IMG/VR virus record: IMGVR_UViG_2534682159_000017
Source of the DNA: a virus
Lineage: Duplodnaviria; Heunggongvirae; Uroviricota; Caudoviricetes
Reading direction: 5' to 3' (one strand)
Length of the DNA: 9,381 nucleotides
Shown here: piece after piece, positions 1 through 9,381 of the stretch
How the letters are laid out: each line of letters begins with the position of its first letter
Position numbering within the stretch: position 1 is the stretch's first letter
Notes under the pieces: generated by a model
The model's database searches: none
The model's input: the letters and a program-made list of their open reading frames with translations, nothing else
Told to the model about the DNA's origin: nothing
Made by a program: the position numbers and the translations under genes

Positions 1-1242
1 ATGGCGAGAAAAACACCCCCATTAACCACAGTACAGATCAAAGCAGCCAGACCAGCAGAAAAGGAATACACCCTACAGGACGGCGGAGGGCTTTTTCTCC
101 TGATCAAACCGTCCGGATCAAAACTCTGGAGATTTTCCTACTACCGACCATCGGACAAAAAAAGAATATTGCTGAGTTTTGGATCGCTTGATGATGTTTC
201 CCTGGCTGATGCCAGAAAACGCCGTAGCGAGTACAGGGCGTTAATTCGTGCCGGAACTGACCCGCAGGACCACGAGAGGCAAAAAAGAGAGACAGAGGCC
301 AGAAGACAAGGGAACACGTTCGAAAATGTGGCAACAGCATGGTACCAGGTGAAAATCAGCCAGAATCTGGCCCCCAATACGATTAAAGACATCTGGCGAT
401 CGCTGGAAAAATATGTATTCCCGTTCATCGGCAACACGCCAATAGACACCCTGACCGCTCGCAGGTTCGTTGAGGTGCTTACCCCCATCAAGGAACGTGG
501 CAACCTGGAAACGCTCAAGCGAGTTTTACAGCGTATAAATGAGGTAATGGATTACGCCGCCAATAGTGGGATGATTGATGCCAATCCGGCTATGAATGTG
601 CGTAAGGCGTTCCCCTCCCCTGTAAAAAAACATATGCCAACAATCCGCCCCGAACAGCTGCCGGAGCTTATGCAGGCTTTATCAGTATCGGCAACAGAAC
701 GGCAGACCAGATTACTGATTGAATGGCAGTTACTGACCGTAACCCGTCCCGTTGAAGCATCGTCGGCACGCTGGGAAGAAATCGACATGGAAGCGCAACG
801 CTGGACCATACCCGCCGGACGCATGAAGATGCGCCGCGACCACGTTATCCCGCTTTGTGACCAGGCTATGGCAGTGCTGGAGGCTATGAAACCAATCAGC
901 CACCACCGCGATTATGTTTTCCCGAGTCTGAAAGACCCACAGCAGCCGATGAACAGCCAGACCGCTAACGCAGCATTACGACGCATGGGATTCGCTGGCG
1001 TGCTGGTGTCTCATGGATTACGCGCCATATTCAGCACAGCAGCGAACGAAGAAGGCTTTGAGCCGGACGTAATAGAGGCCGCACTTGCCCACGTCGACAC
1101 CAACGAAGTCAGACGGGCATACAACCGGAGCAACTACATAGAAAAACGCATCGTGCTTATGCGCTGGTGGGGCGAATTTGTCGAGGCTGCGGCGACGGGC
1201 GTAACCCTCGCCAGTGGTAAAAGGGGTATCCGAGCCGTTTAG
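1..1242 (+). CDS. int: Tyrosine recombinase / site-specific integrase, P4-like family
   Basis: 413-aa ORF. N-terminus (TLQDGGGLFLLIKPSGSKLWRFSYY) matches the P4-integrase-type arm-binding domain. C-terminus has catalytic-domain motifs (HVIPLCDQA, HGLRAIFSTAA, RRAYNRSNY with the tyrosine). ATG is at window position 1 and stop TAG at 1240-1242; upstream context cannot be seen. Confidence 0.93.
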   Translation: MARKTPPLTTVQIKAARPAEKEYTLQDGGGLFLLIKPSGSKLWRFSYYRPSDKKRILLSFGSLDDVSLADARKRRSEYRALIRAGTDPQDHERQKRETEARRQGNTFENVATAWYQVKISQNLAPNTIKDIWRSLEKYVFPFIGNTPIDTLTARRFVEVLTPIKERGNLETLKRVLQRINEVMDYAANSGMIDANPAMNVRKAFPSPVKKHMPTIRPEQLPELMQALSVSATERQTRLLIEWQLLTVTRPVEASSARWEEIDMEAQRWTIPAGRMKMRRDHVIPLCDQAMAVLEAMKPISHHRDYVFPSLKDPQQPMNSQTANAALRRMGFAGVLVSHGLRAIFSTAANEEGFEPDVIEAALAHVDTNEVRRAYNRSNYIEKRIVLMRWWGEFVEAAATGVTLASGKRGIRAV

Positions 1243-1319
1243 CTGTACAGAAAACCAGTAAAAACTACGAAAACCATTTAAAACCGTCGTATAATTGCAT
1301 CACATTTAACGACGAGGCC

Positions 1320-1571
1320 TTGAAAAATGAAACTGTTAAGATGCAAACAAATTTCAGATGCAATTGCGACGGGCTGCAACTGGCCCTGATGGTTCAGCAT
1401 GAATTTTGGTCAACCTACGATCCGGAGGACAGAACGACGGCCCCATCAAAAAAACAGGTAGTAGATTTCCTGGTATCCCGTGGGGCTTCCAGAAATCTGG
1501 CTGTAAGTATTGATAAGGTTGTACGTCCGGCATCCATGAAGACCGGAGGCAGGCCAAAAAAATGGCGGTAA
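1320..1571 (+). CDS. Hypothetical small protein (83 aa from a TTG start, or 76 aa from the in-frame ATG at 1341); may instead be a noncoding transcript
   Basis: ORF lies between a -10-like TATAAT (1290-1295) and a strong intrinsic terminator at 1581-1606. No convincing SD at correct spacing for either start; basic C-terminus (KTGGRPKKWR). No recognisable family. Confidence 0.3.
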   Translation: MKNETVKMQTNFRCNCDGLQLALMVQHEFWSTYDPEDRTTAPSKKQVVDFLVSRGASRNLAVSIDKVVRPASMKTGGRPKKWR

Positions 1572-1580
1572 CAATCCTGA

Positions 1581-1606
1581 AAGCGGCAGAAATGCCGCTT
1601 TTTTTA
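1581..1606 (+). terminator. Rho-independent terminator
   Basis: Stem AGCGGCA (1582-1588), loop GAAA, stem TGCCGCT (1593-1599), followed by a run of 7-8 T. Confidence 0.8.
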
Positions 1607-1634
1607 TAAATCCCTTTCAAATCATCAATATAAA

Positions 1635-1674
1635 AAACGGTGTATACCGTTTAAAAACGGTGAGTACTGTTTTT
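1635..1674 (+). promoter_or_regulatory. Two tandem near-palindromic operator-like sites upstream of alpA
   Basis: Site 1 AAACGGT-GTAT-ACCGTTT (1635-1652) is a perfect 7-bp inverted repeat. Site 2 AAACGGT-GAGT-ACTGTTT (1655-1672) has one arm mismatch. Centres are about 20 bp apart (two helical turns), about 65-105 bp upstream of the alpA ATG. Confidence 0.5.
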
Positions 1675-1738
1675 CCCTGCATCCGATGATTTACCGTATT
1701 TCTCACCGGAATACACCGGATTAATGAGGTAAATCACG

Positions 1739-1945
1739 ATGGAAGCAATCAAAAAAGTCATCTTTCGCCAGGAAGTAAAAAAACTTATCCACATTAAGGC
1801 AGACAGCACGCTGCAAAGCATGATCAACGCCGGAGAATTCCCGCAGGGTTTTCGTGTCGGTTTGCGCCGTCGCGGATGGTATGAGGAAGACGTAATCGCA
1901 TGGATGAAAGAACGCGAACAAGAAGCGCGCGGAACGACCGCTTAA
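1739..1945 (+). CDS. alpA: AlpA-family phage transcriptional regulator (small MerR-like HTH, excisionase-like)
   Basis: 68-aa ORF; SD GAGG at 1726-1729, 9 nt before the ATG. Sequence pattern typical of AlpA/Vis-type prophage regulators (IHIKADSTLQSMINAGEFPQGFRVGLRRRGWYEEDVIAWM). Position directly after a P4-type integrase is canonical. Confidence 0.88.
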   Translation: MEAIKKVIFRQEVKKLIHIKADSTLQSMINAGEFPQGFRVGLRRRGWYEEDVIAWMKEREQEARGTTA

Positions 1946-2066
1946 CATATATAGGGCAAATGATGAACATAAAAAAAGCGGCCCCGAAATGGAGCCACCT
2001 TTCTGAACAATTAACCCGCTGCGCCGTATGTGTCAACAATCATAAGCCCGGGCATGATAACCGCGA

Positions 2067-2270
2067 TCAGGCTGGTGGGCAATTATCTTGCTTGTTGGGG
2101 CCGTATTGTGCTGCCATTTTCATCCGTTCGGAACGTGAATATTTTTTTAGAAACTCATCAAGGACAAAAGCGCATGGTGCGAATCTTTCTGATTCATGCT
2201 CGAGCGCCATATTTTCGTGCTCTCTGTTCGTTTTTTGCGATGGTGTATTGGTTGATTCTTTGTTGGTCAT
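2067..2270 (-). CDS. Possible small hypothetical protein downstream of the RHH gene (67 aa; 47 aa if started at the internal Met)
   Basis: ORF sits on the same strand 57 bp downstream of the RHH stop. Weak SD, low-complexity N-terminus, no recognisable domain. Listed only because it is the one non-shadow ORF in the 380-bp gap between alpA and the RHH gene. Confidence 0.2.
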   Translation of the reverse strand: MTNKESTNTPSQKTNREHENMALEHESERFAPCAFVLDEFLKKYSRSERMKMAAQYGPNKQDNCPPA

Positions 2271-2327
2271 TGTGTGTACCTGTAAAGCAATGCGCCGGAG
2301 TTCCTCACGCCACGGCGCTGATAGTAA

Positions 2328-2504
2328 TTATTCTTTTGATTCTATGCCGCGTTTATCCAACTCACGGCGCAAAAGCCTTTTTATCCATCCTGAGCGGTTA
2401 TCATCGCCATCTTCTTTCATGGCGATGCTTAAGCGTTCGAATAAGTCAGCATCAAGACGAAGCTGTACGGAAAACCTTTCCTTTTTGTTGTCATTGGTTG
2501 ACAT
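2328..2504 (-). CDS. Arc/MetJ-type ribbon-helix-helix DNA-binding protein (58 aa), candidate repressor
   Basis: Reverse-complement translation MSTNDNKKERFSVQLRLDADLFERLSIAMKEDGDDNRSGWIKRLLRRELDKRGIESKE. Beta-strand (RFSVQLRL), helix A, and helix B beginning with the RS/G motif follow the Arc/Mnt/CopG layout. SD GAGG lies 7 nt upstream of the ATG on the - strand. The 174-aa ORF in the track (2328-2852) is an upstream extension through promoter sequence and is not supported. Confidence 0.6.
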   Translation of the reverse strand: MSTNDNKKERFSVQLRLDADLFERLSIAMKEDGDDNRSGWIKRLLRRELDKRGIESKE

Positions 2505-2556
2505 TGTATACCTCGAGTATAATAATGGCCTTACGGTGACAATGTATACCAATGAC
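2490..2556. promoter_or_regulatory. Divergent promoter/operator region between the RHH gene (leftward) and the rep operon (rightward)
   Basis: + strand: -35 TTGACA (2498-2503), 17-bp spacer, -10 AATAAT (2521-2526); TATAAT also present at 2518-2523. Direct repeats TGACATTGTATACC (2499-2512) and TGACAATGTATACC (2537-2550) sit over the -35 and around the predicted +1. Inverted flanks GTCATTGG (2490-2497) and CCAATGAC (2549-2556). The RHH start codon is the complement of 2502-2504, inside the -35. Confidence 0.5.
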
Positions 2557-2630
2557 ACCACAAAAGCAAAGCCCGCTGGCGCTATGAACACCAACGGGCT
2601 TCTAACCAACAACGTAAACGAGGAGCCGTT

Positions 2631-3191
2631 ATGGTTGCCGTAAATCATATACCACACCTTGTACACACACAAACGGCCTTTGTGTGGCGTTTTCTGGCCC
2701 TGAATATCGGAGAAAAAAACCAGTTGATCGCCAGTGTCGAAAATAGCTATGATTCCCGCGCACCTCATAAAACGGGTGCCGGGATTGGCGTCCTGGGCAA
2801 AACTGAAGCGCATAACACGCGCCCCGCGTGTTTTTTTGTGCCGCATAGTCACACCTTATCAATGGTGGGCTGTACGGGGGCGGAGCAATCCGCGCCGGTT
2901 TCTTCAGTGTCCGGTTACGCCAACCCTGTACAGTCCGCCACCAGCGAAATTGGCGTTTCCGGTGGCGGTTATCTTAACCACACTGAGGAGGCTGCCAACA
3001 TGGCTACTATCCCTACCCTTGTACATTCTCAAACCGCCTTTCTCTGGCGCTTTATCATCTTTGGCGCGTCAGAACATCAAATCATCCACGTAACCGCCTG
3101 GACGGAACGCGAAGCGCGTAACCGTTGCCCGTCCGGTTGTGTCGCTGTATTCGCCGCCCGTATTCGCCAGGGGGAAACCTATGCACAATAA
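2631..3191 (+). CDS. Hypothetical protein with internal tandem duplication (186 aa); first gene of the rightward operon
   Basis: Strong SD GAGGAG (2620-2625) 5 nt before the ATG; stop overlaps the next gene start (ATGCACAATAA). Two homologous segments (IPHLVHTQTAFVWRFLAL... and IPTLVHSQTAFLWRFIIF...) differ partly by synonymous third-position changes, which argues for coding. No family recognised. Confidence 0.5.
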   Translation: MVAVNHIPHLVHTQTAFVWRFLALNIGEKNQLIASVENSYDSRAPHKTGAGIGVLGKTEAHNTRPACFFVPHSHTLSMVGCTGAEQSAPVSSVSGYANPVQSATSEIGVSGGGYLNHTEEAANMATIPTLVHSQTAFLWRFIIFGASEHQIIHVTAWTEREARNRCPSGCVAVFAARIRQGETYAQ

Positions 3192-3645
3192 AACCACACC
3201 GGACGCAACCGCCGCCGCGCTCACTACGCTGATGCACGCGCTGATTGATATTTCTGTTATTGCTGACATGGCGCATAAGCACGCCACCAGTGAAACAGAA
3301 TATGCCGGGGCTTTCGTCCCTCATTCGCTGGCGGTTATGCAACTTAGTGCTGATATGGCGCTGAATGAGGCCAAAGCCATCCTGATTGCTGATTGTGAAA
3401 ATGGGGGGGTTATGCGTGATGATCGTTTTAATTCCCTGAAACAGGAATTTTCCGGCGTTCCTGATGATGCGGCTGATGCGCTTTCGTCAATGCCAGAACT
3501 TATTAGAGCGGCTTTTTTCTTACTTTCCACGAGAGAATATAAATCAACGGGGCTTGATGTACTGAATATCGCCGCCGATTATGCGGAATATGTGGCAGAG
3601 GCTCGTTACAGAAGAAAATTTCCTGAGGATGTAAGCCATGCGTGA
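3181..3645 (+). CDS. Hypothetical protein (154 aa from the ATG at 3181; the track ORF begins at an upstream GTG at 3139)
   Basis: SD AGGGGG (3169-3174) 6 nt before the ATG at 3181. Start overlaps the upstream stop and the stop overlaps the downstream start (ATGCGTGA). Predicted helical; no recognisable family. Confidence 0.6.
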   Translation: MHNKTTPDATAAALTTLMHALIDISVIADMAHKHATSETEYAGAFVPHSLAVMQLSADMALNEAKAILIADCENGGVMRDDRFNSLKQEFSGVPDDAADALSSMPELIRAAFFLLSTREYKSTGLDVLNIAADYAEYVAEARYRRKFPEDVSHA

Positions 3646-3871
3646 TATTTACATTGAAACAATAGACCGCGCATTTAGTGCCCTTGCTTACGCTGAAGGT
3701 ATGTACGAAATATTGCAAATGTGGCTGGAAACATTTGGCGATAATGAGTGTGATGTAAAGAAGGCGCGGATTATTAAATCACTGATAACTCTCCTTGAAC
3801 CGGTAATAACAGAGTTGCAGGAAATAGACCTATTGCACGACAGATATAACGAACAGCACACCGGAGAATAA
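3638..3871 (+). CDS. Hypothetical protein (77 aa)
   Basis: SD GAGGA (3625-3629) 8 nt before the ATG; 4-nt overlap with the upstream gene. No recognisable family. Confidence 0.6.
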   Translation: MRDIYIETIDRAFSALAYAEGMYEILQMWLETFGDNECDVKKARIIKSLITLLEPVITELQEIDLLHDRYNEQHTGE

Positions 3872-3876
3872 AAATA

Positions 3877-4176
3877 ATGAAACTTAAATATTCTGGCTTA
3901 ACTGCCAGTGGCAACACTCACCCTAAATTTACGCGCGGTGATATTTACCGCGACCAGTACGGCGGTACGGTAATGATTAAGGGCGTGGCGGGACGGTGCG
4001 TAACTTACCGCCGTGAAGGTTACGAATATGATTGCGTGATGCCTGTTTATCAGTTCCGGCGTGATTTTTCTCTGGTACAGACCGCGCCGCATAACGTGCC
4101 CACCAGCAACTCCAGGGCACGGGCAAACATCCAGAAGCTGAAAACCATGATTAACGGATTCAGGGGTAAAAAATGA
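3877..4176 (+). CDS. Hypothetical protein (99 aa)
   Basis: SD GGAGA (3863-3867) 9 nt before the ATG; stop overlaps the rep start as ATGA at 4173-4176. No recognisable family. Confidence 0.6.
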   Translation: MKLKYSGLTASGNTHPKFTRGDIYRDQYGGTVMIKGVAGRCVTYRREGYEYDCVMPVYQFRRDFSLVQTAPHNVPTSNSRARANIQKLKTMINGFRGKK

Positions 4177-5582
4177 AACTGGCACCGAACGTAAAACGAT
4201 TACCGAAAGATAAATACACCGATGCGATTATTTTTGCGGGTATTGATGCTCATTCATTCGCAGAGCATTACATCATTGCACAGGCCAAAAAAGCAGGCGA
4301 TCCAGTCCCTCCCGTTTATCTGGGGCGTTATCAGTTAAGCGAACTGGATAACCTCCAGATTGTTGATGATGGGCGATACAGGGCGACGGTGATACGCGCC
4401 GGAAATATTGAAGAGCCGCAGCTGTTAACCATCGCCACGAAACTGGCGATCGCCGGAGTCCAGGAGGCGCGGCTACTTTCTGAAAATTTCGAATTGCTGG
4501 AGGAATGGAGCGACCAGCTTCCACGGCTTAGGGAGGCATGGGAACGCGGGGAAAGCCTGGTCATGAAAAAAATCCCCCAGCGAAAAACCACGCTACCGAT
4601 GAGCGTTGGATCTACCGGATACGACACACAGCTTGATTACGTGGTAAAGGGGATTATTCCGGCATCGTCGCTATGCAGCATATACGGGGCGAGCGGTTCC
4701 TATAAATCATTCCTTGCCGGATCGTGGGCGTGTCACGTTTCCACGGGCCGCCAGTGGGGAGGCCGCAGGGTGGCGCATGGTGCGGTTCTCTATGTGGTTG
4801 GTGAAGGCGGTATCGGCGTTCCGCGTCGTGTAAAAGCCTGGGAGGTTGTGCACGGTGAGCAGGTGAAAAATCTGTATCTGGTAAACCGTCCCATCTTTCC
4901 GGCGGTCCCGCTTGATGTTGATGAAATGGTTATCGCTGCCCGTCAGGTGGAGCGGGAAACGGGTAAACCTGTACGCATGATTATTCTGGATACGCTGGCG
5001 CGTTGCTTTGGTGGGAATGATGAAAATGATTCCCGTGATATGGGGGCGTTTATCCGTGGTTGTGACGAACTGAAACGGCGCACAGGGGCCACGGTGCTGG
5101 TGGTTCACCATTCCGGCAAGGATGAGACGAAAGGCGCGCGCGGTTCCAGTGCATTTCGTGCTTCGCTGGATGCTGAATACCGGATACGCAGAGAGGACGC
5201 AGGCAGCGAAGCGCTGGTTATCTCATGCACCAAAATGAAGGACGCGGAGGAACTCAAAGAAGCCGCATATGACTTACGCGTGGTGGAGCTTTTTACCGAC
5301 GCTGACGGGGAGTTAATCACGTCGCTGGTGGTGGTGGATAAGCCGCGCCCTCCCGTTGAACTGGAGCGCATCGAGGAGGCAGGGAACAAGACGGAGAATC
5401 ACGCCGCGCTATGGCAGTGCATCAGAACACGAACAGCACACGGGGAGGCGTGCACTATCGCCCTTCTCCGCGACGATATGAAAAAGCTGGGGTATGAGAT
5501 GAAGCACTTCCGGCGCTGGCTGTACAAGCTGGAAAATGATGGCGTAATCGTTATTGATGGTGATGACGTGCGCCCGCTGTAA
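4173..5582 (+). CDS. Replication initiator/helicase-like ATPase, RepA-like AAA_25 / RecA-fold family
   Basis: 469-aa ORF. P-loop region IYGASGSYKSFLAG, Walker-B-like MIILDTLARCFGG, and the family-typical LVVHHSGKD motif. Iteron array begins 4 bp after the stop. SD AGGGG 6 nt before the ATG. No primase domain recognised in the N-terminal 150 aa. Confidence 0.88.
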   Translation: MKLAPNVKRLPKDKYTDAIIFAGIDAHSFAEHYIIAQAKKAGDPVPPVYLGRYQLSELDNLQIVDDGRYRATVIRAGNIEEPQLLTIATKLAIAGVQEARLLSENFELLEEWSDQLPRLREAWERGESLVMKKIPQRKTTLPMSVGSTGYDTQLDYVVKGIIPASSLCSIYGASGSYKSFLAGSWACHVSTGRQWGGRRVAHGAVLYVVGEGGIGVPRRVKAWEVVHGEQVKNLYLVNRPIFPAVPLDVDEMVIAARQVERETGKPVRMIILDTLARCFGGNDENDSRDMGAFIRGCDELKRRTGATVLVVHHSGKDETKGARGSSAFRASLDAEYRIRREDAGSEALVISCTKMKDAEELKEAAYDLRVVELFTDADGELITSLVVVDKPRPPVELERIEEAGNKTENHAALWQCIRTRTAHGEACTIALLRDDMKKLGYEMKHFRRWLYKLENDGVIVIDGDDVRPL

Positions 5583-5585
5583 AAA

Positions 5586-5784
5586 GTGGGGAGTAAAAGT
5601 GGGGAGAGTGGGGAATTTAACAAAATTGAAACATAATTACCCACTTTCCCACCTGTATACACCCAAAAAAGTGGGGAGTAAAAAACATATTGAAAAACAT
5701 AACGTTAGAATCACAAAAAAAAGAGGTGGGGAGACGGTGGGTAATTTCAAAAAGTGGGGAGCAAAAGTGGGGAGTAGTGGGGAA
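5586..5784. repeat. Iteron array / replication origin
   Basis: GTGGGGA(G/A) direct repeats start at 5586, 5599, 5609, 5671, 5726, 5754, 5767 and 5777, with a degenerate GGTGGGTA at 5737. They form two clusters flanking an AT-rich segment (about 5615-5725) that holds inverted partial copies (CCCACTT 5640-5646, CCCACC 5648-5653). Confidence 0.85.
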
Positions 5785-6041
5785 TGAACAGAAAAACCAG
5801 AGATAAGACAGCGCCAAAATATAAAGCGTTAGACATGACAGAGCACGCCTTAAAGGTGGCAATCAGAACGATAGACCGCCACGCGGGGGAAGGATACGCG
5901 AAGGAACATCCCGACCTGATAAGCGCATTCATGACCACAGCAGCGGCAAACTTTGCCACGCTGACAGAACGGGAGATTGCCGAAGCGGAACAGGTAACAA
6001 CCATCAACGTAAAAACCGGAGAGTCAGGCGATGATACATGA
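5784..6041 (+). CDS. Hypothetical protein (85 aa)
   Basis: ORF begins inside the last iteron and overlaps the following gene by 11 nt. No good SD spacing; plausible globular composition; no recognisable family. Confidence 0.35.
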   Translation: MNRKTRDKTAPKYKALDMTEHALKVAIRTIDRHAGEGYAKEHPDLISAFMTTAAANFATLTEREIAEAEQVTTINVKTGESGDDT

Positions 6042-6303
6042 CCGCATAGCGGAGGAACTCGAGGCGAAAGGATTTTACCGGAGGGCGGCGGCGCGATGGG
6101 GTGAAGTCATGCAGCTGGTGGAGACAGACAAGGAACGGCATCAGGTTACGATGCGACGGCTGGAATGTTCCAGGAAAGCACAGAGGCAACCGGAGCCGCC
6201 GGATAACTTCGGAGACCTGAGAAAGGCAGTAGATCGCACTTATGCTGAAATGGGTATAGATGGTGTAAGCGATGAAATATGGTGTAATTACCAGGACAGC
6301 TAA
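6031..6303 (+). CDS. PerC-family transcriptional regulator-like protein (90 aa)
   Basis: SD GGAG (6018-6021) 9 nt before the ATG. N-terminal IAEELEAKGFYRRAAARWGEVM matches the conserved LE-x-KG-x-RRAA-x-W signature I associate with PerC/Pch proteins. Followed by a terminator. Confidence 0.7.
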   Translation: MIHDRIAEELEAKGFYRRAAARWGEVMQLVETDKERHQVTMRRLECSRKAQRQPEPPDNFGDLRKAVDRTYAEMGIDGVSDEIWCNYQDS

Positions 6304-6309
6304 TCACAC

Positions 6310-6332
6310 AGCCGGAGCAATCCGGCTTTTTT
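6310..6332 (+). terminator. Rho-independent terminator
   Basis: Stem AGCCGGA (6310-6316), loop GCAA, stem TCCGGCT (6321-6327), then TTTTTT. Confidence 0.8.
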
Positions 6333-6406
6333 GCGGGTCCTCCTGGTGGGGTGGGCCTGAACACGGGGCGGGCGGGCGCGGAAAAAGGCGCATTTTTTGA
6401 TTTTTA
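6327..6406 (+). repeat. Conserved ~80-bp GC-rich box, copy A (TTTTTTGCGGGTCCTCCTGGTGGGGTGGGCCTGAACACGGGGCGGGCGG...GCATTTTTTGATTTT)
   Basis: Near-identical to 8865-8943 apart from 2-3 small indels or substitutions. Begins in the T-tract of the terminator. Ends in a second short GC hairpin (GCGC-loop-GCGC) plus a T-run. Confidence 0.9.
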
Positions 6407-6761
6407 TGGCACCATCACCACCACTATAAGTTATTGATATATTGAAGAATAAAAATTTTTAGTGTCGAATCAGGTTGTTTTTTGTTCATCACTGGATCGT
6501 TCCCGAAAGCATTTACAAAAAAACAGGCGCAAAAAAAGCGCCCCCGATTGCTGTTACCGGAGGCGCTTTTACACGACAAAGGAGTTTTTATCGCCAGGAT
6601 GACGAGTCTTAATATTGCTTCAATAGCAAAAATGCGTCAATGGCTTTGCCTCTCTGAGAATAATCAGAAAAATCATAATCTGATTTTATGGTAGAAAATG
6701 ATTTATCTATTACTTTTATCGATCAATAATGATGCCCGTTAATCAAAACGGAGGCGGATTT

Positions 6762-6956
6762 ATGCCAGAGAACAACACCAGAAAGCCGGATAAAAGTGCC
6801 ACGGTACACATAGACGCCGGAACTATGGAGAAGATCGAACGCTATCAGCAGTTCATCAAAGATAATCACCCGGGTATGCCAGTGCCCACGAAAGGACAAA
6901 TCACACGCAGCGCGGTTGAATACTGGTACAGGGCAACGTTAGGAGCCTGGCTATGA
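6762..6956 (+). CDS. Small protein with a possible ribbon-helix-helix-like fold, translationally coupled to the protease-capsid gene (64 aa from the ATG at 6762; the track ORF begins at 6729)
   Basis: SD GGAGG (6750-6754) 7 nt before the ATG at 6762. Stop overlaps the capsid-gene start (ATGA at 6953-6956). Fold call rests only on the pattern SATVHIDAGTMEKIERY...GQITRSAVEYWY and is weak. Confidence 0.5.
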   Translation: MPENNTRKPDKSATVHIDAGTMEKIERYQQFIKDNHPGMPVPTKGQITRSAVEYWYRATLGAWL

Positions 6957-8842
6957 AAACATGGTTTTCCATTAAGGCTATGGCAGATGTTGTACATGTG
7001 CGCATTTATGACGAGATCGGCGGGTACGGTGTAAAAGCATCGGCACTTACTGACGAGATCAACGCGTGTGGTAATGCGTCTGAAATCCATCTTCGCATCC
7101 ATTCACCTGGTGGCGACATCTTTGAAGGGCTGGCTATCTATAACGCTCTGAAAAATCATCCGGCAAAAAAAATCGTACACATTGAAGGCATGGCGGCTTC
7201 TATGGCGTCGTTTATTGCCATGTGTGGAGATCACATCGTTATGCCTGAAAACGCGATGATGATGATACATGCCCCCCGTGGTGTTACTGCCGGAGTGTCG
7301 GGCGACGTTCGCCGCTTTGCTGATCTGATGGACAAGCTGGGCGACACGATGGCAGAAACCTATGCCGGAAGAACGGGCAGGAGCAAACAGGAGATCACCT
7401 CAATGATGGAGGCGGAAACCTGGATGGATGGCAATGAGTGTAAGGCTAACGGCTTCGCAGATGAGGTTATACCCGCGATTACAGCAATGGCCCGAATTGA
7501 ATCAAAACGAATCGGAGATTTTTCAAATATGCCGGAAAAAATTAAAAGCATGATCAGCCAGAAAACTGGCAGTGGCGAACAGGAACGACTTAACGGAATC
7601 CGTGAATTGTTTGGCACCTTCAACGGAAGATATAACGACCTGGCTATAAGTTGTCTTGCGGATTCAGAATGTAGCGTTGAGAATGCACGCGAACGCCTTT
7701 TACTCGCTATGGGTAAAGAATCAACGCCAACAAACAAAACCACCCCCGCAAATCTTTACTACGCGTACACGGATAACGGCAATATAACTGGCGATGCCAT
7801 GCGTCAGGGGCTTAATGCGCGTCTTGGTCACGAACGGGCCGAACGCGGTAATCCTTACGCCATGATGAGTCTTTTCGATATGGCACAGGCATCATTAACC
7901 CATCGTGGTATAAGCACGGGCAGCTACAGCACACGCTCGCAGATAGTAAACGCGGCATTCACCCACAGCAGCAGCGATTTTACCGATATCCTTGCTGGTG
8001 GCGCTGAAAAATCAGTGCTTGCAGGCTGGGAGCACAGCGGCGAAACATTCCGCCAGTGGACGAAAAAAGGTTCCCTTTCAAACTTCCGGGAAGCCCGCCG
8101 CGTTGGTATGAATGGCTTCTCAACGTTAAACAAAGTGCCGGAAGGGGCAGAATATAAATACATCACCACCAGCGATCGCGGTGAACCCATCGCGCTGGCT
8201 ACTTACGGGAATATTTTCAGCATTACCCGCCAGGCGATAATCAATGATGACCTTGATCAGTTATCAACGGTGCCAATGGCTATGGGCCGTGCAGCATCAA
8301 GAACGGTGGGAAATCTGGTTAATCTGGTGCTTACAGGCAACGTAAAACTTTCTGACGGAATAACGCTGTTTGACAAAAAACACAGCAACCTGATTGAAGC
8401 AGGACTGACAACACCGGGACTTAGTGCAGCACGTCACCTGATGCGCACACAGAAGGACAAAAATGGCGAAGTGCTGAATATTGCGCCTAAATTCCTTTTA
8501 GTTCCGGCAGCACTGGAAGATCGCGCGTTGCAGATGATTAACTCAACCGCACCTTTCGGGGCTGATAAAAACAGCGGGATCTTTAACCCGTACCACAAGC
8601 TACTTGATATCATCGTCGATCCCCGCCTTGATGATATCAGCGAAAAACAATGGTACATGCTTTCCGCACAGGGAACGGACACAATCGAGGTGGCTTATCT
8701 TGATGGCAATGACGAGCCTTACCTTGAACAGCAGGAAGGTTTTATCGTTGACGGCGTGGCCTGGAAAGTCCGTATTGATGCAGGTGTGGCAGCTCTGGAT
8801 TATCGCGGTATGGTCAAATCAGGCGGTACCGATTCACTATGA
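6953..8842 (+). CDS. Fusion protein: ClpP-like (S14) prohead serine protease, N-terminal, joined to an HK97-fold phage major capsid protein, C-terminal
   Basis: 629-aa ORF; SD AGGAG (6941-6945) 7 nt before the ATG. ClpP active-site signatures GMAASMAS (Ser83, codon 7199-7201) and MMMIHAPRG (His106) match ClpP GQAASMG and MIHQP. The C-terminal ~350 aa have capsid-like composition and length. Terminator immediately downstream. Confidence 0.88.
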   Translation: MKTWFSIKAMADVVHVRIYDEIGGYGVKASALTDEINACGNASEIHLRIHSPGGDIFEGLAIYNALKNHPAKKIVHIEGMAASMASFIAMCGDHIVMPENAMMMIHAPRGVTAGVSGDVRRFADLMDKLGDTMAETYAGRTGRSKQEITSMMEAETWMDGNECKANGFADEVIPAITAMARIESKRIGDFSNMPEKIKSMISQKTGSGEQERLNGIRELFGTFNGRYNDLAISCLADSECSVENARERLLLAMGKESTPTNKTTPANLYYAYTDNGNITGDAMRQGLNARLGHERAERGNPYAMMSLFDMAQASLTHRGISTGSYSTRSQIVNAAFTHSSSDFTDILAGGAEKSVLAGWEHSGETFRQWTKKGSLSNFREARRVGMNGFSTLNKVPEGAEYKYITTSDRGEPIALATYGNIFSITRQAIINDDLDQLSTVPMAMGRAASRTVGNLVNLVLTGNVKLSDGITLFDKKHSNLIEAGLTTPGLSAARHLMRTQKDKNGEVLNIAPKFLLVPAALEDRALQMINSTAPFGADKNSGIFNPYHKLLDIIVDPRLDDISEKQWYMLSAQGTDTIEVAYLDGNDEPYLEQQEGFIVDGVAWKVRIDAGVAALDYRGMVKSGGTDSL

Positions 8843-8846
8843 CAAC

Positions 8847-8870
8847 AAGGCGGCACCAGCCGCCTTTTTT
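8847..8870 (+). terminator. Rho-independent terminator
   Basis: Stem AAGGCGGC (8847-8854), loop ACCA, stem GCCGCCTT (8859-8866), T-run 8865-8870; 5 bp after the capsid stop. Confidence 0.8.
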
Positions 8871-8943
8871 GCGGGTCCTCCTGGTGGGGTGGGCCTGAAC
8901 ACGGGGCGGGCGGCGCGGAAAAAAACGCATTTTTTTGATTTTA
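8865..8943 (+). repeat. Conserved ~80-bp GC-rich box, copy B
   Basis: Direct repeat of 6327-6406, in the same position relative to a terminator. Confidence 0.9.
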
Positions 8944-9099
8944 TCGTCATCATCATCATGTTCGTAAGTGATTGTTTTTAATTGCTTTGATGTAAAAAAG
9001 ATGATGAAGAAGGTTGTTTTTTGTTCGACATCTTTTAGCGTGACAGATTCTTTACAAAAAATCTGAGCTTGTTTTCTTCACCAGCGCGATGGGGGCACA

Positions 9100-9381
9100 A
9101 TGACAGAAGCCGAAATACTGGGATTAATCCGCCGCGTCGCCGGAATCAGCCAGCAGGTTGACGAACAGGCCACACAGCCGGACAGCATGACCGCAGATAA
9201 TTATGTGCGTGTAGTGGTGGAGGTGATGCGCCGTGATGGTATAGAACTTAATGGCGTTGATATGCGCGACATACGGATCCGCGTTCTTGAAATGCTGGCC
9301 TACAATCGCCGTGTAGAGATGTACAGGGAGAAAGAGAAAATTACGTACAACTGGAAGAAGCCGGAGCGGTTACGGCGGTAA
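9100..9381 (+). CDS. Hypothetical protein (93 aa), first gene after the capsid gene; possibly a head-completion or connector-type protein
   Basis: SD GGGGG 5 nt before the ATG; complete ORF with stop TAA at 9379-9381. Functional guess is from position in the morphogenesis module only. Confidence 0.55.
   Translation: MTEAEILGLIRRVAGISQQVDEQATQPDSMTADNYVRVVVEVMRRDGIELNGVDMRDIRIRVLEMLAYNRRVEMYREKEKITYNWKKPERLRR

Follow-up and report, generated by a model that had tools for sequence, protein, structure and literature searches.

The stretch of DNA analysed here (9,381 nucleotides, referred to as the window) begins with an integrase gene and has a capsid gene near its other end, which raises the question of what kind of mobile element it represents. 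We consider it very probable that the element is a classical Gram-negative phage-inducible chromosomal island (PICI) of the E. coli EcCI family, ~10 kb long and almost wholly contained in the window, from the start of int to the last gene. The features detected are as follows.

1..1242, plus strand: P4-type tyrosine integrase, 413 aa (Pfam Phage_integrase 3.5e-29, Phage_int_M, Arm-DNA-bind_3)
1320..1571, plus strand: small ORF, 76-83 aa, same sequence as an annotated EcCI11128 ORF
1633..1672: tandem 20-nt palindromic repeats upstream of alpA (repeat search)
1739..1945, plus strand: AlpA-like HTH regulator/excisionase, 68 aa (PHROG 66 excisionase/regulator, 1.4e-7)
2067-2270, minus strand: 67-aa gene following the RHH-like gene, with homologues in EcCI11128 and CFT073
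2328-2504, minus strand: RHH-like gene, 58 aa (weak RHH_1, NikR N-terminal and YlcI/YnfO matches for the minus-strand pair)
2477..2569, plus strand: inverted repeat enclosing a putative near-consensus sigma-70 promoter (TTGACA-17-AATAAT, 2498-2526)
2760..2836, plus strand: isrK-like leader RNA with terminator (Rfam RF01394, 66 bits, gathering score 50, E=1e-12)
2858..2945, plus strand: C4-type antisense RNA (Rfam RF01695, 77.6 bits, gathering score 45, E=2.7e-14)
3000-4176, plus strand: small-ORF operon (ORF and profile searches)
3000..3191, plus strand: small Icd-like protein encoded by the first early-operon gene (NCBIfam phage_ICD_like 1.2e-15; ATG at 3000)
3181..3871, plus strand: two ORFs, 154 aa and 77 aa (PHROG 2512 and 2196), homologous to CFT073 island ORFs
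3877..4176, plus strand: RgdR orthologue, DUF4222, 99 aa (Pfam DUF4222 2.1e-23; RGD motif at residues 20-22)
4173..5582, plus strand: RepA-family helicase/replication initiator, 469 aa (Pfam AAA_25 6e-44)
5581..5793: iteron replication origin, nine AGTGGGGA-type repeats that surround an AT-rich core, immediately downstream of repA
5784..6303, plus strand: 85-aa ORF (PHROG 1231) and PerC-family regulator, 90 aa (Pfam PerC 3.3e-43, 6031-6303)
6310..6520, plus strand: terminator, then cos1 (cosQ/cosN-like core 6334-6380 plus cosB-like flank)
6729..6956, plus strand: orf75, conserved part 64 aa, stop overlapping the capsid gene start
6953..8842, plus strand: fusion of ClpP-like prohead protease, scaffold linker and HK97-type major capsid protein, 629 aa (Pfam CLP_protease, Phage_capsid_4)
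8848..9060, plus strand: cos2 (core 8872-8917 plus cosB-like flank)
9100..9381, plus strand: orf93, the conserved gene that closes EcCI-type islands, with 84% identity to the final EcCICFT073 ORF

A preliminary description of this DNA had placed int, an AlpA-like gene, a small-ORF operon, a RepA-family ATPase, an iteron origin, a PerC gene and a ClpP/capsid fusion in this order on one strand, and profile searches recovered every part in that order on the plus strand. It had also proposed a Gram-negative PICI-type satellite rather than a prophage, with att repeats and a target tRNA to be sought beyond the window and with tail and lysis genes absent. These proposals were borne out. The window includes neither attL, attR nor the target tRNA; these were located in a 98.6%-identical relative. 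In this nearest genome, a 9.9-kb island occupies tRNA-Pro (proL) between the core genes yejM/lapC and yejO and is bounded by att repeats with the core GACCAAA, whereas the corresponding site in K-12 is empty. The tRNA copy at attR is damaged, which fits an observation made for tRNA-Pro PICIs (PMC10111431). The whole 9.9-kb island has no terminase, portal, tail or lysis genes, and the terminase, portal, tail, tape-measure and endolysin proteins of a related phage gave no six-frame match in the window. Searches of IMG/VR and JGI metagenomes found neither an excised (attP) form nor a circular ~10-kb contig.

The closest catalogued relatives are the yejM-proL PICIs EcCI11128, EcCIATCC25922 and EcCIED1a.1 (Fillol-Salom et al. 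2018, PMC6092414 Table S1), which share with the relatives of the window the attachment site in the tRNA-Pro between yejM and yejO. In the nearest relatives of the element, the P4-type integrase places it at the 3' end of tRNA-Pro (proL). The integrase is 99.3% identical to that of EcCI11128, itself a tRNA-Pro proL island, and RepA (82%) and RgdR (99%) also have counterparts there. The AlpA-like HTH protein matches Pfam Phage_AlpA at E=0.003, which does not reach the gathering score; its sequence equals that encoded at the AlpA position of EcCI11128 (100% identity). Upstream, the palindromic repeats are a candidate operator, and the ORF at 1320..1571 gave no family match in profile searches. 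The late modules differ: EcCI11128 carries TerS and a 307-aa capsid protein, and EcCIATCC25922 a lambda-type capsid, a decoration protein and TerS, whereas the window carries cos1, orf75, the protease-scaffold-capsid fusion, cos2 and orf93, in this order and without TerS.

The prototype Gram-negative PICI, EcCICFT073 (PMC6092414, PMC6739421), has the gene order of the window: int, alpA, a minus-strand pair, an icd-like gene, small ORFs and RgdR, followed by a replication gene, ori, PerC, a small ORF, a capsid gene, cos and a 93-aa ORF. The two islands are 90% identical in RgdR, 82% in PerC and 84% in both orf85 and orf93, and two cos sites have been reported in EcCICFT073 as well. However, EcCICFT073 has a primase-type Rep, SSB, RppA, a capsid of lambda gpE type together with a decoration protein, and a lambda-type cosN that faces the other way, whereas the window has RepA, the ClpP-capsid fusion, Stx-phage-type cos, no Rpp, and isrK and C4 RNAs that are absent from CFT073. 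Overall, identity to the catalogued PICIs EcCI11128, EcCICFT073, EcCIIHE3034 and EcCIATCC25922 is mosaic. A late module like that of the window also occurs among helper-embedded PICIs (11capE and relatives; PMC10111431): at one locus (L009), a satellite inserted in terL of a lambdoid prophage of O157:H7 has the fusion, cos2 and orf93 in the same order, with a fusion gene 98.3% identical in DNA. The window integrase is nonetheless of the chromosomal, proL-targeting type and not of the late-gene-targeting clade of helper-embedded PICIs (38% identity).

The fusion protein scores 890 bits against NCBIfam NF045540 (cut-off 475) and retains the catalytic Ser and His, as do the other satellite fusions. 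Its homologue in Stx-converting phages, their capsid protein, is also a fusion, with 51.5% identity across 99% of the length. Identity is 61-100% between satellite fusions and 45-55% between satellite and phage fusions; the satellite fusions form a satellite-only clade with a ~40-aa linker deletion in common. The gene is intact in 143 of the 144 E. coli genomes that carry it, and dN/dS is 0.03-0.10 in its protease, linker and capsid parts alike, a sign of strong purifying selection. Of 80 related loci, 79 have an orf75 homologue in front of the fusion, and the related phage has none. AF2 models of orf75 (pLDDT 62.6) and of orf93 (three helices, pLDDT 68), the latter from a narrow family of 36 representatives, gave no fold match.

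What the fusion does is a separate matter from the class of the element. It could be only an interference decoy or a dispensable passenger, with particles being full-size helper heads that hold 4-5 island copies, and we give this reading somewhat less than an even chance. EcCICFT073 has its own capsid gene, yet with lambda it gave phage-sized packaged DNA and no small capsids, and deletion of that gene did not relieve interference (PMC6092414); because of these results, the window capsid gene may have no role in transfer. On the other hand, purifying selection on all three parts, the age of the satellite-specific clade with its common linker deletion, and the constant pairing with orf75 argue that some function is under selection, without pointing to a particular one. 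A comparable case is Ccm of SaPIbov5 (PMC5052747, PMC8569155), a satellite capsid homologue that redirects capsid assembly of a cos phage. Like SaPIbov5, the window encodes a homologue of the major capsid protein of its predicted helper and would be cos-packaged; the two belong to different phyla, however, and the window capsid is joined in one chain to a protease and scaffold linker of its own.

We also considered whether the locus is a decayed lambdoid (cryptic) prophage remnant, with an integrase and a head gene but no satellite life cycle. Annotation as defective prophages is routine for islands of this kind (PMC6092414), and the capsid gene and cos sites are of phage origin. However, islands of this ~10-kb architecture, their genes intact, are present in 143 genomes and about 80 IMG/VR loci, where they use several att sites and carry different integrases. 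The element also has its own RepA/iteron replicon, an int gene that points inward and is followed by alpA, as in PICIs and not prophages (PMC10111431), and a capsid gene that is under selection and distinct from phage copies. A prophage remnant is therefore improbable.

The preliminary description had placed the element nearer the capsid-forming PICIs (cf-PICIs) than P4-type satellites. The second half of this statement stands, but the first does not. A cf-PICI makes complete DNA-filled heads itself and takes only tails. The window does resemble the cf-PICI EcCIEDL933 (10.1101/2022.09.08.507074) in its AlpA-type PICI backbone and in encoding an HK97-type capsid and prohead protease of a satellite-specific lineage distinct from phages, as reported for cf-PICI capsid genes. 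However, neither the window nor the 9.9-kb island of the nearest genome has a portal, head-tail connectors, HNH, TerS or TerL; helper-type cos sites stand in place of packaging genes, and the size is ~10 kb rather than ~15 kb (15.4 kb in EcCIEDL933). Nor does an own capsid gene mark this subgroup, as classical Gram-negative PICIs have no commoner late gene, with 21 of 29 reference Gram-negative PICIs carrying one (PMC10111431). Gene content refutes the cf-PICI assignment, which we regard as very unlikely. Least likely of all is a P4-like satellite, likewise refuted on gene content: the arm-binding P4-type integrase, the AlpA/Vis-like gene and the C4/CI-class antisense RNA upstream of the early operon are outweighed by RepA AAA_25 in place of the P4 alpha primase, the lack of any Psu, Delta or Sid match among the ORFs, cos of lambdoid and not P2/P4 type, and backbone genes that are those of EcCICFT073 and EcCI11128.

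For the element as a classical PICI, the cos sites indicate which helpers to expect. The capsid gene lies between two cos sites that are 84% alike, and both share 91-99% identity with the cos region that precedes terS in lambdoid Stx-converting phages; cos2 also occupies the position of the phage cos. The cos-like repeats (6310-6436 and 8848-8974) were missing from the preliminary description. Both have the cosQ-cosN core found in the phages of this group (CP-1639, 1720a-02, VT1-Sakai and Stx2_95). The cos1 flank is 86% identical to the CP-1639 cosB region versus 63% to Stx2_95, whereas the cos2 right flank is 78% identical to Stx2_95 versus 64% to CP-1639, and TerS proteins of these two phages differ only within the N-terminal ~65 residues. 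In cos2, the cosN segment compared matches the Stx2_95 and CP-1639 copies exactly, with 93% identity to Stx2_95 over the 60-nt cosQ-cosN window. In contrast, cosN of cos1 has one extra G relative to all phage copies sampled and also varies among relatives, so cos1 may be inactive. Outside the island, this cos occurs twice more in the nearest genome.

Two minus-strand genes (2067-2504) and the isrK and C4 RNAs (2760-2945) were likewise absent from the preliminary description. The 67-aa minus-strand protein is 100% identical to an EcCI11128 ORF and 44% identical to the CFT073 ORF in the equivalent position. The putative sigma-70 promoter, assigned by consensus match, would be directed into the early operon. 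The isrK-like leader contains a terminator (2814-2832), and the C4 loop (2900-2911) is complementary to 2981-2992, the Shine-Dalgarno sequence of the icd-like gene. The same succession of isrK/a1b1-like leader, C4 RNA and icd-like gene, with the same complementarity, is found in phage P1/P7 immI (c4 RNA, icd, ant), but the genes downstream in the window are satellite early and replication genes and not an antirepressor. Nothing supported the suggestion that defence genes are concealed among the small ORFs. A PADLOC scan of ten proteins yielded no credible match: nine had none, and the 67-aa minus-strand ORF had only a 17.5-bit Cas8g match (E=6e-4; NCBIfam cut-off 125). The 154-aa and 77-aa ORFs had no PDB or PADLOC match, and another small ORF encodes RgdR, a known DUF4222 regulator of LEE and motility (PMC10877973). 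In the replicon, 9 of the 11 AGTGGGGA-like sites of the window fall within 5585-5783, on both sides of the AT-rich stretch.

These features suggest a life cycle. The early operon, from the icd-like gene through rgdR to repA, would be held down by the P1-type C4 antisense RNA, which would mask the ribosome-binding site of its first gene. Once a helper of the Stx-phage group turns lytic, excision driven by AlpA and replication from RepA/ori would yield concatemers, to be cut by the helper TerS/TerL terminase at cos2 and possibly also at cos1. Because the cosB flanks resemble those of phages, the element would presumably need no Rpp or TerS of its own. The fusion most likely acts in head assembly, through satellite-made shells or as a Ccm-like size director, although this is the least certain step.

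The window element is a phage satellite of an already well-described E. coli PICI family, and an ordinary rather than a new member of it. RgdR and PerC, both known accessory regulators, are encoded in it, and lambdoid Stx-converting phages are its predicted helpers.

The window holds a single coherent gene array on the + strand, and profile searches bore out every part that the preliminary description had named. The protein-coding features on which this analysis relies are as follows.

1-1242, + strand: tyrosine integrase with arm-binding and central domains (profile search), at the left end and reading inward
1739-1945, + strand: AlpA-like HTH protein, 68 amino acids (Pfam AlpA E = 0.003, sub-threshold; PHROG excisionase/regulator 1.4e-7), identical to the EcCI11128 gene
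3877-4176: DUF4222 protein, an RgdR orthologue with its RGD motif intact (residues 20-22)
4173-5582: RepA-family AAA_25 ATPase (profile match 6e-44)
6031-6303: PerC (profile match 3.3e-43)
6953-8842: ClpP-like protease (residues ~41-173) joined to Phage_capsid_4 (residues 330-623), 629 amino acids

As in phage-inducible chromosomal islands (PICIs), the inward-reading integrase is followed by alpA, most genes occupy one strand, and the element encodes its own replication initiator (RepA AAA_25), directly followed by an iteron origin. Nine of the 11 AGTGGGGA-type sites in the window fall within 5585-5783, a stretch that begins directly 3' of the repA stop codon and surrounds an AT-rich core. Approximately 70 nt upstream of alpA (1633-1672), two imperfect palindromes of 20 nt stand in tandem (AAAAACGGTGTATACCGTTT / AAAAACGGTGAGTACTGTTT) and represent a candidate operator. 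A 154-aa ORF (3181-3645) matches two separate 73-aa ORFs of the prototype E. coli PICI EcCICFT073 (53% and 90% identity), and is either fused in the window or split in EcCICFT073.

The class of the element was assessed by comparison with catalogued E. coli PICIs. The integrase, a 76-aa ORF, AlpA and a 67-aa minus-strand ORF exhibit 99-100% identity to EcCI11128, and RepA exhibits 82%. RgdR/DUF4222, orf85, PerC and the terminal orf93 (9100-9381) are 82-90% identical to their counterparts in EcCICFT073, and their gene order is the same. PerC-like genes are on record as common PICI accessory genes. Judged by its sequence, the backbone is that of a classical Gram-negative PICI of E. coli, and the element represents a new mosaic within a well-described family known since 2018.

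The preliminary description had claimed a capsid-encoding phage satellite that stands nearer to the capsid-forming subgroup than to P4-type satellites. Its identification of a satellite holds, specifically as a PICI, given the backbone identity and the lack of phage modules, but its placement near the capsid-forming PICIs (cf-PICIs) does not. The definition of cf-PICIs comprises capsid, protease, portal, connectors and HNH-TerS-TerL in ~15 kb. The window does encode a major capsid protein and a head maturation protease, fused in one 629-aa protein. No portal or head-completion protein of the related phage was matched in six frames in the window, and no portal or connector is annotated in the whole island of the nearest relative; likewise, there is no TerS or TerL match, and no ORF yields a Pfam, PHROG or NCBIfam hit for HNH, TerS or TerL. 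A cf-PICI was therefore ruled out on gene content. The capsid gene does not shift the element towards cf-PICIs, because EcCICFT073, EcCI11128, EcCIIHE3034 and EcCIATCC25922 each have one, with that of EcCICFT073 accompanied by a decoration gene. Of 29 reference Gram-negative PICIs, 21 have such a gene, which is stated not to be required for transfer (PMC10111431). The fusion-type late module is absent from the reference PICIs of CFT073, 11128, IHE3034 and ATCC25922.

A P4-like satellite was also rejected, in that the replication gene encodes a RepA AAA_25 protein instead of the P4 alpha primase-helicase, and no window ORF gives a family hit for Psu, Sid or Delta. The element is not a temperate prophage, because six-frame searches of the window yield no significant match to TerS, TerL, portal, head-completion, tail, tape-measure or endolysin proteins of a related phage, and the terminase, portal, tail and lysis modules are absent also from the relative's whole island. 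The expected absence of tail and lysis genes was thereby verified in both sequences. Similar six-frame searches of the window yielded no significant match to EcCICFT073 RppA, or to the lambda-type capsid or decoration protein of that island. Among the compared loci, L002 was rejected as EcCI042, since the published EcCI042 lies at tqsA and L002 is a second island at cspD-clpS.

Because the window runs from the integrase ATG to a stop codon, the att sites and flanks lie outside it. The nearest complete genome is that of E. coli OkiPb01698 (98.6% identity over 95% of the window), in which the element sits between yejM/lapC-tRNA-Pro(proL) and yejO, with core genes on both sides. Alignment to the empty site of K-12 places the crossover at GACCAAA in the 3' end of tRNA-Pro. 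The following positions refer to the island locus of this genome (L001).

14778-14784: attL (K-12 empty-site comparison)
24686-24692: attR (K-12 empty-site comparison)
14914-14938 and 24593-24617: tandem TTTAGTTATACG repeats, inside both island ends

The length between the GACCAAA cores is 9,908 bp, as measured in this 98.6%-identical relative and not from the window's own flanks. At attR, the tRNA end is present as a degenerate copy with a 1-nt deletion, and tRNA 'damage' of this kind is typical for PICIs at tRNA-Pro (PMC10111431). The tandem TTTAGTTATACG repeats are given as the 'att core' for the yejM site in Table S1 of PMC6092414. Their position inside both ends, ~70-130 bp away from the crossover, makes them more likely to be arm-type sites. 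The relative thus has the small size (about 8-15 kb class) and the specific att site with flanking repeats that characterize PICIs, and the att cores and tRNA target anticipated by the preliminary description were located in this genome, although outside the window itself. After orf93, OkiPb01698 has only ~650 bp of non-coding DNA up to attR (L001 24039-24680). This stretch carries inverted repeats (AACTACGG...CCGTAGTT) and a run of GTGAC motifs. None of 80 related IMG/VR loci is a terminally redundant contig, and exact-match searches of IMG/VR and JGI metagenomes returned no excised attP junction; both outcomes are uninformative rather than negative.

For packaging by a helper, the element carries two cos sites (cos1, 6310-6520; cos2, 8848-9060). 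These contain two 127-nt direct repeats (6310-6436 and 8848-8974) that flank orf75 (6729-6956) and the capsid gene. Each repeat has a cosQ-like box and a cosN-like core in the form TTTGCGGGTCCTCCT, about 20 nt, then ACGGGGCGGGCGGCGCGG, which is similar to the lambda cos given in the PMC6092414 supplement. The exact lambda cosN sequence, GGGCGGCGACCT, was not found in the window, whose cosN is a Stx-phage variant. The repeat is 91-99% identical to non-coding DNA located just upstream of terS in the lambdoid Stx-converting phages 1720a-02, CP-1639, VT1-Sakai and Stx2_95. The nearest homologue that the fusion protein has in phages (51.5% identity over 99% of the length) is likewise encoded by these phages. 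Long-tailed phages of this lambdoid Stx-converting group are the predicted helpers. Two copies of the same cos are present outside the island in the nearest genome. Furthermore, in O157:H7 ECP19-198 (L009 1-19890) the terL gene of a lambdoid prophage is interrupted by a satellite that shares the fusion-cos2-orf93 module, and this prophage has its own ClpP-capsid fusion gene, split by IS1203. This arrangement is the helper-embedded configuration of PMC10111431.

The two island cos copies diverge from each other to the right of cosN. When compared with phage cosB regions, the right flank of cos1 is 86% identical to that of CP-1639 and 63% to that of Stx2_95, whereas the right flank of cos2 is 78% identical to that of Stx2_95 and 64% to that of CP-1639. 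The TerS proteins of these two phages are identical over their C-terminal ~90 residues and divergent over the N-terminal ~65, which is the region of the DNA-binding domain in lambda TerS. These findings suggest that the island seems to carry one cos per TerS specificity of a single phage group, and that it would not need an Rpp or TerS protein of its own. Regarding RppA/B/C, no window ORF matches EcCICFT073 RppA. When orf154, orf75 and orf93 were searched against the PDB, the best score was a non-significant E = 0.053, for the unrelated QmcA. RppC, for which PMC6739421 describes a crystal structure, was not matched.

Paired sites 2.5 kb apart occur in at least 19 of the 80 related IMG/VR loci. 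The cosN of cos1 carries one extra G relative to every phage copy sampled, and among relatives it is variable, whereas that of cos2 is constant. These features suggest that cos1 may be weak or inactive. EcCICFT073 combines a lambda-type cosN with a lambda-type capsid gene, whereas the window combines a Stx-phage-type cos with the matching capsid type, and it therefore seems that cos and capsid switch type jointly with the helper lineage.

The fusion protein, in which a scaffold linker joins protease and capsid parts, matches NCBIfam NF045540 ('ClpP-like prohead protease/major capsid protein fusion') with 890 bits against a cut-off of 475. Its capsid part matches Pfam Phage_capsid_4 (1.2e-54, residues 330-623) and a Mu gpT-like family (7e-9), and is classed by these matches as a predicted HK97-type major capsid protein. 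Of 5,426 complete E. coli genomes, 144 carry the gene; many of the carriers are STEC, and all but one of them have it at full length (143/144). Pairwise dN/dS values are 0.03-0.10 overall and are low in the protease, linker and capsid parts each. The 80 IMG/VR loci encoding relatives are nearly all ~10-kb PICI-type contigs, and an orf75 homologue precedes the fusion gene in 79 of them. Satellite fusions form a separate clade, with 61-100% identity among themselves and 45-55% to portal-adjacent phage fusions. They retain the ClpP Ser and His. A ~40-aa Pro/Ala-rich linker and the beginning of the helix after it, which the full-length aligned phage copies have, are missing from every satellite copy. 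The alignment places this deletion as follows.

7570-7590 region: linker deletion (fusion residues ~205-210)

A sister satellite clade (~10 kb, fusion 62% identical) has a TerS homologue between its fusion gene and orf93, a position that only cos2 occupies in the window. These homologues are 46-49% identical to helper-type TerS and were located in three of the compared loci.

L043, 9092-9511: TerS homologue
L048, 9292-9711: TerS homologue
L063, 9757-10176: TerS homologue

Purifying selection, the separate clade, the constant presence of orf75 and the linker deletion argue for a selected, satellite-specific function of the fusion, whichever function this may be. Candidate roles are satellite-made shells, Ccm-like size redirection and interference. 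Negative results with the capsid gene of EcCICFT073 keep alive the reading that such a gene is dispensable. We tentatively propose, while regarding it as rather doubtful, that the fusion and orf75 might place the element, as a 'one-gene capsid-forming' intermediate, halfway from classical PICIs to cf-PICIs. Such an element would make its own, probably smaller, shells, would steal only portal, terminase, connectors and tails from the lambdoid Stx-converting helpers whose cos it copies, and would lower Stx-phage yield.

The small ORFs had been put forward as possible anti-phage genes, a suggestion that received no support from PADLOC, which detected no defence system among ten proteins and returned only a spurious 17-bit Cas8g match. 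The products of orf154, orf77, orf85, orf75 and orf93 match only PHROG families that have no assigned function, and orf154 has no significant match in PDB, Pfam, NCBIfam or PADLOC. For orf75, only 12 homologue clusters were found, the AF2 model is of low confidence (pLDDT 62.6), and neither a profile search of PDB sequences nor Foldseek gave a match; our guess from its amino acids is that it is RHH-like. The AF2 model of orf93 has three helices, also at low confidence (pLDDT 67.8), and Foldseek returned nothing below E = 3. An exhaustive HMMER search yielded 36 representatives of orf93, all close relatives, which makes this a very narrow family. Although orf93 is placed as terS relative to cos, it has no similarity to phage TerS.

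Two structured RNAs are located in the early region, just upstream of an icd-like gene.

2760-2836: isrK-like leader RNA (Rfam, 66 bits)
2858-2945: C4 antisense RNA (Rfam, 77.6 bits)

The second C4 loop (TTTCTTCAGTGT, 2900-2911) can pair over 12 positions, including three G.U pairs, with ACACTGAGGAGG (2981-2992), which is the Shine-Dalgarno sequence before the ATG at 3000 of the icd-like gene. This layout mirrors the known arrangement of phage P1 immI. Such pairing would place an operon of icd-like, RgdR and RepA genes under antisense control. The RNAs were rejected as a general EcCI feature, since neither CFT073 nor O111 11128 nor any other locus scanned carries them. In RefSeq this stretch has the annotation 'ash family protein', and an uninterrupted 186-aa ORF (2631-3191) runs across it. 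A partial duplicate of the icd-like gene (2631-2800 versus 3000-3191) precedes the RNAs and includes a 46-nt repeat (2648-2693 / 3008-3053, 76% identical), which suggests a duplicated or recombined regulatory cassette. Farther upstream, a 31-nt inverted repeat (2477-2507 / 2539-2569) brackets a near-consensus promoter (2498-2526), which stands back to back with a minus-strand pair formed by an RHH-like 58-aa gene and the 67-aa gene (2067-2504). Homologous minus-strand gene pairs are present in other EcCI islands. By its arrangement, the 2067-2569 region resembles a repressor/operator unit that would control the early operon.

The value of these findings lies in their particulars, namely the predicted helper group, the satellite-only capsid clade and the putative C4 RNA control, all of which are of moderate interest, rest on sequence and are testable. 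RgdR is a characterized regulator of LEE and motility; LEE is activated by its family and also by some PerC-family members. With both an RgdR orthologue and a PerC-family regulator aboard, the island could move virulence regulation between strains. The satellite, found in ~3% of complete E. coli genomes, of which many are STEC, could influence how Stx phages are produced and spread. Its satellite-only clade of a one-gene protease-scaffold-capsid offers a simple system in which to address the reason for the frequent retention of a capsid gene by classical Gram-negative PICIs.

Follow-up and report, generated by a model that had tools for sequence, protein, structure and literature searches.

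Two palindromes stand in tandem upstream of alpA, the presumed switch gene of a phage satellite, and the question that this locus raises is which protein reads them and whether that protein also acts elsewhere in the element. The first-pass annotation of the stretch of DNA analysed here (9,381 nt at its full length, hereafter the window) had proposed that a single DNA-binding protein, recognising an 8-mer core (TGTATACC), couples the expression of alpA to the rep operon and possibly to the firing of the origin. How helper phages switch on Gram-negative satellites of this type is still open, and the literature that we searched does not define the cis-elements of the alpA promoter, the binding site of AlpA or the inducer.

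The window covers most of an E. coli phage satellite

The window is almost the whole of an E. coli phage satellite of ~9.7-10 kb, of the phage-inducible chromosomal island (PICI) type, which is inserted at tRNA-Pro (Table 1). In E. coli the insertion lies next to yejM, and the repeated core of the attachment site was seen in island L027. Two of the features by which Gram-negative PICIs are recognised were found here: an integrase with its expected domains is encoded at the left end, beside the att site and in the same orientation as alpA, and a replication protein (AAA_25 helicase) is followed by an iteron origin, all within ~9.7 kb. This int-alpA-rep-ori layout is the organisation described for Gram-negative phage-inducible chromosomal islands (PMC6092414, PMC10111431).

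A small orphan gene separates int from alpA, and the intrinsic terminator that follows it is predicted to isolate alpA from transcription coming from upstream. The RHH-type gene further downstream owes its assignment to weak profile matches (NikR N-terminal and YlcI_YnfO_N), and it is divergent from the promoter of the rightward operon. With the isrK RNA, the C4 RNA and the icd-like gene at its head, that operon begins with an antisense-RNA immunity module of the P1/P7/P4 type; the two RNAs fall within an ORF (2631-3000) that carries the annotation 'ash family'. A 35-nt hairpin at 2568-2602 (AAAGCCCGC...GCGGGCTT, -15.3 kcal/mol) is found in the leader of the same operon and reads as a terminator on the minus strand. 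Islands with other RHH alleles have similar hairpins at this position, some of them with different stem sequences. The origin itself holds eight iterons of the AGTGGGGA type, arranged in three clusters 83-85 bp apart around an AT-rich centre.

Table 1. Features of the window, and the boxes of the att arms, that are discussed in the text (strand given where assigned).
Feature	Position	Strand	Remarks
P4-type integrase gene (int)	1-1242
TATAAT of the orphan gene	1290-1295		the gene's own
Small orphan gene, 76 aa	1341-1571	+	between int and alpA
Intrinsic terminator	1579-1605	+	after the 76-aa gene; -15.4 kcal/mol, z -4.95, then U7
Whole palindromic element	1633-1674		A-tract, four alternating 7-bp boxes (two tandem palindromes), T-tract
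Palindrome 1	1635-1652		AAACGGT-GTAT-ACCGTTT, 0 mismatches
Palindrome 2	1655-1672		AAACGGT-GAGT-ACTGTTT, 1 mismatch
Putative -10 of the alpA promoter	1692-1697	+	TACCGT, inside block TTTACCGTATTT
Three direct boxes	1693-1721	+	ACCGTAT 1693, ACCGGAA 1705, ACCGGAT 1715; spacings 12 and 10
alpA, 68-aa winged-helix regulator	1739-1945	+	ribosome-binding site GAGG 1726-1729
RHH-type gene, 58 aa	2328-2504	-	relatives annotated YlcI/YnfO family
Rightward-operon promoter	2498-2526	+	TTGACA-17-AATAAT
RHH candidate operator O1	2499-2512		TGACATTGTATACC, over the -35 and spacer of the rightward promoter
RHH candidate operator O2	2537-2550		TGACAATGTATACC, just downstream of the rightward start site, over the leftward -35
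isrK RNA	2760-2836	+	Rfam, 66 bits
C4 antisense RNA	2858-2945	+	Rfam, 77.6 bits
icd-like gene	3000-3191		follows the antisense RNAs
DUF4222 gene and RepA-type helicase gene			rightward operon, before the origin
Origin iterons	5581-5793		AAAGTGGGGA
TGTATACA	5654-5661		one-mismatch relative of TGTATACC; dyad centre of two inverted origin iterons
PerC-family transcriptional activator gene	6031-6303		E=3e-43
ClpP-protease/major-capsid fusion gene	6953-8842
Att-arm (C)ACCGGA boxes	L001 49-74, 130-175; L027 388-490, 9790-9900		outside the window

The palindromes upstream of alpA are conserved in their half-sites and in their position

The first-pass annotation had described two inverted repeats, two helical turns apart, upstream of alpA; both are present, and they show the conservation of operator-like sites. 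At up to two mismatches the palindrome pattern matches these two sites and no other in the window, the expectation from shuffled sequences is 0.06, and two or more matches arose in none of 200 shuffles; the pair is far beyond chance. The centres of the palindromes are 20 bp apart. The four boxes start at 1635, 1646, 1655 and 1666, at spacings of 11, 9 and 11 bp or about one box per helical turn, and the element thereby contains the four or more turn-spaced boxes that are typical of the arrays bound by Cox and Apl (see below).

Related loci from E. coli genomes and viral contigs numbered 66, which correspond to 26 distinct variants of 130 nt, and half-sites and spacers were counted in the distinct island contexts with both palindromes, of which there are 61. 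The right half of palindrome 1 reads ACCGTTT in 59 of the 61 islands, and its left half occurs as AAACGGT in 30 and as AAACAGT in 28. Palindrome 2 begins with AAACGGT in 60 of 61 and ends with ACTGTTT in all 61. The spacers are another matter: seven versions are found in palindrome 1 (GTAT, GGGT, GAGT, GGAT, ACCC, TCTA and TATA) and four in palindrome 2. From palindrome 2 to the block TACCGTATTT there are always 19 nt, filled by nine different sequences, and the flanks, the upstream terminator included, have strongly diverged between two sublineages. Taken together, the invariant half-sites, the free spacers and the fixed 19 nt indicate that a factor recognises the sequence of the four boxes, which stand at a set distance from the core promoter. 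We read the palindromes as a real, conserved regulatory array and as candidate protein-binding sites.

The tandem element is a property of this island family. Searches of viral contigs returned the family and three unrelated chance matches, and a single palindrome gave chance matches only, mostly inside genes; the deposited phage collection contains no copy of the tandem element. Between positions 1600 and 1740 there is no match to the LexA box (CTGT-N8-ACAG) or to the P2 Ogr/P4 Delta site (TGT-N12-ACA).

Copy number of the repeats varies among the islands. Exactly one 20-bp palindrome unit has been lost from islands L053 and L054, and island L031 has gained an extra 10-bp CACCGGAATA unit, a third copy; these losses and this gain indicate that the copy number of both repeat types varies in nature. 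A database protein (P0023) consists of the N-terminal part of the orphan gene product fused to AlpA, which indicates a natural deletion that removed the terminator together with the palindromes.

A nucleic acid structure is a very unlikely explanation of the four boxes

The same four boxes could be conserved as an RNA or DNA structure, that is, as one long hairpin followed by a run of U, which would serve as a second and possibly bidirectional terminator or attenuator, placed between the orphan gene and alpA. Predicted folding is favourable on the plus strand (-16.1 kcal/mol, z -3.8, then U5) and also on the minus strand (-11.3 kcal/mol, then U6), and a terminator scan flags sub-hairpins within the element. 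Across the variants, 92.7% of cells are paired in the nested model; pair 25-54 is A-U in some of them and G-U in others. Wobble pairs abound in the stem, which also takes in part of the U-run. However, it is the sequence that is conserved and not the pairing. All departures from pairing are uncompensated in the two-hairpin model; spacer positions in the middle of the stem are unpaired in ~40% of the variants; and the sole pair of the nested model that has changed on both sides is confined to one sublineage and is, in our reading, compatible with a single mutational event. In addition, a strong terminator already stands about 30-60 nt upstream, and there the sequence has turned over while the structure was kept. 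We consider a terminator or attenuator role for the boxes very unlikely.

The 8-mer shared with the RHH promoter appears to be a coincidence

The three copies of TGTATACC listed in the first-pass annotation (1641-1648, 2505-2512 and 2543-2550) were all confirmed, and the 8-mer occurs nowhere else in the window. Its rarity, which had been taken as a sign of common function, holds up only in part. The expectation is 0.15, and three copies appeared in 0 of 200 shuffles; however, the 8-mer was picked after looking, in a window in which 349 distinct 8-mers occur at least three times, and the copies at 2505 and 2543 are not independent, being parts of one 14-bp direct repeat, TGACAWTGTATACC. Moreover, when the 42-nt element and the 146-nt RHH region were both shuffled, they had an 8-mer in common in 13% of trials. 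Because of the post hoc choice and this frequency in shuffles, the 8-mer shared by the alpA site and the RHH promoter is not beyond chance. The copy claimed for the origin is present as a sequence, but TGTATACA is a one-mismatch match and one of 11 such matches in the window (14 matches in total, against 4.6 expected), and we rejected it as a part of the system.

The composition of the 8-mer at alpA is instructive: T and ACC come from the conserved half-sites of palindrome 1, and GTAT comes from the variable N4 spacer. TGTATACC is found at alpA in 28 of the 61 islands and is absent from the other 33, and in 26 of the 28 no further copy lies within -1.7 to +2.5 kb. The first-pass annotation had made its proposal depend on conservation of the motif at the same positions in homologous islands, and TGTATACC is not conserved in this way.

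At the RHH promoter, the repeats that contain TGTATACC are good candidates for RHH operators. O2 (AATGTATACCA) is kept in all three islands that carry the RHH allele of the window. O1 coincides with the spacer between the ribosome-binding site and the start codon of the RHH gene and overlaps both of these; it is not conserved, the closest RHH alleles (98% and 89% identical) reading GATAAACC and ATTAAACC. In each group of RHH alleles the divergent promoter carries a pair of repeats at the same two places, with a sequence peculiar to the group (TGACAWTGTATACC in the group of the window, ACATGGTAATTACC in the second, GTGTATTGACAC in the third and GTACGTACGTAAC, inverted, in the fourth), which supports the repeats as RHH operators. 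In its place on a divergent promoter beside a small RHH-like gene, the TGACAWTGTATACC pair (2499-2550) resembles the operators of Arc, Mnt and CopG type, and like operators of the immunity type it differs from one RHH allele to the next. This likeness is limited to the RHH promoter and does not extend to the alpA palindromes.

The alpA palindromes follow no such rule. They are the same in islands whose RHH operators are of four other types and in islands in which no RHH gene was detected; in one of the latter (L003) tblastn finds no RHH homologue, and the palindromes are kept. Island L016 presents the converse case, with an RHH protein 89% identical to that of the window, a AATGTATACCA operator and an unrelated alpA upstream region that lacks TGTATACC. 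An operator that changes with the repressor allele is thus what is seen at the RHH promoter and not what is seen at alpA. Nor does the extended operator recur: at up to three mismatches the 14-bp TGACAWTGTATACC matches only at 2499 and 2537, and neither the alpA site nor the origin contains it.

For a single protein, RHH or AlpA, that would read the TGTATACC core at alpA, the RHH promoter and the origin and couple all three, there remain three exact copies that all fall in regulatory regions. Against this, L016, the independent variation of the spacer and the allele-specific RHH operators leave the coupling unsupported, and we regard it as barely credible: the core is mostly spacer and varies independently of RHH. 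The occurrence of TGTATACC at both alpA and the RHH promoter is in our view a coincidence that stems from the non-conserved spacer of palindrome 1, and as far as sequence comparison can tell the RHH protein has no detectable link to alpA or to the origin. With the alpA switch separated from the RHH/antisense-RNA immunity module, experiments need not be built on a spurious shared motif.

The palindromes lie at a putative alpA promoter that lacks a -35 element

A promoter scan found no consensus sigma-70 promoter on the plus strand upstream of alpA. The putative -10 lies inside a block, TTTACCGTATTT, that is invariant in the 66 loci, and relative to it the centres of the palindromes would fall near -41 and -61 of a weak promoter without a -35, with palindrome 2 overlapping the -35 position. 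Such a placement would be the geometry of an activator-dependent promoter.

Closer to the gene, the last two of the three direct boxes form CACCGGA-N3-CACCGGA (1704-1720) just before the alpA ribosome-binding site. We regard the three as candidate AlpA boxes of the excisionase type. Of the 13 places in the window that match ACCG[GT]WW, a motif that was defined after looking, six lie in the 96 nt before alpA, where 0.13 are expected. The arrangement CCGG-N6-CCGG precedes alpA in 6 of 12 distant loci, and island L015 keeps a one-base variant of it. The four 7-bp boxes (inferred to lie at about -41/-61) and the three phased boxes offer a defined, mutable target in a widespread family of E. coli islands.

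Related boxes occur in both att arms

Phased (C)ACCGGA boxes at 10-bp intervals are also found in the att arms, with three next to the att core, more of them further out in the P' arm and others in the P arm. The lineage of the window has ACCGGA boxes in both attL and attR; its arms carry ACCGGA or ACCGAA, not ACCGTTT, and ACCGTTT/ACTGTTT takes the middle place in the P'-arm triplet only in other lineages. These CGG boxes persist across islands whose AlpA proteins are 52-100% identical.

A second kind of repeat lies within the 110 nt that precede int (islands L001-L024), as two direct and two inverted copies, and is also present in the other arm (L027 9975-9997). Its sequence, TAGTTATACG, GGGACTACA or TAGGCATA, switches together with the N-terminal domain of Int. 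The comparison of L017/L018 with L020/L021 separates the two kinds of site, since the Int repeats change from TAGTTATACG to GGGACTACA and the CGG boxes and AlpA remain unchanged. The CGG boxes follow the allele of the presumed excision factor, AlpA, and not the arm-binding domain of Int, a relation that is correlative; EcCICFT073 has both another AlpA allele and other boxes (ACAAC). We interpret the int-side repeats as probable arm-type sites of the integrase, their covariation with its arm-binding domain being clear, and the CGG boxes of the att arms as probable sites of AlpA acting as excision factor. The palindromes were also considered as integrase arm sites, and this was rejected; the att core is 1.6 kb away, and the repeats of arm type, which follow the N-terminal domain of Int, differ from the palindromes in sequence.

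AlpA is the most likely binder of the palindromes

Proteins identical or nearly identical to the 68-aa product of alpA are named AlpA family. The match to the AlpA profile PF05930 (E=0.003, 17.8 bits) is below the curated cut-off of 21 bits, and there is no NCBIfam match. The best fold matches of its structural model (pLDDT 69) are excisionases, MerR and Xis, with E-values that are not significant. The AlpA antiterminator of Pseudomonas aeruginosa, which has more than 140 residues, is Q-like and binds GGGACG between -35 and -10 (PMC9371919), was set aside as a namesake only on the grounds of length and description; unlike it, the island protein is predicted to be a winged helix of the excisionase/MerR type.

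The boxes bound by recombination directionality factors may face either way and follow one another at one helical turn, and such factors are able to activate the promoter of a satellite (PMC3936717, PMC7498355). Thus P2 Cox activates P4 PLL, the promoter that expresses the alpA homologue vis (PMC3936717, PMC7498355, PMC10111431). P2 Cox and 186 Apl are alike with what we propose here in that they are small winged-helix excision factors that bind short boxes, arrayed at intervals of one helical turn with no fixed orientation, both at att and at a promoter (P4 PLL for Cox, pR-pL for Apl). Unlike the presumed binder of the island element, which would be encoded by the satellite, Cox is encoded by the helper, and its box (TTAAAG/CNCA) is present in six or more copies, whereas the island element consists of four strictly alternating boxes that make up two perfect or near-perfect palindromes. 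In E. coli satellites AlpA is reported to activate its own promoter, and helper phages to induce alpA (PMC6092414, PMC11773190).

In the reading that we prefer, and to which we give an even chance, the promoter of alpA, the switch gene of the satellite, is under the control of the array, whose four boxes read ACCGTTT or the complement of this. AlpA itself would bind the palindrome boxes together with the direct boxes ACCGTAT, ACCGGAA and ACCGGAT in the leader, its binding would result in positive autoregulation, as reported for AlpA elsewhere, and at the same family of boxes in both att arms it would act as excision factor. The related boxes at att, the behaviour of Cox and Apl, the reported autoactivation and the excisionase-like model make AlpA our first choice, and in our judgement the most likely candidate, as the binder of the palindromes.

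Several points count against AlpA. First, the palindromes are missing from distant islands in which the AlpA helix-turn-helix is conserved: in 12 distant alpA loci (AlpA 52-57% identical) both the palindromes and the orphan gene are absent. Unrelated, lineage-specific repeats are found upstream of alpA in these islands, and since they are unlike the att-arm boxes of the same islands, the upstream repeats may bind a different, lineage-specific factor. Second, the ACCG core that the boxes have in common is short and was recognised after looking, and the att-arm boxes of the window's lineage are not ACCGTTT. The constant company of the orphan gene, the long hairpin into which the four boxes can fold and the modest confidence of the AlpA model weigh on the same side. 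Covariation of AlpA with the half-sites was tried in the distant loci and given up, because the palindromes are absent there and AlpA and the orphan protein are not separable by this comparison.

A resident repressor and a helper factor are less likely binders

The palindromes might instead be the helper-responsive switch long sought in Gram-negative satellites, operated either through the orphan protein as a resident repressor or directly by a protein of the helper phage, a reading that we consider unlikely.

If the resident protein is the binder, the palindromes would be operators of the 76-aa orphan product, which would regulate alpA, most simply as a repressor positioned over the -35 region, and the helper phage would need to relieve this repression. 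The orphan gene and the palindromes occur together in 66 of 66 loci, in addition to their joint absence from the 12 distant ones, but this co-occurrence may merely reflect adjacency, the two being ~60 bp apart. Purifying selection acts on the protein, which is 65-72% identical from one sublineage to the other and includes a core that does not vary; its tail, GGRPKKW, is basic, and it is modelled with fair confidence as three helices (pLDDT 80). The gene is accompanied by a TATAAT and a terminator of its own. The corresponding slot between int and alpA carries, in other satellites, excision or regulatory genes of unknown function (PMC10803314). Searches of Pfam, NCBIfam and solved structures returned no match to the protein, and fold searches gave weak, generic helical matches. 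Against repression stands the promoter itself, which without a -35 seems to need activation. On balance we consider it quite unlikely that the orphan protein is the regulator that binds the palindromes.

An orphan repressor, if it did prove to be real, would correspond in function to Stl, the repressor type of Gram-positive islands. To our knowledge, Stl-type repressors have not been found in Gram-negative islands.

Alternatively, a protein of the helper phage or of the host could bind the palindromes as two dimers and switch alpA on, with AlpA acting only through the proximal ACCGG boxes. This would account for the finding that the induction of alpA by helper phages does not require SOS and depends only in part on AlpA (PMC6092414, PMC11773190). 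It would also suit the distant lineages, each of which has its own set of repeats before alpA, unrelated to the att-arm boxes, as would be expected for a trans factor specific to the lineage or to the helper; in one of these islands (L024) no gene separates int from alpA. However, one would expect a phage that encodes such an activator to carry binding sites for it too, and neither the deposited phage collection nor the viral contigs outside the island family yielded the tandem element. Phage 1720a-02, a candidate helper that has the same packaging-region DNA and the same capsid type as the island, has no palindrome site in any intergenic region; the gene next to its int is DinI-like and is not a relative of AlpA or Xis. 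Direct binding by a helper or host factor is in our estimation an unlikely explanation. Were the helper-switch reading true, the lineage-specific repeats upstream of alpA would be determinants of helper specificity.

The element belongs to a known kind of site

Among the closest described counterparts is the alpA promoter of EcCICFT073 and EcCIMP1, where a regulatory region likewise stands directly before alpA in a satellite of int-alpA-rep-ori layout. EcCICFT073 also has repeated boxes both before alpA and in the att arms. It differs from the present island in having another AlpA allele and ACAAC direct repeats at 10-bp spacing, and it has no palindromes. In its sequence (L237 5188-5247, 5440-5480), six ACAAC(G) repeats at 10-bp spacing come right after int, GACACAA repeats lie just before alpA, and related repeats are present in both att arms. 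The alpA element of the window is a site of a known kind that has not been described before, and is otherwise an ordinary regulatory site of a mobile element of known kind.

At the right side of the island, a sequence of ~180 nt is present twice (6310-6487 and 8848-9026), on either side of the ClpP-capsid gene. Two copies are unique to the present island among 48 related islands. The repeat is ~88-95% identical to non-coding DNA of Stx-converting phages, and its counterpart in phage 1720a-02 lies between the lysis genes and a small-terminase-like gene. Within it, GGGGCGGGCGGCGCGG resembles lambda cosN. The repeat is a candidate for a packaging (cos) site of the helper or for a late regulatory region. 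Phage 1720a-02 also carries a 'Clp protease-like' gene of similar size to the ClpP-capsid gene. This likeness and the two copies of Stx-phage DNA, which in the phage comes from upstream of the terminase genes, are indirect signs that a helper phage may induce, package and transfer the island. After the last gene of the island, just past the right end of the window (L027 9685-9735), there are five GTGAC(A) direct repeats at an exact spacing of 10 bp.

Follow-up and report, generated by a model that had tools for sequence, protein, structure and literature searches.

The small ribbon-helix-helix (RHH) protein encoded on the minus strand of the 9,381-nucleotide stretch of DNA analyzed here (the window) is, in the reading we favor and consider reasonably likely, a stand-alone transcription factor that forms the protein half of a portable control cassette; the cassette heads the rightward (early, Icd/replication) operon of an E. 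coli phage-satellite island, and the protein represses its promoter, P_R. The gene overlaps P_R, the -10 of the promoter is flanked by sequence boxes that change together with the predicted β-strand of the protein, and the RHH strand also carries a conserved RNA structure a short way upstream of the gene (Table 1).

Table 1. Features of the window that bear on the RHH gene and the rightward operon.
Feature	Position	Strand	Details
int	1-1242		
AlpA/Vis-type HTH gene (alpA)	1739-1945	plus	convergent with orf67 and RHH
orf67	2067-2270	minus	67 aa; small, basic, helical; downstream of RHH
RHH gene	2328-2504	minus	58 codons; ATG at 2504, stop TAA 2330-2328; product 58 aa
Candidate operator O1	2492-2512	plus	CATTGGTTGACATTGT (2492-2507) and direct 14-mer TGACATTGTATACC (2499-2512); covers P_R -35 and RHH start codon
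P_R, rightward early promoter	2498-2526	plus	-35 TTGACA 2498-2503, 17-nt spacer, -10 AATAAT 2521-2526
RHH Shine-Dalgarno (SD)	2514-2511	minus	GAGG, 6 nt 5' of RHH ATG; read from the sequence
Candidate RHH promoter	2519-2548	minus	TATACA-18-TATTAT, 9/12
Candidate operator O2	2537-2556	.	CATTGGTATACATTGT on minus (2539-2554) and direct 14-mer TGACAATGTATACC (2537-2550)
SymR-like structured antisense RNA motif	2548-2643	minus	conserved; predicted
First rightward ORF, Icd-like N-terminal part	2631-2759	plus	SD GAGGAG 2620-2625, ATG 2631
Putative antisense-RNA promoter	2644-2672	minus	TTGTGT-17-TATGAT; -10 at 2649-2644; inside first rightward ORF
isrK-like sRNA element	2760-2836	plus	promoter-like site 2724-2753; intrinsic terminator 2814-2836
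C4 antisense (immunity) RNA, P1/P7/P4 type	2858-2945	plus	Rfam RF01695, 77.6 bits against gathering score of 45
Icd-like gene	3000-3191	plus	SD 2987-2993
AAA_25 rep gene	4173-5582		
ClpP-capsid fusion	6953-8842		

The RHH gene and its family

The RHH gene is real and strong purifying selection acts on its 58-aa product: pN/pS is 0.13 in the RHH frame compared with 0.29-3.9 in the other five frames, and pS reaches 0.77, indicating that synonymous sites are saturated outside the conserved start region. The protein is a member of an unnamed, highly conserved family of which we found 96 homologue clusters across Enterobacterales, 57-58 aa in length and ~80% identical, with 23 invariant columns in the family alignment. 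The allele of the window is rare in E. coli, window-type RHH being present in 26 of 5426 complete genomes. Members of the family are currently annotated as "hypothetical".

An earlier note, made from the sequence of the window, had called this the only confident minus-strand gene. The pN/pS values and the homologues bear out the gene, but not the word "only", as orf67, which the note had described as a weak ORF, is annotated in RefSeq and is a real member of a conserved family, restricted to E. coli. A hairpin at 2292-2318, past the RHH stop codon, is at most a possible RHH terminator, its z-score of -0.87 not being significant and the RNA model missing it.

An RHH-type fold at the superfamily level

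The N-terminal stretch ERFSVQLRLD, in which a β-strand is predicted at about residues 10-17 (ERFSVQLRL), shows the alternating polar and hydrophobic pattern of the superfamily and is followed by a helix (19-32), a DGDDN-x-x-G turn of the G-x-S/T/N type and a second helix (37-51). An AF2 model (pLDDT 79) has both helices at these residues; the N-terminus of the monomer is not a strand and the β-ribbon is not formed, as expected for an obligate dimer. RHH proteins make up nearly all of the top 45 PDB matches in Foldseek (NikR N-domain, MazE9-N, Arc, CopG, ParD), and every match has an E-value above 0.1; the leader is the NikR N-domain (prob 0.98, rmsd 1.3 Å over 40 residues) and Arc ranks 11 (E = 1.4).

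Sequence searches gave weak matches, under their thresholds. Pfam RHH_1 matched with E = 0.021 and 15.2 bits, under its gathering score of 20.5, and the NCBIfam models NikR and YlcI_YnfO_N matched weakly, both under their cut-offs. No Arc-family match at E ≤ 1 was found in Pfam, and a profile search against PDB sequences returned chance-level matches only (NikR, E = 1.1), Arc and Mnt being absent at E ≤ 10. Weak scores are to be expected of a domain of 45 residues. Taken together the model and the structural matches support an RHH-type fold, assigned at the level of the RHH (MetJ/Arc) superfamily only, every score lying under the curated or significance thresholds. The check by HMM or structure prediction that the earlier note had suggested is therefore in favor of the fold, with weak scores and on a monomer model; of its label "Arc/Mnt-like RHH", the RHH superfamily is upheld by AF2 and Foldseek, whereas the Pfam and PDB searches do not uphold Arc/Mnt membership by sequence.

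The N-terminal RHH domain of NikR is a close fold neighbor, yet the C-terminal nickel-binding domain of NikR is absent here. YlcI/YnfO proteins are among the closest neighbors in sequence and fold, and the kinship is suggestive, the family model NF041551 giving 17.2 bits against a cut-off of 30 and the hhalign comparison of the RHH family with a YlcI/YnfO protein (probability 8.7%) falling below demonstration. Elsewhere in E. coli there are islands in which a protein of the YlcI/YnfO type takes this place, together with the same antisense-RNA motif and an orf67-type downstream gene. In the literature on RHH or YlcI/YnfO function in satellites we found no functional study.

Overlap with P_R and allele-specific boxes

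TTGACA-17-AATAAT is the sole 11/12 match to a sigma-70 promoter in the 9.4-kb window, all others being 9/12, and transcription from it would start near position 2533. The earlier note had placed the RHH start codon within the -35 of this promoter, and the coordinates agree: the start codon (CAT, 2502-2504) overlaps the -35 hexamer, and GGTTGACAT is retained in all but a few of ~25 related loci, synonymous sites of codons 2-3 included. The exceptions are one locus (L034), which has TTGACAA and starts with TTG, and, where paralogues stand in tandem pairs, the downstream copy. For the RHH gene itself simple promoter scans yield two candidates that are mutually incompatible. One (Table 1) overlaps P_R on the opposite strand; the other, seen in most relatives, is TTTACT-18-TACATT, with the invariant AATGTA box as its -10 and a -35-like TTTACT that falls within the tail of the antisense-RNA terminator described below.

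Within the 9.4 kb there are just two occurrences of the 16-nt motif CATTGKNNNACATTGK, at 2492-2507 on the plus strand and at 2539-2554 on the minus strand, against a chance expectation of 0.09, and no further box was found in the window. The same region also contains a direct 14-mer pair and a 31-nt inverted repeat. Part of the inverted symmetry may stem simply from overlapping opposite-strand promoters that share -35-like hexamers, and the O1 arm is also under coding constraint (Met-Ser-Thr). The two boxes, which define the candidate operators O1 and O2, flank the P_R -10; O2 lies just downstream of the P_R -10/+1 and overlaps the -35 or the -10 of the candidate RHH promoter.

The boxes are specific to the allele. 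Alleles with the β-strand ERFSVQLRL carry ACAWTGTATACC boxes, those with ERxVVQLRL carry AATGTACAC boxes, and those with RSP(P/Q)YQMRL, which come from E. coli O111 and from Pmp8, a satellite of Pasteurella, have ATGGTAWWTACC boxes in the same two places, so that one pairing of β-strand and box recurs in E. coli and Pasteurella; the plasmid allele and other paralogues each have their own repeats. Classes I and II of this covariation split by clade, leaving few independent events. O1 lies over the P_R -35 in every allele. As allele-specific boxes occupy the -35 and the +1 region, repression of P_R is the best reading, and the covariation of box and β-strand supports an RHH protein that acts as a local and probably autoregulated repressor of the rightward promoter.

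A companion SymR-like antisense RNA

Sequence comparison establishes a conserved RNA structure on the minus strand, upstream of the RHH gene. The consensus folds with -22.8 kcal/mol on the minus strand compared with -8.1 on the plus strand; 95.9% of its cells are paired and 12 pairs carry double changes, a result that 0 of 500 shuffles reach. The strand signal agrees (13 G-U and 7 mismatches on the minus strand versus 1 G-U and 19 mismatches on the plus strand), as do the fold z-scores in the window, -4.07 and -1.31, respectively. The structure is composed of a small hairpin (2611-2614 with 2627-2630 in the window) and a 16-bp intrinsic terminator (2602-2568) followed by a U-rich tail. Its 5' end is antisense to the ATG of the first rightward ORF and to the SD in front of it, and this ORF is the presumed target. 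A -10-like hexamer is found at a fixed distance in ~19 of 22 loci and the covariance model (CM) detects the motif beside every RHH allele tested; expression as an antisense RNA from the putative promoter is what these features predict.

Full-length matches to Rfam SymR (RF01809) were obtained at three relatives (L018, L024 and L032) with 34-39 bits, less than the gathering threshold (61); no match to Rfam SymR came from the window copy. The motif is not in Rfam. An estimate of its prevalence in E. coli by BLAST (18 genomes) was discarded, as the search is too insensitive for a diverged 98-nt RNA.

RNA elements of the rightward leader

The isrK-like element holds C4 target copies b1 (2785-2791) and a1 (2802-2808), and target sites b2 (2950-2956) and a2 (2980-2986) abut the SD of the Icd-like gene. 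Between them lies a C4 RNA that scores above gathering with its CM and whose a and b loops are complementary to sites upstream of and at the icd ribosome-binding site. As most relatives of the RHH cassette are without C4 and isrK, RHH and C4 are, by this distribution, separable modules. Transcripts from P_R may stop at the isrK-type terminator, short of the replication genes, unless they are antiterminated, and repression of P_R thus need not control replication or packaging. Several long ORFs have been called in this region, namely an "ash family" pseudogene, the "Icd-like protein" of 540 aa and PHROG 29966; they probably run across RNA genes or along the opposite strand of genuine genes.

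Island context

A near-identical island resides at tRNA-Pro between yejM and yejO. The island of the window has int, alpA, primase/rep and capsid-related genes in the order of Gram-negative PICIs at a tRNA, and genes for tail and lysis are absent; the ~10-kb island shows neither a terminase nor a portal gene and so is not a complete cf-PICI. In Klebsiella, E. coli and Pasteurella, RHH belongs to the core genes of a family of int-alpA-RHH-primase-capsid islands. The RHH cassette also extends beyond satellites: it heads variable divergent operons in PICI-like islands, Mu-like remnants, a P2-like prophage (a moron operon) and, on an IncY plasmid, a BREX operon.

Proposed mechanism

Based on these features we propose that RHH dimers bind the two allele-specific boxes around the P_R -10. 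Binding at O1 would cover the P_R -35 and the start codon of RHH itself, and binding at O2 would cover the +1 region and RHH's own promoter, so that occupancy would shut P_R and limit the synthesis of RHH. A second, independent layer would come from the SymR-like cis-antisense RNA, which is encoded a little upstream of RHH on its strand and closed by the strong intrinsic terminator; through its complementarity to the SD and ATG of the first rightward ORF, this RNA would block transcripts that escape the first layer. In the island of the window the P1-type C4 RNA ahead of the Icd-like gene forms a third layer. DNA binding, the sign of the regulation, autoregulation, expression of the antisense RNA and the lifting of repression by a helper phage are the parts of this scheme that we infer.

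Alternative explanations

A 247-codon open frame on the plus strand (1900-2643) covers orf67, RHH and the intergenic region, and several relatives have comparable long frames, one of which RefSeq annotates as the 540-aa "Icd-like protein". That the real product is encoded by this frame, antisense to RHH, and that the RHH ORF is not the gene, is hardly credible: the lowest pN/pS is that of the RHH frame, the antisense frame sharing its third positions has 0.29, as for a shadow ORF, and the long frame is missing in many relatives (L003-L005, L015-L017). Its translation is rich in Cys, Ser and Arg and is without family match, whereas the RHH frame folds as RHH. The plus-strand ORF was ruled out as a real gene by pN/pS and its poor conservation. 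The suggestion of the earlier note that RHH might be the antitoxin of a type II addiction module with orf67 as toxin is in keeping with a gene order like that of antitoxin and toxin (a small RHH gene, 57 nt and a small ORF on the same strand), with the RHH antitoxins MazE9-N, ParD and PrpA among the Foldseek matches and with a small RHH-type gene usually preceding orf67-family genes in E. coli. Yet orf67 homologues are found at 0 of 16 RHH loci of other genera, in Klebsiella islands (hundreds of contigs) RHH is directly convergent with alpA with nothing between them, and among complete E. coli genomes orf67 is present in at least 128, compared with 26 for RHH. The orf67 family follows three different RHH types (window, O111 and YlcI/YnfO), which misfits a co-evolved toxin-binding tail, and the RHH protein is essentially a bare 45-residue domain (core at about residues 10-51) with a variable tail of 7 residues and no toxin-binding extension. 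Nor does orf67 carry a toxin signature: it has no toxin-family match in Pfam, NCBIfam, PHROGs or PADLOC, and its model, three helices with a pLDDT of 69, has no fold match in PDB. A PADLOC scan of the small ORFs gave no defence-system match, a spurious weak Cas8g match to orf67 being set aside. Orf67 is thus a real gene but no partner specific to the RHH of the window, and we regard the antitoxin alternative as highly improbable.

The earlier note had preferred a master repressor silencing replication and packaging genes until a helper phage arrives. The repressor position at the rightward promoter is supported by the allele-specific boxes, but not the island-wide role, the box being confined to P_R within the window and RNA layers intervening before rep. 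A sole master repressor like Stl, inactivated by a protein of the helper phage, would suit a gene placed on the strongest promoter of the island, ahead of the operon with the rep gene, and in SaPI Stl and PICI Rpr, too, the gene is divergent from the replication and packaging operon, the place expected of the repressor (PMC6092414). Gram-negative PICIs are without an identified global repressor, whether any exists being described as unclear (PMC6092414), which would leave room for such a function. However, Stl is a large HTH protein inactivated by binding helper proteins, whereas the 58-aa RHH has no obvious partner-binding domain and no helper or anti-repressor partner of it is inferable. In addition, the antisense-RNA target, the isrK terminator at 2814-2836 and the C4 RNA with its targets at the icd ribosome-binding site all lie between P_R and rep, and the Gram-negative PICI that has been studied is induced via the activator AlpA, the experimentally known switch (PMC6092414). 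The same RHH cassette heads non-satellite operons (plasmid BREX, P2-like moron, Mu-like remnants), giving it the look of a generic local switch and not of a sensor peculiar to satellites, and we consider the Stl-like reading unlikely. RHH could also bind the boxes and act mainly on its own strand, by autoregulation, by control of read-through at the antisense-RNA terminator, by setting the balance of the antisense-RNA and RHH promoters or by activation through exclusion, without being primarily a repressor of P_R. The candidate RHH promoter is overlapped by O2, the tail of the antisense-RNA terminator contains the -35-like TTTACT, occupancy of one of the overlapping P_R and RHH promoters excludes the other, and Mnt of P22 indirectly activates Pmnt. 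The position of O1 over the P_R -35 in every allele is, however, the classic position for repression, and small stand-alone RHH proteins are overwhelmingly repressors, hence a role mainly on its own strand seems doubtful to us, and repression of P_R is the reading we retain.

Significance

AlpA is the only experimentally defined switch of Gram-negative PICI-type satellites (PMC6092414). The RHH family, with its predicted operators and conserved antisense RNA, is a testable candidate for keeping islands silent and a toxic Icd-like gene off, and the covariation of β-strand and box may supply a few repressor-operator pairs that are orthogonal by nature. Annotation also gains from a family listed as "hypothetical", an RNA motif outside Rfam and long ORFs that have probably been misread. 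A wider and rather speculative idea, to which we give little weight, is that RHH and the SymR-like RNA of its strand make up an "immunity cassette" of two layers, portable and specific to the allele. It would be the repressor system that Gram-negative PICI-type satellites have seemed to lack, and would also switch defence or moron operons on plasmids and prophages. The island would be induced when helper phages, or AlpA-driven read-through antisense to RHH, disable the cassette, and the pairs of β-strand and operator would define the immunity groups of co-resident satellites.

Comparison with known systems

In immI of phage P22 the RHH repressors Mnt and Arc and the sar antisense RNA control Pant and ant. 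As in P22, a small RHH gene is divergent from a strong promoter and overlaps it, the promoter driving an early function that may be harmful, and a short cis-antisense RNA (a predicted one here) spans the ribosome-binding site of one gene of the operon under control, a likeness that extends to a presumed immunity function of the maintenance type. Unlike P22, the protein described here has no detectable Arc/Mnt membership by sequence, its similarity to Arc being one of fold only, and the -35 contains its start codon. The predicted antisense RNA is on the RHH strand directly upstream of RHH, with the first ORF (Icd-like) and not an antirepressor as its presumed target, and in place of the one compact operator of P22 there are two candidate boxes set apart, one on either side of the -10.

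The window also holds a bona fide C4 RNA, as in P1/P7 immI (c4 RNA-icd-ant) and the CI RNA immunity of P4, in which immunity is RNA-based. No divergent RHH gene is known at the operon promoter of the P1/P7 immI and P4 CI systems.

A parallel for the RNA is symE of E. coli, in which the transcriptional repressor LexA is paired with the cis-antisense SymR (PMC1891008). The RNA predicted here would resemble SymR in being transcribed from a promoter within its target ORF, in beginning antisense to the ATG and in closing with a hairpin. The target here is Icd-like or of another type and not of the SymE/AbrB fold, and the candidate protein repressor, RHH, is encoded by the cassette itself, unlike LexA.

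Finally, in plasmid pMV158 the 45-aa RHH protein CopG and the antisense RNAII act on the copG-repB operon (PMC4485353). The two arrangements share a minimal RHH repressor (a candidate here) at the promoter and a terminator-ended countertranscript blocking translation initiation, as would the antisense RNA here, and in both the operon runs on to a replication gene. However, copG is co-transcribed with repB and not divergent from it, pMV158 is a Gram-positive rolling-circle plasmid, the two are not related in sequence, and here the isrK and C4 RNA layers are interposed between the promoter and rep.

Results

The window represents a small island of the phage-satellite type (Table), and a near-identical copy of it lies at tRNA-Pro in the yejM/yejO interval of E. 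coli O178:H19 2012C-4431. The replication modules of these two otherwise near-identical islands differ, a 469-aa AAA_25/RepA-type gene in the window versus a 585-aa primase-family gene in 2012C-4431, which is a mosaic exchange. The prohead protease/major capsid fusion is 629 aa long, and no terminase, portal or connector gene was found within the roughly 10 kb of the island; this minimal layout, which is common in Klebsiella, does not match a complete cf-PICI.

Table. Features of the window and their counterparts in related loci (L numbers)
Feature	Position	Strand	Remarks and counterparts
Integrase	1-1242	+	
Small ORF	between integrase and AlpA/Vis-type gene		
AlpA/Vis-type HTH gene	1739-1945	+	
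'Shadow' ORF	1900-2643	+	L030 3403-5025
orf67	2067-2270	-	small gene; L029 3501-3704; L038 3501-3701
Conserved ~45-nt segment	2281-2327		L029 3715-3760, 4385-4440; L038 about 3445-3495
RHH gene	2328-2504	-	small gene; tandem paralogues L014 3801-4168, L016 3713-4165, L017 2450-2814
16-nt motif, first copy	2492-2507	+	
P_R -35	2498-2503	+	TTGACA
P_R -10	2521-2526	+	AATAAT
16-nt motif, second copy	2539-2554	-	
Antisense motif	2548-2643	-	L018 5855-5951; L029 3982-4078, 4853-4948; L035 4858-4955; L037 3858-3953; L038 3064-3161
Terminator-like site	2602..2568	-	16 pairs
Rightward operon		+	Icd-like sequences, DUF4222, AAA_25 replication protein, ClpP-protease/major-capsid fusion
Open frame	2631-3191	+	186 codons
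Hairpin in Icd-like region	2666-2686	+	
isrK-like promoter-like site	2724-2753	+	
isrK-like sRNA element	2760-2836	+	66 bits
b1/a1	2785-2791, 2802-2808		
isrK intrinsic terminator	2814-2836	+	
C4 antisense RNA	2858-2945	+	77.6 bits
b2/a2	2950-2956, 2980-2986		
Icd-like ATG	3000		
AAA_25 replication protein	4173-5582	+	rightward operon; L001 (2012C-4431) primase-family gene 11273-13027
ClpP-like protease/major-capsid fusion	6953-8842	+	rightward operon; L018-L023 48-2223

Sequence comparison indicates that the 58-codon minus-strand frame of the ribbon-helix-helix (RHH) protein, which runs from an ATG at 2504 to a TAA at 2330-2328 with GAGG 6 nt 5' of its start, is a gene. In a comparison of 14 diverged loci, pN/pS was 0.13 in this frame versus 0.29-3.9 in the five others, and a database search returned homologues of 57-58 aa in 96 clusters at ~80% identity, from Escherichia, Klebsiella, Yersinia, Serratia, Morganella, Xenorhabdus, Pectobacterium and other genera, all labelled 'hypothetical' and none of the 96 carrying a Pfam domain. 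The earlier note had placed the start codon of this ORF within the rightward promoter's -35 hexamer; both the frame and the promoter scan bear this out, the ATG (plus-strand CAT, 2502-2504) lying inside the -35 of P_R, whose two hexamers are 17 nt apart and form the sole 11/12 match in the whole window. The same note had called it the only confident minus-strand gene, which does not hold, since orf67, the 67-aa ORF downstream, is annotated in RefSeq, matches PHROG 21027 (E=2e-12) and belongs to a conserved family.

The evidence for the RHH fold is consistent though sub-threshold, as is usual for a 45-residue domain. Pfam RHH_1 matched at E=0.021 (15.2 bits vs. a cut-off of 20.5), NCBIfam NikR and YlcI_YnfO_N matched weakly, and the AF2 model (pLDDT 79) has helices at 19-32 and 37-51 after a strand-patterned N-terminus. 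Foldseek with this model listed almost entirely RHH proteins, the NikR N-domain being best (prob 0.98, rmsd 1.3 A), then MazE9-N, Arc, CopG and ParD, every E-value being >0.1. Structure and HMM matches are concordant on the fold that had been proposed, all at sub-threshold scores. As Pfam and PDB profile searches found no sequence link to Arc or Mnt, the former description 'Arc/Mnt-like' is retained at the superfamily level only. It is probably a new and as yet unnamed representative of a known kind, the RHH repressors of mobile-element early promoters. In the literature searched, neither this family nor YlcI/YnfO had been the subject of a published functional study in satellites.

The window contains exactly two copies of the 16-nt motif CATTGKNNNACATTGK (0.09 expected by chance), one over the P_R -35 and the RHH start codon and the other just beyond the -10/+1; these sequences also make up a direct 14-mer pair, TGACATTGTATACC / TGACAATGTATACC, 38 bp apart, and a 31-nt inverted repeat. 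In related loci GGTTGACAT, a -10 and the second box are kept despite saturated synonymous sites (pS 0.77 in the gene). When alleles are compared, the boxes vary together with the predicted DNA-reading beta-strand of the protein: ERFSVQLRL stands with box ACAWTGTATACC in the window type, ERxVVQLRL with AATGTACAC in most relatives, and RSP(P/Q)YQMRL with ATGGTAWWTACC in the E. coli O111:H8 island and the Pasteurella satellite Pmp8, at the identical two positions in both hosts; the plasmid allele and the paralogues each come with different repeats. These observations are the strongest computational evidence at hand that the RHH protein has its operators in the boxes and that it acts on this promoter pair. 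Part of the box symmetry, however, may stem from promoters that overlap in opposite directions, the left arm is also coding, and independent covariation events are few.

Of all terminator-like sites in the window, the strongest lies on the minus strand directly upstream of the RHH gene. In the comparative analysis, its hairpin pairs with 13 G-U and 7 mismatches on the minus strand versus 1 G-U and 19 mismatches on the plus strand. Minus-strand folds are more stable by 5-14 kcal/mol in nearly every locus (consensus energy -22.8 vs. -8.1), and the window copy folds at -35.2 kcal/mol (z = -4.07) versus -21.5 (z = -1.31). In the motif alignment 95.9% of cells are paired and 12 pairs have both sides changed; none of 500 shuffles matched the observed pairing values, and slid controls were far lower. 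By this comparison the hairpin shows selection on the minus strand. A small hairpin upstream of it shows compensatory changes; the loop is antisense to the Shine-Dalgarno that serves the first rightward ORF, and the antisense of that ORF's start codon forms a further helix. A -10-like hexamer is found at constant spacing, ending 36-38 nt before GGTTAGA in ~19 of 22 loci, whatever protein the overlapping ORF encodes. The covariance model of the motif found one copy beside every RHH allele examined, also in loci outside its training (YlcI/YnfO-type islands, IncY and IncR plasmid copies, the Pasteurella satellite and tandem paralogues). No Rfam family matched at Rfam thresholds; three relatives align end-to-end with SymR at 34-39 bits versus a gathering score of 61. 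SymR is a cis-antisense RNA with its promoter inside symE that, with the repressor LexA, keeps toxic SymE off (PMC1891008). Based on the comparative structure and the SymR alignments, we read the motif as a SymR-like antisense RNA of ~80 nt, predicted to be expressed and to target the translation start at 2620-2633.

The rightward transcript also carries an isrK-like element and a C4 RNA. The C4 loops are complementary to b1/a1 and b2/a2, the latter pair abutting the SD of the Icd-like gene, which is how P1/P7 immI is arranged. With C4 and a terminator between P_R and the rep genes, the island therefore already holds a recognised RNA immunity device. In other genera, 16 RHH loci were checked and neither C4 nor isrK was found at any of them, so they are separable from the cassette (RHH plus antisense motif), which is conserved more widely. 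The 186-codon frame, open for 560 nt, crosses both RNA genes and joins two Icd-like segments; its two ends match PHROG 29966 (188 aa), part of it is an 'ash family' pseudogene in RefSeq, and we regard it as a probable artefact of annotation, arising from RNA genes situated within an open frame. The 'shadow' ORF, antisense to orf67 and RHH, crosses the promoter region and its counterpart is annotated as a 540-aa 'Icd-like protein' in one RefSeq genome; pN/pS and patchy conservation argue against its being a gene. Inside the Icd-like N-terminal coding region, the hairpin CACACAAACGGCCTTTGTGTG, then GCGTTTTCTG, resembles sequences recurring in other Icd-like genes and may be an attenuator or just mirror the conserved HTQT..W.F peptide.

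The cassette is found in int-alpA-RHH-primase-capsid islands of E. coli, Klebsiella and Pasteurella, at the head of divergent operons in Mor-containing Mu-like remnants at different chromosomal sites (L024-L028, L032), flanked by the head-completion and tail-X genes in a P2-like prophage (L031), and divergent from a WYL/BrxR-BREX operon on the IncY plasmid pEC00704_2 (L037 1-4180); some loci hold two cassettes or tandem paralogues. Since it heads such varied divergent operons and occurs in duplicated or tandem loci, the cassette behaves like a local switch that is portable and whose specificity can be exchanged, rather than like a satellite-specific sensor. The tandem diverged paralogues of L014, L016 and L017 (45-50% identity) have the promoter/antisense-RNA region at the upstream copy only.

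Discussion

The RHH protein had alternatively been suggested to be the antitoxin of orf67. orf67 homologues are confined to E. coli (15 clusters), the 16 RHH loci of other genera lack them, and in the abundant Klebsiella islands a convergent alpA directly follows RHH. In complete E. coli genomes RHH is present in 26 versus 128 for orf67 (coverage at least 80%), and the small RHH-type genes preceding orf67 relatives differ, being of the window type, of the diverged type seen in O111, or genes for a YlcI/YnfO protein of 59 aa. The RHH protein has no tail able to bind a toxin, and the orf67 product, a basic protein of probably three helices, matched no toxin family or fold in Pfam, NCBIfam, PHROGs, PADLOC or a PDB fold search. 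Given this distribution, the changing partners, the tail-less protein and the lack of a toxin match, a type II toxin-antitoxin pair is very unlikely and we reject the antitoxin role. If anything, the nearest thing to an addiction-type arrangement is the antisense RNA versus the Icd-like (cell-division inhibitor) ORF, not RHH/orf67.

The small, basic orf67 family (consensus MTNKESTNTPSPARKRRRRKI..EHESERFAPCAF.LE.FLKEY) is invariably found behind the RHH-type gene at the head of the leftward arm, whatever the type of that gene, and ~1400 of 5426 complete E. coli genomes have DNA similarity to at least part of orf67. The ~45-nt segment conserved between the two genes (CCTGTAAAGCAATGCGCCG...CACGGCGCTGAT) looks similar to the sequence flanking the antisense-RNA terminator and is present twice in loci with two cassettes in tandem; it may act as a weak terminator, or as a junction at which recombination exchanges RHH alleles. 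In L003-L005 and L016 a DUF1778/TacA-like RHH antitoxin stands beside a GNAT (TacT-like) protein in an operon divergent from RHH, about 770-1560 nt upstream; judged by sequence, this pair looks like genuine toxin-antitoxin cargo.

Of the new findings, we consider two the most useful: the predicted companion antisense RNA and the covariation of beta-strand and operator. For the mechanism of the cassette, all of which we infer, we lean toward a model in which RHH dimers would bind both candidate operators, O1 (2492-2512) and O2 (2537-2556), occluding the -35 and +1 of P_R and, via O2, the RHH promoter as well; against P_R transcripts that escape, the antisense RNA would act as a silencer at the first ORF and C4, in the window island, as a second one at icd. 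The earlier repressor reading has partial support: position and candidate boxes make the RHH protein a likely local repressor of P_R, whereas the suggested role of 'master repressor' is unproven, with C4 and a terminator standing before the replication genes. AlpA is the known activator of Gram-negative PICIs (PMC6092414), and alpA of the window lies upstream, oriented toward the cassette; that read-through antisense to the RHH gene lifts repression is speculative. The nearest functional precedents are Mnt/Arc with sar of P22, CopG with RNAII of pMV158 (PMC4485353) and LexA with SymR (PMC1891008), which the cassette resembles in logic and not by family membership.

Follow-up and report, generated by a model that had tools for sequence, protein, structure and literature searches.

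A candidate repressor/operator cassette with predicted head-on, overlapping promoters at the start of the early operon of a PICI-type satellite from E. coli

Our analysis of a PICI-type satellite integrated at tRNA-Pro in E. coli points to a stretch of ~70 bp that is probably its control region, in which the gene for a ribbon-helix-helix (RHH) repressor and the early operon would start head-on, from overlapping promoters set amid the repressor's putative binding sites. The anatomy of this stretch, its conservation, the fold prediction for the encoded protein and the cassette-specific co-variation of repeats and protein were observed directly. The likeliest reading of these observations, and one that we hold to be reasonably probable on sequence evidence, is that of an exchangeable repressor/operator cassette, in which the RHH protein would repress the rightward promoter, P_R, and autoregulate the leftward promoter, P_L.

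The window, that is, the whole ~9.4-kb stretch that was analysed, has the layout of a Gram-negative PICI, a ~10-kb tRNA island with an integrase, an AlpA-like HTH protein, a primase/helicase and few helper-related late genes (Pfam and PHROG matches), and its genes are organised as described for these islands (PMC10111431). Database comparison places a 98.8%-identical island between tRNA-Pro and yejO. The sole hint of induction and packaging by a helper phage is the presence of two copies of a sequence whose place in a lambdoid phage is between the lysis and terminase genes. The features of the control region and of the leader that follows it are collected in Table 1.

Table 1. Features of the putative control region and of the downstream leader (positions in the window).
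Feature	Position	Strand	Remarks
58-aa ribbon-helix-helix gene (class A, 'M type')	2328..2504	-	ORF, homologues, AlphaFold/Foldseek
Codons 1-9 of RHH gene, DNA-level constraint	2478..2504		left arm of long inverted repeat; T tract 2481-2485
Outer inverted flank GTCATTGG	2490..2497		holds CATTG box 1, ten bp from box 2
P_R -35 hexamer TTGACA	2498..2503	+	same place in all scanned relatives
Repeat copy 1, putative operator O1, TGACATTGTATACC	2499..2512	+	core GTATAC 2506-2511; from -35 into P_R spacer
P_R -10 hexamer AATAAT	2521..2526	+	PWM score 13.5; predicted start ~2533
Repeat copy 2, putative operator O2, TGACAATGTATACC	2537..2550	+	core GTATAC 2544-2549; P_R +4..+17, overlaps P_L -10
Predicted P_L -10 hexamer TACATT	2541..2546	-	predicted start ~2534; conserved position
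Outer inverted flank CCAATGAC	2549..2556		holds CAATG box 4, ten bp from box 3
Leftward intrinsic-terminator hairpin (2602..2568) and U-rich tail	2558..2602	-	fold z = -4.4
Predicted P_L -35 hexamer TTGCTT	2564..2569	-	17-bp spacer; coincides with leftward terminator U tract
Conserved leader: TCTAACCA, small hairpin presenting Shine-Dalgarno, ATG of first rightward ORF (2631)	2601..2633	+	alignments
isrK-like RNA with intrinsic terminator	2760..2836	+	Rfam RF01394, 66 bits vs gathering score 50
C4 antisense RNA (P1/P7 C4, P4 CI type)	2858..2945	+	Rfam RF01695, 77.6 bits vs gathering score 45
icd-like gene, first conserved protein gene downstream of P_R	3000..3191	+	NCBIfam NF033153, E = 1.2e-16; RefSeq annotation of 98.8%-identical island

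With a 17-bp spacer and 11 of 12 consensus positions matched, P_R is the top promoter-like site within 1900-3300. Its position is invariant in more than 50 distinct relatives (scores 11-16), which carry TATATT, TACTAT or TATAAT at the equivalent place of the -10, and the near-consensus rightward promoter proposed in an earlier, sequence-only reading of the window is thus present and kept in all relatives. As judged from these matches, P_R is a strong sigma-70 promoter firing rightwards. The same reading placed the RHH start codon inside the -35 hexamer, and the leftward ORF indeed begins with ATG at 2504..2502; TTGACA comprises two nucleotides of codon 1, the whole of codon 2 (TCA) and one nucleotide of codon 3. 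Synonymous sites at the beginning of this gene are frozen, with S2 encoded by TCA (40/40), N6 by AAC (25/25), Q7 by CAA (21/21) and K8 by AAA (37/39). Because serine has six codons, the use of TCA in all 40 distinct genes argues for selection on the DNA and not on the protein. In codons >=10, entropy is ~2 bits and synonymous sites are saturated while the amino acids are conserved, as expected of a real coding gene. The T tract within the constrained codons may act like an UP element.

P_L is the sole minus-strand promoter with a conserved position within 620 bp across relatives (TTGCTT-17-TACATT, 2569..2541), and the place of its -10 is unchanged in subfamilies with other hexamers (TACAAT, TATGGT, TAATGT). 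It is the weaker of the two predicted promoters and faces P_R, the -10 hexamers lying 14 bp and the predicted starts ~1-3 nt apart. The sequence-only reading, which had not located P_L, described the switch both as face-to-face, which fits this sole conserved leftward candidate with its nearly coincident start, and as divergent, which is the wrong geometry for this class of cassette. Two other leftward candidates, TTGTCA-15-TATACT (-10 at 2521..2516) and TATACA-18-TATTAT (2548..2519), overlap the P_R -10, are not conserved in relatives and were rejected. Conservation of the P_L -35 is not independent evidence for the promoter, since this hexamer falls on the U tract of a terminator, and cassettes without P_L have that terminator as well. 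In the alignment of that terminator, the non-Watson-Crick cells comprise 70 G-U pairs on the minus strand vs 2 on the plus strand, and on average the minus strand folds at -24.3 kcal/mol vs -16.9 for the plus strand. A plus-strand leader structure at 2568-2602 is ruled out, as the wobble pairs form only on the minus strand.

What is the nature of the symmetry around these promoters? A lineage-specific repeat, TGACAWTGTATACC, with the core GTATAC, occurs once in the P_R spacer and once at the shared start site and P_L -10. The two copies are direct repeats identical at 13 of 14 positions, and the first also spans the RHH 5' UTR, whose Shine-Dalgarno sequence is the GAGG at 2514..2511 of the minus strand. 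Direct repeats over the -35 and +1 had been claimed; the copies exist and the -35 is covered, but with the start predicted near 2533 the second copy would span +4 to +17 and leave +1 itself uncovered. Also as described, inverted flanks frame the region, and they form part of a longer imperfect inverted repeat (2477-2507/2539-2569; 25 of 31 positions complementary), with outer arms (12/13) specific to the window lineage. Among 1000 dinucleotide-preserving shuffles of 2470-2580, none reached the 13/14 direct or the 25/31 inverted repeat and one reached the 12/13 inverted repeat, which agrees with the earlier claim of symmetry beyond chance. The dyad centre lies at r+19/19.5 in 31 of 45 loci, across genera, with arm sequences that vary by lineage, and one relative (L023) carries an identical T-to-A change in both repeat copies.

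The shuffles, the conserved dyad position and the occurrence of unrelated repeat sequences at equivalent places in other cassettes make it extremely unlikely, in our view, that the symmetry is a by-product of chance, hexamer similarity, local duplication or gene conversion with no regulatory role, even though TTGACA, TACATT and the start codon share ACA/CAT and the outer arms are confined to the window lineage. The putative operators, for their part, cannot be delimited, because much of each repeat coincides with the -35, the start codon or the P_L -10: copy 1 overlaps TTGACA and ATG in part, and copy 2 overlaps TACATT. The motif CAATGTA is kept in a subfamily with a different DNA-reading strand, which argues that this part of the repeat belongs to the promoter and not to the operator. 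The copies and their cores are 38 bp apart, or ~3.6 helical turns, and hence out of phase for simple looping.

Several further candidates in the region were set aside. CAWTG-N5-CAWTG as the operator unit gave four matches in the window vs 2.3 expected at one mismatch and is at most an auxiliary feature; the outer pair (boxes 1 and 4) is found in the window lineage alone, and the inner pair (boxes 2 and 3) coincides in part with the ATG and the P_L -10. A third operator or relic copy at 2258-2300 (the orf67 start) had an alignment score of 38, inside the shuffle range (maximum 43). The plus-strand ORF from ATG 2542 (MYTNDTTK...), a mirror of the RHH N-terminus, was judged non-coding; it ends after five codons in two lineages (L008 and L012).

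It is conceivable that the symmetry acts in RNA, such that a hairpin formed upon leftward read-through would bury the RHH start codon, only P_L-initiated mRNA would be translated, and the repeats would not be protein sites. Minus-strand RNA from 2575..2470 folds at -34.6 kcal/mol (z = -4.8) with the AUG region paired, the L012 lineage has a perfect 13-nt arm made up of the Shine-Dalgarno sequence, spacer and AUG, and the arm sequences co-vary with hardly any change in the residues predicted to make the protein's contacts. However, read-through should be rare given the conserved leftward terminator directly upstream, neither predicted transcript contains both arms, and several cassette types have direct repeats or three copies and are unable to form the hairpin. 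We regard this explanation as improbable; it would, in any case, be compatible with operator function.

The 58-aa protein is predicted to adopt an RHH fold of ~45 residues with an N-terminal strand. Its AlphaFold monomer model (pLDDT 79) contains helices 19-32 and 37-52 after an extended segment; the strand is missing from the monomer model because the sheet is expected to form only in the dimer. Nearly all of the top 50 PDB matches in Foldseek are RHH proteins, headed by the NikR N-domain (rmsd 0.9-1.0 A, 36-39% identity) and followed by Arc, CopG, MazE and ParG. The RHH identity assigned in the sequence-only reading is therefore upheld by the fold match of the model and not by any curated family above its cut-off: Pfam and PHROG gave no match, the NCBIfam matches to NikR (18.9 bits vs 83) and YlcI_YnfO_N (17.2 bits vs 30) fell below their cut-offs, and a PDB profile search returned nothing significant (NikR, E = 0.73). 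Across Enterobacterales we found 96 homologues, mostly of 57-58 aa, with a mean column identity of 81%. A tblastn search with the protein against 50,697 phage records had one match, a 15-kb satellite-like element, and an exhaustive profile search, uninformative for so short a protein, had 14 cluster representatives at E <= 0.001. A type II toxin-antitoxin pair of the RHH protein with orf67, encoded downstream of it, was rejected, as only ~6 residues follow helix B and orf67 lacks a toxin-family match; orf67 is missing in relatives such as NCTC9112.

Comparison of related loci revealed 33 cassette groups upstream of one conserved leader, with a small RHH-like gene and repeats of their own. Of the 33 groups, 24 have a repeat copy in the P_R spacer, 29 have one within 25 nt after the -10, and 22 have both. 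R16 and G33 are invariant in all cassette proteins, and the N-terminal strand, which is the DNA-reading element of RHH proteins, is variable. The strand of the window type (..VQLRLD) is found with the repeat TGTAYACC, PYQMRL (E. coli and Pasteurella) with GGTAWWTACC, PFQFRL with GTYAATTACAC, and KQIAFRV with GTGTCTGACAC; YlcI/YnfO-like proteins come with GTG-N5-CAC palindromes of their own. Because the repeat type co-varies with the adjacent small RHH-like gene, and not with AlpA, the most economical reading is that the repeats are operators, controlling both transcription units at once. O157-type relatives have no such cassette, which is thus not essential.

This co-variation also bears on whether the repeats might be operators of another protein, be it an AlpA/Vis-like HTH protein, a helper-phage regulator or a host factor, with the RHH gene a mere bystander. 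In Gram-negative PICIs the accepted master regulator is AlpA (PMC11773190), and the binding of the RHH protein to the repeats is itself a prediction. Yet a change in the adjacent small gene goes with a change in repeat type even where AlpA remains 87% identical, as seen in an island with a wholly different cassette, and most M-type loci, which have the same repeat architecture, carry no homologue of the window AlpA within 3 kb; on these two observations we rejected AlpA as the repeat binder. A host factor, in turn, cannot account for more than 30 repeat types at one position. We give little credence to a different binder and consider it very unlikely.

To judge from the profile matches, P_R reads into an RNA-immunity leader of the P4/P1 kind (isrK, C4, icd-like) and, beyond it, towards replication genes. 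The label "rep operon" used previously is therefore misleading: the RNA leader, with a candidate target for an antisense RNA, and the icd-like gene would be transcribed first, and the helicase/primase gene lies 1.6 kb downstream. The conserved leader is kept from Enterobacterales to Pasteurella. The best duplex of C4 with 2960-3039 covers the Shine-Dalgarno sequence and AUG of the icd-like gene, and 0 of 300 shuffles were as good. An upstream C4 target in the leader was not significant (63/300 shuffles as good), and a c4-a1b1 match reached 21.2 bits vs 46.7.

The presence of a complete RNA-immunity module after P_R lends some weight to an alternative in which P_R is constitutive, like P4 PLE, and downstream control is left to the C4/isrK RNAs and terminators; the RHH protein would then only autoregulate or act elsewhere (e.g., on helper-phage DNA), and the left repeat copy would be kept as the -35, start codon and ribosome-binding region. 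In P4 the module works from a constitutive promoter (PMC10111431). The overlap of copy 1 with the -35, ATG and 5' UTR fits this alternative, as does the persistence of CAATGTA where the DNA-reading strand differs. Nevertheless, repeats unrelated to the promoter hexamers (GTGTCTGACAC, GGTAATTACC, GTGGCTGACAC) still have one copy in the P_R spacer abutting the -35, and a protein bound in the spacer could hardly avoid blocking P_R. A constitutive P_R is, we think, unlikely, but the physiological logic of repression is uncertain: should P_R, like its P4 counterpart, have to remain active as the source of C4 immunity RNA, it would be counter-productive for the RHH protein to repress it tightly.

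For the repressor/operator cassette we propose the following model, in which we infer where transcription starts, that the protein binds, whether it represses or activates, and how a helper phage might be involved. Given the nearly coincident predicted starts of P_R and P_L, one RNA polymerase at a time would be accommodated on the region. At O1, RHH dimers (probably paired as dimers of dimers) would block access to P_R, and at O2 they would restrain synthesis of the RHH protein itself; low RHH occupancy would favour P_L via removal of P_R competition. In the window lineage, each putative operator is flanked by a further CAWTG box, one helical turn off.

What would be the relevance of such a cassette? 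We know of no island-encoded repressor in Gram-negative PICIs. We speculate, tentatively and with less than even confidence, that, in a large group of Gram-negative PICI-like satellites, the missing type-specific repressors may be small RHH proteins of this superfamily. These would make up exchangeable "immunity-type" cassettes, in which over 30 operator specificities precede one conserved RNA-immunity leader; the cassettes would keep the early/replication operon silent and form the point where a helper phage or competing satellite flips the switch. They might equally serve as a naturally occurring set of orthogonal minimal repressor/operator pairs whose strand-to-DNA code can be read in part: Q-x-R strands would go with GTA(WW)TAC cores, and A-x-R with GTGTC-N-GACAC. 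If so, a type-specific RHH repressor gating the early promoter would add negative control comparable to that exerted by Stl in staphylococcal islands, could account for heteroimmunity or for incompatibility among satellites, and would offer a 70-bp target for the question of how helper phages induce islands. The genetic compaction is extreme, with a start codon inside the opposing -35, a predicted start point shared by the two promoters and putative operators doubling as ribosome-binding region and -10, and the many cassettes on one scaffold make a comparative set for RHH-DNA recognition and orthogonal synthetic switches. In the full-text literature, of which our coverage is incomplete, we found neither an account of this control region nor any PICI regulator of the RHH class; novelty is unproven.

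Among known systems, the module downstream of P_R matches P4 PLE/CI-RNA and P1-P7 immI (c4 RNA-icd-ant), with C4 and isrK above threshold and the C4 loop pairing with the Shine-Dalgarno/AUG region of the icd-like gene. Gram-negative PICIs contain relatives of P4 CI and seqA that can be recognised with the C4 and isrK profiles (PMC10111431). The RHH cassette differs in being an extra, exchangeable layer, absent from O157-type relatives. P1 uses C1, which is not an RHH protein, at Op51, and P4, to our knowledge, has no protein repressor gene facing PLE. In the P2/186 switches (Pe/Pc, pR/pL), lytic-type and repressor promoters face each other, with promoter interference, and repeats flank the -10 of the stronger promoter; the satellite arrangement resembles these switches in its predicted face-to-face promoters and in the repeats around the stronger -10. 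However, P2 and 186 use repressors outside the RHH class, and the overlap of their transcripts runs to tens of nucleotides, whereas in the satellite an overlap of ~0-3 nt is predicted and the opposing -35 contains the start of the repressor gene.

Like SaPI Stl (divergent stl/str), the cassette is satellite-encoded, type-specific between islands and located between the integration and replication modules. In contrast to the small RHH protein found here, Stl is a large protein of the HTH type, and repression by it is relieved when helper-phage proteins bind it. Gram-negative PICIs, for their part, have been described as AlpA-activated (PMC11773190). CopG of pMV158 and other minimal RHH repressors are similar in size, at ~45-60 aa with little beyond the RHH motif, and have a (pseudo)palindromic operator that overlaps the promoter, to which they bind cooperatively as dimers of dimers (PMC2724298); a difference is that one promoter serves both copG and the gene that CopG controls. 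At the locus of the window cassette, sister cassettes carry proteins named YlcI/YnfO (NCBIfam NF041551), which have R16 and G33 in common with the window protein, although the latter scores below the cut-off of that family, as given above. The family is without described function and is listed as "prophage-associated protein" (PMC13612085).

The P22 immI region (Arc, Mnt) offers a further parallel, since there, too, small RHH repressors are encoded beside their own promoters and an operator lies between -35 and -10, just as copy 1 (2499-2512) lies inside or abuts the P_R spacer. P22 Arc represses the divergent, overlapping Pant and Pmnt (PMC2724298). Here, as in P22, one bound protein would affect two opposed, mutually exclusive promoters, P_L being a predicted one, and the controlled operon belongs to the antirepressor/Ash-Bro world. 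The differences are considerable: no sequence homology to Arc or Mnt was detectable, the likeness to Arc being at the level of the fold (18-19% identity in Foldseek); the promoters are predicted to be face-to-face with coincident starts and the repressor start codon inside the -35; and there is one repressor gene where P22 has two, in a satellite and not a phage, with an operon that opens with C4/isrK RNAs. The arrangement appears to follow an Arc/Mnt-like logic in variant form.

A sequence-only reading had described a compact switch in this region, and its elements are all present: a rightward promoter, P_R (TTGACA at 2498-2503, a 17-bp spacer and AATAAT at 2521-2526), the start codon of the leftward ribbon-helix-helix (RHH) gene overlapping the -35 hexamer (minus-strand ATG, 2504..2502), two direct repeats identical at 13 of 14 positions (copy 1, 2499-2512; copy 2, 2537-2550), and inverted flanks (2490-2497 and 2549-2556). 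Both flanks are part of a more extensive inverted repeat, 2477-2507 against 2539-2569, in which 25 of 31 positions are complementary. The symmetry lies beyond chance, with none of 1000 dinucleotide-preserving shuffles matching the direct or the long inverted repeat. Because copy 1 takes in the -35 hexamer, the ATG and the 5' UTR of the RHH gene, and copy 2 the -10 hexamer of a predicted opposing promoter, P_L, the operator cannot be delimited. Our best guess for its specific core is GTATAC (2506-2511 and 2544-2549). These cores are 38 bp apart and hence out of helical phase; the CAWTG boxes of the window's lineage, one helical turn from them, may be auxiliary.

Of 55 distinct upstream regions, drawn from genomes, viral contigs and metagenomes, 52 were scanned with position weights; P_R lies at the identical position in all 52. 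Only one minus-strand promoter is positionally conserved within 620 bp, the P_L type (TTTACW/TTGYTT, 17-18 bp, TACATT), with its -10 hexamer 37-43 nt to the right of the RHH start codon. Sister subfamilies have other P_L hexamers (TACAAT, TATGGT, TAATGT) at an unchanged position. Conservation of the P_L -35 hexamer is not independent evidence, since this hexamer falls on the U tract of a leftward terminator. The predicted start sites (~2533 on the plus and ~2534 on the minus strand) nearly coincide, and P_R and P_L would therefore stand face-to-face with a common start point, making simultaneous occupancy impossible.

The 58-aa product of the RHH gene belongs to a compact family (57-58 aa) spread across Enterobacterales. 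Searches with curated HMMs returned no family at threshold, and at the sequence level the protein does not fall into the Arc/Mnt families. Its AlphaFold model (pLDDT 79) matches almost exclusively RHH proteins, among them the NikR N-domain, Arc, CopG, MazE and ParG. From codon 10 onwards synonymous sites are saturated and amino acids conserved, so the gene is real. Synonymous sites in codons 2-9 are frozen, with Ser2 encoded by TCA in 40 of 40 distinct genes, and hence selection acts at the DNA level over 2478-2504, the -35 hexamer and 25 bp upstream. A T tract (2481-2485) lies within the frozen codons 1-9, about 48-52 nt 5' of the predicted P_R start. Together, the frozen codons and the T tract look like an UP-element-like or operator constraint inside coding sequence.

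What identifies the operators? We regard the comparative evidence as decisive for these putative sites. Among 80 loci retrieved via the icd-like protein, 76 share a leader made up of a leftward terminator, TCTAACCA and a hairpin that displays the Shine-Dalgarno sequence. Upstream of it lie many different cassettes, each with a small leftward gene, P_R and its own 10-14-bp repeats, such as GGTAATTACC, GTYAATTACAC, GTGGTCACC, GTGGCTGACAC, GTGTTCAACAC and TGTGCGCACA. R16 and G33 are invariant in the aligned cassette proteins, the variable part being the predicted DNA-reading strand. Like strands pair with like repeats even across distant hosts: PYQMRL accompanies GGTAWWTACC both in E. coli and in Pasteurella, the latter on a 15-kb element whose record calls it a phage. 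Across 33 cassette groups, repeats occupy the P_R spacer in 24, the 25 nt after the -10 hexamer in 29, and both in 22; copies 1 and 2 sit exactly at these two positions. The D subfamily (43-51% identity; strand KQIAFRVD versus VVQLRLD) retains P_R, P_L and CAATGTA. In addition, an 11-bp palindrome, GTGTCTGACAC, occurs once in the spacer of each promoter, the two copies being placed in mirror symmetry around the start point. Kept despite the changed strand, CAATGTA is probably a promoter rather than an operator element. Within the window's own M type, the dyad centre is kept in 31 of 45 loci and arm sequences vary by lineage; in one lineage (L023) both copies are altered alike, from TATACC to TAAACC.

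It is conceivable that the inverted repeat acts at the RNA level, given that for a transcript across both arms the folding energy would be -34.6 kcal/mol, with the AUG buried; however, a terminator lies upstream of the arms, and other cassettes have direct or triple repeats. We moderately favor the proposal that the RHH protein would bind the repeats and repress P_R while autoregulating. AlpA was rejected as the determinant of repeat type: an island with an altogether different cassette has an AlpA of 87% identity, and most M-type cassettes have none nearby.

The Pasteurella element, Pmp8 (OR544139.1, 15.3 kb), has a control region of the same kind at 4840-5180, where the RHH start codon falls within TTGACA, accompanied by GGTAWWTACC repeats, the terminator hairpin, TCTAACCA and a primase operon. 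The architecture thus spans Enterobacterales and Pasteurellales, and the record looks like a capsid-forming satellite. Class B cassettes (within L081-L160 of the compared loci, e.g., L158, L098 and L131) are arranged back-to-back and keep CAGTATACAC in the interval from the small gene to P_R whatever the operator type; this element is probably the -10 hexamer (TATACT) of their leftward promoter, adjoined by a third copy of the operator. O157-type relatives have no RHH cassette at all; alpA leads straight into the Bro/Ash-icd region without a leftward small gene, and the cassette is therefore optional. These relatives, as in E. coli 7784 (NZ_CP018247.1, 1582-2772), share the RNA module from about window position 2559 rightwards.

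Selection on the hairpin at 2568-2602 acts at the minus strand: wobble cells number 70 there and 2 on the plus strand, with mean folding energies of -24.3 and -16.9 kcal/mol, respectively. In 55 of 96 leaders, predicted minus-strand promoters cluster 35-49 nt rightwards of TCTAACCA. Taken together, these two features suggest a candidate cis-antisense RNA of ~75 nt opposite the P_R leader (2556-2672, minus strand). It would comprise a stem-loop, a GGUUAGA spacer, a terminator (2602..2568) and a U tail, the CCUC of its first loop lying opposite the leader's Shine-Dalgarno loop. The terminator tail adjoins the control region and doubles as the predicted P_L -35 hexamer.

Features of the island and its predicted control elements
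Feature	Coordinates	Strand	Remark
Integrase	1-1242	+	
AlpA/Vis-like HTH protein	1739-1945	+	
orf67, leftward ORF	2067-2270	-	
Leftward 58-aa ORF (RHH gene)	2328-2504	-	
Predicted P_L	-35 2569..2564, -10 2546..2541	-	position-weight scan, conserved position
Promoter-like TTGTGT-17-TATGAT	2672..2644	-	window member of the minus-strand cluster
isrK-like RNA	2760-2836	+	
C4 antisense RNA	2858-2945	+	
icd-like gene	3000-3191	+	
Several small ORFs	between icd-like gene and DUF4222	+	
DUF4222	3877-4176	+	
AAA_25 helicase/primase-type protein	4173-5582	+	
PerC/ANR-like protein	6031-6303	+	
ClpP-protease/major-capsid fusion	6953-8842	+	

The label "rep operon" given to the target of P_R proved too simple, as the leader, the isrK-like RNA with its terminator, the C4 RNA, the icd-like gene and small ORFs precede the helicase/primase gene. 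A promoter-like TTGATC-18-TATGAT (2724-2753, plus strand) ends 7 nt before the first isrK-match base, and the isrK-like RNA may have its own promoter besides P_R read-through. The C4 loop is predicted to pair with the Shine-Dalgarno/AUG region of the icd-like gene. A 186-aa ORF (2631-3191, plus strand) matches a single PHROG over its full length, although the isrK and C4 RNA genes lie inside it. It holds two icd-like N-termini (~2631 and 3000), and in RefSeq it is annotated as two genes, an "ash family" pseudogene and an Icd-like gene. Pairing of C4 is significant with the downstream Shine-Dalgarno/AUG and not with the upstream copy. Given the order isrK-like, C4, icd-like and helicase, P_R is the counterpart of P4 PLE or P1 P51.

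The window is 98.8% identical to a ~9.4-kb island of E. coli O178:H19 at tRNA-Pro, between yejM and yejO. For a satellite, the late genes make an unusual set: a ClpP-like prohead protease/major capsid fusion is encoded, and neither a portal nor a terminase gene lies from there to yejO at the island end (13999-16427 of comparison locus L001). The fusion gene is flanked by two direct copies (6310-6436 and 8848-8974) with 76% identity over 127 nt and a much better conserved core; matches to both occur in Stx-converting and other lambdoid phages (88-94%). In phage 1720a-02 the counterpart sits between lysis and terminase genes, suggestive of a cos/packaging region of the helper type.

How does this switch relate to known systems? 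Our literature search found no published description of this control region; satellite inventories simply list YlcI/YnfO proteins (PMC13612085), and the master regulator is taken to be AlpA (PMC11773190). The gene organization is that of Gram-negative PICIs (PMC10111431), in which C4 and isrK profiles pick up relatives of P4 CI RNA and seqA (PMC10111431). The proposed logic, in which a repressor of the RHH type acts on two opposed promoters that overlap, is already known from P22 immI (PMC2724298), and it is the present arrangement for which we found no description. The predicted face-to-face promoter geometry is shared with the P2/186 switches, and the switch appears grafted onto an RNA-immunity module of the P4/P1 type.

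Follow-up and report, generated by a model that had tools for sequence, protein, structure and literature searches.

The 9,381-nt stretch of viral DNA analysed in this study (the window) encodes a tyrosine integrase, an AlpA-like protein, a small divergent repressor-like protein, a DUF4222 protein, an AAA_25/RepA-type helicase, PerC and a ClpP-capsid fusion, a gene set that by its predicted content is that of a Gram-negative PICI. The locus of interest is a long in-frame ORF of 186 aa at 2631..3191 (+ strand, as are all features below unless stated otherwise), which was taken from the ORF list and identified by comparison with P4 as the positional counterpart of eta. Two starts, each with its own Shine-Dalgarno (SD) sequence, serve this frame: GAGGAG at 2620-2625 precedes the ATG at 2631 with a spacing of GAGGAG-N5-ATG (2620..2633), and GAGGAGG at 2985-2991 precedes a second, in-frame ATG at 3000 with a spacing of GAGGAGG-N8-ATG (2985-3002). 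An earlier, sequence-only reading of this DNA had correctly placed both GAGGAG and ATG pairs, the open 186-aa frame and the second start with its own SD. That reading also described residues 5-60 and 124-186 as paralogous, with a DNA repeat that extends upstream through the ribosome-binding site. The paralogy is real, with an alignment score of 77 between the first 123 residues and the last 63 (500 shuffles gave 23 ± 4), but only residues ~7-29 against ~127-149 are convincingly alike (IPxLVHxQTAFxWRF plus a few residues); similarly, both copies have an SD and an ATG, but the parts from SD to ATG otherwise share little. The longest direct repeat in the region (2648-2693 against 3008-3053, 46 nt, 76% identity) has its two members 360 nt apart and therefore in frame.

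Upstream of the long ORF, the alpA-like gene ends at 1945, and the ~685 nt between it and the ATG at 2631 hold the divergent repressor-like gene, a promoter-like site and a leader. The repressor-like gene (2328..2504, − strand, from the ORF list) encodes a 58-aa protein that looks ribbon-helix-helix-like by eye and had no Pfam or PHROG match; an annotated CDS occupies the equivalent place in one sister locus (L002). Its position, together with adjacent operator-like repeats (TGACAnTGTATACC, 2499-2512 and 2537-2550), suggests that it may act as a repressor. The repeats overlap a putative upstream promoter at 2498..2526 (TTGACA-17-AATAAT), a site recognised only by pattern matching to the consensus (11/12). 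In the leader that precedes the long ORF, an inverted-repeat search placed a stem-loop at 2568..2602, and this hairpin is kept, with differing sequences, in both of the classes of sister loci (A and B) described below.

The second start opens a complete Icd-like gene of 63 aa (copy 2, 3000..3191); a further gene starts at 3181. The sequence-only reading had not recognised the family, yet the 63-aa ORF matches the NCBIfam model NF033153 (host cell division inhibitor Icd-like) with 57.3 bits against a cutoff of 25, and the same model scores 76 bits with P4 Kil, 49.8 bits with the Icd of a P1-like phage and 64.8 bits with single-copy Icd from class B; Pfam Phage_ASH and PHROG 29966 also match the locus. 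BLASTP aligned the 63-aa ORF to the P1-like phage Icd with 40% identity (E 3e-9) and found no match when it was compared with P4 Kil alone, a kinship visible only through the family HMM and a longer alignment. On these homology scores we place the 63-aa ORF in the family of P1 Icd and P4 Kil. It evolves as a protein, with variable sites distributed 8/7/21 over the three codon positions (p = 0.006), and AlphaFold2 predicted a beta-beta-alpha-beta fold for it alone (pLDDT 73.5); fold searches with this model were uninformative. The translation-initiation region of copy 2, AGGAGGCTGCCAnCATGGCTAC, hardly varies among relatives, and P4 shares it. No other stretch of the region is as rich in C and poor in G as the first ~90 nt of icd (C/G ratio 2.1-2.3), a composition that would be expected of a Rho loading site.

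An Rfam scan revealed that the 260 nt between the two copies hold two RNA genes. The first is an isrK/P4 seqA-like leader RNA at 2760..2836 (RF01394, 66 bits against a gathering score of 50), in which a scan for terminator-like hairpins located an intrinsic terminator at 2814-2832 plus a T-run. The second is a C4/P4 CI-type antisense RNA at 2858..2945 (RF01695, 77.6 bits against a gathering score of 45) that matches the model over its full length, 1-87, and whose minimum free energy fold gives the expected long stem and two hairpins. Immediately before the leader RNA lies a promoter-like site at 2724..2753 (TTGATC-18-TATGAT, 9/12 by consensus match only), which would be the counterpart of P4 PLE; it ends 6 nt before 2760, which fits a transcription start at ~2760. 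This putative internal promoter is conserved in all class-A loci at a P4-like position, and is encoded by conserved 'NQLIA...YDS' codons. The sequence-only reading had passed over the fact that residues ~40-123 of the long frame lie over two RNA genes.

C4 exposes two segments, b′ in the loop of hairpin 2 (2902-2908) and a′ in the adjacent unpaired stretch (2917-2923). A duplex scan and a search for inverted repeats identified two sets of targets for them, one upstream within isrK (a1 2785-2791, b1 2802-2808; −32 kcal/mol) and one downstream at 2950..2991 (a2 2950-2956, b2 2982-2988; −36 kcal/mol), where b2 overlaps the SD GAGGAGG at 2985-2991, 8 nt before the ATG at 3000. We considered whether the direct repeat could represent the canonical a1b1/a2b2 (seqA/seqC) sites, but those lie at 2785-2808 and 2950-2988 and the repeat lies inside the ORF starts. 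The top targets of the C4 duplex scan did not include the SD/ATG site at 2620-2633, and by hand count only 6 bp form between the SD at 2620 and the b′ loop. Eighty loci were collected from IMG/VR using the Icd protein alone; a scan of genome contigs with the single protein had returned only two loci, and the scan of viral contigs with an alignment was the productive one. Covariation was measured in an alignment of 15 sequences (13 distinct RNA-bearing types, the window and P4). Both sets of pairs, a1:a′ with b1:b′ and a′:a2 with b′:b2, were paired in 100% of 210 cells each, with compensatory changes in 12 of 14 pairs per set and covariation scores of 0.87 and 0.85, compared with ~0.25 for shuffles; slid controls were only 23-53% paired. 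Selection acts on the RNA switch. Its a-types number at least six and its b-types at least eight, found in various combinations, as in the heteroimmunity of P1/P7 and P4.

Two classes of sister loci can be told apart: class A has isrK and C4, and class B lacks both (checked in L004) and has a single icd gene (MVAVNHIPHLVHTQTAFVWRFLALSAGESQIIHVTAW...). Among E. coli genomes, 2,056 have a match. Single-copy versions of the gene thus exist in homologous islands, a comparison that the sequence-only reading had proposed. From the leader hairpin through the SD and ATG to the end of the first 29 codons (...CGGAGAA, ~2717), the window hardly differs from class B; past this point class B continues as icd and the window continues with AAAAACCAGTTGATC, that is, the A-tract and −35 element of the putative internal promoter. 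Copy 1 (2631..2717) comprises the 5′-most 29 codons of a second icd allele; its in-frame junction with the RNA module lies at the A-tract that immediately precedes the internal −35. Copy 1 and its leader match class-B icd at 94-96% identity and copy 2 at just 76-81%, which makes the locus a mosaic of two icd alleles. Both classes share the same leader variants (the leader of the window is found in L048), and the 360-nt block is therefore a presence/absence polymorphism. We also weighed an in-situ tandem duplication and discarded it, copy 1 being much nearer to the class-B alleles than to copy 2, and the same percentages set aside the earlier suggestion of a tandem duplication fused by loss of a stop codon. 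Synonymous differences between the copies had been read as evidence that the repeat is coding; it is indeed of protein-coding origin, but the differences arose while both were full genes, and reflect the divergence of two once-complete icd alleles and not selection on the present fusion.

The immunity region of satellite phage P4 consists of a PLE leader with seqA, the CI RNA (seqB), seqC and the nested genes kil and eta, and the immI operon of P1 and P7 reportedly holds the c4 antisense RNA, icd and ant with the targets a1 b1 and a2 b2. In its layout the locus resembles both. On the minus strand of P4 (X51522) we found an isrK-like leader at 8692-8615 (60.8 bits) and C4 (CI RNA) at 8507-8420 (74.9 bits); CACAGGAGGCTGCCATCATGG leads into the 65-aa kil ORF, and the long in-frame ORF (eta, 8812-8168) has three adjacent ATG codons (MMM), giving 199, 198 or 197 aa. 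In both P4 and the window, an internal promoter or promoter-like site, an isrK/seqA-like leader with a terminator, C4/CI and a target over the SD follow one another in that order, an Icd-family ORF of ~65 aa forms the 3′ end of a long frame that starts upstream of the internal promoter, the C4-to-ATG distance is 142 nt and the frame through C4 is the same. The long ORF of the window opens with a 29-codon icd fragment, and the N-terminus of P4 eta has no similarity to kil; P4 also has ~87 extra nt between leader and CI that are absent here, and the a/b specificities differ. In P4 (summarised in PMC10111431), eta follows and is coupled to an alpA homologue and uses the late promoter PLL, whereas in the window this place is taken by a putative divergent promoter with a leader, operator-like repeats and the small repressor-like gene. 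The same source summarises the P4 model of nested eta and kil genes, in which genetics showed that expression through translation of the long frame, unlike initiation at kil, is insensitive to RNA immunity. With two starts that each have an SD, and with this precedent, the earlier proposal that the locus yields both a long and a short product is plausible.

The likeness to P1/P7 immI lies in a C4 RNA with a target pair on either side, b2 covering the ribosome-binding site of icd, and in a homologous Icd. RNAs of the C4 family are characteristically cut from a longer transcript by RNase P and act as repressors in trans. In the P1-like phage that we examined, however, the icd frame is closed by a stop just upstream of C4, and no isrK match reached the gathering score; downstream lies an antirepressor-type gene where the window has satellite replication genes. 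The isrK-orf45-anrP region of Gifsy-1 of Salmonella (Hershko-Shalev et al. 2016; PMC4825925) similarly has an isrK RNA with its own promoter and leaky terminator, and its orf45 lies over a processed RNA of ~80 nt, STnc1160, placed where C4 sits in the window. The nucleotides of orf45 are conserved and its amino acids are not, and translation through this homologous region is required for expression of the downstream gene (PMC4825925). Unlike the frame described here, orf45 is short and starts downstream of isrK, the gene downstream is an antirepressor, and there is neither an icd nor an upstream in-frame start. Among satellites, Mageeney et al. (2023; PMC10111431) reported Rfam matches to C4 and isrK in several Gram-negative PICIs and the P4 CI RNA within eta. 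The window is like such PICIs, and like helper-embedded PICIs with 'Bro zone' immunity RNAs, in having an integrase, AlpA, a Phage_ASH gene, replication genes and ClpP-capsid late genes (PMC10111431). We found no description of an icd-fragment N-terminus, of presence/absence of the RNA block or of covarying a/b types for these PICIs in PMC10111431, nor in the literature on these islands any account of a start formed by an icd fragment, of the polymorphism between classes A and B or of the catalogue of a/b types. All three are variations within the known mechanism.

We conclude that the locus is probably an RNA immunity switch of the P4 type with a long, eta-like read-through frame, carried by a phage satellite (PICI). 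In the model that we propose, transcription from the internal promoter (~2724-2753) would yield the short isrK/seqA-type leader RNA (2760-2836), and read-through with processing of the same transcript would yield the C4/CI antisense RNA (2858-2945). C4 would then pair through b′ and a′ with a2/b2 over the icd SD for the start at 3000, and also with a1/b1 in the leader, thereby blocking translation of icd; the untranslated, C-rich start of icd would invite Rho-dependent termination and leave the downstream replication genes silent. The upstream promoter (2498-2526) would be controlled through the operator-like repeats, next to the divergent small repressor gene, and its transcripts would bring their own SD and ATG (2620-2633), a poor match to C4. 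Ribosomes starting at the ATG at 2631 could run in frame through the terminator, C4 and the blocked start as far as the icd stop. By analogy with P4 eta/kil and Gifsy-1 isrK-orf45-anrP, translation of the long frame may thus suppress termination and override the RNA immunity, making expression insensitive to it once the protein repressor is lifted.

Such a role for the long frame is consistent with its conservation. In 26 distinct class-A regions, found with the Icd protein alone and thus by a selection blind to the long frame, the icd frame is free of stops from isrK to the icd ATG in 25, and it is also open in P4; these relatives are not independent samples. Dinucleotide shuffles left the frame open in only 2-10% of trials per sequence. 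Across the RNA stretch of the same 26 regions, frame +1 is always closed, by 2-9 stops, and frame +2 is mostly closed. Since frame +2 too lacks stops over the RNA stretch in roughly one third of the relatives, GC-rich structured RNA is by nature poor in stops. Length changes preserve the frame: the isrK match and C4 are 101 nt apart in some types and 98 nt in others, a difference of 3 nt, and the net insertion of 87 nt in P4 is likewise frame-preserving. Homologues had been expected to keep the frame intact, which holds for the 25 regions but not for L006, which has 1 nt less before the ATG, nor for L034. Taken with the stop in the P1-like phage, the loss of the frame in these two loci means that the long ORF is not indispensable. 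At their upstream ends, the loci found independently of the frame show three N-terminal architectures, each of them in frame, its SD and ATG lying ahead of the internal promoter-like site. A protein search with the long ORF, which could detect in-frame versions only, returned 775 relatives named 'ash family', 'Icd-like' or 'Ash-like/Icd-like', in five N-terminal architectures, all in frame: that of the window, a longer icd fragment (42 of 63 residues), MRNHTTHPQGRDSHNLNK with the fragment, MRNHTTHPQGRDSHNLNK without the fragment, and three icd-like segments.

The chief alternative is that the RNA module and the 63-aa icd work without functional translation of the 186-aa frame; copy 1 would be a dead remnant of recombination, and the frame would be open by chance or through recency. 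Copy 1 is almost invariant among loci and near-identical to live class-B alleles, which points to a fusion that is recent or homogenised and leaves no variation on which selection on copy 1 could be measured. Chance is not negligible either, at 3-10% per sequence, and frame +2 is open as well in about 8 of the 26 relatives. The two loci without the long frame fit the same explanation, as does the NCBI pipeline (PGAP), which annotates the first part of the ORF as an 'ash family' pseudogene. What makes a mere remnant rather unlikely in our view is that the frame stays open across at least eight RNA specificity types that differ by 25-30%, and in P4 despite its extra 87 nt, and that the three architectures recovered with Icd alone are each in frame behind an SD and ATG, to which the protein search adds two with the restriction noted above. 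Copy 1 moreover retains the full leader, SD and ATG of a functional gene, and the equivalent ORF of P4 matters genetically (PMC10111431).

A further reading would make the in-frame icd fragment itself a selected device, in which a second, C4-blind icd translation-initiation region sets the protein repressor at the upstream promoter and the antisense RNA at the internal promoter as two independent locks on one operon; we regard this as improbable. If it were true, the long product could also differ in behaviour from free Icd, for instance as a non-toxic or dominant-negative form, because it carries a duplicated first beta-strand, and the polymorphism of the 360-nt block would amount to modular gain and loss of RNA immunity.

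The sequence-only reading had favoured a protein of two paralogous domains, or long and short isoforms with distinct protein functions, as a helper-interaction or anti-phage factor. The self-similarity is indeed significant at the protein level, both copies are of coding origin, and the long product would hold a complete Icd domain at its C-terminus. Against two domains, copy 1 amounts to 29 of ~63 codons and corresponds only to the first predicted beta-strand of the beta-beta-alpha-beta unit; when the 186-aa ORF was modelled with AlphaFold2 from a 76-sequence alignment, only residues 133-181 folded, as beta-beta-alpha-beta, and residues 1-132 had pLDDT <50 and no secondary structure. The supposed linker consists of the two RNA genes and evolves as RNA: variable sites are distributed 27/22/27 over codon positions between C4 and the ATG and 12/12/11 in the 5′ part of isrK, with no third-position excess, and the constraint on it acts at the level of RNA and not of protein. 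Pfam Phage_ASH (PF10554) matches residues 40-133 with 63.2 bits against a cutoff of 26, but these residues correspond to nt 2748-3029, that is, to isrK, C4 and the targets, and the amino acids of the Ash stretch change along with the compensatory RNA changes. The Phage_ASH match is not conserved here as a protein domain, with no coding signature and no predicted fold. PHROG 29966, whose listed function is unknown, spans the whole two-copy ORF. Many relatives have N-termini without any icd fragment, the family searches made here gave no evidence for a defence family, and nothing in these results points to helper interaction or anti-phage activity; of the named relatives, P1 Icd inhibits cell division and P4 Kil is a peptide that kills the cell. 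A two-domain protein at this locus is therefore very improbable.

We rejected as scarcely credible a role of copy 1 as a further target or decoy RNA to which C4 (or isrK) would bind, a role suggested by the resemblance of TGGCGT and CTGAA in copy 1 to a and b sites, by a duplex of −26 kcal/mol at 2672-2711 and by an inverted repeat that pairs 2685-2704 with 2903-2922 at 70%, since the pairing shows no covariation (loci with a C4 a′ of GGCTAA, the L003 type, keep the same copy-1 sequence) and is weaker than at a1/b1 and a2/b2, and TGGCGT encodes the Trp-Arg of the conserved WRF motif.

With the P4-type RNA immunity switch as the preferred reading, the locus is a recognisable known system rather than a new two-domain protein, and the supposed new protein family gives way to a known regulatory system. 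Caution is warranted in annotation, as the Pfam "Ash" family and PHROG 29966 mostly represent the translation of two RNA genes and pipelines split or pseudogenise the locus. None of these results overturns current understanding. The sister islands, with their combinatorial, covarying a/b types and the presence or absence of the RNA block, offer a natural system in which to study how satellites combine protein and RNA immunity.

A comparison of related loci carrying the RNA genes isrK and C4 (L002, L003 and L007-L041) with those lacking them (L004, L005 and L042-L086) showed that a 360-nt block, comprising the internal promoter, isrK, C4 and the second icd start, is present or absent between islands that are near-identical elsewhere. 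The single-copy form without RNA immunity was found in E. coli O157:H7 islands. A further related locus, L088, contains a 257-aa ORF with three icd-like segments (2501-3274 in L088 coordinates), in which a full P4-Kil-like copy is followed by a 29-residue fragment and then by isrK, C4 and a complete icd. L088 also carries a further covarying b type of C4 loop and target specificity (CACTAGAG / CTCTAGTG).

Several hairpins were noted in the window. The 5′ leader contains a GC-rich hairpin (2568-2602) ahead of the Shine-Dalgarno sequence of the long ORF, with equivalents in L002-L086; its stem is conserved and its inner sequence varies by locus, in islands with and without the RNA genes alike. 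Read on the minus strand, this element has the hairpin and T-run of an intrinsic terminator and faces the repressor promoter. Within copy 1, the first 29 codons of an icd allele, a perfect 8-bp hairpin (CACACAAA/TTTGTGTG) at 2666-2686 is followed by GCGTTTTCTG and is terminator-like. Because the same sequence is also found in intact icd genes of the islands that lack the RNA genes, it probably does not terminate transcription efficiently while being translated. A third element, a GC-rich palindrome with A- and T-runs on its flanks (6529-6578), gave weak, below-threshold Rfam matches (STnc130 and ctRNA_p42d); the simplest reading of it is an intrinsic terminator that works in both directions.

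Directly 3′ of the AAA_25 helicase gene, an iteron-like array rich in GTGGGGAG occurs in two 45-nt copies (80% identity; 5581-5625 and 5749-5793), and this is probably the replication origin of the satellite. A homologue of the PerC family of transcriptional activators (6031-6303; 146 bits) is flanked by replication genes and the capsid gene. A ClpP-type prohead protease and an HK97-like major capsid domain are fused in one ORF of 629 aa (6953-8842), on either side of which is a 127-nt direct repeat with 76% identity (6310-6436 and 8848-8974). This repeat may have been left by recombination when late genes were captured, or it may serve in regulation or packaging.

The match to the Ash protein family (Pfam PF10554; PHROG 29966) at 2748-3029 covers the same stretch as isrK, C4 and their targets. 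No coding signature was present across 2748-3029, and in close relatives this stretch is called an 'ash family' pseudogene by NCBI's pipeline. The Ash protein-family models at this position largely represent RNA genes in translation.

Follow-up and report, generated by a model that had tools for sequence, protein, structure and literature searches.

The rep-ori segment of EcCICFT073, to which the functional demonstration is confined, is able to drive plasmid replication, and this ability is lost in rep or ori mutants, as described by Fillol-Salom et al. (ISME J 2018, PMC6092414). In the same study, the origins of Gram-negative phage-inducible chromosomal islands (PICIs) stand directly 3' of the initiator gene, with short iteron sets flanking AT-rich DNA, and the locus presented here is built in the same way. 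SaPI Reps are AAA+/SF3 self-loading helicases whose C-terminal winged helix reads the iterons, and SaPI origins consist of 6-12 iterons located directly downstream of rep, with an AT-rich middle and, in some cases, opposed orientations, Rep and origin being matched in specificity (PMC9371898).

Positions 5583-5783 of the window, a term used here for the whole stretch of 9,381 nucleotides analysed, very probably serve an E. coli PICI as its vegetative replication origin, which is a known kind of origin. As in SaPIs, a single protein unites initiator and helicase and ends in a (predicted) winged-helix C-terminal domain (CTD), the iterons lie 3' of rep and the middle is AT-rich. The window Rep is nevertheless a RecA-fold, AAA_25/RepA-like protein, unlike the AAA+/SF3 Reps of SaPIs, and the likeness is thus one of design, not of descent. 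Moreover, whereas SaPI iteron sets are opposed, the outer arrays of the window are co-oriented and only a central pair is inverted.

Besides SaPIs, P4, a satellite of E. coli phages with an ori and a second cis element, crr, encodes a multifunctional alpha initiator that binds short iterons via a C-terminal winged helix. The window differs from the P4 origin in that its Rep has no primase domain and its iteron is GTGGGGAG, not TGTTCACC. Two sibling islands, L012 and L013, resemble P4 more closely as they associate a DNA-primase-family Rep with TGTTCACC iterons (2468-2754 in each). In P4, TGTTCACC is the type I iteron, to which the alpha protein binds; a literature search for TGTTCACC returned irrelevant primer matches only.

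In iteron plasmids such as pPS10, RK2, F, and R6K, a plasmid-encoded initiator binds direct repeats next to an AT-rich unwinding element. Their iterons are longer and phased, DnaA boxes are present, and the host DnaB is recruited by initiators of the Rep_3 type. Direct repeats beside an AT-rich element are common to these origins and to the window.

The island and its gene content

The window carries genes for an integrase, an AlpA-like HTH protein, Icd/C4, an Ash-family protein, a DUF4222 protein, a RepA-family helicase, PerC, and a protease-capsid fusion. The main landmarks are as follows.

1-1242: tyrosine integrase
1739-1945: AlpA-like HTH protein/excisionase
2760-2836: isrK; 2858-2945: C4 antisense RNA (both from Rfam)
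3877-4176: DUF4222 protein
4173..5582, + strand: rep, 469 aa, RepA-family (RecA-fold, AAA_25) helicase-initiator (Pfam, RefSeq, PHROG, AF2)
5784..6041, + strand: conserved small gene, phrog_1231, directly after the origin; right edge of the rep-ori cassette
6031-6303: PerC
6953-8842: ClpP-protease/major-capsid fusion

In E. coli chromosomes, DNA identical to window 4173-6303 is flanked by tRNA-Pro/yejM on one side and yejO/narP on the other. At these identical loci, the RefSeq product name is 'helicase RepA family protein', and no feature is annotated over the repeats. More broadly, window 5100-6041 is matched in 1,640 of 5,426 complete E. coli genomes, 637 of which cover at least 80% of the stretch. 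The window shares int, alpA, unidirectional genes, perC, a capsid homologue, and integration on the yejM side with the Gram-negative PICIs presented in PMC6092414, where Table S1 records several yejM-site PICIs of E. coli, including one of 9.3 kb. Because the gene order is that of Gram-negative PICIs and yejM-site PICIs are known from that source, the window is assigned to an E. coli PICI. The integrase and alpA genes, a size of about 8-12 kb, an att site of its own, and unidirectional genes are all in line with such an element. For the att site, the fetched locus holds no exact copy of the published core TTTGTAGTTATACG, and a close variant, TTTAGTTATACGTTTAGTTATACGG, stands upstream of int.

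Two observations concern the neighbouring genes. The association of isrK and the C4 antisense RNA with Icd-like and Ash genes forms a P1/P7 immI-like regulatory module within the island. Furthermore, most of the relatives compared (L003-L006 and L008-L014) carry an SSB gene between the small gene following the origin and the PerC/capsid genes; this gene is absent from the window (6041-6303), and only a remnant is left in L007.

Architecture of the repeat array

The repeats occupy the whole 201-bp gap between the rep stop codon and the next start codon. The array begins within about 1 nt of the stop codon and ends at the next ATG, its last iteron directly abutting it. Exact copies of GTGGGGA stand on the + strand at 5586, 5599, 5608, 5671, 5726, 5754, 5767, and 5777 (span 5586-5783), in agreement with the at least eight direct repeats claimed by the first-pass annotation. 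The extended unit reads AAAAGTGGGGAG. Three degenerate copies, two of them inverted, complete the set (GTGGGTA, TACCCAC, and TTCCCACC), so that the origin holds 8 exact and 3 degenerate iterons of a 7-12 nt unit, far above chance. The features of the origin are listed below.

5583..5783, + strand: whole origin, 201-bp intergenic region from the rep TAA (5580-5582) to the ATG at 5784
5581..5615, + strand: left array of three direct iterons, cores 5586-5592, 5599-5605, and 5608-5614
5615..5637, no strand: AT-rich spacer 1, 13% GC
5637..5647, - strand: inverted iteron TTACCCACTTT, reverse complement of AAAGTGGGTAA (TACCCAC at 5638-5644), left arm of the conserved central dyad
5646..5653, - strand: second inverted copy TTCCCACC, degenerate (from sequence)
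5654..5661, no strand: central box TGTATACA, one instance of TRTATAYA, with the dyad centre at 5657.5 and GTATAC at 5655-5660
5668..5678, + strand: direct iteron AAAGTGGGGAG, right arm of the central dyad, giving CAC-N26-GTG spacing
5679..5722, no strand: AT-rich spacer 2, 18% GC, least stable stretch of the origin
5725..5784, + strand: right array of four exact iterons (cores 5726-5732, 5754-5760, 5767-5773, and 5777-5783) and one variant (GTGGGTA, 5737-5743)

The layout is therefore three direct iterons, AT-rich DNA, a dyad made of an inverted iteron, the TA box and a direct iteron, AT-rich DNA again, and five direct iterons. The outer arrays are co-oriented, and a single conserved inverted/direct pair surrounds the TA box. 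The earlier description of two clusters around an AT-rich core of about 110 bp stands as regards the flanking sets and the low GC content, since segment 5615-5725 has 30% GC versus 50% for the window. It has to be amended for the core itself, which is composite and holds a central direct copy at 5671: 5615-5637 has 13% GC, the central dyad at 5638-5678 has 49%, and 5679-5722 has 18%. The inverted copies and the GTATAC palindrome reported in the core were both found again, as TACCCAC at 5638-5644, TTCCCACC at 5646-5653, and TGTATACA at 5654-5661. Of the two inverted copies, that at 5646-5653 is probably unconserved, being present in the window, L002, L003, and L007 and absent from L004-L006. 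AT-rich spacer 2 (5679-5722) is a candidate unwinding element. The window's eight least stable 31-mers include both of its AT-rich stretches, although lower stability is reached in other intergenic DNA.

Mechanically called ORFs run across the repeats (5554-5787 on the + strand and 5617-5862 on the - strand), and one may ask whether the repeats are coding or a product of chance or low complexity. This explanation can practically be dismissed. GTGGGGA occurs nine times in the window versus 1.01 expected, a count reached by none of 200 shuffles; RefSeq places no gene at the repeats, and it is the position and orientation of the repeats that are conserved among relatives, not a reading frame. The ninth exact copy lies inside rep, at 4754. 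There, the extra exact AGTGGGGAG (4753-4761) encodes Q-W-G-G of the conserved helicase motif TGRQWGGRR; since this motif is also found in relatives with other iterons, the copy is probably a coding coincidence.

The direct repeats beside AT-rich DNA could also be expected from a classical plasmid-type iteron origin, which would combine DnaA boxes and phased iterons of 17-22 bp with a Rep_3-like initiator and with DnaC as the loader of DnaB. The window departs from this type on each point that was searched. The Rep belongs to a helicase family and a Pfam search of the window gave no Rep_3 match, the iterons are about 9-12 bp long with an irregular start-to-start spacing of 9-13 bp in both the left and right arrays, and 5560-5800 contains no DnaA box with at most one mismatch, no IHF site, and no GATC. 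Such an origin is therefore most improbable here. The scans of 5560-5800 for DnaA, IHF, Fis, and Dam sites retrieved only two DnaA-like strings with two mismatches, which were rejected as they are GTGGGTAA iteron variants. An Rfam scan of the whole window placed no family in the origin. Folding of the origin as single-stranded DNA was mildly better than that of shuffled sequences (z = -2.1), the hairpins being formed by iterons and inverted iterons, and gave no evidence of a structured ssDNA signal.

The Rep initiator

The array abuts the gene of a RepA-family initiator, and the earlier proposal of a Rep-driven iteron origin marking the replication module is well supported by this adjacency. 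Three domains are distinguished in Rep: about residues 1-125 form the N-terminal domain, about 150-395 the helicase core, and a C-terminal winged helix is predicted at about 400-469. Pfam recognizes only AAA_25 (residues 151-318, E=6e-44), and the N-terminal domain (4173-4550) is without Pfam match. Among proteins of solved structure, the RSF1010 RepA helicase (1g8y) comes closest in sequence, with a weak score (E=0.0075). PHROG matches include phrog_2850 and primase-helicases, via the helicase part only, and neither Pfam nor PHROG detects a primase domain. The initiator of the window is thus a RepA-family helicase without primase, unlike those of sibling PICIs, which belong to the DNA primase family or to DUF927 and are associated with other iterons.

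The AF2 model of the full-length protein, based on a shallow alignment of 27 close relatives, is mediocre (pLDDT 66.5), and Foldseek returned weak RecA-fold matches for it (RadA/Rad51, T7 gp4). Residues 400-469 (5370..5579, + strand) are confidently modelled both in the full-length protein and in the CTD alone, the latter with a pLDDT of 87.6 and a pTM of 0.75. The predicted fold consists of three helices followed by a beta-hairpin. Searches of the CTD sequence against Pfam and PDB gave no match. In Foldseek, the leading matches are all winged-helix proteins (DtxR/IdeR, PcaR, LexA, Fur, MepR, and histone H1), with TM of about 0.6, rmsd of 2-3 A over 62-70 residues, and probabilities of 0.9-0.99, at E values of 0.05-0.3 that are non-significant. 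In the AF2 model, H445 (nt 5505-5507) precedes helix 3 (446-455) and occupies the N-cap position of the recognition helix.

The locus thus displays an initiator gene directly 5', 8 exact and 3 degenerate short iterons (about 6-12 being usual for the type) arranged in sets that flank AT-rich DNA, and a Rep in which a helicase is combined with a predicted winged-helix CTD matched to the iterons, as in origins of the PICI/SaPI type. The repeats are candidate Rep-binding iterons, and their binding by Rep is very likely as part of this reading of the whole origin.

Concerted change of iterons and Rep in E. coli islands

Six RepA-type E. coli relatives (L002-L007), 79-97.5% identical over window 5100-6041, were compared. 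Repeat positions are kept in all of them, and the repeat sequence is altered in every copy together, inverted copy included. The core is GTGGGGA in the window and L002-L004, GTGAGG in L005 (O157:H7), GTGAGTA in L006, and GTGGGCA in L007. The inverted copy at 5637-5647 follows the direct iterons, as it becomes CCCTCACTTT in L005 and TACTCACTTT in L006. The Rep helicase cores of these relatives are 96-100% identical to that of the window, and variation in the last 65 or so residues of Rep coincides exactly with variation in the iterons. The first 125 or so residues exist as two alleles of about 45-50% identity that are independent of the iteron type and recombine freely with the near-identical helicase core. 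The window and L002 have identical CTDs and near-identical origins with different N-terminal alleles.

Sibling islands L008-L014 keep the DUF4222 gene upstream and phrog_1231 downstream, and their initiators belong to the DNA primase family or to DUF927. The same slot holds unrelated iteron arrays, made of TAACCCGC, CTGTCTACC, CCTCTACC, or TGTTCACC, and homology to the window restarts at about 5777-5836, at the end of the array. As the flanks are the same, other initiators come with their own arrays, and homology resumes at the array end, rep and ori appear as an exchangeable cassette.

These comparisons bear on whether the repeats could be a packaging signal, either a small-terminase target or a pac/cos site. 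Short repeated motifs are possible in terminase recognition sites, PICIs need a packaging signal, and in some relatives a small-terminase gene follows a few genes further downstream. However, the repeats co-vary with the CTD of Rep and with no packaging gene, and the array moves with rep among islands that differ in their morphogenesis genes; in the window itself, neither Pfam nor the RefSeq annotation provides a terminase gene. Since it is Rep, and not morphogenesis, that the repeats track, a role in packaging is very unlikely.

A separate motif, resembling GAAAnCCGC(GC)CATTACTGG, was noticed in the long right spacer of L009-L011, L014, L040, L041, L044, L050, and L053. It spans Rep types and genera, and a function in priming or as a host-factor signal is conceivable. 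The window lacks this motif, its own spacer being simply AT-rich.

A conserved origin grammar across genera

A scan with one genome per species retrieved 80 loci with relatives of Rep. The same origin grammar after rep is shown by 59 loci from many Enterobacterales. They come from Escherichia, Xenorhabdus, Kluyvera, Kosakonia, Pantoea, Serratia, Pectobacterium, Morganella, Citrobacter, and others. In these 59 loci, two or three direct iterons at the stop codon are followed by a spacer, an inverted iteron, and a fixed gap, after which come a direct iteron, a longer spacer, and three to five direct iterons. The dyad starts 40-66 nt past the rep stop codon, mostly at 51-56 nt. Its gap is CAC-N24-GTG in 52 loci and N26 in the seven E. 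coli loci. TATA stands at the gap centre in 34 of 36 distinct 24-nt centres, versus about 0.10 expected by chance. The consensus of the gap centre is TTnnCnCnTnTATATAnnnGCnAA, and the TRTATAYA box is shared across different iterons. Several other genera have origin spacers that are not AT-rich, which makes the melting site uncertain.

The residue that precedes F in the K-x-F-x-R-W motif of Rep fits the fourth base of the iteron core without exception in the 59 loci, as follows.

KHF or KHL: GTGGG(G/T/C), 11 loci
KNF or KNM: GTGAG, 19 loci
KSF: GTGCG, 6 loci
KKF: GTGGGG, 23 loci

In the window Rep, H445 is paired with GTGGGG. The N-A pairing is observed both in E. coli islands with a helicase core near-identical to that of the window and in Xenorhabdus islands with one of about 70% identity. 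The link between Rep and iteron therefore follows the CTD and not the overall phylogeny. As the loci are phylogenetically related, the covariation represents few independent events, in about three or four residue classes. The alignment of Rep with iterons appears to reveal a specificity relation of one residue to one base. Under this code, the core counterparts would be GTGAGGA for H445N, GTGCGGC for H445S, and GTGGGGGA for H445K.

Together, these features may be read as a CAC-N24/26-GTG pair placed on a TRTATAYA box between co-oriented arrays and combined with a one-residue code (H/K to G, N to A, S to C). This joint reading is put forward tentatively, at somewhat less than an even chance. 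No description of such a grammar, with a fixed pair on a TRTATAYA box and RepA-type initiators, was found in the literature, and the central inverted pair around the TA box has no mention in the portion of the PMC6092414 text available. The wider reading of the locus as an iteron origin is further strengthened by the occurrence of the grammar in 59 loci, by the covariation with the CTD of Rep, and by its agreement with the layout published for PICIs and SaPIs (PMC6092414 and PMC9371898).

A tandem arrangement was observed in one of about 22 Xenorhabdus loci. In Xenorhabdus beddingii (L016, 2526-2950), two complete origin units follow rep. The first has GTGAGGA iterons, which fit its KNF-type Rep, and the second has G/ATGGGGA iterons of the window type, with its own inverted pair and a TGTATATA centre. 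Judged on its iterons, the second unit looks like an orphan origin of another specificity.

The GTATAC palindrome and the TA box

The palindrome at the dyad centre raises the question of a regulatory role. In such an explanation, the array would mainly serve transcriptional control, with Rep or a repressor that binds TGTATACA regulating downstream genes or gating origin firing. GTATAC is indeed found four times in the window versus 1.14 expected, a count attained in only 5 of 200 shuffles. The three other copies stand in regulatory-looking DNA, at 1642 within AAACGGTGTATACCGTTT and at 2506 and 2544 within TGACAWTGTATACC. In addition, the last iteron abuts the next start codon, and bound Rep could affect the expression of that gene. 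However, the origin site CCCACCTGTATACACCC shares only 7 nt (TGTATAC) with these sites, which belong to longer and different contexts, AAACGGTGTATACCGTTT once and TGACAWTGTATACC twice. The palindrome is also lost among close relatives: it becomes GTATAT in L002, despite 97.5% identity to the window over 5100-6041, is broken in L003 and L007, and reads CCTATATATAGG in L006. The first-pass annotation had likened TGTATACA to a repressor operator present at alpA and the switch, a comparison that these data do not sustain. Moreover, origins of other genera keep a TA-rich box at the dyad centre although their iterons differ, and no sigma-70-like promoter was found in 5300-6100. A mainly transcriptional role of the array is hence unlikely.

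Because it is conserved at the dyad centre in other genera along with different iterons, the TRTATAYA box looks like a structural part of the origin and not like an element-specific operator. It is possibly the place where unstacking starts. The TA box was also considered as a -10 element, a candidate dropped as improbable since the promoter scan of 5300-6100 gave no promoter-like site. A terminator scan of the same interval retrieved one weak hairpin, inside rep and on the minus strand.

Outside the origin, TGTATACC occurs three times (window 1630-1675 and 2495-2555), at 1641 in AAACGGTGTATACCGTTT and at 2505 and 2543 in TGACAWTGTATACC. Upstream of the AlpA-like gene, a near-repeat, AAACGGTGAGTACTGTTT, comes after AAACGGTGTATACCGTTT, and the two copies of TGACAWTGTATACC flank a TTGACA/TATAAT-like pair upstream of isrK/C4. 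From their placement, these three copies are plausible operators for regulators of the island.

Proposed initiation of replication

Upon induction, the Rep of the island, a RepA/DnaB-like RecA-fold helicase, would bind the AAAGTGGGGAG iterons through its C-terminal winged-helix domain, with H445, at the start of the recognition helix, helping to read the fourth base of the core. Rep would fill the left array (three sites), the central inverted pair around the TA-rich box, and the right array (five sites). Assembly of the Rep oligomer would then open the duplex at the TA box and/or at the 18%-GC stretch 5679-5722. The helicase part of Rep might next be self-loaded, after which host primase and polymerase would take over, a host primase being expected since Rep has no primase domain. 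The repeat layout next to rep, its conservation across genera, its covariation with the CTD, and the predicted winged-helix-like fold come from the computations, and binding, the site of melting, self-loading, and the dependence on host factors are inferred.

Significance for PICI replication

The assignment fixes the replication module of the island, with rep at 4173-5582 and ori at 5583-5783. It is useful for annotation, as RefSeq leaves the region blank, and for PICI-derived vectors, and it leaves the general picture of PICI replication unchanged. The conserved central dyad is an obvious place to seek helicase loading. If the joint reading of the grammar is true, these islands would have a simple and engineerable specificity code, and a RecA-fold helicase would have converged on the self-loading design of the SF3 Reps of SaPIs. 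The relation of one residue to one base would explain how many islands coexist without cross-replication.

Follow-up and report, generated by a model that had tools for sequence, protein, structure and literature searches.

The stretch of DNA analysed here (9,381 nt, the window) raises the question of why a phage satellite should carry a gene from a family of virulence regulators, and of what its product would act on. The sequence-only reading of the locus had placed a PerC-family gene at 6031-6303, between the replication origin and the capsid module of a satellite, and had proposed that it either activates the late genes of the island, from promoters with poor -10 elements, or cross-talks with host virulence regulation. 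If PchE-type proteins did control satellite late genes, a regulatory step still missing for Gram-negative PICIs would be filled in, and the presence of PerC-family virulence regulators on mobile elements would have an explanation. The description of the setting has held up: the gene lies after the iterons of the origin (5581-5793) and before a capsid fusion gene (6953-8842), in an island of the EcCI042/EcCICFT073 PICI type. As for function, the reading that we favor, with a probability of roughly 0.55, is that the protein, PchE, is an accessory, trans-acting modulator of silenced promoters, encoded by a moron-like satellite gene, and not a dedicated activator of capsid genes.

The open reading frame is a genuine, conserved gene. 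It starts with an ATG, its called bounds are exactly 6031..6303 on the plus strand, and a ribosome-binding site that can be read in the sequence (GGAGAG, 6018..6023, plus strand) precedes the start codon by 7 nt. The 90-aa product aligns through residues 1-89 with positions 1-89 of the 90 of Pfam PF06069 (PerC), at E=3.3e-43 and 146.3 bits against a gathering score of 22.6 bits, so that the family membership claimed for it passes the HMM check; as profile statistics go, the match is far beyond chance. It also matches phrog_994 (E=1e-45), and at a near-identical locus in E. coli JNE141411 (99.9% DNA identity) RefSeq labels the protein 'PerC family transcriptional regulator' (WP_000581021.1). 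All the marks of the family are found in it, namely the N-terminal signature AE.LE..G[FL][YW]RRAA.RW (residues 7-23), a cysteine near position 46 (Cys46, the only conserved one of its two cysteines) and the MG[IL] motif near 75 (MGI at 74-76). In an alignment of 55 PerC sequences R17 and A19 are invariant, and A7, L10, E11, G14, R18, A20, R22, W23, C46 and G75 are at least 90% conserved. The product is identical to Sakai PchE (ECs_1588) at 84 of 90 residues, without gaps (93%), and by this identity it is a PchE-type ('group 3') PerC homologue and the orthologue of ECs_1588. Directly upstream, a small ORF matching phrog_1231 (85 aa, 5784..6041, plus strand) starts inside the iteron/origin region, and because its stop overlaps the start of pchE by 11 nt the two genes are probably co-transcribed and translationally coupled.

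Could pchE simply be a hitch-hiking or decaying passenger, without a current function in the island? That the gene is optional in this island family, and that databases hold many truncated PerC fragments, would suit this idea, but we find it scarcely credible in view of the full-length and intact frame with its ribosome-binding site, the invariant R17 and A19 and nearly invariant R18, A20, R22, W23 and C46, the 90-96% conservation of pchE DNA over hundreds of genomes, and the measurable curli phenotype of a pchE deletion in O157 (PMC6265319).

What kind of protein is it? The AlphaFold2 model obtained from the 55-sequence alignment (pLDDT 84) has five helices and contains neither a helix-turn-helix nor any other DNA-binding fold, which weighs against a classical activator of the capsid units. 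As modelled, the protein would thus have the features of the PerC family, whose members are small (~90-105 aa), helical and devoid of a recognisable DNA-binding domain. There is no solved structure for any PerC-family member, and a Foldseek search with the PchE model returned nothing significant. Still, ~45 residues at the N-terminus can be superposed on phage proteins of ~60 aa at 0.6-1.0 A, and on one annotated as ANR at 0.7 A. The ANR model NF033650 aligns its positions 9-54 (of 54) with residues 7-52 of PchE at 17.7 bits and E=0.002, below the curated cutoff of 32 bits, and seven of ten tested short Pfam-PerC proteins (57-62 aa) also score 18-27 bits on it. These similarities suggest that PerC and ANR may form one superfamily. 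They are also suggestive of PchE being a TPR/ANR-like adaptor domain with a C-terminal extension, with the ANR link lying below the membership threshold. A fold of this sort would favor modulation of nucleoprotein complexes or of other proteins over sequence-specific promoter activation. Six Enterobacterales proteins (P0068, P0078, P0108, P0110, P0124 and P0137) score 56-73 bits on the N-terminal ~55 positions of Pfam PerC and 21-27 bits on ANR, where the cutoff is 32. A search seeded with P0108, the most ANR-like of the short proteins, returned only P0108 itself. The matches of P0073 and P0133 in several stretches, at one point taken as a hint of a repeat protein, were discarded as low-complexity noise.

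The window represents a nearly complete island of 9.6 kb, which in E. coli JNE141411 is inserted in the lpf operon and in other strains occupies different sites. Its genes are, in order, a P4-type integrase, an AlpA-like HTH gene (1739-1945), the isrK and C4 RNAs with an icd-like ORF, a DUF4222/RgdR gene, a RepA helicase, the AAAAAGTGGGGAG iterons, the phrog_1231 ORF, the PerC gene, a small ORF, a fusion of a ClpP-like prohead protease with a major capsid protein (6953..8842, plus strand; Pfam CLP_protease and Phage_capsid_4) and an ORF of 93 aa. The small ORF (phrog_4934, plus strand) is listed from 6729, and its true start is probably 6762, behind a GGAGG ribosome-binding site, which gives 64 aa (6762..6956); its equivalent in the RM8082 island is a RefSeq CDS of 195 nt. 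The last ORF (9100..9381, plus strand) has no match in Pfam, NCBIfam or PDB, and is 84% identical to ECs_1599, the last ORF of Sp7. The same architecture is found in the island of E. coli 042, EcCI042, which was named together with EcCICFT073 by Fillol-Salom et al. (2018, PMC6092414). The island has the attributes of a Gram-negative PICI, with int, an AlpA-like HTH gene, RgdR/DUF4222, a replication gene with an iteron origin, a helper cos and a size of ~10 kb; by its gene content it is a phage satellite of the EcCI042/EcCICFT073 type. Portal, terminase, connector, tail and lysis genes are all absent from the island. With a capsid-protease fusion but without portal, terminase and connector genes, the island fits neither the canonical PICIs nor the cf-PICIs. 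A putative capsid protein (c1499) is encoded by EcCICFT073 as well, and deleting its gene had no phenotypic effect.

Two further regions of the island deserve mention in their own right. At 2747-2945 (plus strand) isrK (66 bits) and a C4 antisense RNA (77.6 bits) both exceed their Rfam gathering scores; repeats at 2648-2693 and 3008-3053 flank them, a weak match to a c4-a1b1 target adjoins, and an icd-like ORF is annotated in JNE141411 at the matching position. This region looks like an antisense immunity module of the P1/P7 type within a satellite. The DUF4222 ORF (3877-4176, plus strand) lies in the slot that Sp7 gives to RgdR (ECs_1581), which is known to regulate LEE/T3S and motility positively; the ORF is a second candidate for a host regulator here.

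The immediate surroundings of pchE tell much about how it travels. An intrinsic terminator, the hairpin AGCCGGAGCAATCCGGCT followed by a T-run (6310..6333, plus strand), comes directly after its stop codon and, as read from the sequence, closes both the pchE cassette and the replication operon; a second one, GGCGGCACCAGCCGCC with a T-run (8849..8870, plus strand), was recognised in alignment after the capsid gene. Near-identical hairpins to the first follow pchE and ECs_1589 in Sp7, the same hairpin stands behind an ssb remnant in EcCI042, and a variant stands behind ssb in RM8082. DNA homology between the window and Sp7 starts ~10 nt before the ATG of pchE and stops at the T-run of the terminator, with unrelated flanks. 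Likewise, 891 E. coli genomes match a query made of pchE and cos, and most of them align over pchE and the terminator only (query 1-302). Judged by these alignments, pchE and its own terminator make up a self-contained cassette that forms the 3' end of the replication operon and recombines independently of the DNA downstream. The hairpin AGCCGGAG(C/A)AATCCGGCT is found at 6310-6327 of the window, at 8550-8575 and 8905-8927 of L006, and near 8150 of L067; depending on the island, it closes a cassette of pchE, of ssb or of ECs_1589. The recombination joint coincides with it, and it has the look of a boundary at which modules are exchanged as cassettes.

Downstream of the terminator lies the DNA on which a dedicated activator would have to work. 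The regions flagged as promoters, 6406-6760 and 8944-9099, consist in large part of a duplicated cos region from a helper phage. The first cos-like block spans 6328..6495 (plus strand), with a cosN-like core, CACGGGGCGGGCGGGCGCGG, at 6362-6381, and was identified through its matches to phages: it is 95.8% identical to Stx phage 1720a-02, where it sits between the lysis genes and terS and where the identity includes the cosB side, 95.8% identical to phage CP-1639, and ~75% identical to the corresponding region of mEp460. The mEp460 record LR595868 starts exactly at the invariant core CACGGGGCGGG...GCGCGGAAAAA, which resembles the neighborhood of lambda cosN and is found verbatim in Sakai Sp4. 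The second block (8866..9030, plus strand) is a direct repeat of the first, placed after the capsid gene. From these matches we regard 6328-6495 as a packaging site of a helper phage, not a promoter, and the type of cos points to helpers with a lambda/Gifsy-2-type terminase. Two helper-type cos sites are a trait that the island shares with EcCICFT073, where both are functional (PMC6092414). The core CACGGGGCGGGCGG(G)CGCGG occurs in both blocks, and the two direct copies flank the unit formed by the small ORF and the capsid fusion.

What remains as promoter space for the capsid unit is a leader that by composition is AT-rich (6496..6761, plus strand, 35-40% GC). No plus-strand site of this leader region passes a consensus sigma-70 scan. 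A candidate weak sigma-70 promoter can nevertheless be read at 6702-6730, with a -35 TTTATC (6702-6707), a 17-nt spacer and a -10 AATAAT (6725-6730); its hexamers score 8/12, just under the threshold of the scanner. Its -10 matches the consensus at five of six positions, and RM8082 and E. coli 042 keep both hexamers in islands that have no PerC. The leader also has a strong, apparently bidirectional hairpin near 6540-6575. On its minus strand, 6515-6608 would form a long GC-rich hairpin with a U-run (-33 kcal/mol, z=-3.8), ahead of which is a promoter-like site (6640..6611, minus strand). This element, 99% conserved in EcCI042, may be a small RNA or a bidirectional terminator; Rfam gives weak matches only in this region (ctRNA_p42d, E=0.26; STnc130 on the plus strand, E=0.77).

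The most direct version of the proposal is that PchE, produced from the end of an AlpA-driven replication operon, activates or de-silences the promoters of the capsid unit (6496-6761) and of the last ORF (9031-9099). There are good reasons to consider it: pchE is the last gene ahead of a strong terminator, the leader downstream has the 35-40% GC typical of H-NS-bound DNA, the consensus scan finds no plus-strand promoter in the target region, PchA of the same family is a demonstrated anti-silencer, and throughout Enterobacterales the gene keeps its place behind the replication genes. We nonetheless consider it unlikely, above all when the inheritance of the supposed regulator is set against that of its target. 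No PerC ORF exists in any frame of EcCI042, and yet its terminator, cos, leader and small ORF are 97-99% identical to those of the window, as is the leader with its capsid unit; a six-frame profile search found PerC absent from the RM8082 sister island, which keeps the same layout (a variant of the terminator, cos, capsid unit), and from the SaT040 cf-PICI. The same leader and capsid DNA without PerC in EcCI042 and RM8082 means that the supposed target is inherited independently of the regulator. Among 5,426 complete E. coli genomes, the capsid unit is present in 143-151, and pchE is directly upstream of cos in 24. At the 60 best matches to the junction from RepA to the capsid gene, PerC is annotated at 20, and at the remaining 40 the slot is filled by ssb or is empty. 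The cassette is thus, as far as these genomes tell, facultative, sister islands having ssb, both genes or neither in the slot with the same cos-capsid DNA downstream, and pchE is not co-inherited with the promoter and the capsid module that it was supposed to serve. In the other direction, the pchE allele follows the phrog_1231 gene in 718 of the 1,458 genomes that have the latter.

Other observations weigh against a dedicated activator too. At 55 PerC loci from ~25 genera of Enterobacterales, primase and SSB genes are repeatedly found upstream, and what follows downstream is a varied set of genes, few of them structural. The proposed target DNA is to a large extent a helper cos site, and the conserved 8/12 candidate promoter, with its good -10, is present where PerC is not. 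In O157, pchE expression is low and steady, and drops more than six-fold on SOS induction (PMC6265319; PMC7369912), at odds with a switch for late genes. Also, AlpA-family proteins can act as processive antiterminators (PMC7969949, PMC9371919), a mechanism that would bypass the terminators without any need for PerC. Taken together, these results argue against PerC as a required, dedicated activator, while a modulatory effect would be compatible with them; where an island lacks PerC, another PerC homologue of the same genome could act in trans in its place.

A different possibility is that PchE acts on packaging or on the helper, for example at or near cos, where it might remove H-NS from the AT-rich cosB side and so give access to helper terminase or IHF, or by modulating helper prophage genes in a way that favors transfer. 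The idea draws on neighborhood: pchE lies 25 nt upstream of the first cos copy, pchA of Sakai Sp4, in a segment that is inverted there, comes at the end of the lysis cluster after holin, endolysin and Rz/Rz1 and adjoins a lambda-type cos, and on an IncF plasmid a gene for a 104-aa PerC homologue adjoins an Rz1 remnant. We find it very improbable. Adjacency of pchE and cos is rare, with 24 cases in the 5,426 genomes, and Sp7 lacks it, with ECs_1589 and the capsid genes coming next after pchE; in other genera no cos-like core is consistently near PerC. The interval between Rz and cos is the classic moron slot, that of lambda bor, and the presence of PerC homologues in it favors the reading as an accessory gene. 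The cos blocks, being ~96% identical to phage cos with cosB included, would need no redirecting factor of the Rpp type. Rpp, the known PICI packaging factor, is in any case unrelated: RppA has 144 aa and no relationship to PchE, and the paper describing Rpp does not mention PerC. By analogy with these other loci, the adjacency of pchE and cos looks like a shared insertion niche and not like functional coupling.

All PerC loci that we recovered are from Enterobacterales, and the family is narrow, with 99 representatives at E<1e-3 among 1.84 billion proteins. When the PchE product was searched by tblastn, plasmids gave 132 matches and 50,697 phage records gave two weak ones; isolated phages thus do not typically carry this subfamily. 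The consistent position of PerC right after primase/SSB in int-alpA-primase islands across genera fits a role in the life cycle at least as well as an accessory one.

We return to PchE as an accessory modulator, and to the targets that it may have. PchA activates LEE1 only through relief of silencing by H-NS, StpA and Hha, the sole demonstration of such anti-silencing within the PerC family, and Pch has no homology to known DNA-binding proteins (Fukui et al., 2016, PMC4764244). PchE, as a small, all-helical, TPR/ANR-like adaptor without a classical DNA-binding domain, would act in trans as PchA does, remodelling nucleoprotein complexes of the H-NS/StpA/Hha type or binding other regulators, and its targets would be AT-rich silenced promoters. 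A pure protein-adaptor model is unproven, because H-NS was not co-precipitated with PchA in the study of Fukui et al. (PMC4764244). The main effects would fall on host genes as they do for the 93%-identical PchE, with csgD and curli down, flhDC and flagella up, and LEE little changed. In published work, over-expression of pchE led to repression of csgD and curli and to higher expression of flagella (PMC6265319; PMC7369912), and the host phenotypes of PchE come mostly from over-expression on plasmids. The suggested cross-talk with the host is therefore sound in general, being documented for PerC homologues; as for its ler/LEE branch, the test suggested for it has in effect been made for PchE, and group-3 pch is credited with little effect on ler/LEE in what PMC6265319 and PMC11773190 cite from Iyoda (2004) and Porter (2005), and the passages on LEE in PMC6265319 and PMC7369912 say the same of the PerC homologues of groups 2 and 3. 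Using LEE1 fusions, Pick et al. (2025, PMC11773190) saw no effect of the PerC homologues of EcCIEDL933 and EcCICFT073, and repression of LEE1 by EcCIMP1_025.

One may go further back and suppose that a PerC/ANR-like module was at root a life-cycle factor of satellites or phages, an adaptor that at the end of the replication phase lifts H-NS-type silencing of their own AT-rich cos/late region or of helper genes. PerC and PchABC would then be later exaptations, and PchE would here tune the cos-flanked capsid unit without being strictly required for it. We offer this as a speculation, and a rather doubtful one.

Part of what we describe was known. Fillol-Salom et al. (2018, PMC6092414) reported alleles of PerC from PICIs of E. 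coli and treated them as accessory or virulence genes, PchE was listed among the genes of OI-51 (Flockhart et al., 2012, PMC3378721), and PerC-family regulators are common in Gram-negative PICIs (Pick et al., 2025, PMC11773190); the allele itself is known and annotated, and both its occurrence in PICIs and the absence of an effect on LEE have been published. The papers describing cf-PICIs, SatelliteFinder and chimeric particles make no mention of PerC or PchE, and contain no experiment on what PchE does in the life cycle of a satellite. What we add is modest: the view of PerC as a facultative cassette of gene plus terminator in EcCI042-type islands, the recognition that a duplicated cos site of a helper makes up most of the neighboring 'promoter' DNA, and a model whose TPR/ANR-like look would favor a protein or nucleoprotein adaptor over classical promoter binding.

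How does PchE compare with better known regulators? P4 Delta, P2 Ogr, lambda Q and AlpA resemble it in proposed role only, that of a small protein encoded ahead of morphogenetic genes. They share neither sequence nor fold with PchE, and the AlpA-like HTH gene of the island is a separate one; Ogr and Delta have a four-cysteine zinc motif. Closer in kind is ANR (AraC negative regulator, Aar), small and helical like PerC, with the short PerC proteins of 57-62 aa as intermediates between the two families; PerC differs by ~35 extra C-terminal residues (helices 4-5). In the summary given in PMC11773190, ANRs are described as binding AraC-type activators and H-NS. EcCIMP1_025, from the PICI EcCIMP1, is another PerC-family gene of an E. 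coli PICI in which the authors noted ANR-like similarity, and by their statement it shares ~40% identity with the PerC-like proteins that EcCIEDL933 and EcCICFT073 encode (Pick et al., 2025, PMC11773190). It differs from pchE in its strong repression of LEE1 in C. rodentium, in its position in the island, and in that its island has no capsid genes.

PerC from the EPEC plasmid pEAF and PchA/B/C from lambdoid prophages of EHEC belong to the same Pfam family, have the same N-terminal motif and are likewise carried by mobile elements. Plasmid PerC homologues are ~35-40% identical to the PchE of the window, and a plasmid-borne PerC of 104 aa (WP_001303878.1) and Sakai pchA have identical profile scores. 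Unlike the PchE group, with its little effect on LEE, group-1 Pch proteins (104 aa) are required for full expression of ler/LEE, which they achieve by countering H-NS; their genes come after prophage lysis genes and are SOS-induced, whereas SOS induction lowers the expression of pchE.

The nearest relative is the PchE of Sp7, an element also known as OI-51 and CP-933C (PMC3378721) and corresponding to the cf-PICI EcCIEDL933. It has the same length as the PchE of the window and the same place in a satellite, between the replication module and the capsid genes. The local order in Sp7 is RgdR, replication gene, ECs_1586, ssb, pchE, terminator, small ORF, capsid genes and last ORF, and ECs_1586, upstream of ssb and pchE, is 90% identical to the phrog_1231 ORF of the window. 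The phrog_4934 ORF of the window was considered as a relative of ECs_1589 and rejected, the two being unrelated despite the equivalent slot in Sp7. In the window a RepA helicase replaces the primase, and no ssb stands between the small ORF and pchE. Downstream, the window has a lambda-type cos and a single protease-capsid fusion, whereas Sp7 has ECs_1589 and a set of HK97-type capsid, portal and terminase genes. Through these differences pchE keeps its niche in the window, at the 3' end of a P4-integrase/AlpA satellite replication module and followed by a AGCCGGAG.AATCCGGC terminator.

What the first reader, a model, noticed from the sequence alone, without database searches (positions are those of the whole stretch)
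6953..8842. Single polypeptide combining ClpP-like prohead protease and major capsid protein
The ClpP catalytic Ser and His signatures are intact in the first ~110 aa and the capsid domain is in the same reading frame, with about 150 aa between them that could act as a scaffold or delta-like region. This predicts self-processing capsids built from one gene product, an economical design for a satellite making its own small heads. No separate scaffold or protease gene is present in the window.
Basis: partly seen in the sequence, partly recalled or inferred. Interest (0 to 1): 0.55.

Follow-up and report, generated by a model that had tools for sequence, protein, structure and literature searches.

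The report
Fused protease–scaffold–capsid gene on a phage satellite
The 629-residue ORF really is a ClpP-type head protease fused in frame to a phage capsid protein, but this fusion is a common, already-named phage protein family; here it sits on a small E. coli phage satellite, where its role has never been tested.

Summary
Observation confirmed. ORF 6953-8842 (+) encodes one 629-aa protein: a ClpP-fold protease (about 1-175; Ser83, His106, Glu155), a linker with a three-helix module (176-256), a disordered stretch (257-277) and an HK97-fold capsid body (278-629).

It is not new. It scores 890 bits against NCBIfam NF045540, [quoted passage not shown] (cutoff 475), and RefSeq already gives closely related copies (98-100% nucleotide identity) that name. 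142 of the 150 best cluster representatives have the same fused layout. In lambdoid phage mEp460 (record read), and apparently its relatives such as Stx phages and Gifsy-2, it is the only capsid gene.

The window is a roughly 9.5-10-kb Gram-negative PICI-type satellite related to EcCI042: integrase, AlpA-like regulator, RepA helicase with iterons, and PerC. It has no portal, terminase or tail genes. Two cos sites bracket the fusion gene and match the cos site of lambdoid prophages that carry a homologous fusion.

The gene is under strong purifying selection in all three parts (dN/dS 0.07-0.12). "Builds its own small heads" is untested. Related PICIs carry capsid genes that were dispensable with phage lambda. 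Satellite-borne fusions have an unusually short protease-scaffold spacer. Ordinary family; open question about its role in the satellite.

The parts
6953..8842 (+). 629-aa ClpP-like prohead protease / scaffold-like linker / HK97-fold major capsid protein fusion (the finding)
   Evidence: ORF. Pfam, PHROG and NCBIfam hits. AlphaFold model with pLDDT 90.5. Fold matches. dN/dS 0.083 against the 91%-identity satellite clade.
6953..7477 (+). ClpP-fold protease domain (residues 1 to about 175) with Ser83, His106 and Glu155
7478..7783 (+). Linker (residues 176-207), three-helix module (208-256) and disordered stretch (257-277). Presumed internal scaffold or delta-like part and likely site of maturation cleavage
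   Evidence: Secondary structure and pLDDT profile. dN/dS 0.067 for residues 186-329. Conserved F190-x-N192-x-P194 motif. Assigning scaffold function and the cleavage site is inference.
7784..8842 (+). HK97-fold capsid body including the N-arm (residues 278-629; 38.3 kDa if cleaved near residue 277)
6729..6956 (+). 75-aa ORF of unknown function whose stop overlaps the fusion's start codon (ATGA). Probably co-transcribed and translationally coupled
   Evidence: PHROG 4934, unknown function. Weak similarity (38% over 45 aa) to the 69-aa ORF in the same position in the 62% satellite clade. A small ORF also precedes the capsid gene in EcCICFT073.
6310..6436 (+). Terminator hairpin (6310-6327) followed by cos-like site 1 (about 6329-6420)
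   Evidence: Direct repeat D1. Terminator scan. 85 of 100 aligned positions identical to the cos region of the O157 lambdoid prophage, including a long perfect run through the ACGGGGCGGGCGGGCGCGG core.
8848..9090 (+). Hairpin followed by a T-run (8848-8870; read by eye, not reported by the terminator scan) followed by cos-like site 2. Similarity to the helper prophage's cos extends about 230 nt on the cosB side
   Evidence: 90 of 100 identical in the core, and shared downstream blocks such as GATTTTATCGTCATCATCATCATG and GGTTGTTTTTTGTTCGACATCTT.
9100..9381 (+). 93-aa ORF conserved at the right end of this kind of satellite
   Evidence: PHROG 1561, unknown function. 84% identical to the last ORF of EcCICFT073 and 73% to that of the 62% clade. 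Not Rpp: no PDB hit, and RppA is the 144-aa c1503 product.
1..1242 (+). Tyrosine integrase marking the left end of the satellite
   Evidence: Pfam Phage_integrase, Phage_int_M and Arm-DNA-bind_3. Lies next to tRNA-Pro in the closest genome.
1739..1945 (+). AlpA-like helix-turn-helix regulator
   Evidence: Weak Pfam hits to Phage_AlpA (E 0.003) and HTH_17, both below the gathering cutoff. RefSeq names it 'helix-turn-helix transcriptional regulator'.
4173..5582 (+). RepA-family helicase (AAA_25), the replication initiator
   Evidence: Pfam AAA_25, E 6e-44. PHROG 2850 and primase/helicase families.
5585..5783 (+). Seven AGTGGGGA iterons around an AT-rich stretch; putative replication origin just 3' of the rep gene
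   Evidence: Direct repeat D2. Motif positions. This layout is listed as a PICI feature in PMC6092414.
6031..6303 (+). PerC-family transcriptional activator
   Evidence: Pfam PerC, E 3.3e-43.

Best explanation
**What it is (shown).** The ORF is an ordinary, intact member of the ClpP-like prohead protease / scaffold / HK97-fold major capsid protein fusion family (NCBIfam NF045540). It sits on a roughly 9.5-10-kb Gram-negative PICI-type satellite related to EcCI042. The satellite's two cos sites match lambdoid phages that build their heads from a homologous fusion. The satellite copy is kept under purifying selection in all three segments.

**How it most likely works (inferred from HK97, lambda and Mu head assembly).**
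1. The protein assembles into a procapsid shell around a portal supplied by the helper.
2. The N-terminal protease and helical scaffold-like part face inwards.
3. Ser83/His106/Glu155 then cut within or near the disordered stretch at 257-277, leaving a capsid subunit of about 38 kDa.
4. The helper terminase, which can read the satellite's helper-type cos site directly, fills the shell, and helper tails are added.

My committed reading is that the satellite uses this protein, alone or mixed with the helper's 54%-identical homologue, to provide or reshape heads for its own DNA. I put about 0.5 on that, and about 0.3 on the heads being smaller than the helper's. It cannot make heads without the helper's portal, terminase and head-tail joining proteins.
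For: **Family identity.** (890 bits against a 475-bit cutoff). RefSeq gives closely related copies the same name (98.6-100% nucleotide identity).

**Folds.**

**Catalytic residues.**

**The fusion is the sole capsid gene of viable phages.** mEp460 gene order. Full-length homologues at about 51% identity in Stx, cdtI, CP-1639 and mEp phages.

**Satellite identity.**
- Integrase, AlpA-like regulator, DUF4222, RepA helicase and PerC.
- Iterons.
- Insertion between tRNA-Pro and yejO with no portal, terminase or tail genes.
- The same module is in E. coli 042, whose island EcCI042 is a named PICI.

**Helper match.** The window's cos sites are nearly identical to the cos site upstream of the TerS/TerL genes of an O157 lambdoid prophage that has its own fusion gene. 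The 62% satellite clade matches mEp460's cos, and EcCICFT073 (lambda-type capsid gene) matches lambda-type cos. So capsid type and cos type both track helper type.

**Selection.** Window against the 91% satellite clade: dS 0.58 and dN/dS 0.083 overall; 0.117 for the protease, 0.067 for the linker, 0.074 for the capsid part.

**Long separate history.** Satellite copies are only 54% identical to the fusion of the prophage they are embedded in, with dS saturated. They are not recent pick-ups.

**Precedents.** SaPIbov5 Ccm, a capsid homologue that redirects head size, and the capsid homologue of PmCI172.
Against: - There is no experiment on this protein in a satellite.
- In EcCICFT073, which has a different (lambda E-like) capsid gene at the same position, deleting the capsid or decoration gene did not relieve interference with lambda, and packaged DNA was phage-sized (PMC6092414). 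A preprint states that PICI capsid genes are not needed for helper-assisted transfer.
- Those tests used lambda or phage 80 and did not involve a fusion-type PICI with a fusion-type helper.
- The cleavage site, the inward orientation of the N-terminal part and co-assembly with the helper protein are inferred, not shown.
- The AlphaFold model is a monomer and says nothing about shell size.
Confidence: 0.62

Rival explanations
1. Dispensable passenger or backup copy. The capsid gene was captured from a helper-type phage and persists because it is harmless or only occasionally useful, for example as a spare copy. It has no dedicated role in satellite packaging.
For: The EcCICFT073 capsid and decoration gene deletions had no effect on lambda interference, and packaging was phage-sized. 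[quoted passage not shown]
Against: - dN/dS is 0.07-0.12 in every segment over dS 0.58.
- The gene is intact in 143 of 144 complete E. coli genomes that carry it.
- At least two satellite clades, 64% identical to each other and 54-60% identical to phage copies, keep it in the same position next to different integrases and replication modules.
- The EcCICFT073 tests used a non-cognate capsid type.
Confidence: 0.15
2. Interference-only poison subunit. The satellite protein co-assembles with the helper's 54%-identical fusion and spoils helper head assembly or maturation. This lowers helper yield without producing usable heads for the satellite.
For: - Interference with the helper is a general PICI trait.
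- Capsid homologues can enter mixed shells, as in the Ccm models.
- The capsid domain is 55-57% identical to phage versions.
Against: A pure poison would not need an intact catalytic triad or a conserved protease domain (dN/dS 0.117; residues kept). The satellite also depends on helper-type heads for its own transfer.
Confidence: 0.1
3. Not strictly one polypeptide. A nested internal start at Met193, at the protease/linker border, also yields a 47.7-kDa scaffold-plus-capsid product without the protease, as with lambda C/Nu3 and Mu I/Z. This would set the protease-to-shell ratio.
For: An in-frame ATG at the same alignment position occurs in all five enterobacterial satellite and phage sequences examined. 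Each is preceded by GGAG or GAGG, even where the encoded residues differ (GD against EE). Mass.
Against: - The position is not Met across the wider family: Ala 34, Val 28, Pro 15, Ile 15 and Leu 14 of 142.
- The SD-like motif lies 10-11 nt from the ATG, which is long.
- No expression data exist.
Confidence: 0.1

Closest known systems
NCBIfam NF045540 (scaf_prot_MCP1) / PHROG 133: ClpP-like prohead protease-major capsid protein fusions of lambdoid phages such as mEp460, cdtI, CP-1639, VT1-Sakai and other Stx phages, Gifsy-2 and Fels-1
   Same: Same three-part architecture, same catalytic residues and same capsid family. Alignment is full-length at 51-54% identity. The cos sites of the satellite match those of these phages.
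   Different: The satellite copy has no portal gene in front of it. It also lacks the roughly 30-residue Pro/Ala-rich spacer between protease and scaffold, so it is 629 aa against 652-680 aa.
Protease-scaffold-capsid fusions of small-genome actinobacteriophages (Microbacterium cluster EE, Arthrobacter AN/AX/FE, Gordonia CW/DM, RRH1)
   Same: One gene combines maturation protease, scaffold and HK97-like capsid subunit. The authors link this to very small genomes (PMC7302621).
   Different: These are autonomous lytic phages with their own portal, terminase and tails. I did not test their sequence relationship to the window protein.
Capsid genes of Gram-negative PICIs (EcCICFT073 c1499/c1500; EcCI042; helper-embedded satellites)
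   Same: - Same kind of element and same position in the late region, after PerC and a small ORF and before a conserved 93-aa ORF.
- EcCI042 carries a 99.4%-identical (DNA) copy of the window's fusion gene.
- The literature records capsid genes in 21 of 29 reference PICIs, and PICIs bearing a CLP_protease gene.
   Different: EcCICFT073 has a separate lambda E-like capsid gene plus a decoration gene and an Rpp packaging-redirection protein. The window has the fused type and neither Rpp nor TerS.
SaPIbov5 Ccm (cos-phage capsid morphogenesis protein)
   Same: A cos-packaged satellite encodes a homologue of its helper's capsid protein. Ccm enters the shells and changes head size.
   Different: Ccm is only 23% identical to its helper's capsid protein, needs that protein, and is not described as carrying a protease domain. 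Here identity to helper-type proteins is 54% and a complete protease is attached. No size change has been shown here.
Capsid-forming PICIs (cf-PICIs, e.g. EcCIEDL933, EcCI2)
   Different: cf-PICIs are about 15 kb and also encode portal, head-tail connectors, HNH, TerS and TerL, with protease and capsid as separate genes in Proteobacteria. None of these is in the window or in the full island in related genomes.

Membership tests
ClpP-like prohead protease / major capsid protein fusion family (NCBIfam NF045540) | Score above the curated whole-protein cutoff of the family model | tested here: met
   890 bits against a cutoff of 475, E 1.1e-267. The sister model NF045541 scores 382.8, below its 525 cutoff, so the protein belongs to type 1.
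ClpP-like prohead protease / major capsid protein fusion family (NCBIfam NF045540) | N-terminal ClpP-fold serine protease with catalytic Ser and His (and an acidic third residue) | tested here: met
ClpP-like prohead protease / major capsid protein fusion family (NCBIfam NF045540) | C-terminal HK97-fold major capsid domain in the same reading frame with no stop | tested here: met
ClpP-like prohead protease / major capsid protein fusion family (NCBIfam NF045540) | Self-processing during head maturation, releasing the mature capsid subunit | not testable with these tools
   Inferred from the intact triad and the disordered stretch at 257-277. Needs expression and mass spectrometry.
Gram-negative phage-inducible chromosomal island (PICI) | Integrase at one end, with most annotated genes (integrase, AlpA-like regulator, replication genes, PerC, fusion) co-oriented; size about 10-20 kb; no lysis or tail genes | tested here: met
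   The island is bounded by tRNA-Pro and yejO, at most about 10 kb, in the closest genome, and by yljB and clpS in strain 042.
Gram-negative phage-inducible chromosomal island (PICI) | AlpA-type regulator downstream of int | tested here: inconclusive
   The 68-aa ORF hits Phage_AlpA at E 0.003, 17.8 bits, below the 21-bit cutoff. It is in the expected position, and RefSeq calls it an HTH regulator.
Gram-negative phage-inducible chromosomal island (PICI) | Own replication initiator with an iteron-type origin immediately 3' of it | tested here: met
   RepA/AAA_25 helicase. Seven AGTGGGGA iterons at 5585-5783. The feature is described in PMC6092414.
Gram-negative phage-inducible chromosomal island (PICI) | Carries the helper phage's cos site | tested here: met
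   Two cos-like sites are 85-90% identical over 100 nt to the cos region of a fusion-type lambdoid prophage.
Gram-negative phage-inducible chromosomal island (PICI) | Induction, replication and high-frequency transfer by a helper phage | not testable with these tools
Only the cos match and the embedding in helper prophages point to the helper.
Capsid-forming PICI (cf-PICI) | Encodes portal, head-tail adaptor and connector, HNH, TerS and TerL in addition to capsid and protease | tested here: not met
   No such Pfam or PHROG hits anywhere in the window. The full island in related genomes ends right after the 93-aa ORF. Requirements taken.
Ccm-type capsid size redirection (SaPIbov5) | Satellite-encoded homologue of the helper's capsid protein on a cos-packaged satellite | tested here: met
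   54% identity to the fusion of the prophage in which sister satellites are embedded. cos match.
Ccm-type capsid size redirection (SaPIbov5) | Produces satellite-sized small capsids and blocks the helper | not testable with these tools
   Needs electron microscopy and sizing of packaged DNA with a cognate helper.
HK97-type head module (gp4 protease + gp5 capsid with delta domain) | Protease of the HK97 gp4 / Peptidase_S78 family | tested here: not met
   The protease matches the ClpP/S14 and SppA/S49 relatives only. No S78 hit appears in Pfam or NCBIfam. The resemblance is functional (an internal N-terminal part removed by a co-assembled protease), not membership.

The most novel reading that the evidence does not exclude
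These roughly 10-kb E. coli PICIs would form an intermediate class between classical PICIs and capsid-forming PICIs. They take only portal, terminase, head-completion proteins and tails from a lambdoid helper. They build satellite-specific, possibly smaller, shells from a single self-processing polypeptide. In this reading the trimmed protease-scaffold spacer (17 residues against 51-57 in the three related phage copies measured, and a family median of 60) is part of the size or specificity adaptation.
Probability: 0.22. Interest if true: 0.6.

Novelty: already known. Interest (0 to 1): 0.3.

Why it matters
The fusion itself adds nothing new. It is a named, widespread phage head protein, and closely related copies of this gene already carry that name in RefSeq.

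What remains open is why most Gram-negative PICIs carry a capsid gene at all. The only published knock-outs I found in the searched library tested a lambda-type capsid gene with lambda as helper and saw no effect.

This island gives a cleaner test case for three reasons:
- The capsid gene is the only morphogenesis gene.
- It is strongly conserved.
- The cos sites point to a specific class of helper, the fusion-type lambdoid prophages that include Shiga-toxin phage relatives in O157:H7.

If the gene does produce or resize heads, it would show a third route to satellite capsids, alongside remodelling helper proteins and encoding a full head module. That would bear on how these islands, which carry PerC-type virulence regulators, spread among pathogenic E. 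coli.

Tried and rejected
1. **Shallow AlphaFold run.** A 23-sequence, satellite-only alignment gave mean pLDDT 42.9 and was discarded. A 127-sequence alignment then gave 90.5.
3. **Sequence search of the PDB.** Only ClpP relatives appeared among the 60 hits shown of 102.
4. **The 93-aa ORF as Rpp.** I tested whether it is the known Rpp packaging-redirection protein. There was no PDB match, and RppA is a different, 144-aa protein. The window has neither Rpp nor TerS.
5. **Nested start at Met193.** It is conserved in enterobacterial copies but not across the family. I kept it only as a low-probability rival.
6. **Att repeats.** I looked for direct repeats flanking the island in the closest genome and found no exact repeat of 12 nt or more. 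Island ends are therefore given only by the flanking genes.
7. **Literature.**
   - Searches for the fusion in satellites found no paper combining PICI, Clp protease and capsid.
   - Phage_Finder and a CBASS preprint mention related terms but not this fusion.
8. **cf-PICI.** Considered and rejected as a classification because portal, connector and terminase genes are absent.
9. **Short spacer as a satellite signature.** I did not treat it as proven. The sample is 15 contexts, the contigs are often short, and spacer length carries phylogenetic signal.
Full report

Yes. The window has one uninterrupted ORF at 6953-8842 on the + strand. It encodes 629 residues and is the longest ORF present.
- Pfam places a Clp protease domain at residues 41-173 (E 3.7e-33) and a phage capsid domain (Phage_capsid_4) at 330-623 (E 1.2e-54) in the same chain.
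GMAASM begins at residue 79, so the serine is Ser83. MIHAP begins at 104, so the histidine is His106.
- In alignments to solved ClpP structures, the third triad position (Asp in ClpP) aligns with Glu155.
- Across 142 fused relatives drawn from 50%-identity cluster representatives, Ser83 is kept in 139, His106 in 140, and position 155 is Glu or Asp in 134.

These scores are far beyond chance.

**2. Domain borders from structure**

A first AlphaFold run on a shallow, satellite-only alignment failed (pLDDT 42.9). A run on 127 diverse relatives gave mean pLDDT 90.5. The model shows:
- a ClpP fold to about residue 175;
- a lower-confidence linker with two short helices (176-207);
- a confident three-helix module (208-256);
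- a disordered stretch (257-277, pLDDT roughly 46-61);
- an alpha/beta body from 278 to 629.

The inter-domain part is about 100 residues by structure, and about 155 if counted to the Pfam capsid boundary. If cleavage falls near residue 277, the mature subunit would be 38.3 kDa. The cleavage position is inference.

**3. It is a known family**

- NCBIfam has a curated model for exactly this architecture: NF045540, [quoted passage not shown]. The window protein scores 890 bits against a cutoff of 475.
- PHROG 133 matches at E 1.8e-280, and PHROG 4523 is named "major head and protease protein".
- RefSeq already gives that name to closely related copies of this gene (98.6-100% nucleotide identity).
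- A search of 1.84 billion cluster representatives found 5,707 clusters at E of 1e-30 or better. Of the 150 best, 142 are at least 600 residues long and match both ends of the query, so the fused layout is very common.
- In the phage collection, 80 records match over at least 80% of the protein at about 51% identity. They include mEp460, cdtI, CP-1639, VT1-Sakai and many Stx-converting phages.
- In the viable lambdoid phage mEp460 the head region reads terS, terL, a small ORF, portal, the fusion (652 aa), then head-tail and tail genes. There is no other capsid gene. The fusion is therefore the sole shell protein of real, normal-sized (44.5-kb) phages.
- Protease-scaffold-capsid fusions have also been described as "an apparent common feature" of siphoviruses with unusually small genomes (PMC7302621).

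**4. What the window is**

The whole window matches E. coli chromosomes at 94-99% identity. In the closest genome it lies between tRNA-Pro and yejO, in a space of at most about 10 kb. There it contains an integrase, small ORFs, an HTH regulator, an Icd-like protein, a DUF4222 protein, a RepA-family helicase, PerC, a small ORF, the fusion and a final 93-aa ORF.

Pfam and PHROG scans of the other ORFs agree and find no portal, terminase, scaffold, protease, tail or lysis gene. Seven AGTGGGGA iterons lie just 3' of the helicase gene, the arrangement described for PICI origins (PMC6092414).

The same fusion gene, at 95% nucleotide identity or more, is in 141 of 5,426 complete E. coli genomes (144 carry a copy at 80% or more). 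In 143 of the 144, the match covers at least 80% of the gene. One carrier is strain 042, whose island EcCI042 is a named PICI. The element is therefore a Gram-negative PICI-type satellite. It is not a capsid-forming PICI, which needs portal, connectors, HNH, TerS and TerL.

**5. Who the helper is**

Two copies of a segment about 90 nt long, each preceded by a hairpin and T-run (the first is called by the terminator scan; the second I read by eye), bracket the small ORF and the fusion gene (6310-6436 and 8848-8974). Their core, GGGTCCTCCTGGTGGGGTGGGCCTGAACACGGGGCGGGCGG(G)CGCGGAAAAA, resembles lambda cosN.

The core is nearly identical to the sequence upstream of the DUF1441 (TerS) and TerL genes of a lambdoid prophage in O157:H7. 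That prophage has its own portal-fusion head module. For the second site the similarity continues for about 230 nt on the cosB side.

A second satellite clade, whose fusion is 62-64% identical, carries cos sites that match mEp460's. EcCICFT073, which has a lambda E-like capsid gene and a decoration gene in the same position, carries lambda-type cos like the lambda-like prophage in the same strain. So across three satellite lineages, capsid gene type and cos type both follow the helper's head and packaging module.

The window has no Rpp and no TerS. This fits direct recognition of its helper-like cosB by the helper terminase. The 62% clade carries a TerS homologue 65% identical to that of mEp460.

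**6. Is the satellite copy functional?**

- Between the window and a 91%-identical satellite clade, dS is 0.58 and dN/dS is 0.083. By segment it is 0.117 for the protease, 0.067 for the linker and 0.074 for the capsid part.
- Catalytic residues are invariant in all satellite copies aligned.
- Satellite copies are only about 54% identical to the fusion of the very prophage in which some of them are embedded, with synonymous sites saturated. They are old, independently evolving genes rather than recent captures.
- The right-end module (small ORF, fusion, 93-aa ORF) sits next to different integrases and replication genes: RepA helicase here and in strain 042, D5-type primase plus SSB in O157 and the 62% clade.

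All this argues against a decaying remnant.

**7. How it most likely works**

Shown: a complete ClpP-type protease, a helical module and an HK97-fold capsid body in one conserved polypeptide, on a satellite whose cos site matches phages that build heads from the same kind of protein.

Inferred from HK97, lambda C/Nu3 and Mu I/Z head assembly (established knowledge, not tested here):
1. The capsid body forms the shell around a portal supplied by the helper.
2. The N-terminal parts point inwards and act as scaffold.
3. The protease then removes them by cutting near the disordered stretch.
4. Helper terminase packages satellite concatemers from cos, and helper tails attach.

Whether the shell is made only of satellite protein or is mixed with the helper's homologue, and whether it is smaller, cannot be decided from sequence. 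I put about 0.5 on a real head-building or head-reshaping role and about 0.3 on smaller heads.

Against this, the only published knock-outs of a PICI capsid gene that I found (EcCICFT073 c1499 and c1500, tested with lambda) had no effect on interference, and packaged DNA was phage-sized. A preprint summarises PICI capsid genes as not required for transfer. Those tests did not involve a fusion-type gene with a fusion-type helper.

**8. An extra pattern: the spacer**

The satellite proteins lack the Pro/Ala-rich spacer that phage copies have between the protease and the helical module. Measured between the conserved Pro194 and Arg212 positions, the window has 17 residues. mEp460 and an O157-type helper have at least 51 (the alignment method may have trimmed these two), and the family median is 60.

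I looked up the genomic context of the shortest-spacer representatives and some longer ones.
- All 11 proteins with a spacer of 30 or less have no portal gene next to them. They sit beside integrase, AlpA-like, primase or helicase genes; one sits beside an IncFII RepA.
- All 4 with a spacer of 36 or more directly follow a portal gene in a phage head module.

In a neighbour-joining tree the short-spacer set falls in at least three places. One large clade, however, has generally short spacers and includes a phage. So the pattern has phylogenetic signal, and the 15 observations are not independent. Several contigs are also short. I report this as a lead, not a result.

**9. Nested start**

An in-frame ATG at codon 193, exactly at the protease/linker border, is preceded by GGAG or GAGG in all enterobacterial copies, even where the encoded residues differ. 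It could give a scaffold-capsid product without the protease, as in lambda C/Nu3. The position is not Met in most of the wider family, so I give this low weight. The neighbouring F-x-N-x-P motif is conserved (Pro194 in 136 of 142) and unexplained.

**10. Comparison with known systems, and verdict**

The protein is a member of NF045540; all testable defining features are met. The element meets the testable PICI features, except that the AlpA hit is below the Pfam cutoff. It fails the cf-PICI definition. Functionally, the nearest studied analogue is SaPIbov5 Ccm, but Ccm is not described as having a protease domain and is far more diverged from its helper's capsid protein.

Satellites embedded in prophage late genes, including the large terminase gene as seen here for sister islands, are already described.

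The finding is therefore real but already known as a protein family and as a class of satellite cargo. What is still open, and directly testable with this island, is what a PICI capsid gene does with its cognate helper. Interest 0.3.

Noticed in passing
window 6310-6436 and 8848-9090: Two cos-like sites, each preceded by a hairpin and T-run, bracket the 75-aa ORF and the fusion gene, 2,538 bp apart. Both match the cos site of fusion-type lambdoid prophages. Only the second shares the helper's cosB-side blocks. EcCICFT073 is also reported to have two cos sites, of which one is essential.
   Followed up: yes
L003 (O157:H7 ECP19-198) 2373-14925; L011, L012 and L013: Sister islands with the same fusion are inserted inside the large terminase gene of a lambdoid prophage that has its own portal-fusion-cement head module. 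The satellite interrupts its likely helper's packaging gene. This 'helper-embedded satellite' arrangement is already described in preprint 10.1101/2022.07.18.500453.
   Followed up: partly
window 7535-7585 (residues 195-211) compared with relatives: Satellite-borne fusions have a very short protease-to-scaffold spacer: 12-30 residues against 36 or more in phage copies and a family median of 60. 11 of 11 short-spacer proteins have no adjacent portal gene, and 4 of 4 long-spacer proteins follow one. The sample is small and not phylogenetically independent.
   Followed up: partly
window 7529-7531 (codon 193) and 7514-7518: An in-frame ATG at the protease/linker border is preceded by GGAGA. It is conserved in enterobacterial satellite and phage copies but not in the wider family. 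It may be a nested start for a protease-less product.
   Followed up: partly
window 7520-7534 (residues 190-194): The motif F-x-N-x-P at the end of the protease domain is strongly conserved across 142 fused relatives (Phe/Tyr in 122, Pro in 136). Its role is unknown; it could be a docking or cleavage signal.
   Followed up: no
window 5585-5783: Seven copies of AGTGGGGA lie in two clusters around an AT-rich stretch, immediately after the RepA helicase gene. This looks like an iteron-type replication origin. The 85-aa ORF 5784-6041 starts right after the last copy, whose final bases overlap its start codon.
   Followed up: partly
window 9100-9381: The 93-aa terminal ORF (PHROG 1561, unknown function) is 84% identical to the last ORF of EcCICFT073 and 73% to that of the 62% clade. 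It is kept whatever the capsid gene type, so it is a core satellite gene of unknown role.
   Followed up: partly
L004-L007, 12171-12656: The 62%-identity satellite clade has a DUF1441 protein between the fusion and the 93-aa ORF. It is 65% identical to the small terminase of mEp460. The window's lineage has no such gene.
   Followed up: partly
L014 (metagenome contig, 10.6 kb): A 50%-identical fusion (P0124) lies on a contig with an integrase, a tape-measure-like protein (TMP_2), an IncFII RepA, a ParA-like protein and ProQ. This is a plasmid-like or hybrid element rather than a phage or a typical PICI.
   Followed up: no
window 2631-3191: The 186-aa + strand ORF contains two copies of an IPxLVHxQTAFxWRF motif about 130 residues apart. 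Related islands are annotated with one to three 'Icd-like cell division inhibitor' genes and a frameshifted ORF in this region, so this part of the island may be rearranged or degenerate.
   Followed up: no

Follow-up and report, generated by a model that had tools for sequence, protein, structure and literature searches.

Why would a single capsid gene be flanked by two direct copies of a GC-rich unit, each of them led in by a terminator-like hairpin? The question is raised by positions 8847-8943 of the 9,381-nt stretch of viral DNA analysed here (hereafter the window), where a sequence-only reading had seen the second copy of a unit of terminator plus GC box and, with it, an unusually insulated capsid cassette.

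The satellite island and its repeated unit

Judged from its gene content, the window is essentially the whole of a ~10-kb Gram-negative satellite island of the PICI type. It has the layout defined for such elements (PMC6092414; PMC10111431), namely an integrase, an AlpA-type regulator, a replication gene with an adjacent origin and unidirectional genes, all of them on the plus strand, and it lacks a full virion and terminase set. Since the window holds only a ClpP-capsid fusion and small ORFs, it does not fall among the capsid-forming PICIs (cf-PICIs). The features outside the repeated core are as follows.

1-1242 (+), tyrosine integrase
1739-1945 (+), alpA-like HTH gene
2760-2836 and 2858-2945, isrK Hfq-binding RNA and C4 antisense RNA (Rfam), upstream of icd-like ORFs
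3877-4176 (+), DUF4222 protein
4173-5582 (+), RepA-family helicase
5581-5793, iteron array directly after the RepA helicase gene, with GTGGGGAG iterons, AAAAAGTGGGGAGTAAAA units ~84 nt apart and shorter GTGGGGA repeats
6031-6303 (+), perC
6310-6332 (+), terminator-like hairpin AGCCGGA-GCAA-TCCGGCT with T-run, after perC and before copy A of the repeat; fold -12.6 kcal/mol, z -4.0
6729-6956 (+), 75-aa ORF (phrog_4934), translationally coupled to the capsid gene
6953-8842 (+), ClpP-like prohead protease/major capsid fusion of 629 aa, between the two copies (Pfam CLP_protease and Phage_capsid_4; PHROG)
8847-8870 (+), terminator-like hairpin AAGGCGGC-ACCA-GCCGCCTT with T-run, read in the sequence; fold -15.1 kcal/mol, z -2.6
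9100-9381 (+), 93-aa ORF (phrog_1561) at the right end of the island, after copy B

The iteron array is presumed to be the replication origin, and the isrK/C4/icd-like segment, near which a leader segment is duplicated (2648-2693 / 3008-3053), appears to be an antisense immunity module of the P1/P7/P4 style within the satellite. A 98.6% identical island in E. coli OkiPb01698 adjoins tRNA-Pro, between yejM and yejO, and a degenerate tRNA 3′-end repeat ~650 nt past the last ORF gives the island size of ~10 kb. At locus L003, tandem TTTAGTTATACG arm-type repeats lie near both island ends (5913-5937 and 15593-15617), and at attR the tRNA-Pro 3′ end is repeated in a degenerate form (CTCTCGTGGACCAAAA).

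Around the capsid gene, the 230-nt non-coding stretch that separates copy A from the 75-aa ORF (6500-6728) contains a bidirectional GC hairpin (6525-6543), is 94-96% conserved in other islands and is presumably the promoter/regulatory region of the capsid operon. The 75-aa ORF is kept upstream of the capsid gene in islands of Kluyvera, Yersinia, Rahnella and Moellerella, and the capsid fusion protein shares 51% identity with the fusion protein that the helper prophage itself encodes. The 93-aa ORF also occurs in islands with other morphogenesis modules (L091, the orf93-only class and Nissle 1917), and its junction with the variable module lies at ~9085 (GATGGGGGCACA). Neither terS nor terL was found in the window: tblastn with four TerS/Nu1 queries detected no Rpp/TerS homolog or remnant (E > 0.08), Pfam and PHROG assigned no TerS/Rpp family to the ORFs tested, and a PDB sequence search of ORFs 6729-6956 and 9100-9381 gave no Rpp/TerS match.

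The two copies form a 127-nt ungapped direct repeat, 6310-6436 (copy A) and 8848-8974 (copy B), with a start-to-start spacing of 2538, in which an exact 50-nt run lies inside a core of ~80 nt (6325-6405 and 8863-8943). A 43-nt core probe has two exact matches in the window (6333-6375 and 8871-8913, 0 mismatches) where 0 are expected (200 shuffles), which bears out the claim that a repeated unit stands directly after the capsid gene; copy B begins 5 nt past the stop codon of that gene (8840-8842). It also holds that the two direct copies bracket only the small ORF and the ClpP-capsid gene. From the T-run to the GC box copies A and B are nearly identical, with one 1-nt G indel in the gapped alignment, and past the core a weaker similarity continues for ~120 nt more (to ~+200 nt) and ends at a shared GGTTGTTTTTTGTTC (6472-6486 / 9011-9025). 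Copy B accordingly runs beyond 8943, to ~9067.

At both copies a GC-rich hairpin and a U-run follow a stop codon, as predicted from the fold for a Rho-independent terminator. A simple terminator scan lists the hairpin of copy A and not that of copy B, apparently because the extended B stem consumes part of the T-run. The stems of the two hairpins are non-homologous sequences, however, so that the homology of A and B starts at the T-run and not at the hairpin. Hence, of the supposed duplication of terminator and GC box as one unit, the hairpin and T-run before each copy stand, while the homology of the stems does not; the two terminators are best regarded, by their sequences, as analogous and not as duplicates of each other. 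The hairpin of copy A also precedes cos in island L094, where ssb is the upstream gene, as well as the lambda-type cos1 in L091 and in the satellite EcCICFT073, whose cos1 hairpin and T-run (GCCG(G)AGAAATCCGGC-T7) are the same as copy A's. Rfam, run over the whole window, matched no family at copy A or copy B. Two ORFs over copy B, 8604-8981 (+) and 8837-8959 (-), were dismissed as spurious, for they cover the cos-like sequence described below and overlap the capsid reading frame.

Homology to lambda-type cos sites

What the two copies have in common is phage-like. The stretch 8847-8943 almost certainly belongs to a site homologous to a phage cos, and it can be read as making up the left two-thirds of copy B, a complete cos site of lambda type, with the hairpin, a cosQ-like motif, a cosN-like box and the first 25 nt of a cosB-like arm. 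The predicted parts of the two sites are the following.

6330-6381 (+), cosQ-like motif (6330-6344) and cosN-like box (6363-6381) of copy A, with one extra G relative to copy B
6382-6495 (+), type A cosB-like arm, belonging to copy A; CP-1639, 1720a-02 and ASU11 match it at 94.7% over 114 nt
8868-8882 (+), cosQ-like motif TTTGCGGGTCCTCCT of copy B, by comparison with lambda cosQ TTTACGGGTCCTTCC (Fig. S5, PMC6092414)
8901-8918 (+), cosN-like GC box ACGGGGCGGGCGGCGCGG of copy B, presumed nicking/cohesive-end region, compared with lambda ACG/GGGCGGCGACCT/CGCGG
8919-9067 (+), cosB-like arm of copy B (type B), 82% over 148 nt to VT1-Sakai and Stx2 phages
8944-8962 (+), 8996-9010 (inverted) and 9021-9036 (+), R-like elements in the arm of copy B, recognised as repeats only

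The cosQ-like motif of copy B, whose 5′ end is overlapped by the T-run of the hairpin, agrees with that of lambda at 12/15 positions and is identical in CP-1639, VT1-Sakai and Stx2a prophages. It is separated by 18 nt (17 nt in lambda) from ACGGGGCGG, with which the GC box opens as does lambda ACG/GGGCGGCGACCT. In the linear record of phage mEp460_4F5 both termini fall within a few nt of the GC box, 4-5 nt left of the lambda-equivalent nick; such record ends are consistent with cutting at the GC box and are no proof of it. Taken together, the lambda-like position, the cosQ-like motif, the spacer, ACGGGGCGG and the mEp460_4F5 ends indicate that the GC box is a cosN-like site.

The 81-nt core has homologs in 25 phage records, all of lambdoid or Stx-converting E. 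coli phages, and 24 of these match over at least 80% of the core length; the identity to VT1-Sakai is 98.7%. Lambda cos sits in the gap between Rz and the terminase genes, and the core-homologous sequence lies between Rz and terS/terL in every phage record inspected (VT1-Sakai, CP-1639, mEp460 and vB_EcoS-606R10), as well as in Salmonella phage Fels-1 and in two Stx2a prophages. The homology to phage cos extends over ~200 nt per copy, including stretches without terminator features. The GC box and its flanks are therefore homologous to the Rz-terS intergenic region, as a cosQ-cosN-cosB of lambda type, and this speaks against the notion of an unusual insulated capsid cassette; nor is such an arrangement unusual, since a lone capsid gene beside cos sites is normal in phage satellites (EcCICFT073, PMC6092414).

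Lambda cos resembles copy B in its order of cosQ, spacer, cosN and cosB, which in phages stands upstream of terS, and it differs in its cosN sequence and in belonging to a phage and not, as here, to a satellite. The arm of copy B resembles the lambda series R3-(I1)-R2(inverted)-R1, where the R and IHF elements are put forward from repeats alone. A set of TCATCATC-type elements, candidates for TerS binding, is common to copy B and VT1-Sakai, namely TCGTCATCATC, then GATGATGA in inverted orientation, then one more in direct orientation; in VT1-Sakai and the Stx2 phages the type B arm lies directly upstream of terS. Copy A has no R-like element set as clear as that of copy B. Among E. coli islands the cosB arm of copy B is 90-97% conserved, and its R-like elements are conserved across islands while the spacers drift.

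The two arms belong to different phages. A-type and B-type arms are only 60-68% alike (about 65% for the window's own copies A and B), whereas the cosQ-cosN cores are 79-100% alike in the pairwise matrix, and the lists of phages that match the A arm and the B arm do not overlap; the closest phage to the arm of copy B reaches 80-87% identity. The TerL proteins of CP-1639 and VT1-Sakai are 100% identical over 670 aa, while TerS shows 54% identity between the two phages over residues 1-65 and 95% beyond them. In lambda the DNA-binding domain of TerS is its N-terminal part, and lambda and phage 21 share cosN and TerL but differ in the specificity of cosB and TerS. CP-1639 and VT1-Sakai are like this pair, with TerL and cosN interchangeable and TerS and cosB diverging together; the lambda/phage 21 paradigm of packaging specificity and the architecture of lambda cosB are reviewed in PMC9026076. 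The 1-nt G indel does not follow the cosB types but crosses them: copy A pairs a cosB of CP-1639 type with the cosN form of VT1-Sakai, and copy B pairs a cosB of Sakai type with the cosN form of CP-1639. Should the indel fall within the overhang, the cohesive ends of A-to-B molecules would not match perfectly.

The two copies in related islands and known satellites

The repeat itself is upheld by related islands, in that both copies persist in E. coli islands that use other att sites, and the post-capsid copy persists in other genera. Four further integration sites have E. coli islands in which copies A and B are retained, each with its own cosB type; both were found in the E. coli 042 island between cspD and clpS, in islands of SCU-111 and FWSEC0008, and in two islands (L090 and L095) embedded in terL of Stx2a prophages. 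The prophage around both terL-embedded islands is an Stx2a prophage with an A-type cosB (91% to copy A, 99% to CP-1639) and a CP-1639-type TerS, so that copy A matches a physically linked candidate helper. A B-type helper in situ was not found, the embedding prophages seen being of type A. The capsid-cosB-orf93 junction occurs, at a coverage of at least 80%, in 142 of 5426 complete E. coli genomes, and the copy-A region has a comparable frequency, by extrapolation from a spread listing.

The insertions in terL lie at 6670-7674 / 17719-18849 in L090 and at 4671-5675 / 15689-16819 in L095, and a Kluyvera island (L010) lies inside a prophage ClpP-capsid gene (224-562 / 11500-13149). All three are of the helper-embedded PICI type that PMC10111431 describes. 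In the PICI 11capE, a 258-bp segment at the lambda-cos position is 90% shared with the helper, that is, its cos is fully phage-like (PMC10111431). It is like L090 and L095 in being helper-embedded and differs in its lambda-E-type capsid; a second cos of the other cosB type is not described for 11capE.

The search of genome contigs with the capsid protein yielded only relatives of at most 62% identity, mostly prophages, with six loci being islands. Beyond E. coli, the capsid fusion is found at 57-62% identity in islands of Kluyvera, Yersinia, Buttiauxella, Moellerella and Rahnella, and in every one of them the capsid gene is followed at once by a cos-like site; an upstream cos copy was looked for in these islands and none was found. 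This single post-capsid cos makes the position of copy B look ancestral for the island family, and copy A looks, by the same distribution, like a later addition in E. coli. In the Kluyvera islands L009 (7448-7639) and L010 (9126-9314), the single cos is followed directly by a gene for a 63-aa protein whose homology to TerS is confined to the N-terminal, DNA-binding part (41% identity, E = 4e-16); this protein may be a minimal packaging-specificity factor. The Buttiauxella island (L012) has a full TerS-like gene right after cos. The window has a counterpart of neither gene.

Within cos, a variant cosQ/cosN (GTAGGTACTCC ... GGGCGGAGGGGCG) occupies copy A in L088 (7615-7672), L094 (12115-12172) and L095 (12267-12324), where it is joined to an A-type cosB conserved at 98-99%. 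The view that the 042-type core of copy A (GTAGGTACTCC...) is a decayed cosQ was rejected, since Yersinia, Rahnella and Moellerella islands have the cosQ variant in their only cos, and its distribution points to mosaic exchange within cos. The island L093 (E. coli JNEC-KY176; 13218-13406, 13733-19313) has the int-to-perC backbone in common with the window and, right after the perC hairpin, that is, at the A position, a lambda-type cos with a B-type cosB. It also carries a cf-PICI-like set of HK97 capsid, protease, portal, connectors, HNH, P27-type terS and terL, and two packaging systems may coexist on this satellite.

The layout with two cos sites is already known from EcCICFT073, in which both sites are functional on plasmids and the double deletion abolishes transfer (PMC6092414), and the window appears to be another member of the two-cos PICI class. 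EcCICFT073 resembles it in a size of ~10 kb, in int, alpA, a replication module with origin, a capsid homolog and the lack of terL, and in two cos sites with phage-like cosQ/cosN and differing cosB. Its cos1 is important, whereas cos2 is dispensable and its deletion raises transfer (PMC6092414; PMC6739421). The comparison was made through the cos sequences and primers printed in the supplement of PMC6092414, together with the module of L091; the PICI was not found in two 46-49 kb stretches of CFT073, which hold a lambdoid prophage and core genes, and the published delta-cos1 primer arm had no megablast match. L091 (E. coli RM7190) has the integrase and tRNA-Pro site of the window but a module of the EcCICFT073 type, with a lambda-E capsid, a decoration protein and a Nu1-like gene. 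Its lambda-type cosN sites (GGGCGGCGACCT), at 11461-11503 (+) and 12401-12359 (-), are inverted around the Nu1-like gene, and the flanks of its cos sites match the published cos1 and cos2 deletion primers.

The predicted differences from EcCICFT073 lie in the cosN type (GGGCGGCGACCT there, GGGCGGGCGG(G)CG here), in the orientation of the cos sites, which are inverted around the Nu1-like (rpp-type) gene in the EcCICFT073-type module of L091 and direct around the capsid gene here, and in the arms. The cosB of EcCICFT073 cos1 is unlike that of any helper and is read by an Rpp-TerS heterocomplex (PMC6739421), whereas both arms in the window are phage-like and no Rpp/TerS gene was found. Of the Rpp redirection of the EcCICFT073 type, the window thus shares the two cos sites and not the combination of Rpp with a helper-unlike cosB. 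The literature searched yielded no description of a direct two-cos arrangement around a capsid gene. The cos-type SaPIs include SaPIbov5 and SaPIbov4, for the latter of which PMC6092414 cites two putative cos sites. To go by that citing account, they are like the window in combining the helper's cos with a diverged capsid homolog (Ccm), and differ in being Gram-positive, in an unrelated cos sequence, and in that size redirection by Ccm is demonstrated while the ClpP-capsid fusion is known from sequence.

Use of the two copies and what it would mean

Based on these findings, we propose that copy B is a working lambda-type packaging site, with a probability of about 0.7, for which its homology to phage cos, its position and its conservation argue. 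[quoted passage not shown] TerL would then nick at the GC box, the concatemers would be packaged rightwards, along the direction of the island genes, and, with the head filled, packaging would stop at a subsequent cosQ/cosN. In such a scheme the shared cosQ/cosN would be read by TerL; the two cosB arms match two phage lineages.

Whether both copies matter to the island is a separate matter. Tentatively, and at somewhat less than even odds, the two cosB arms may each mimic one TerS class, as a helper-range device of a satellite that has no Rpp/TerS adaptor; the cosQ/cosN shared between the two cosB types would be read by a TerL that many Stx and lambdoid phages have in common, and with TerL identical and the N-termini of TerS divergent between the two lineages, either TerS class would probably be usable. 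Several observations count against such dual use of helpers, namely the 80-87% identity of the closest phage to the arm of copy B and the want of a B-type helper in situ, while the single cos of the relatives in other genera counts against any need for two sites. The crossed 1-nt indel in cosN fits a simple model of one cos per helper poorly, and the dispensable cos2 of EcCICFT073, the deletion of which raises transfer (PMC6092414), is a caution.

The last point leads to the main rival, which we consider unlikely: only one copy would be used, and the other would be a neutral or mildly harmful by-product of recombination with helpers at cos, in the manner of EcCICFT073 cos2, whose loss does not lower transfer but raises it (PMC6092414; PMC6739421). 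A recent capture would explain why copy A is ~95% identical to present-day phages, and the islands of other genera have one cos, at the B position. Moreover, the homology between related islands breaks at the cos core (matches end at 6404-6420) and L093 has a B-type cos at the A position, which together mark cos as a mosaic junction. Against this rival, the cosQ-, cosN- and cosB-like parts are intact in both copies across different integrases and att sites; these intact parts and the conserved R-like elements of copy B between drifting spacers suggest selection on both copies.

Two further readings are weak. It is very improbable that the units of terminator and GC box act as transcriptional insulators and turn the capsid gene into a cassette under regulation of its own, because the hairpin stems lie outside the repeat and the repeated part is homologous to phage cos over ~200 nt, also where it has no terminator features, with the GC box aligning with lambda cosN. 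The strong hairpin and T-run before each copy would suit insulators, as would the 230-nt non-coding stretch from copy A to the small ORF, with its room for a separate promoter. On the other side, no Rfam family is matched at the copies, and to see in these terminators the normal ends of perC and the capsid gene is explanation enough. Just as improbable is the reading in which the direct repeats exist so that the 2.5-kb capsid module can be deleted or exchanged, whether through homologous recombination or through cuts made by terminase at the two cos sites. An exact repeat of 50 nt suffices for RecA recombination, and the sister islands L091 and L093, with the same integrase, fill the interval from the replication genes to orf93 with wholly different modules. 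It also counts in favour of this reading that classical cos-duplication phages of lambda, when packaged, drop the stretch that separates their cos sites. Yet no deletion product (perC, hybrid cos, orf93) is present among the loci inspected, and such exchange would follow incidentally from the cos sequences held in common, not from a designed function.

In conclusion, the feature is real, conserved and biologically meaningful, yet it is largely an ordinary example of a two-cos PICI. The insulator-like "terminator plus GC box" is a tempting misreading, corrected here to a probable DNA-packaging site, and the island family with the ClpP-capsid fusion is placed by it among the cos-type PICIs mobilised by Stx-converting and lambdoid phages. 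Two satellite strategies come into contrast, the copying of a helper's cosB, as here, and the use of an adaptor or mini-TerS, as with the Rpp of EcCICFT073 and the 63-aa gene of Kluyvera. Why some PICIs have two cos sites was left open by the authors in 2019 (PMC6739421). The paired cosB types, set against phages with identical TerL and divergent TerS, offer a testable handle on why PICIs keep two such sites, and the helper-range reading of the two arms would, if true, answer that question for one island family. The placement among cos-type PICIs, finally, bears on the spread of perC-type regulators in STEC.
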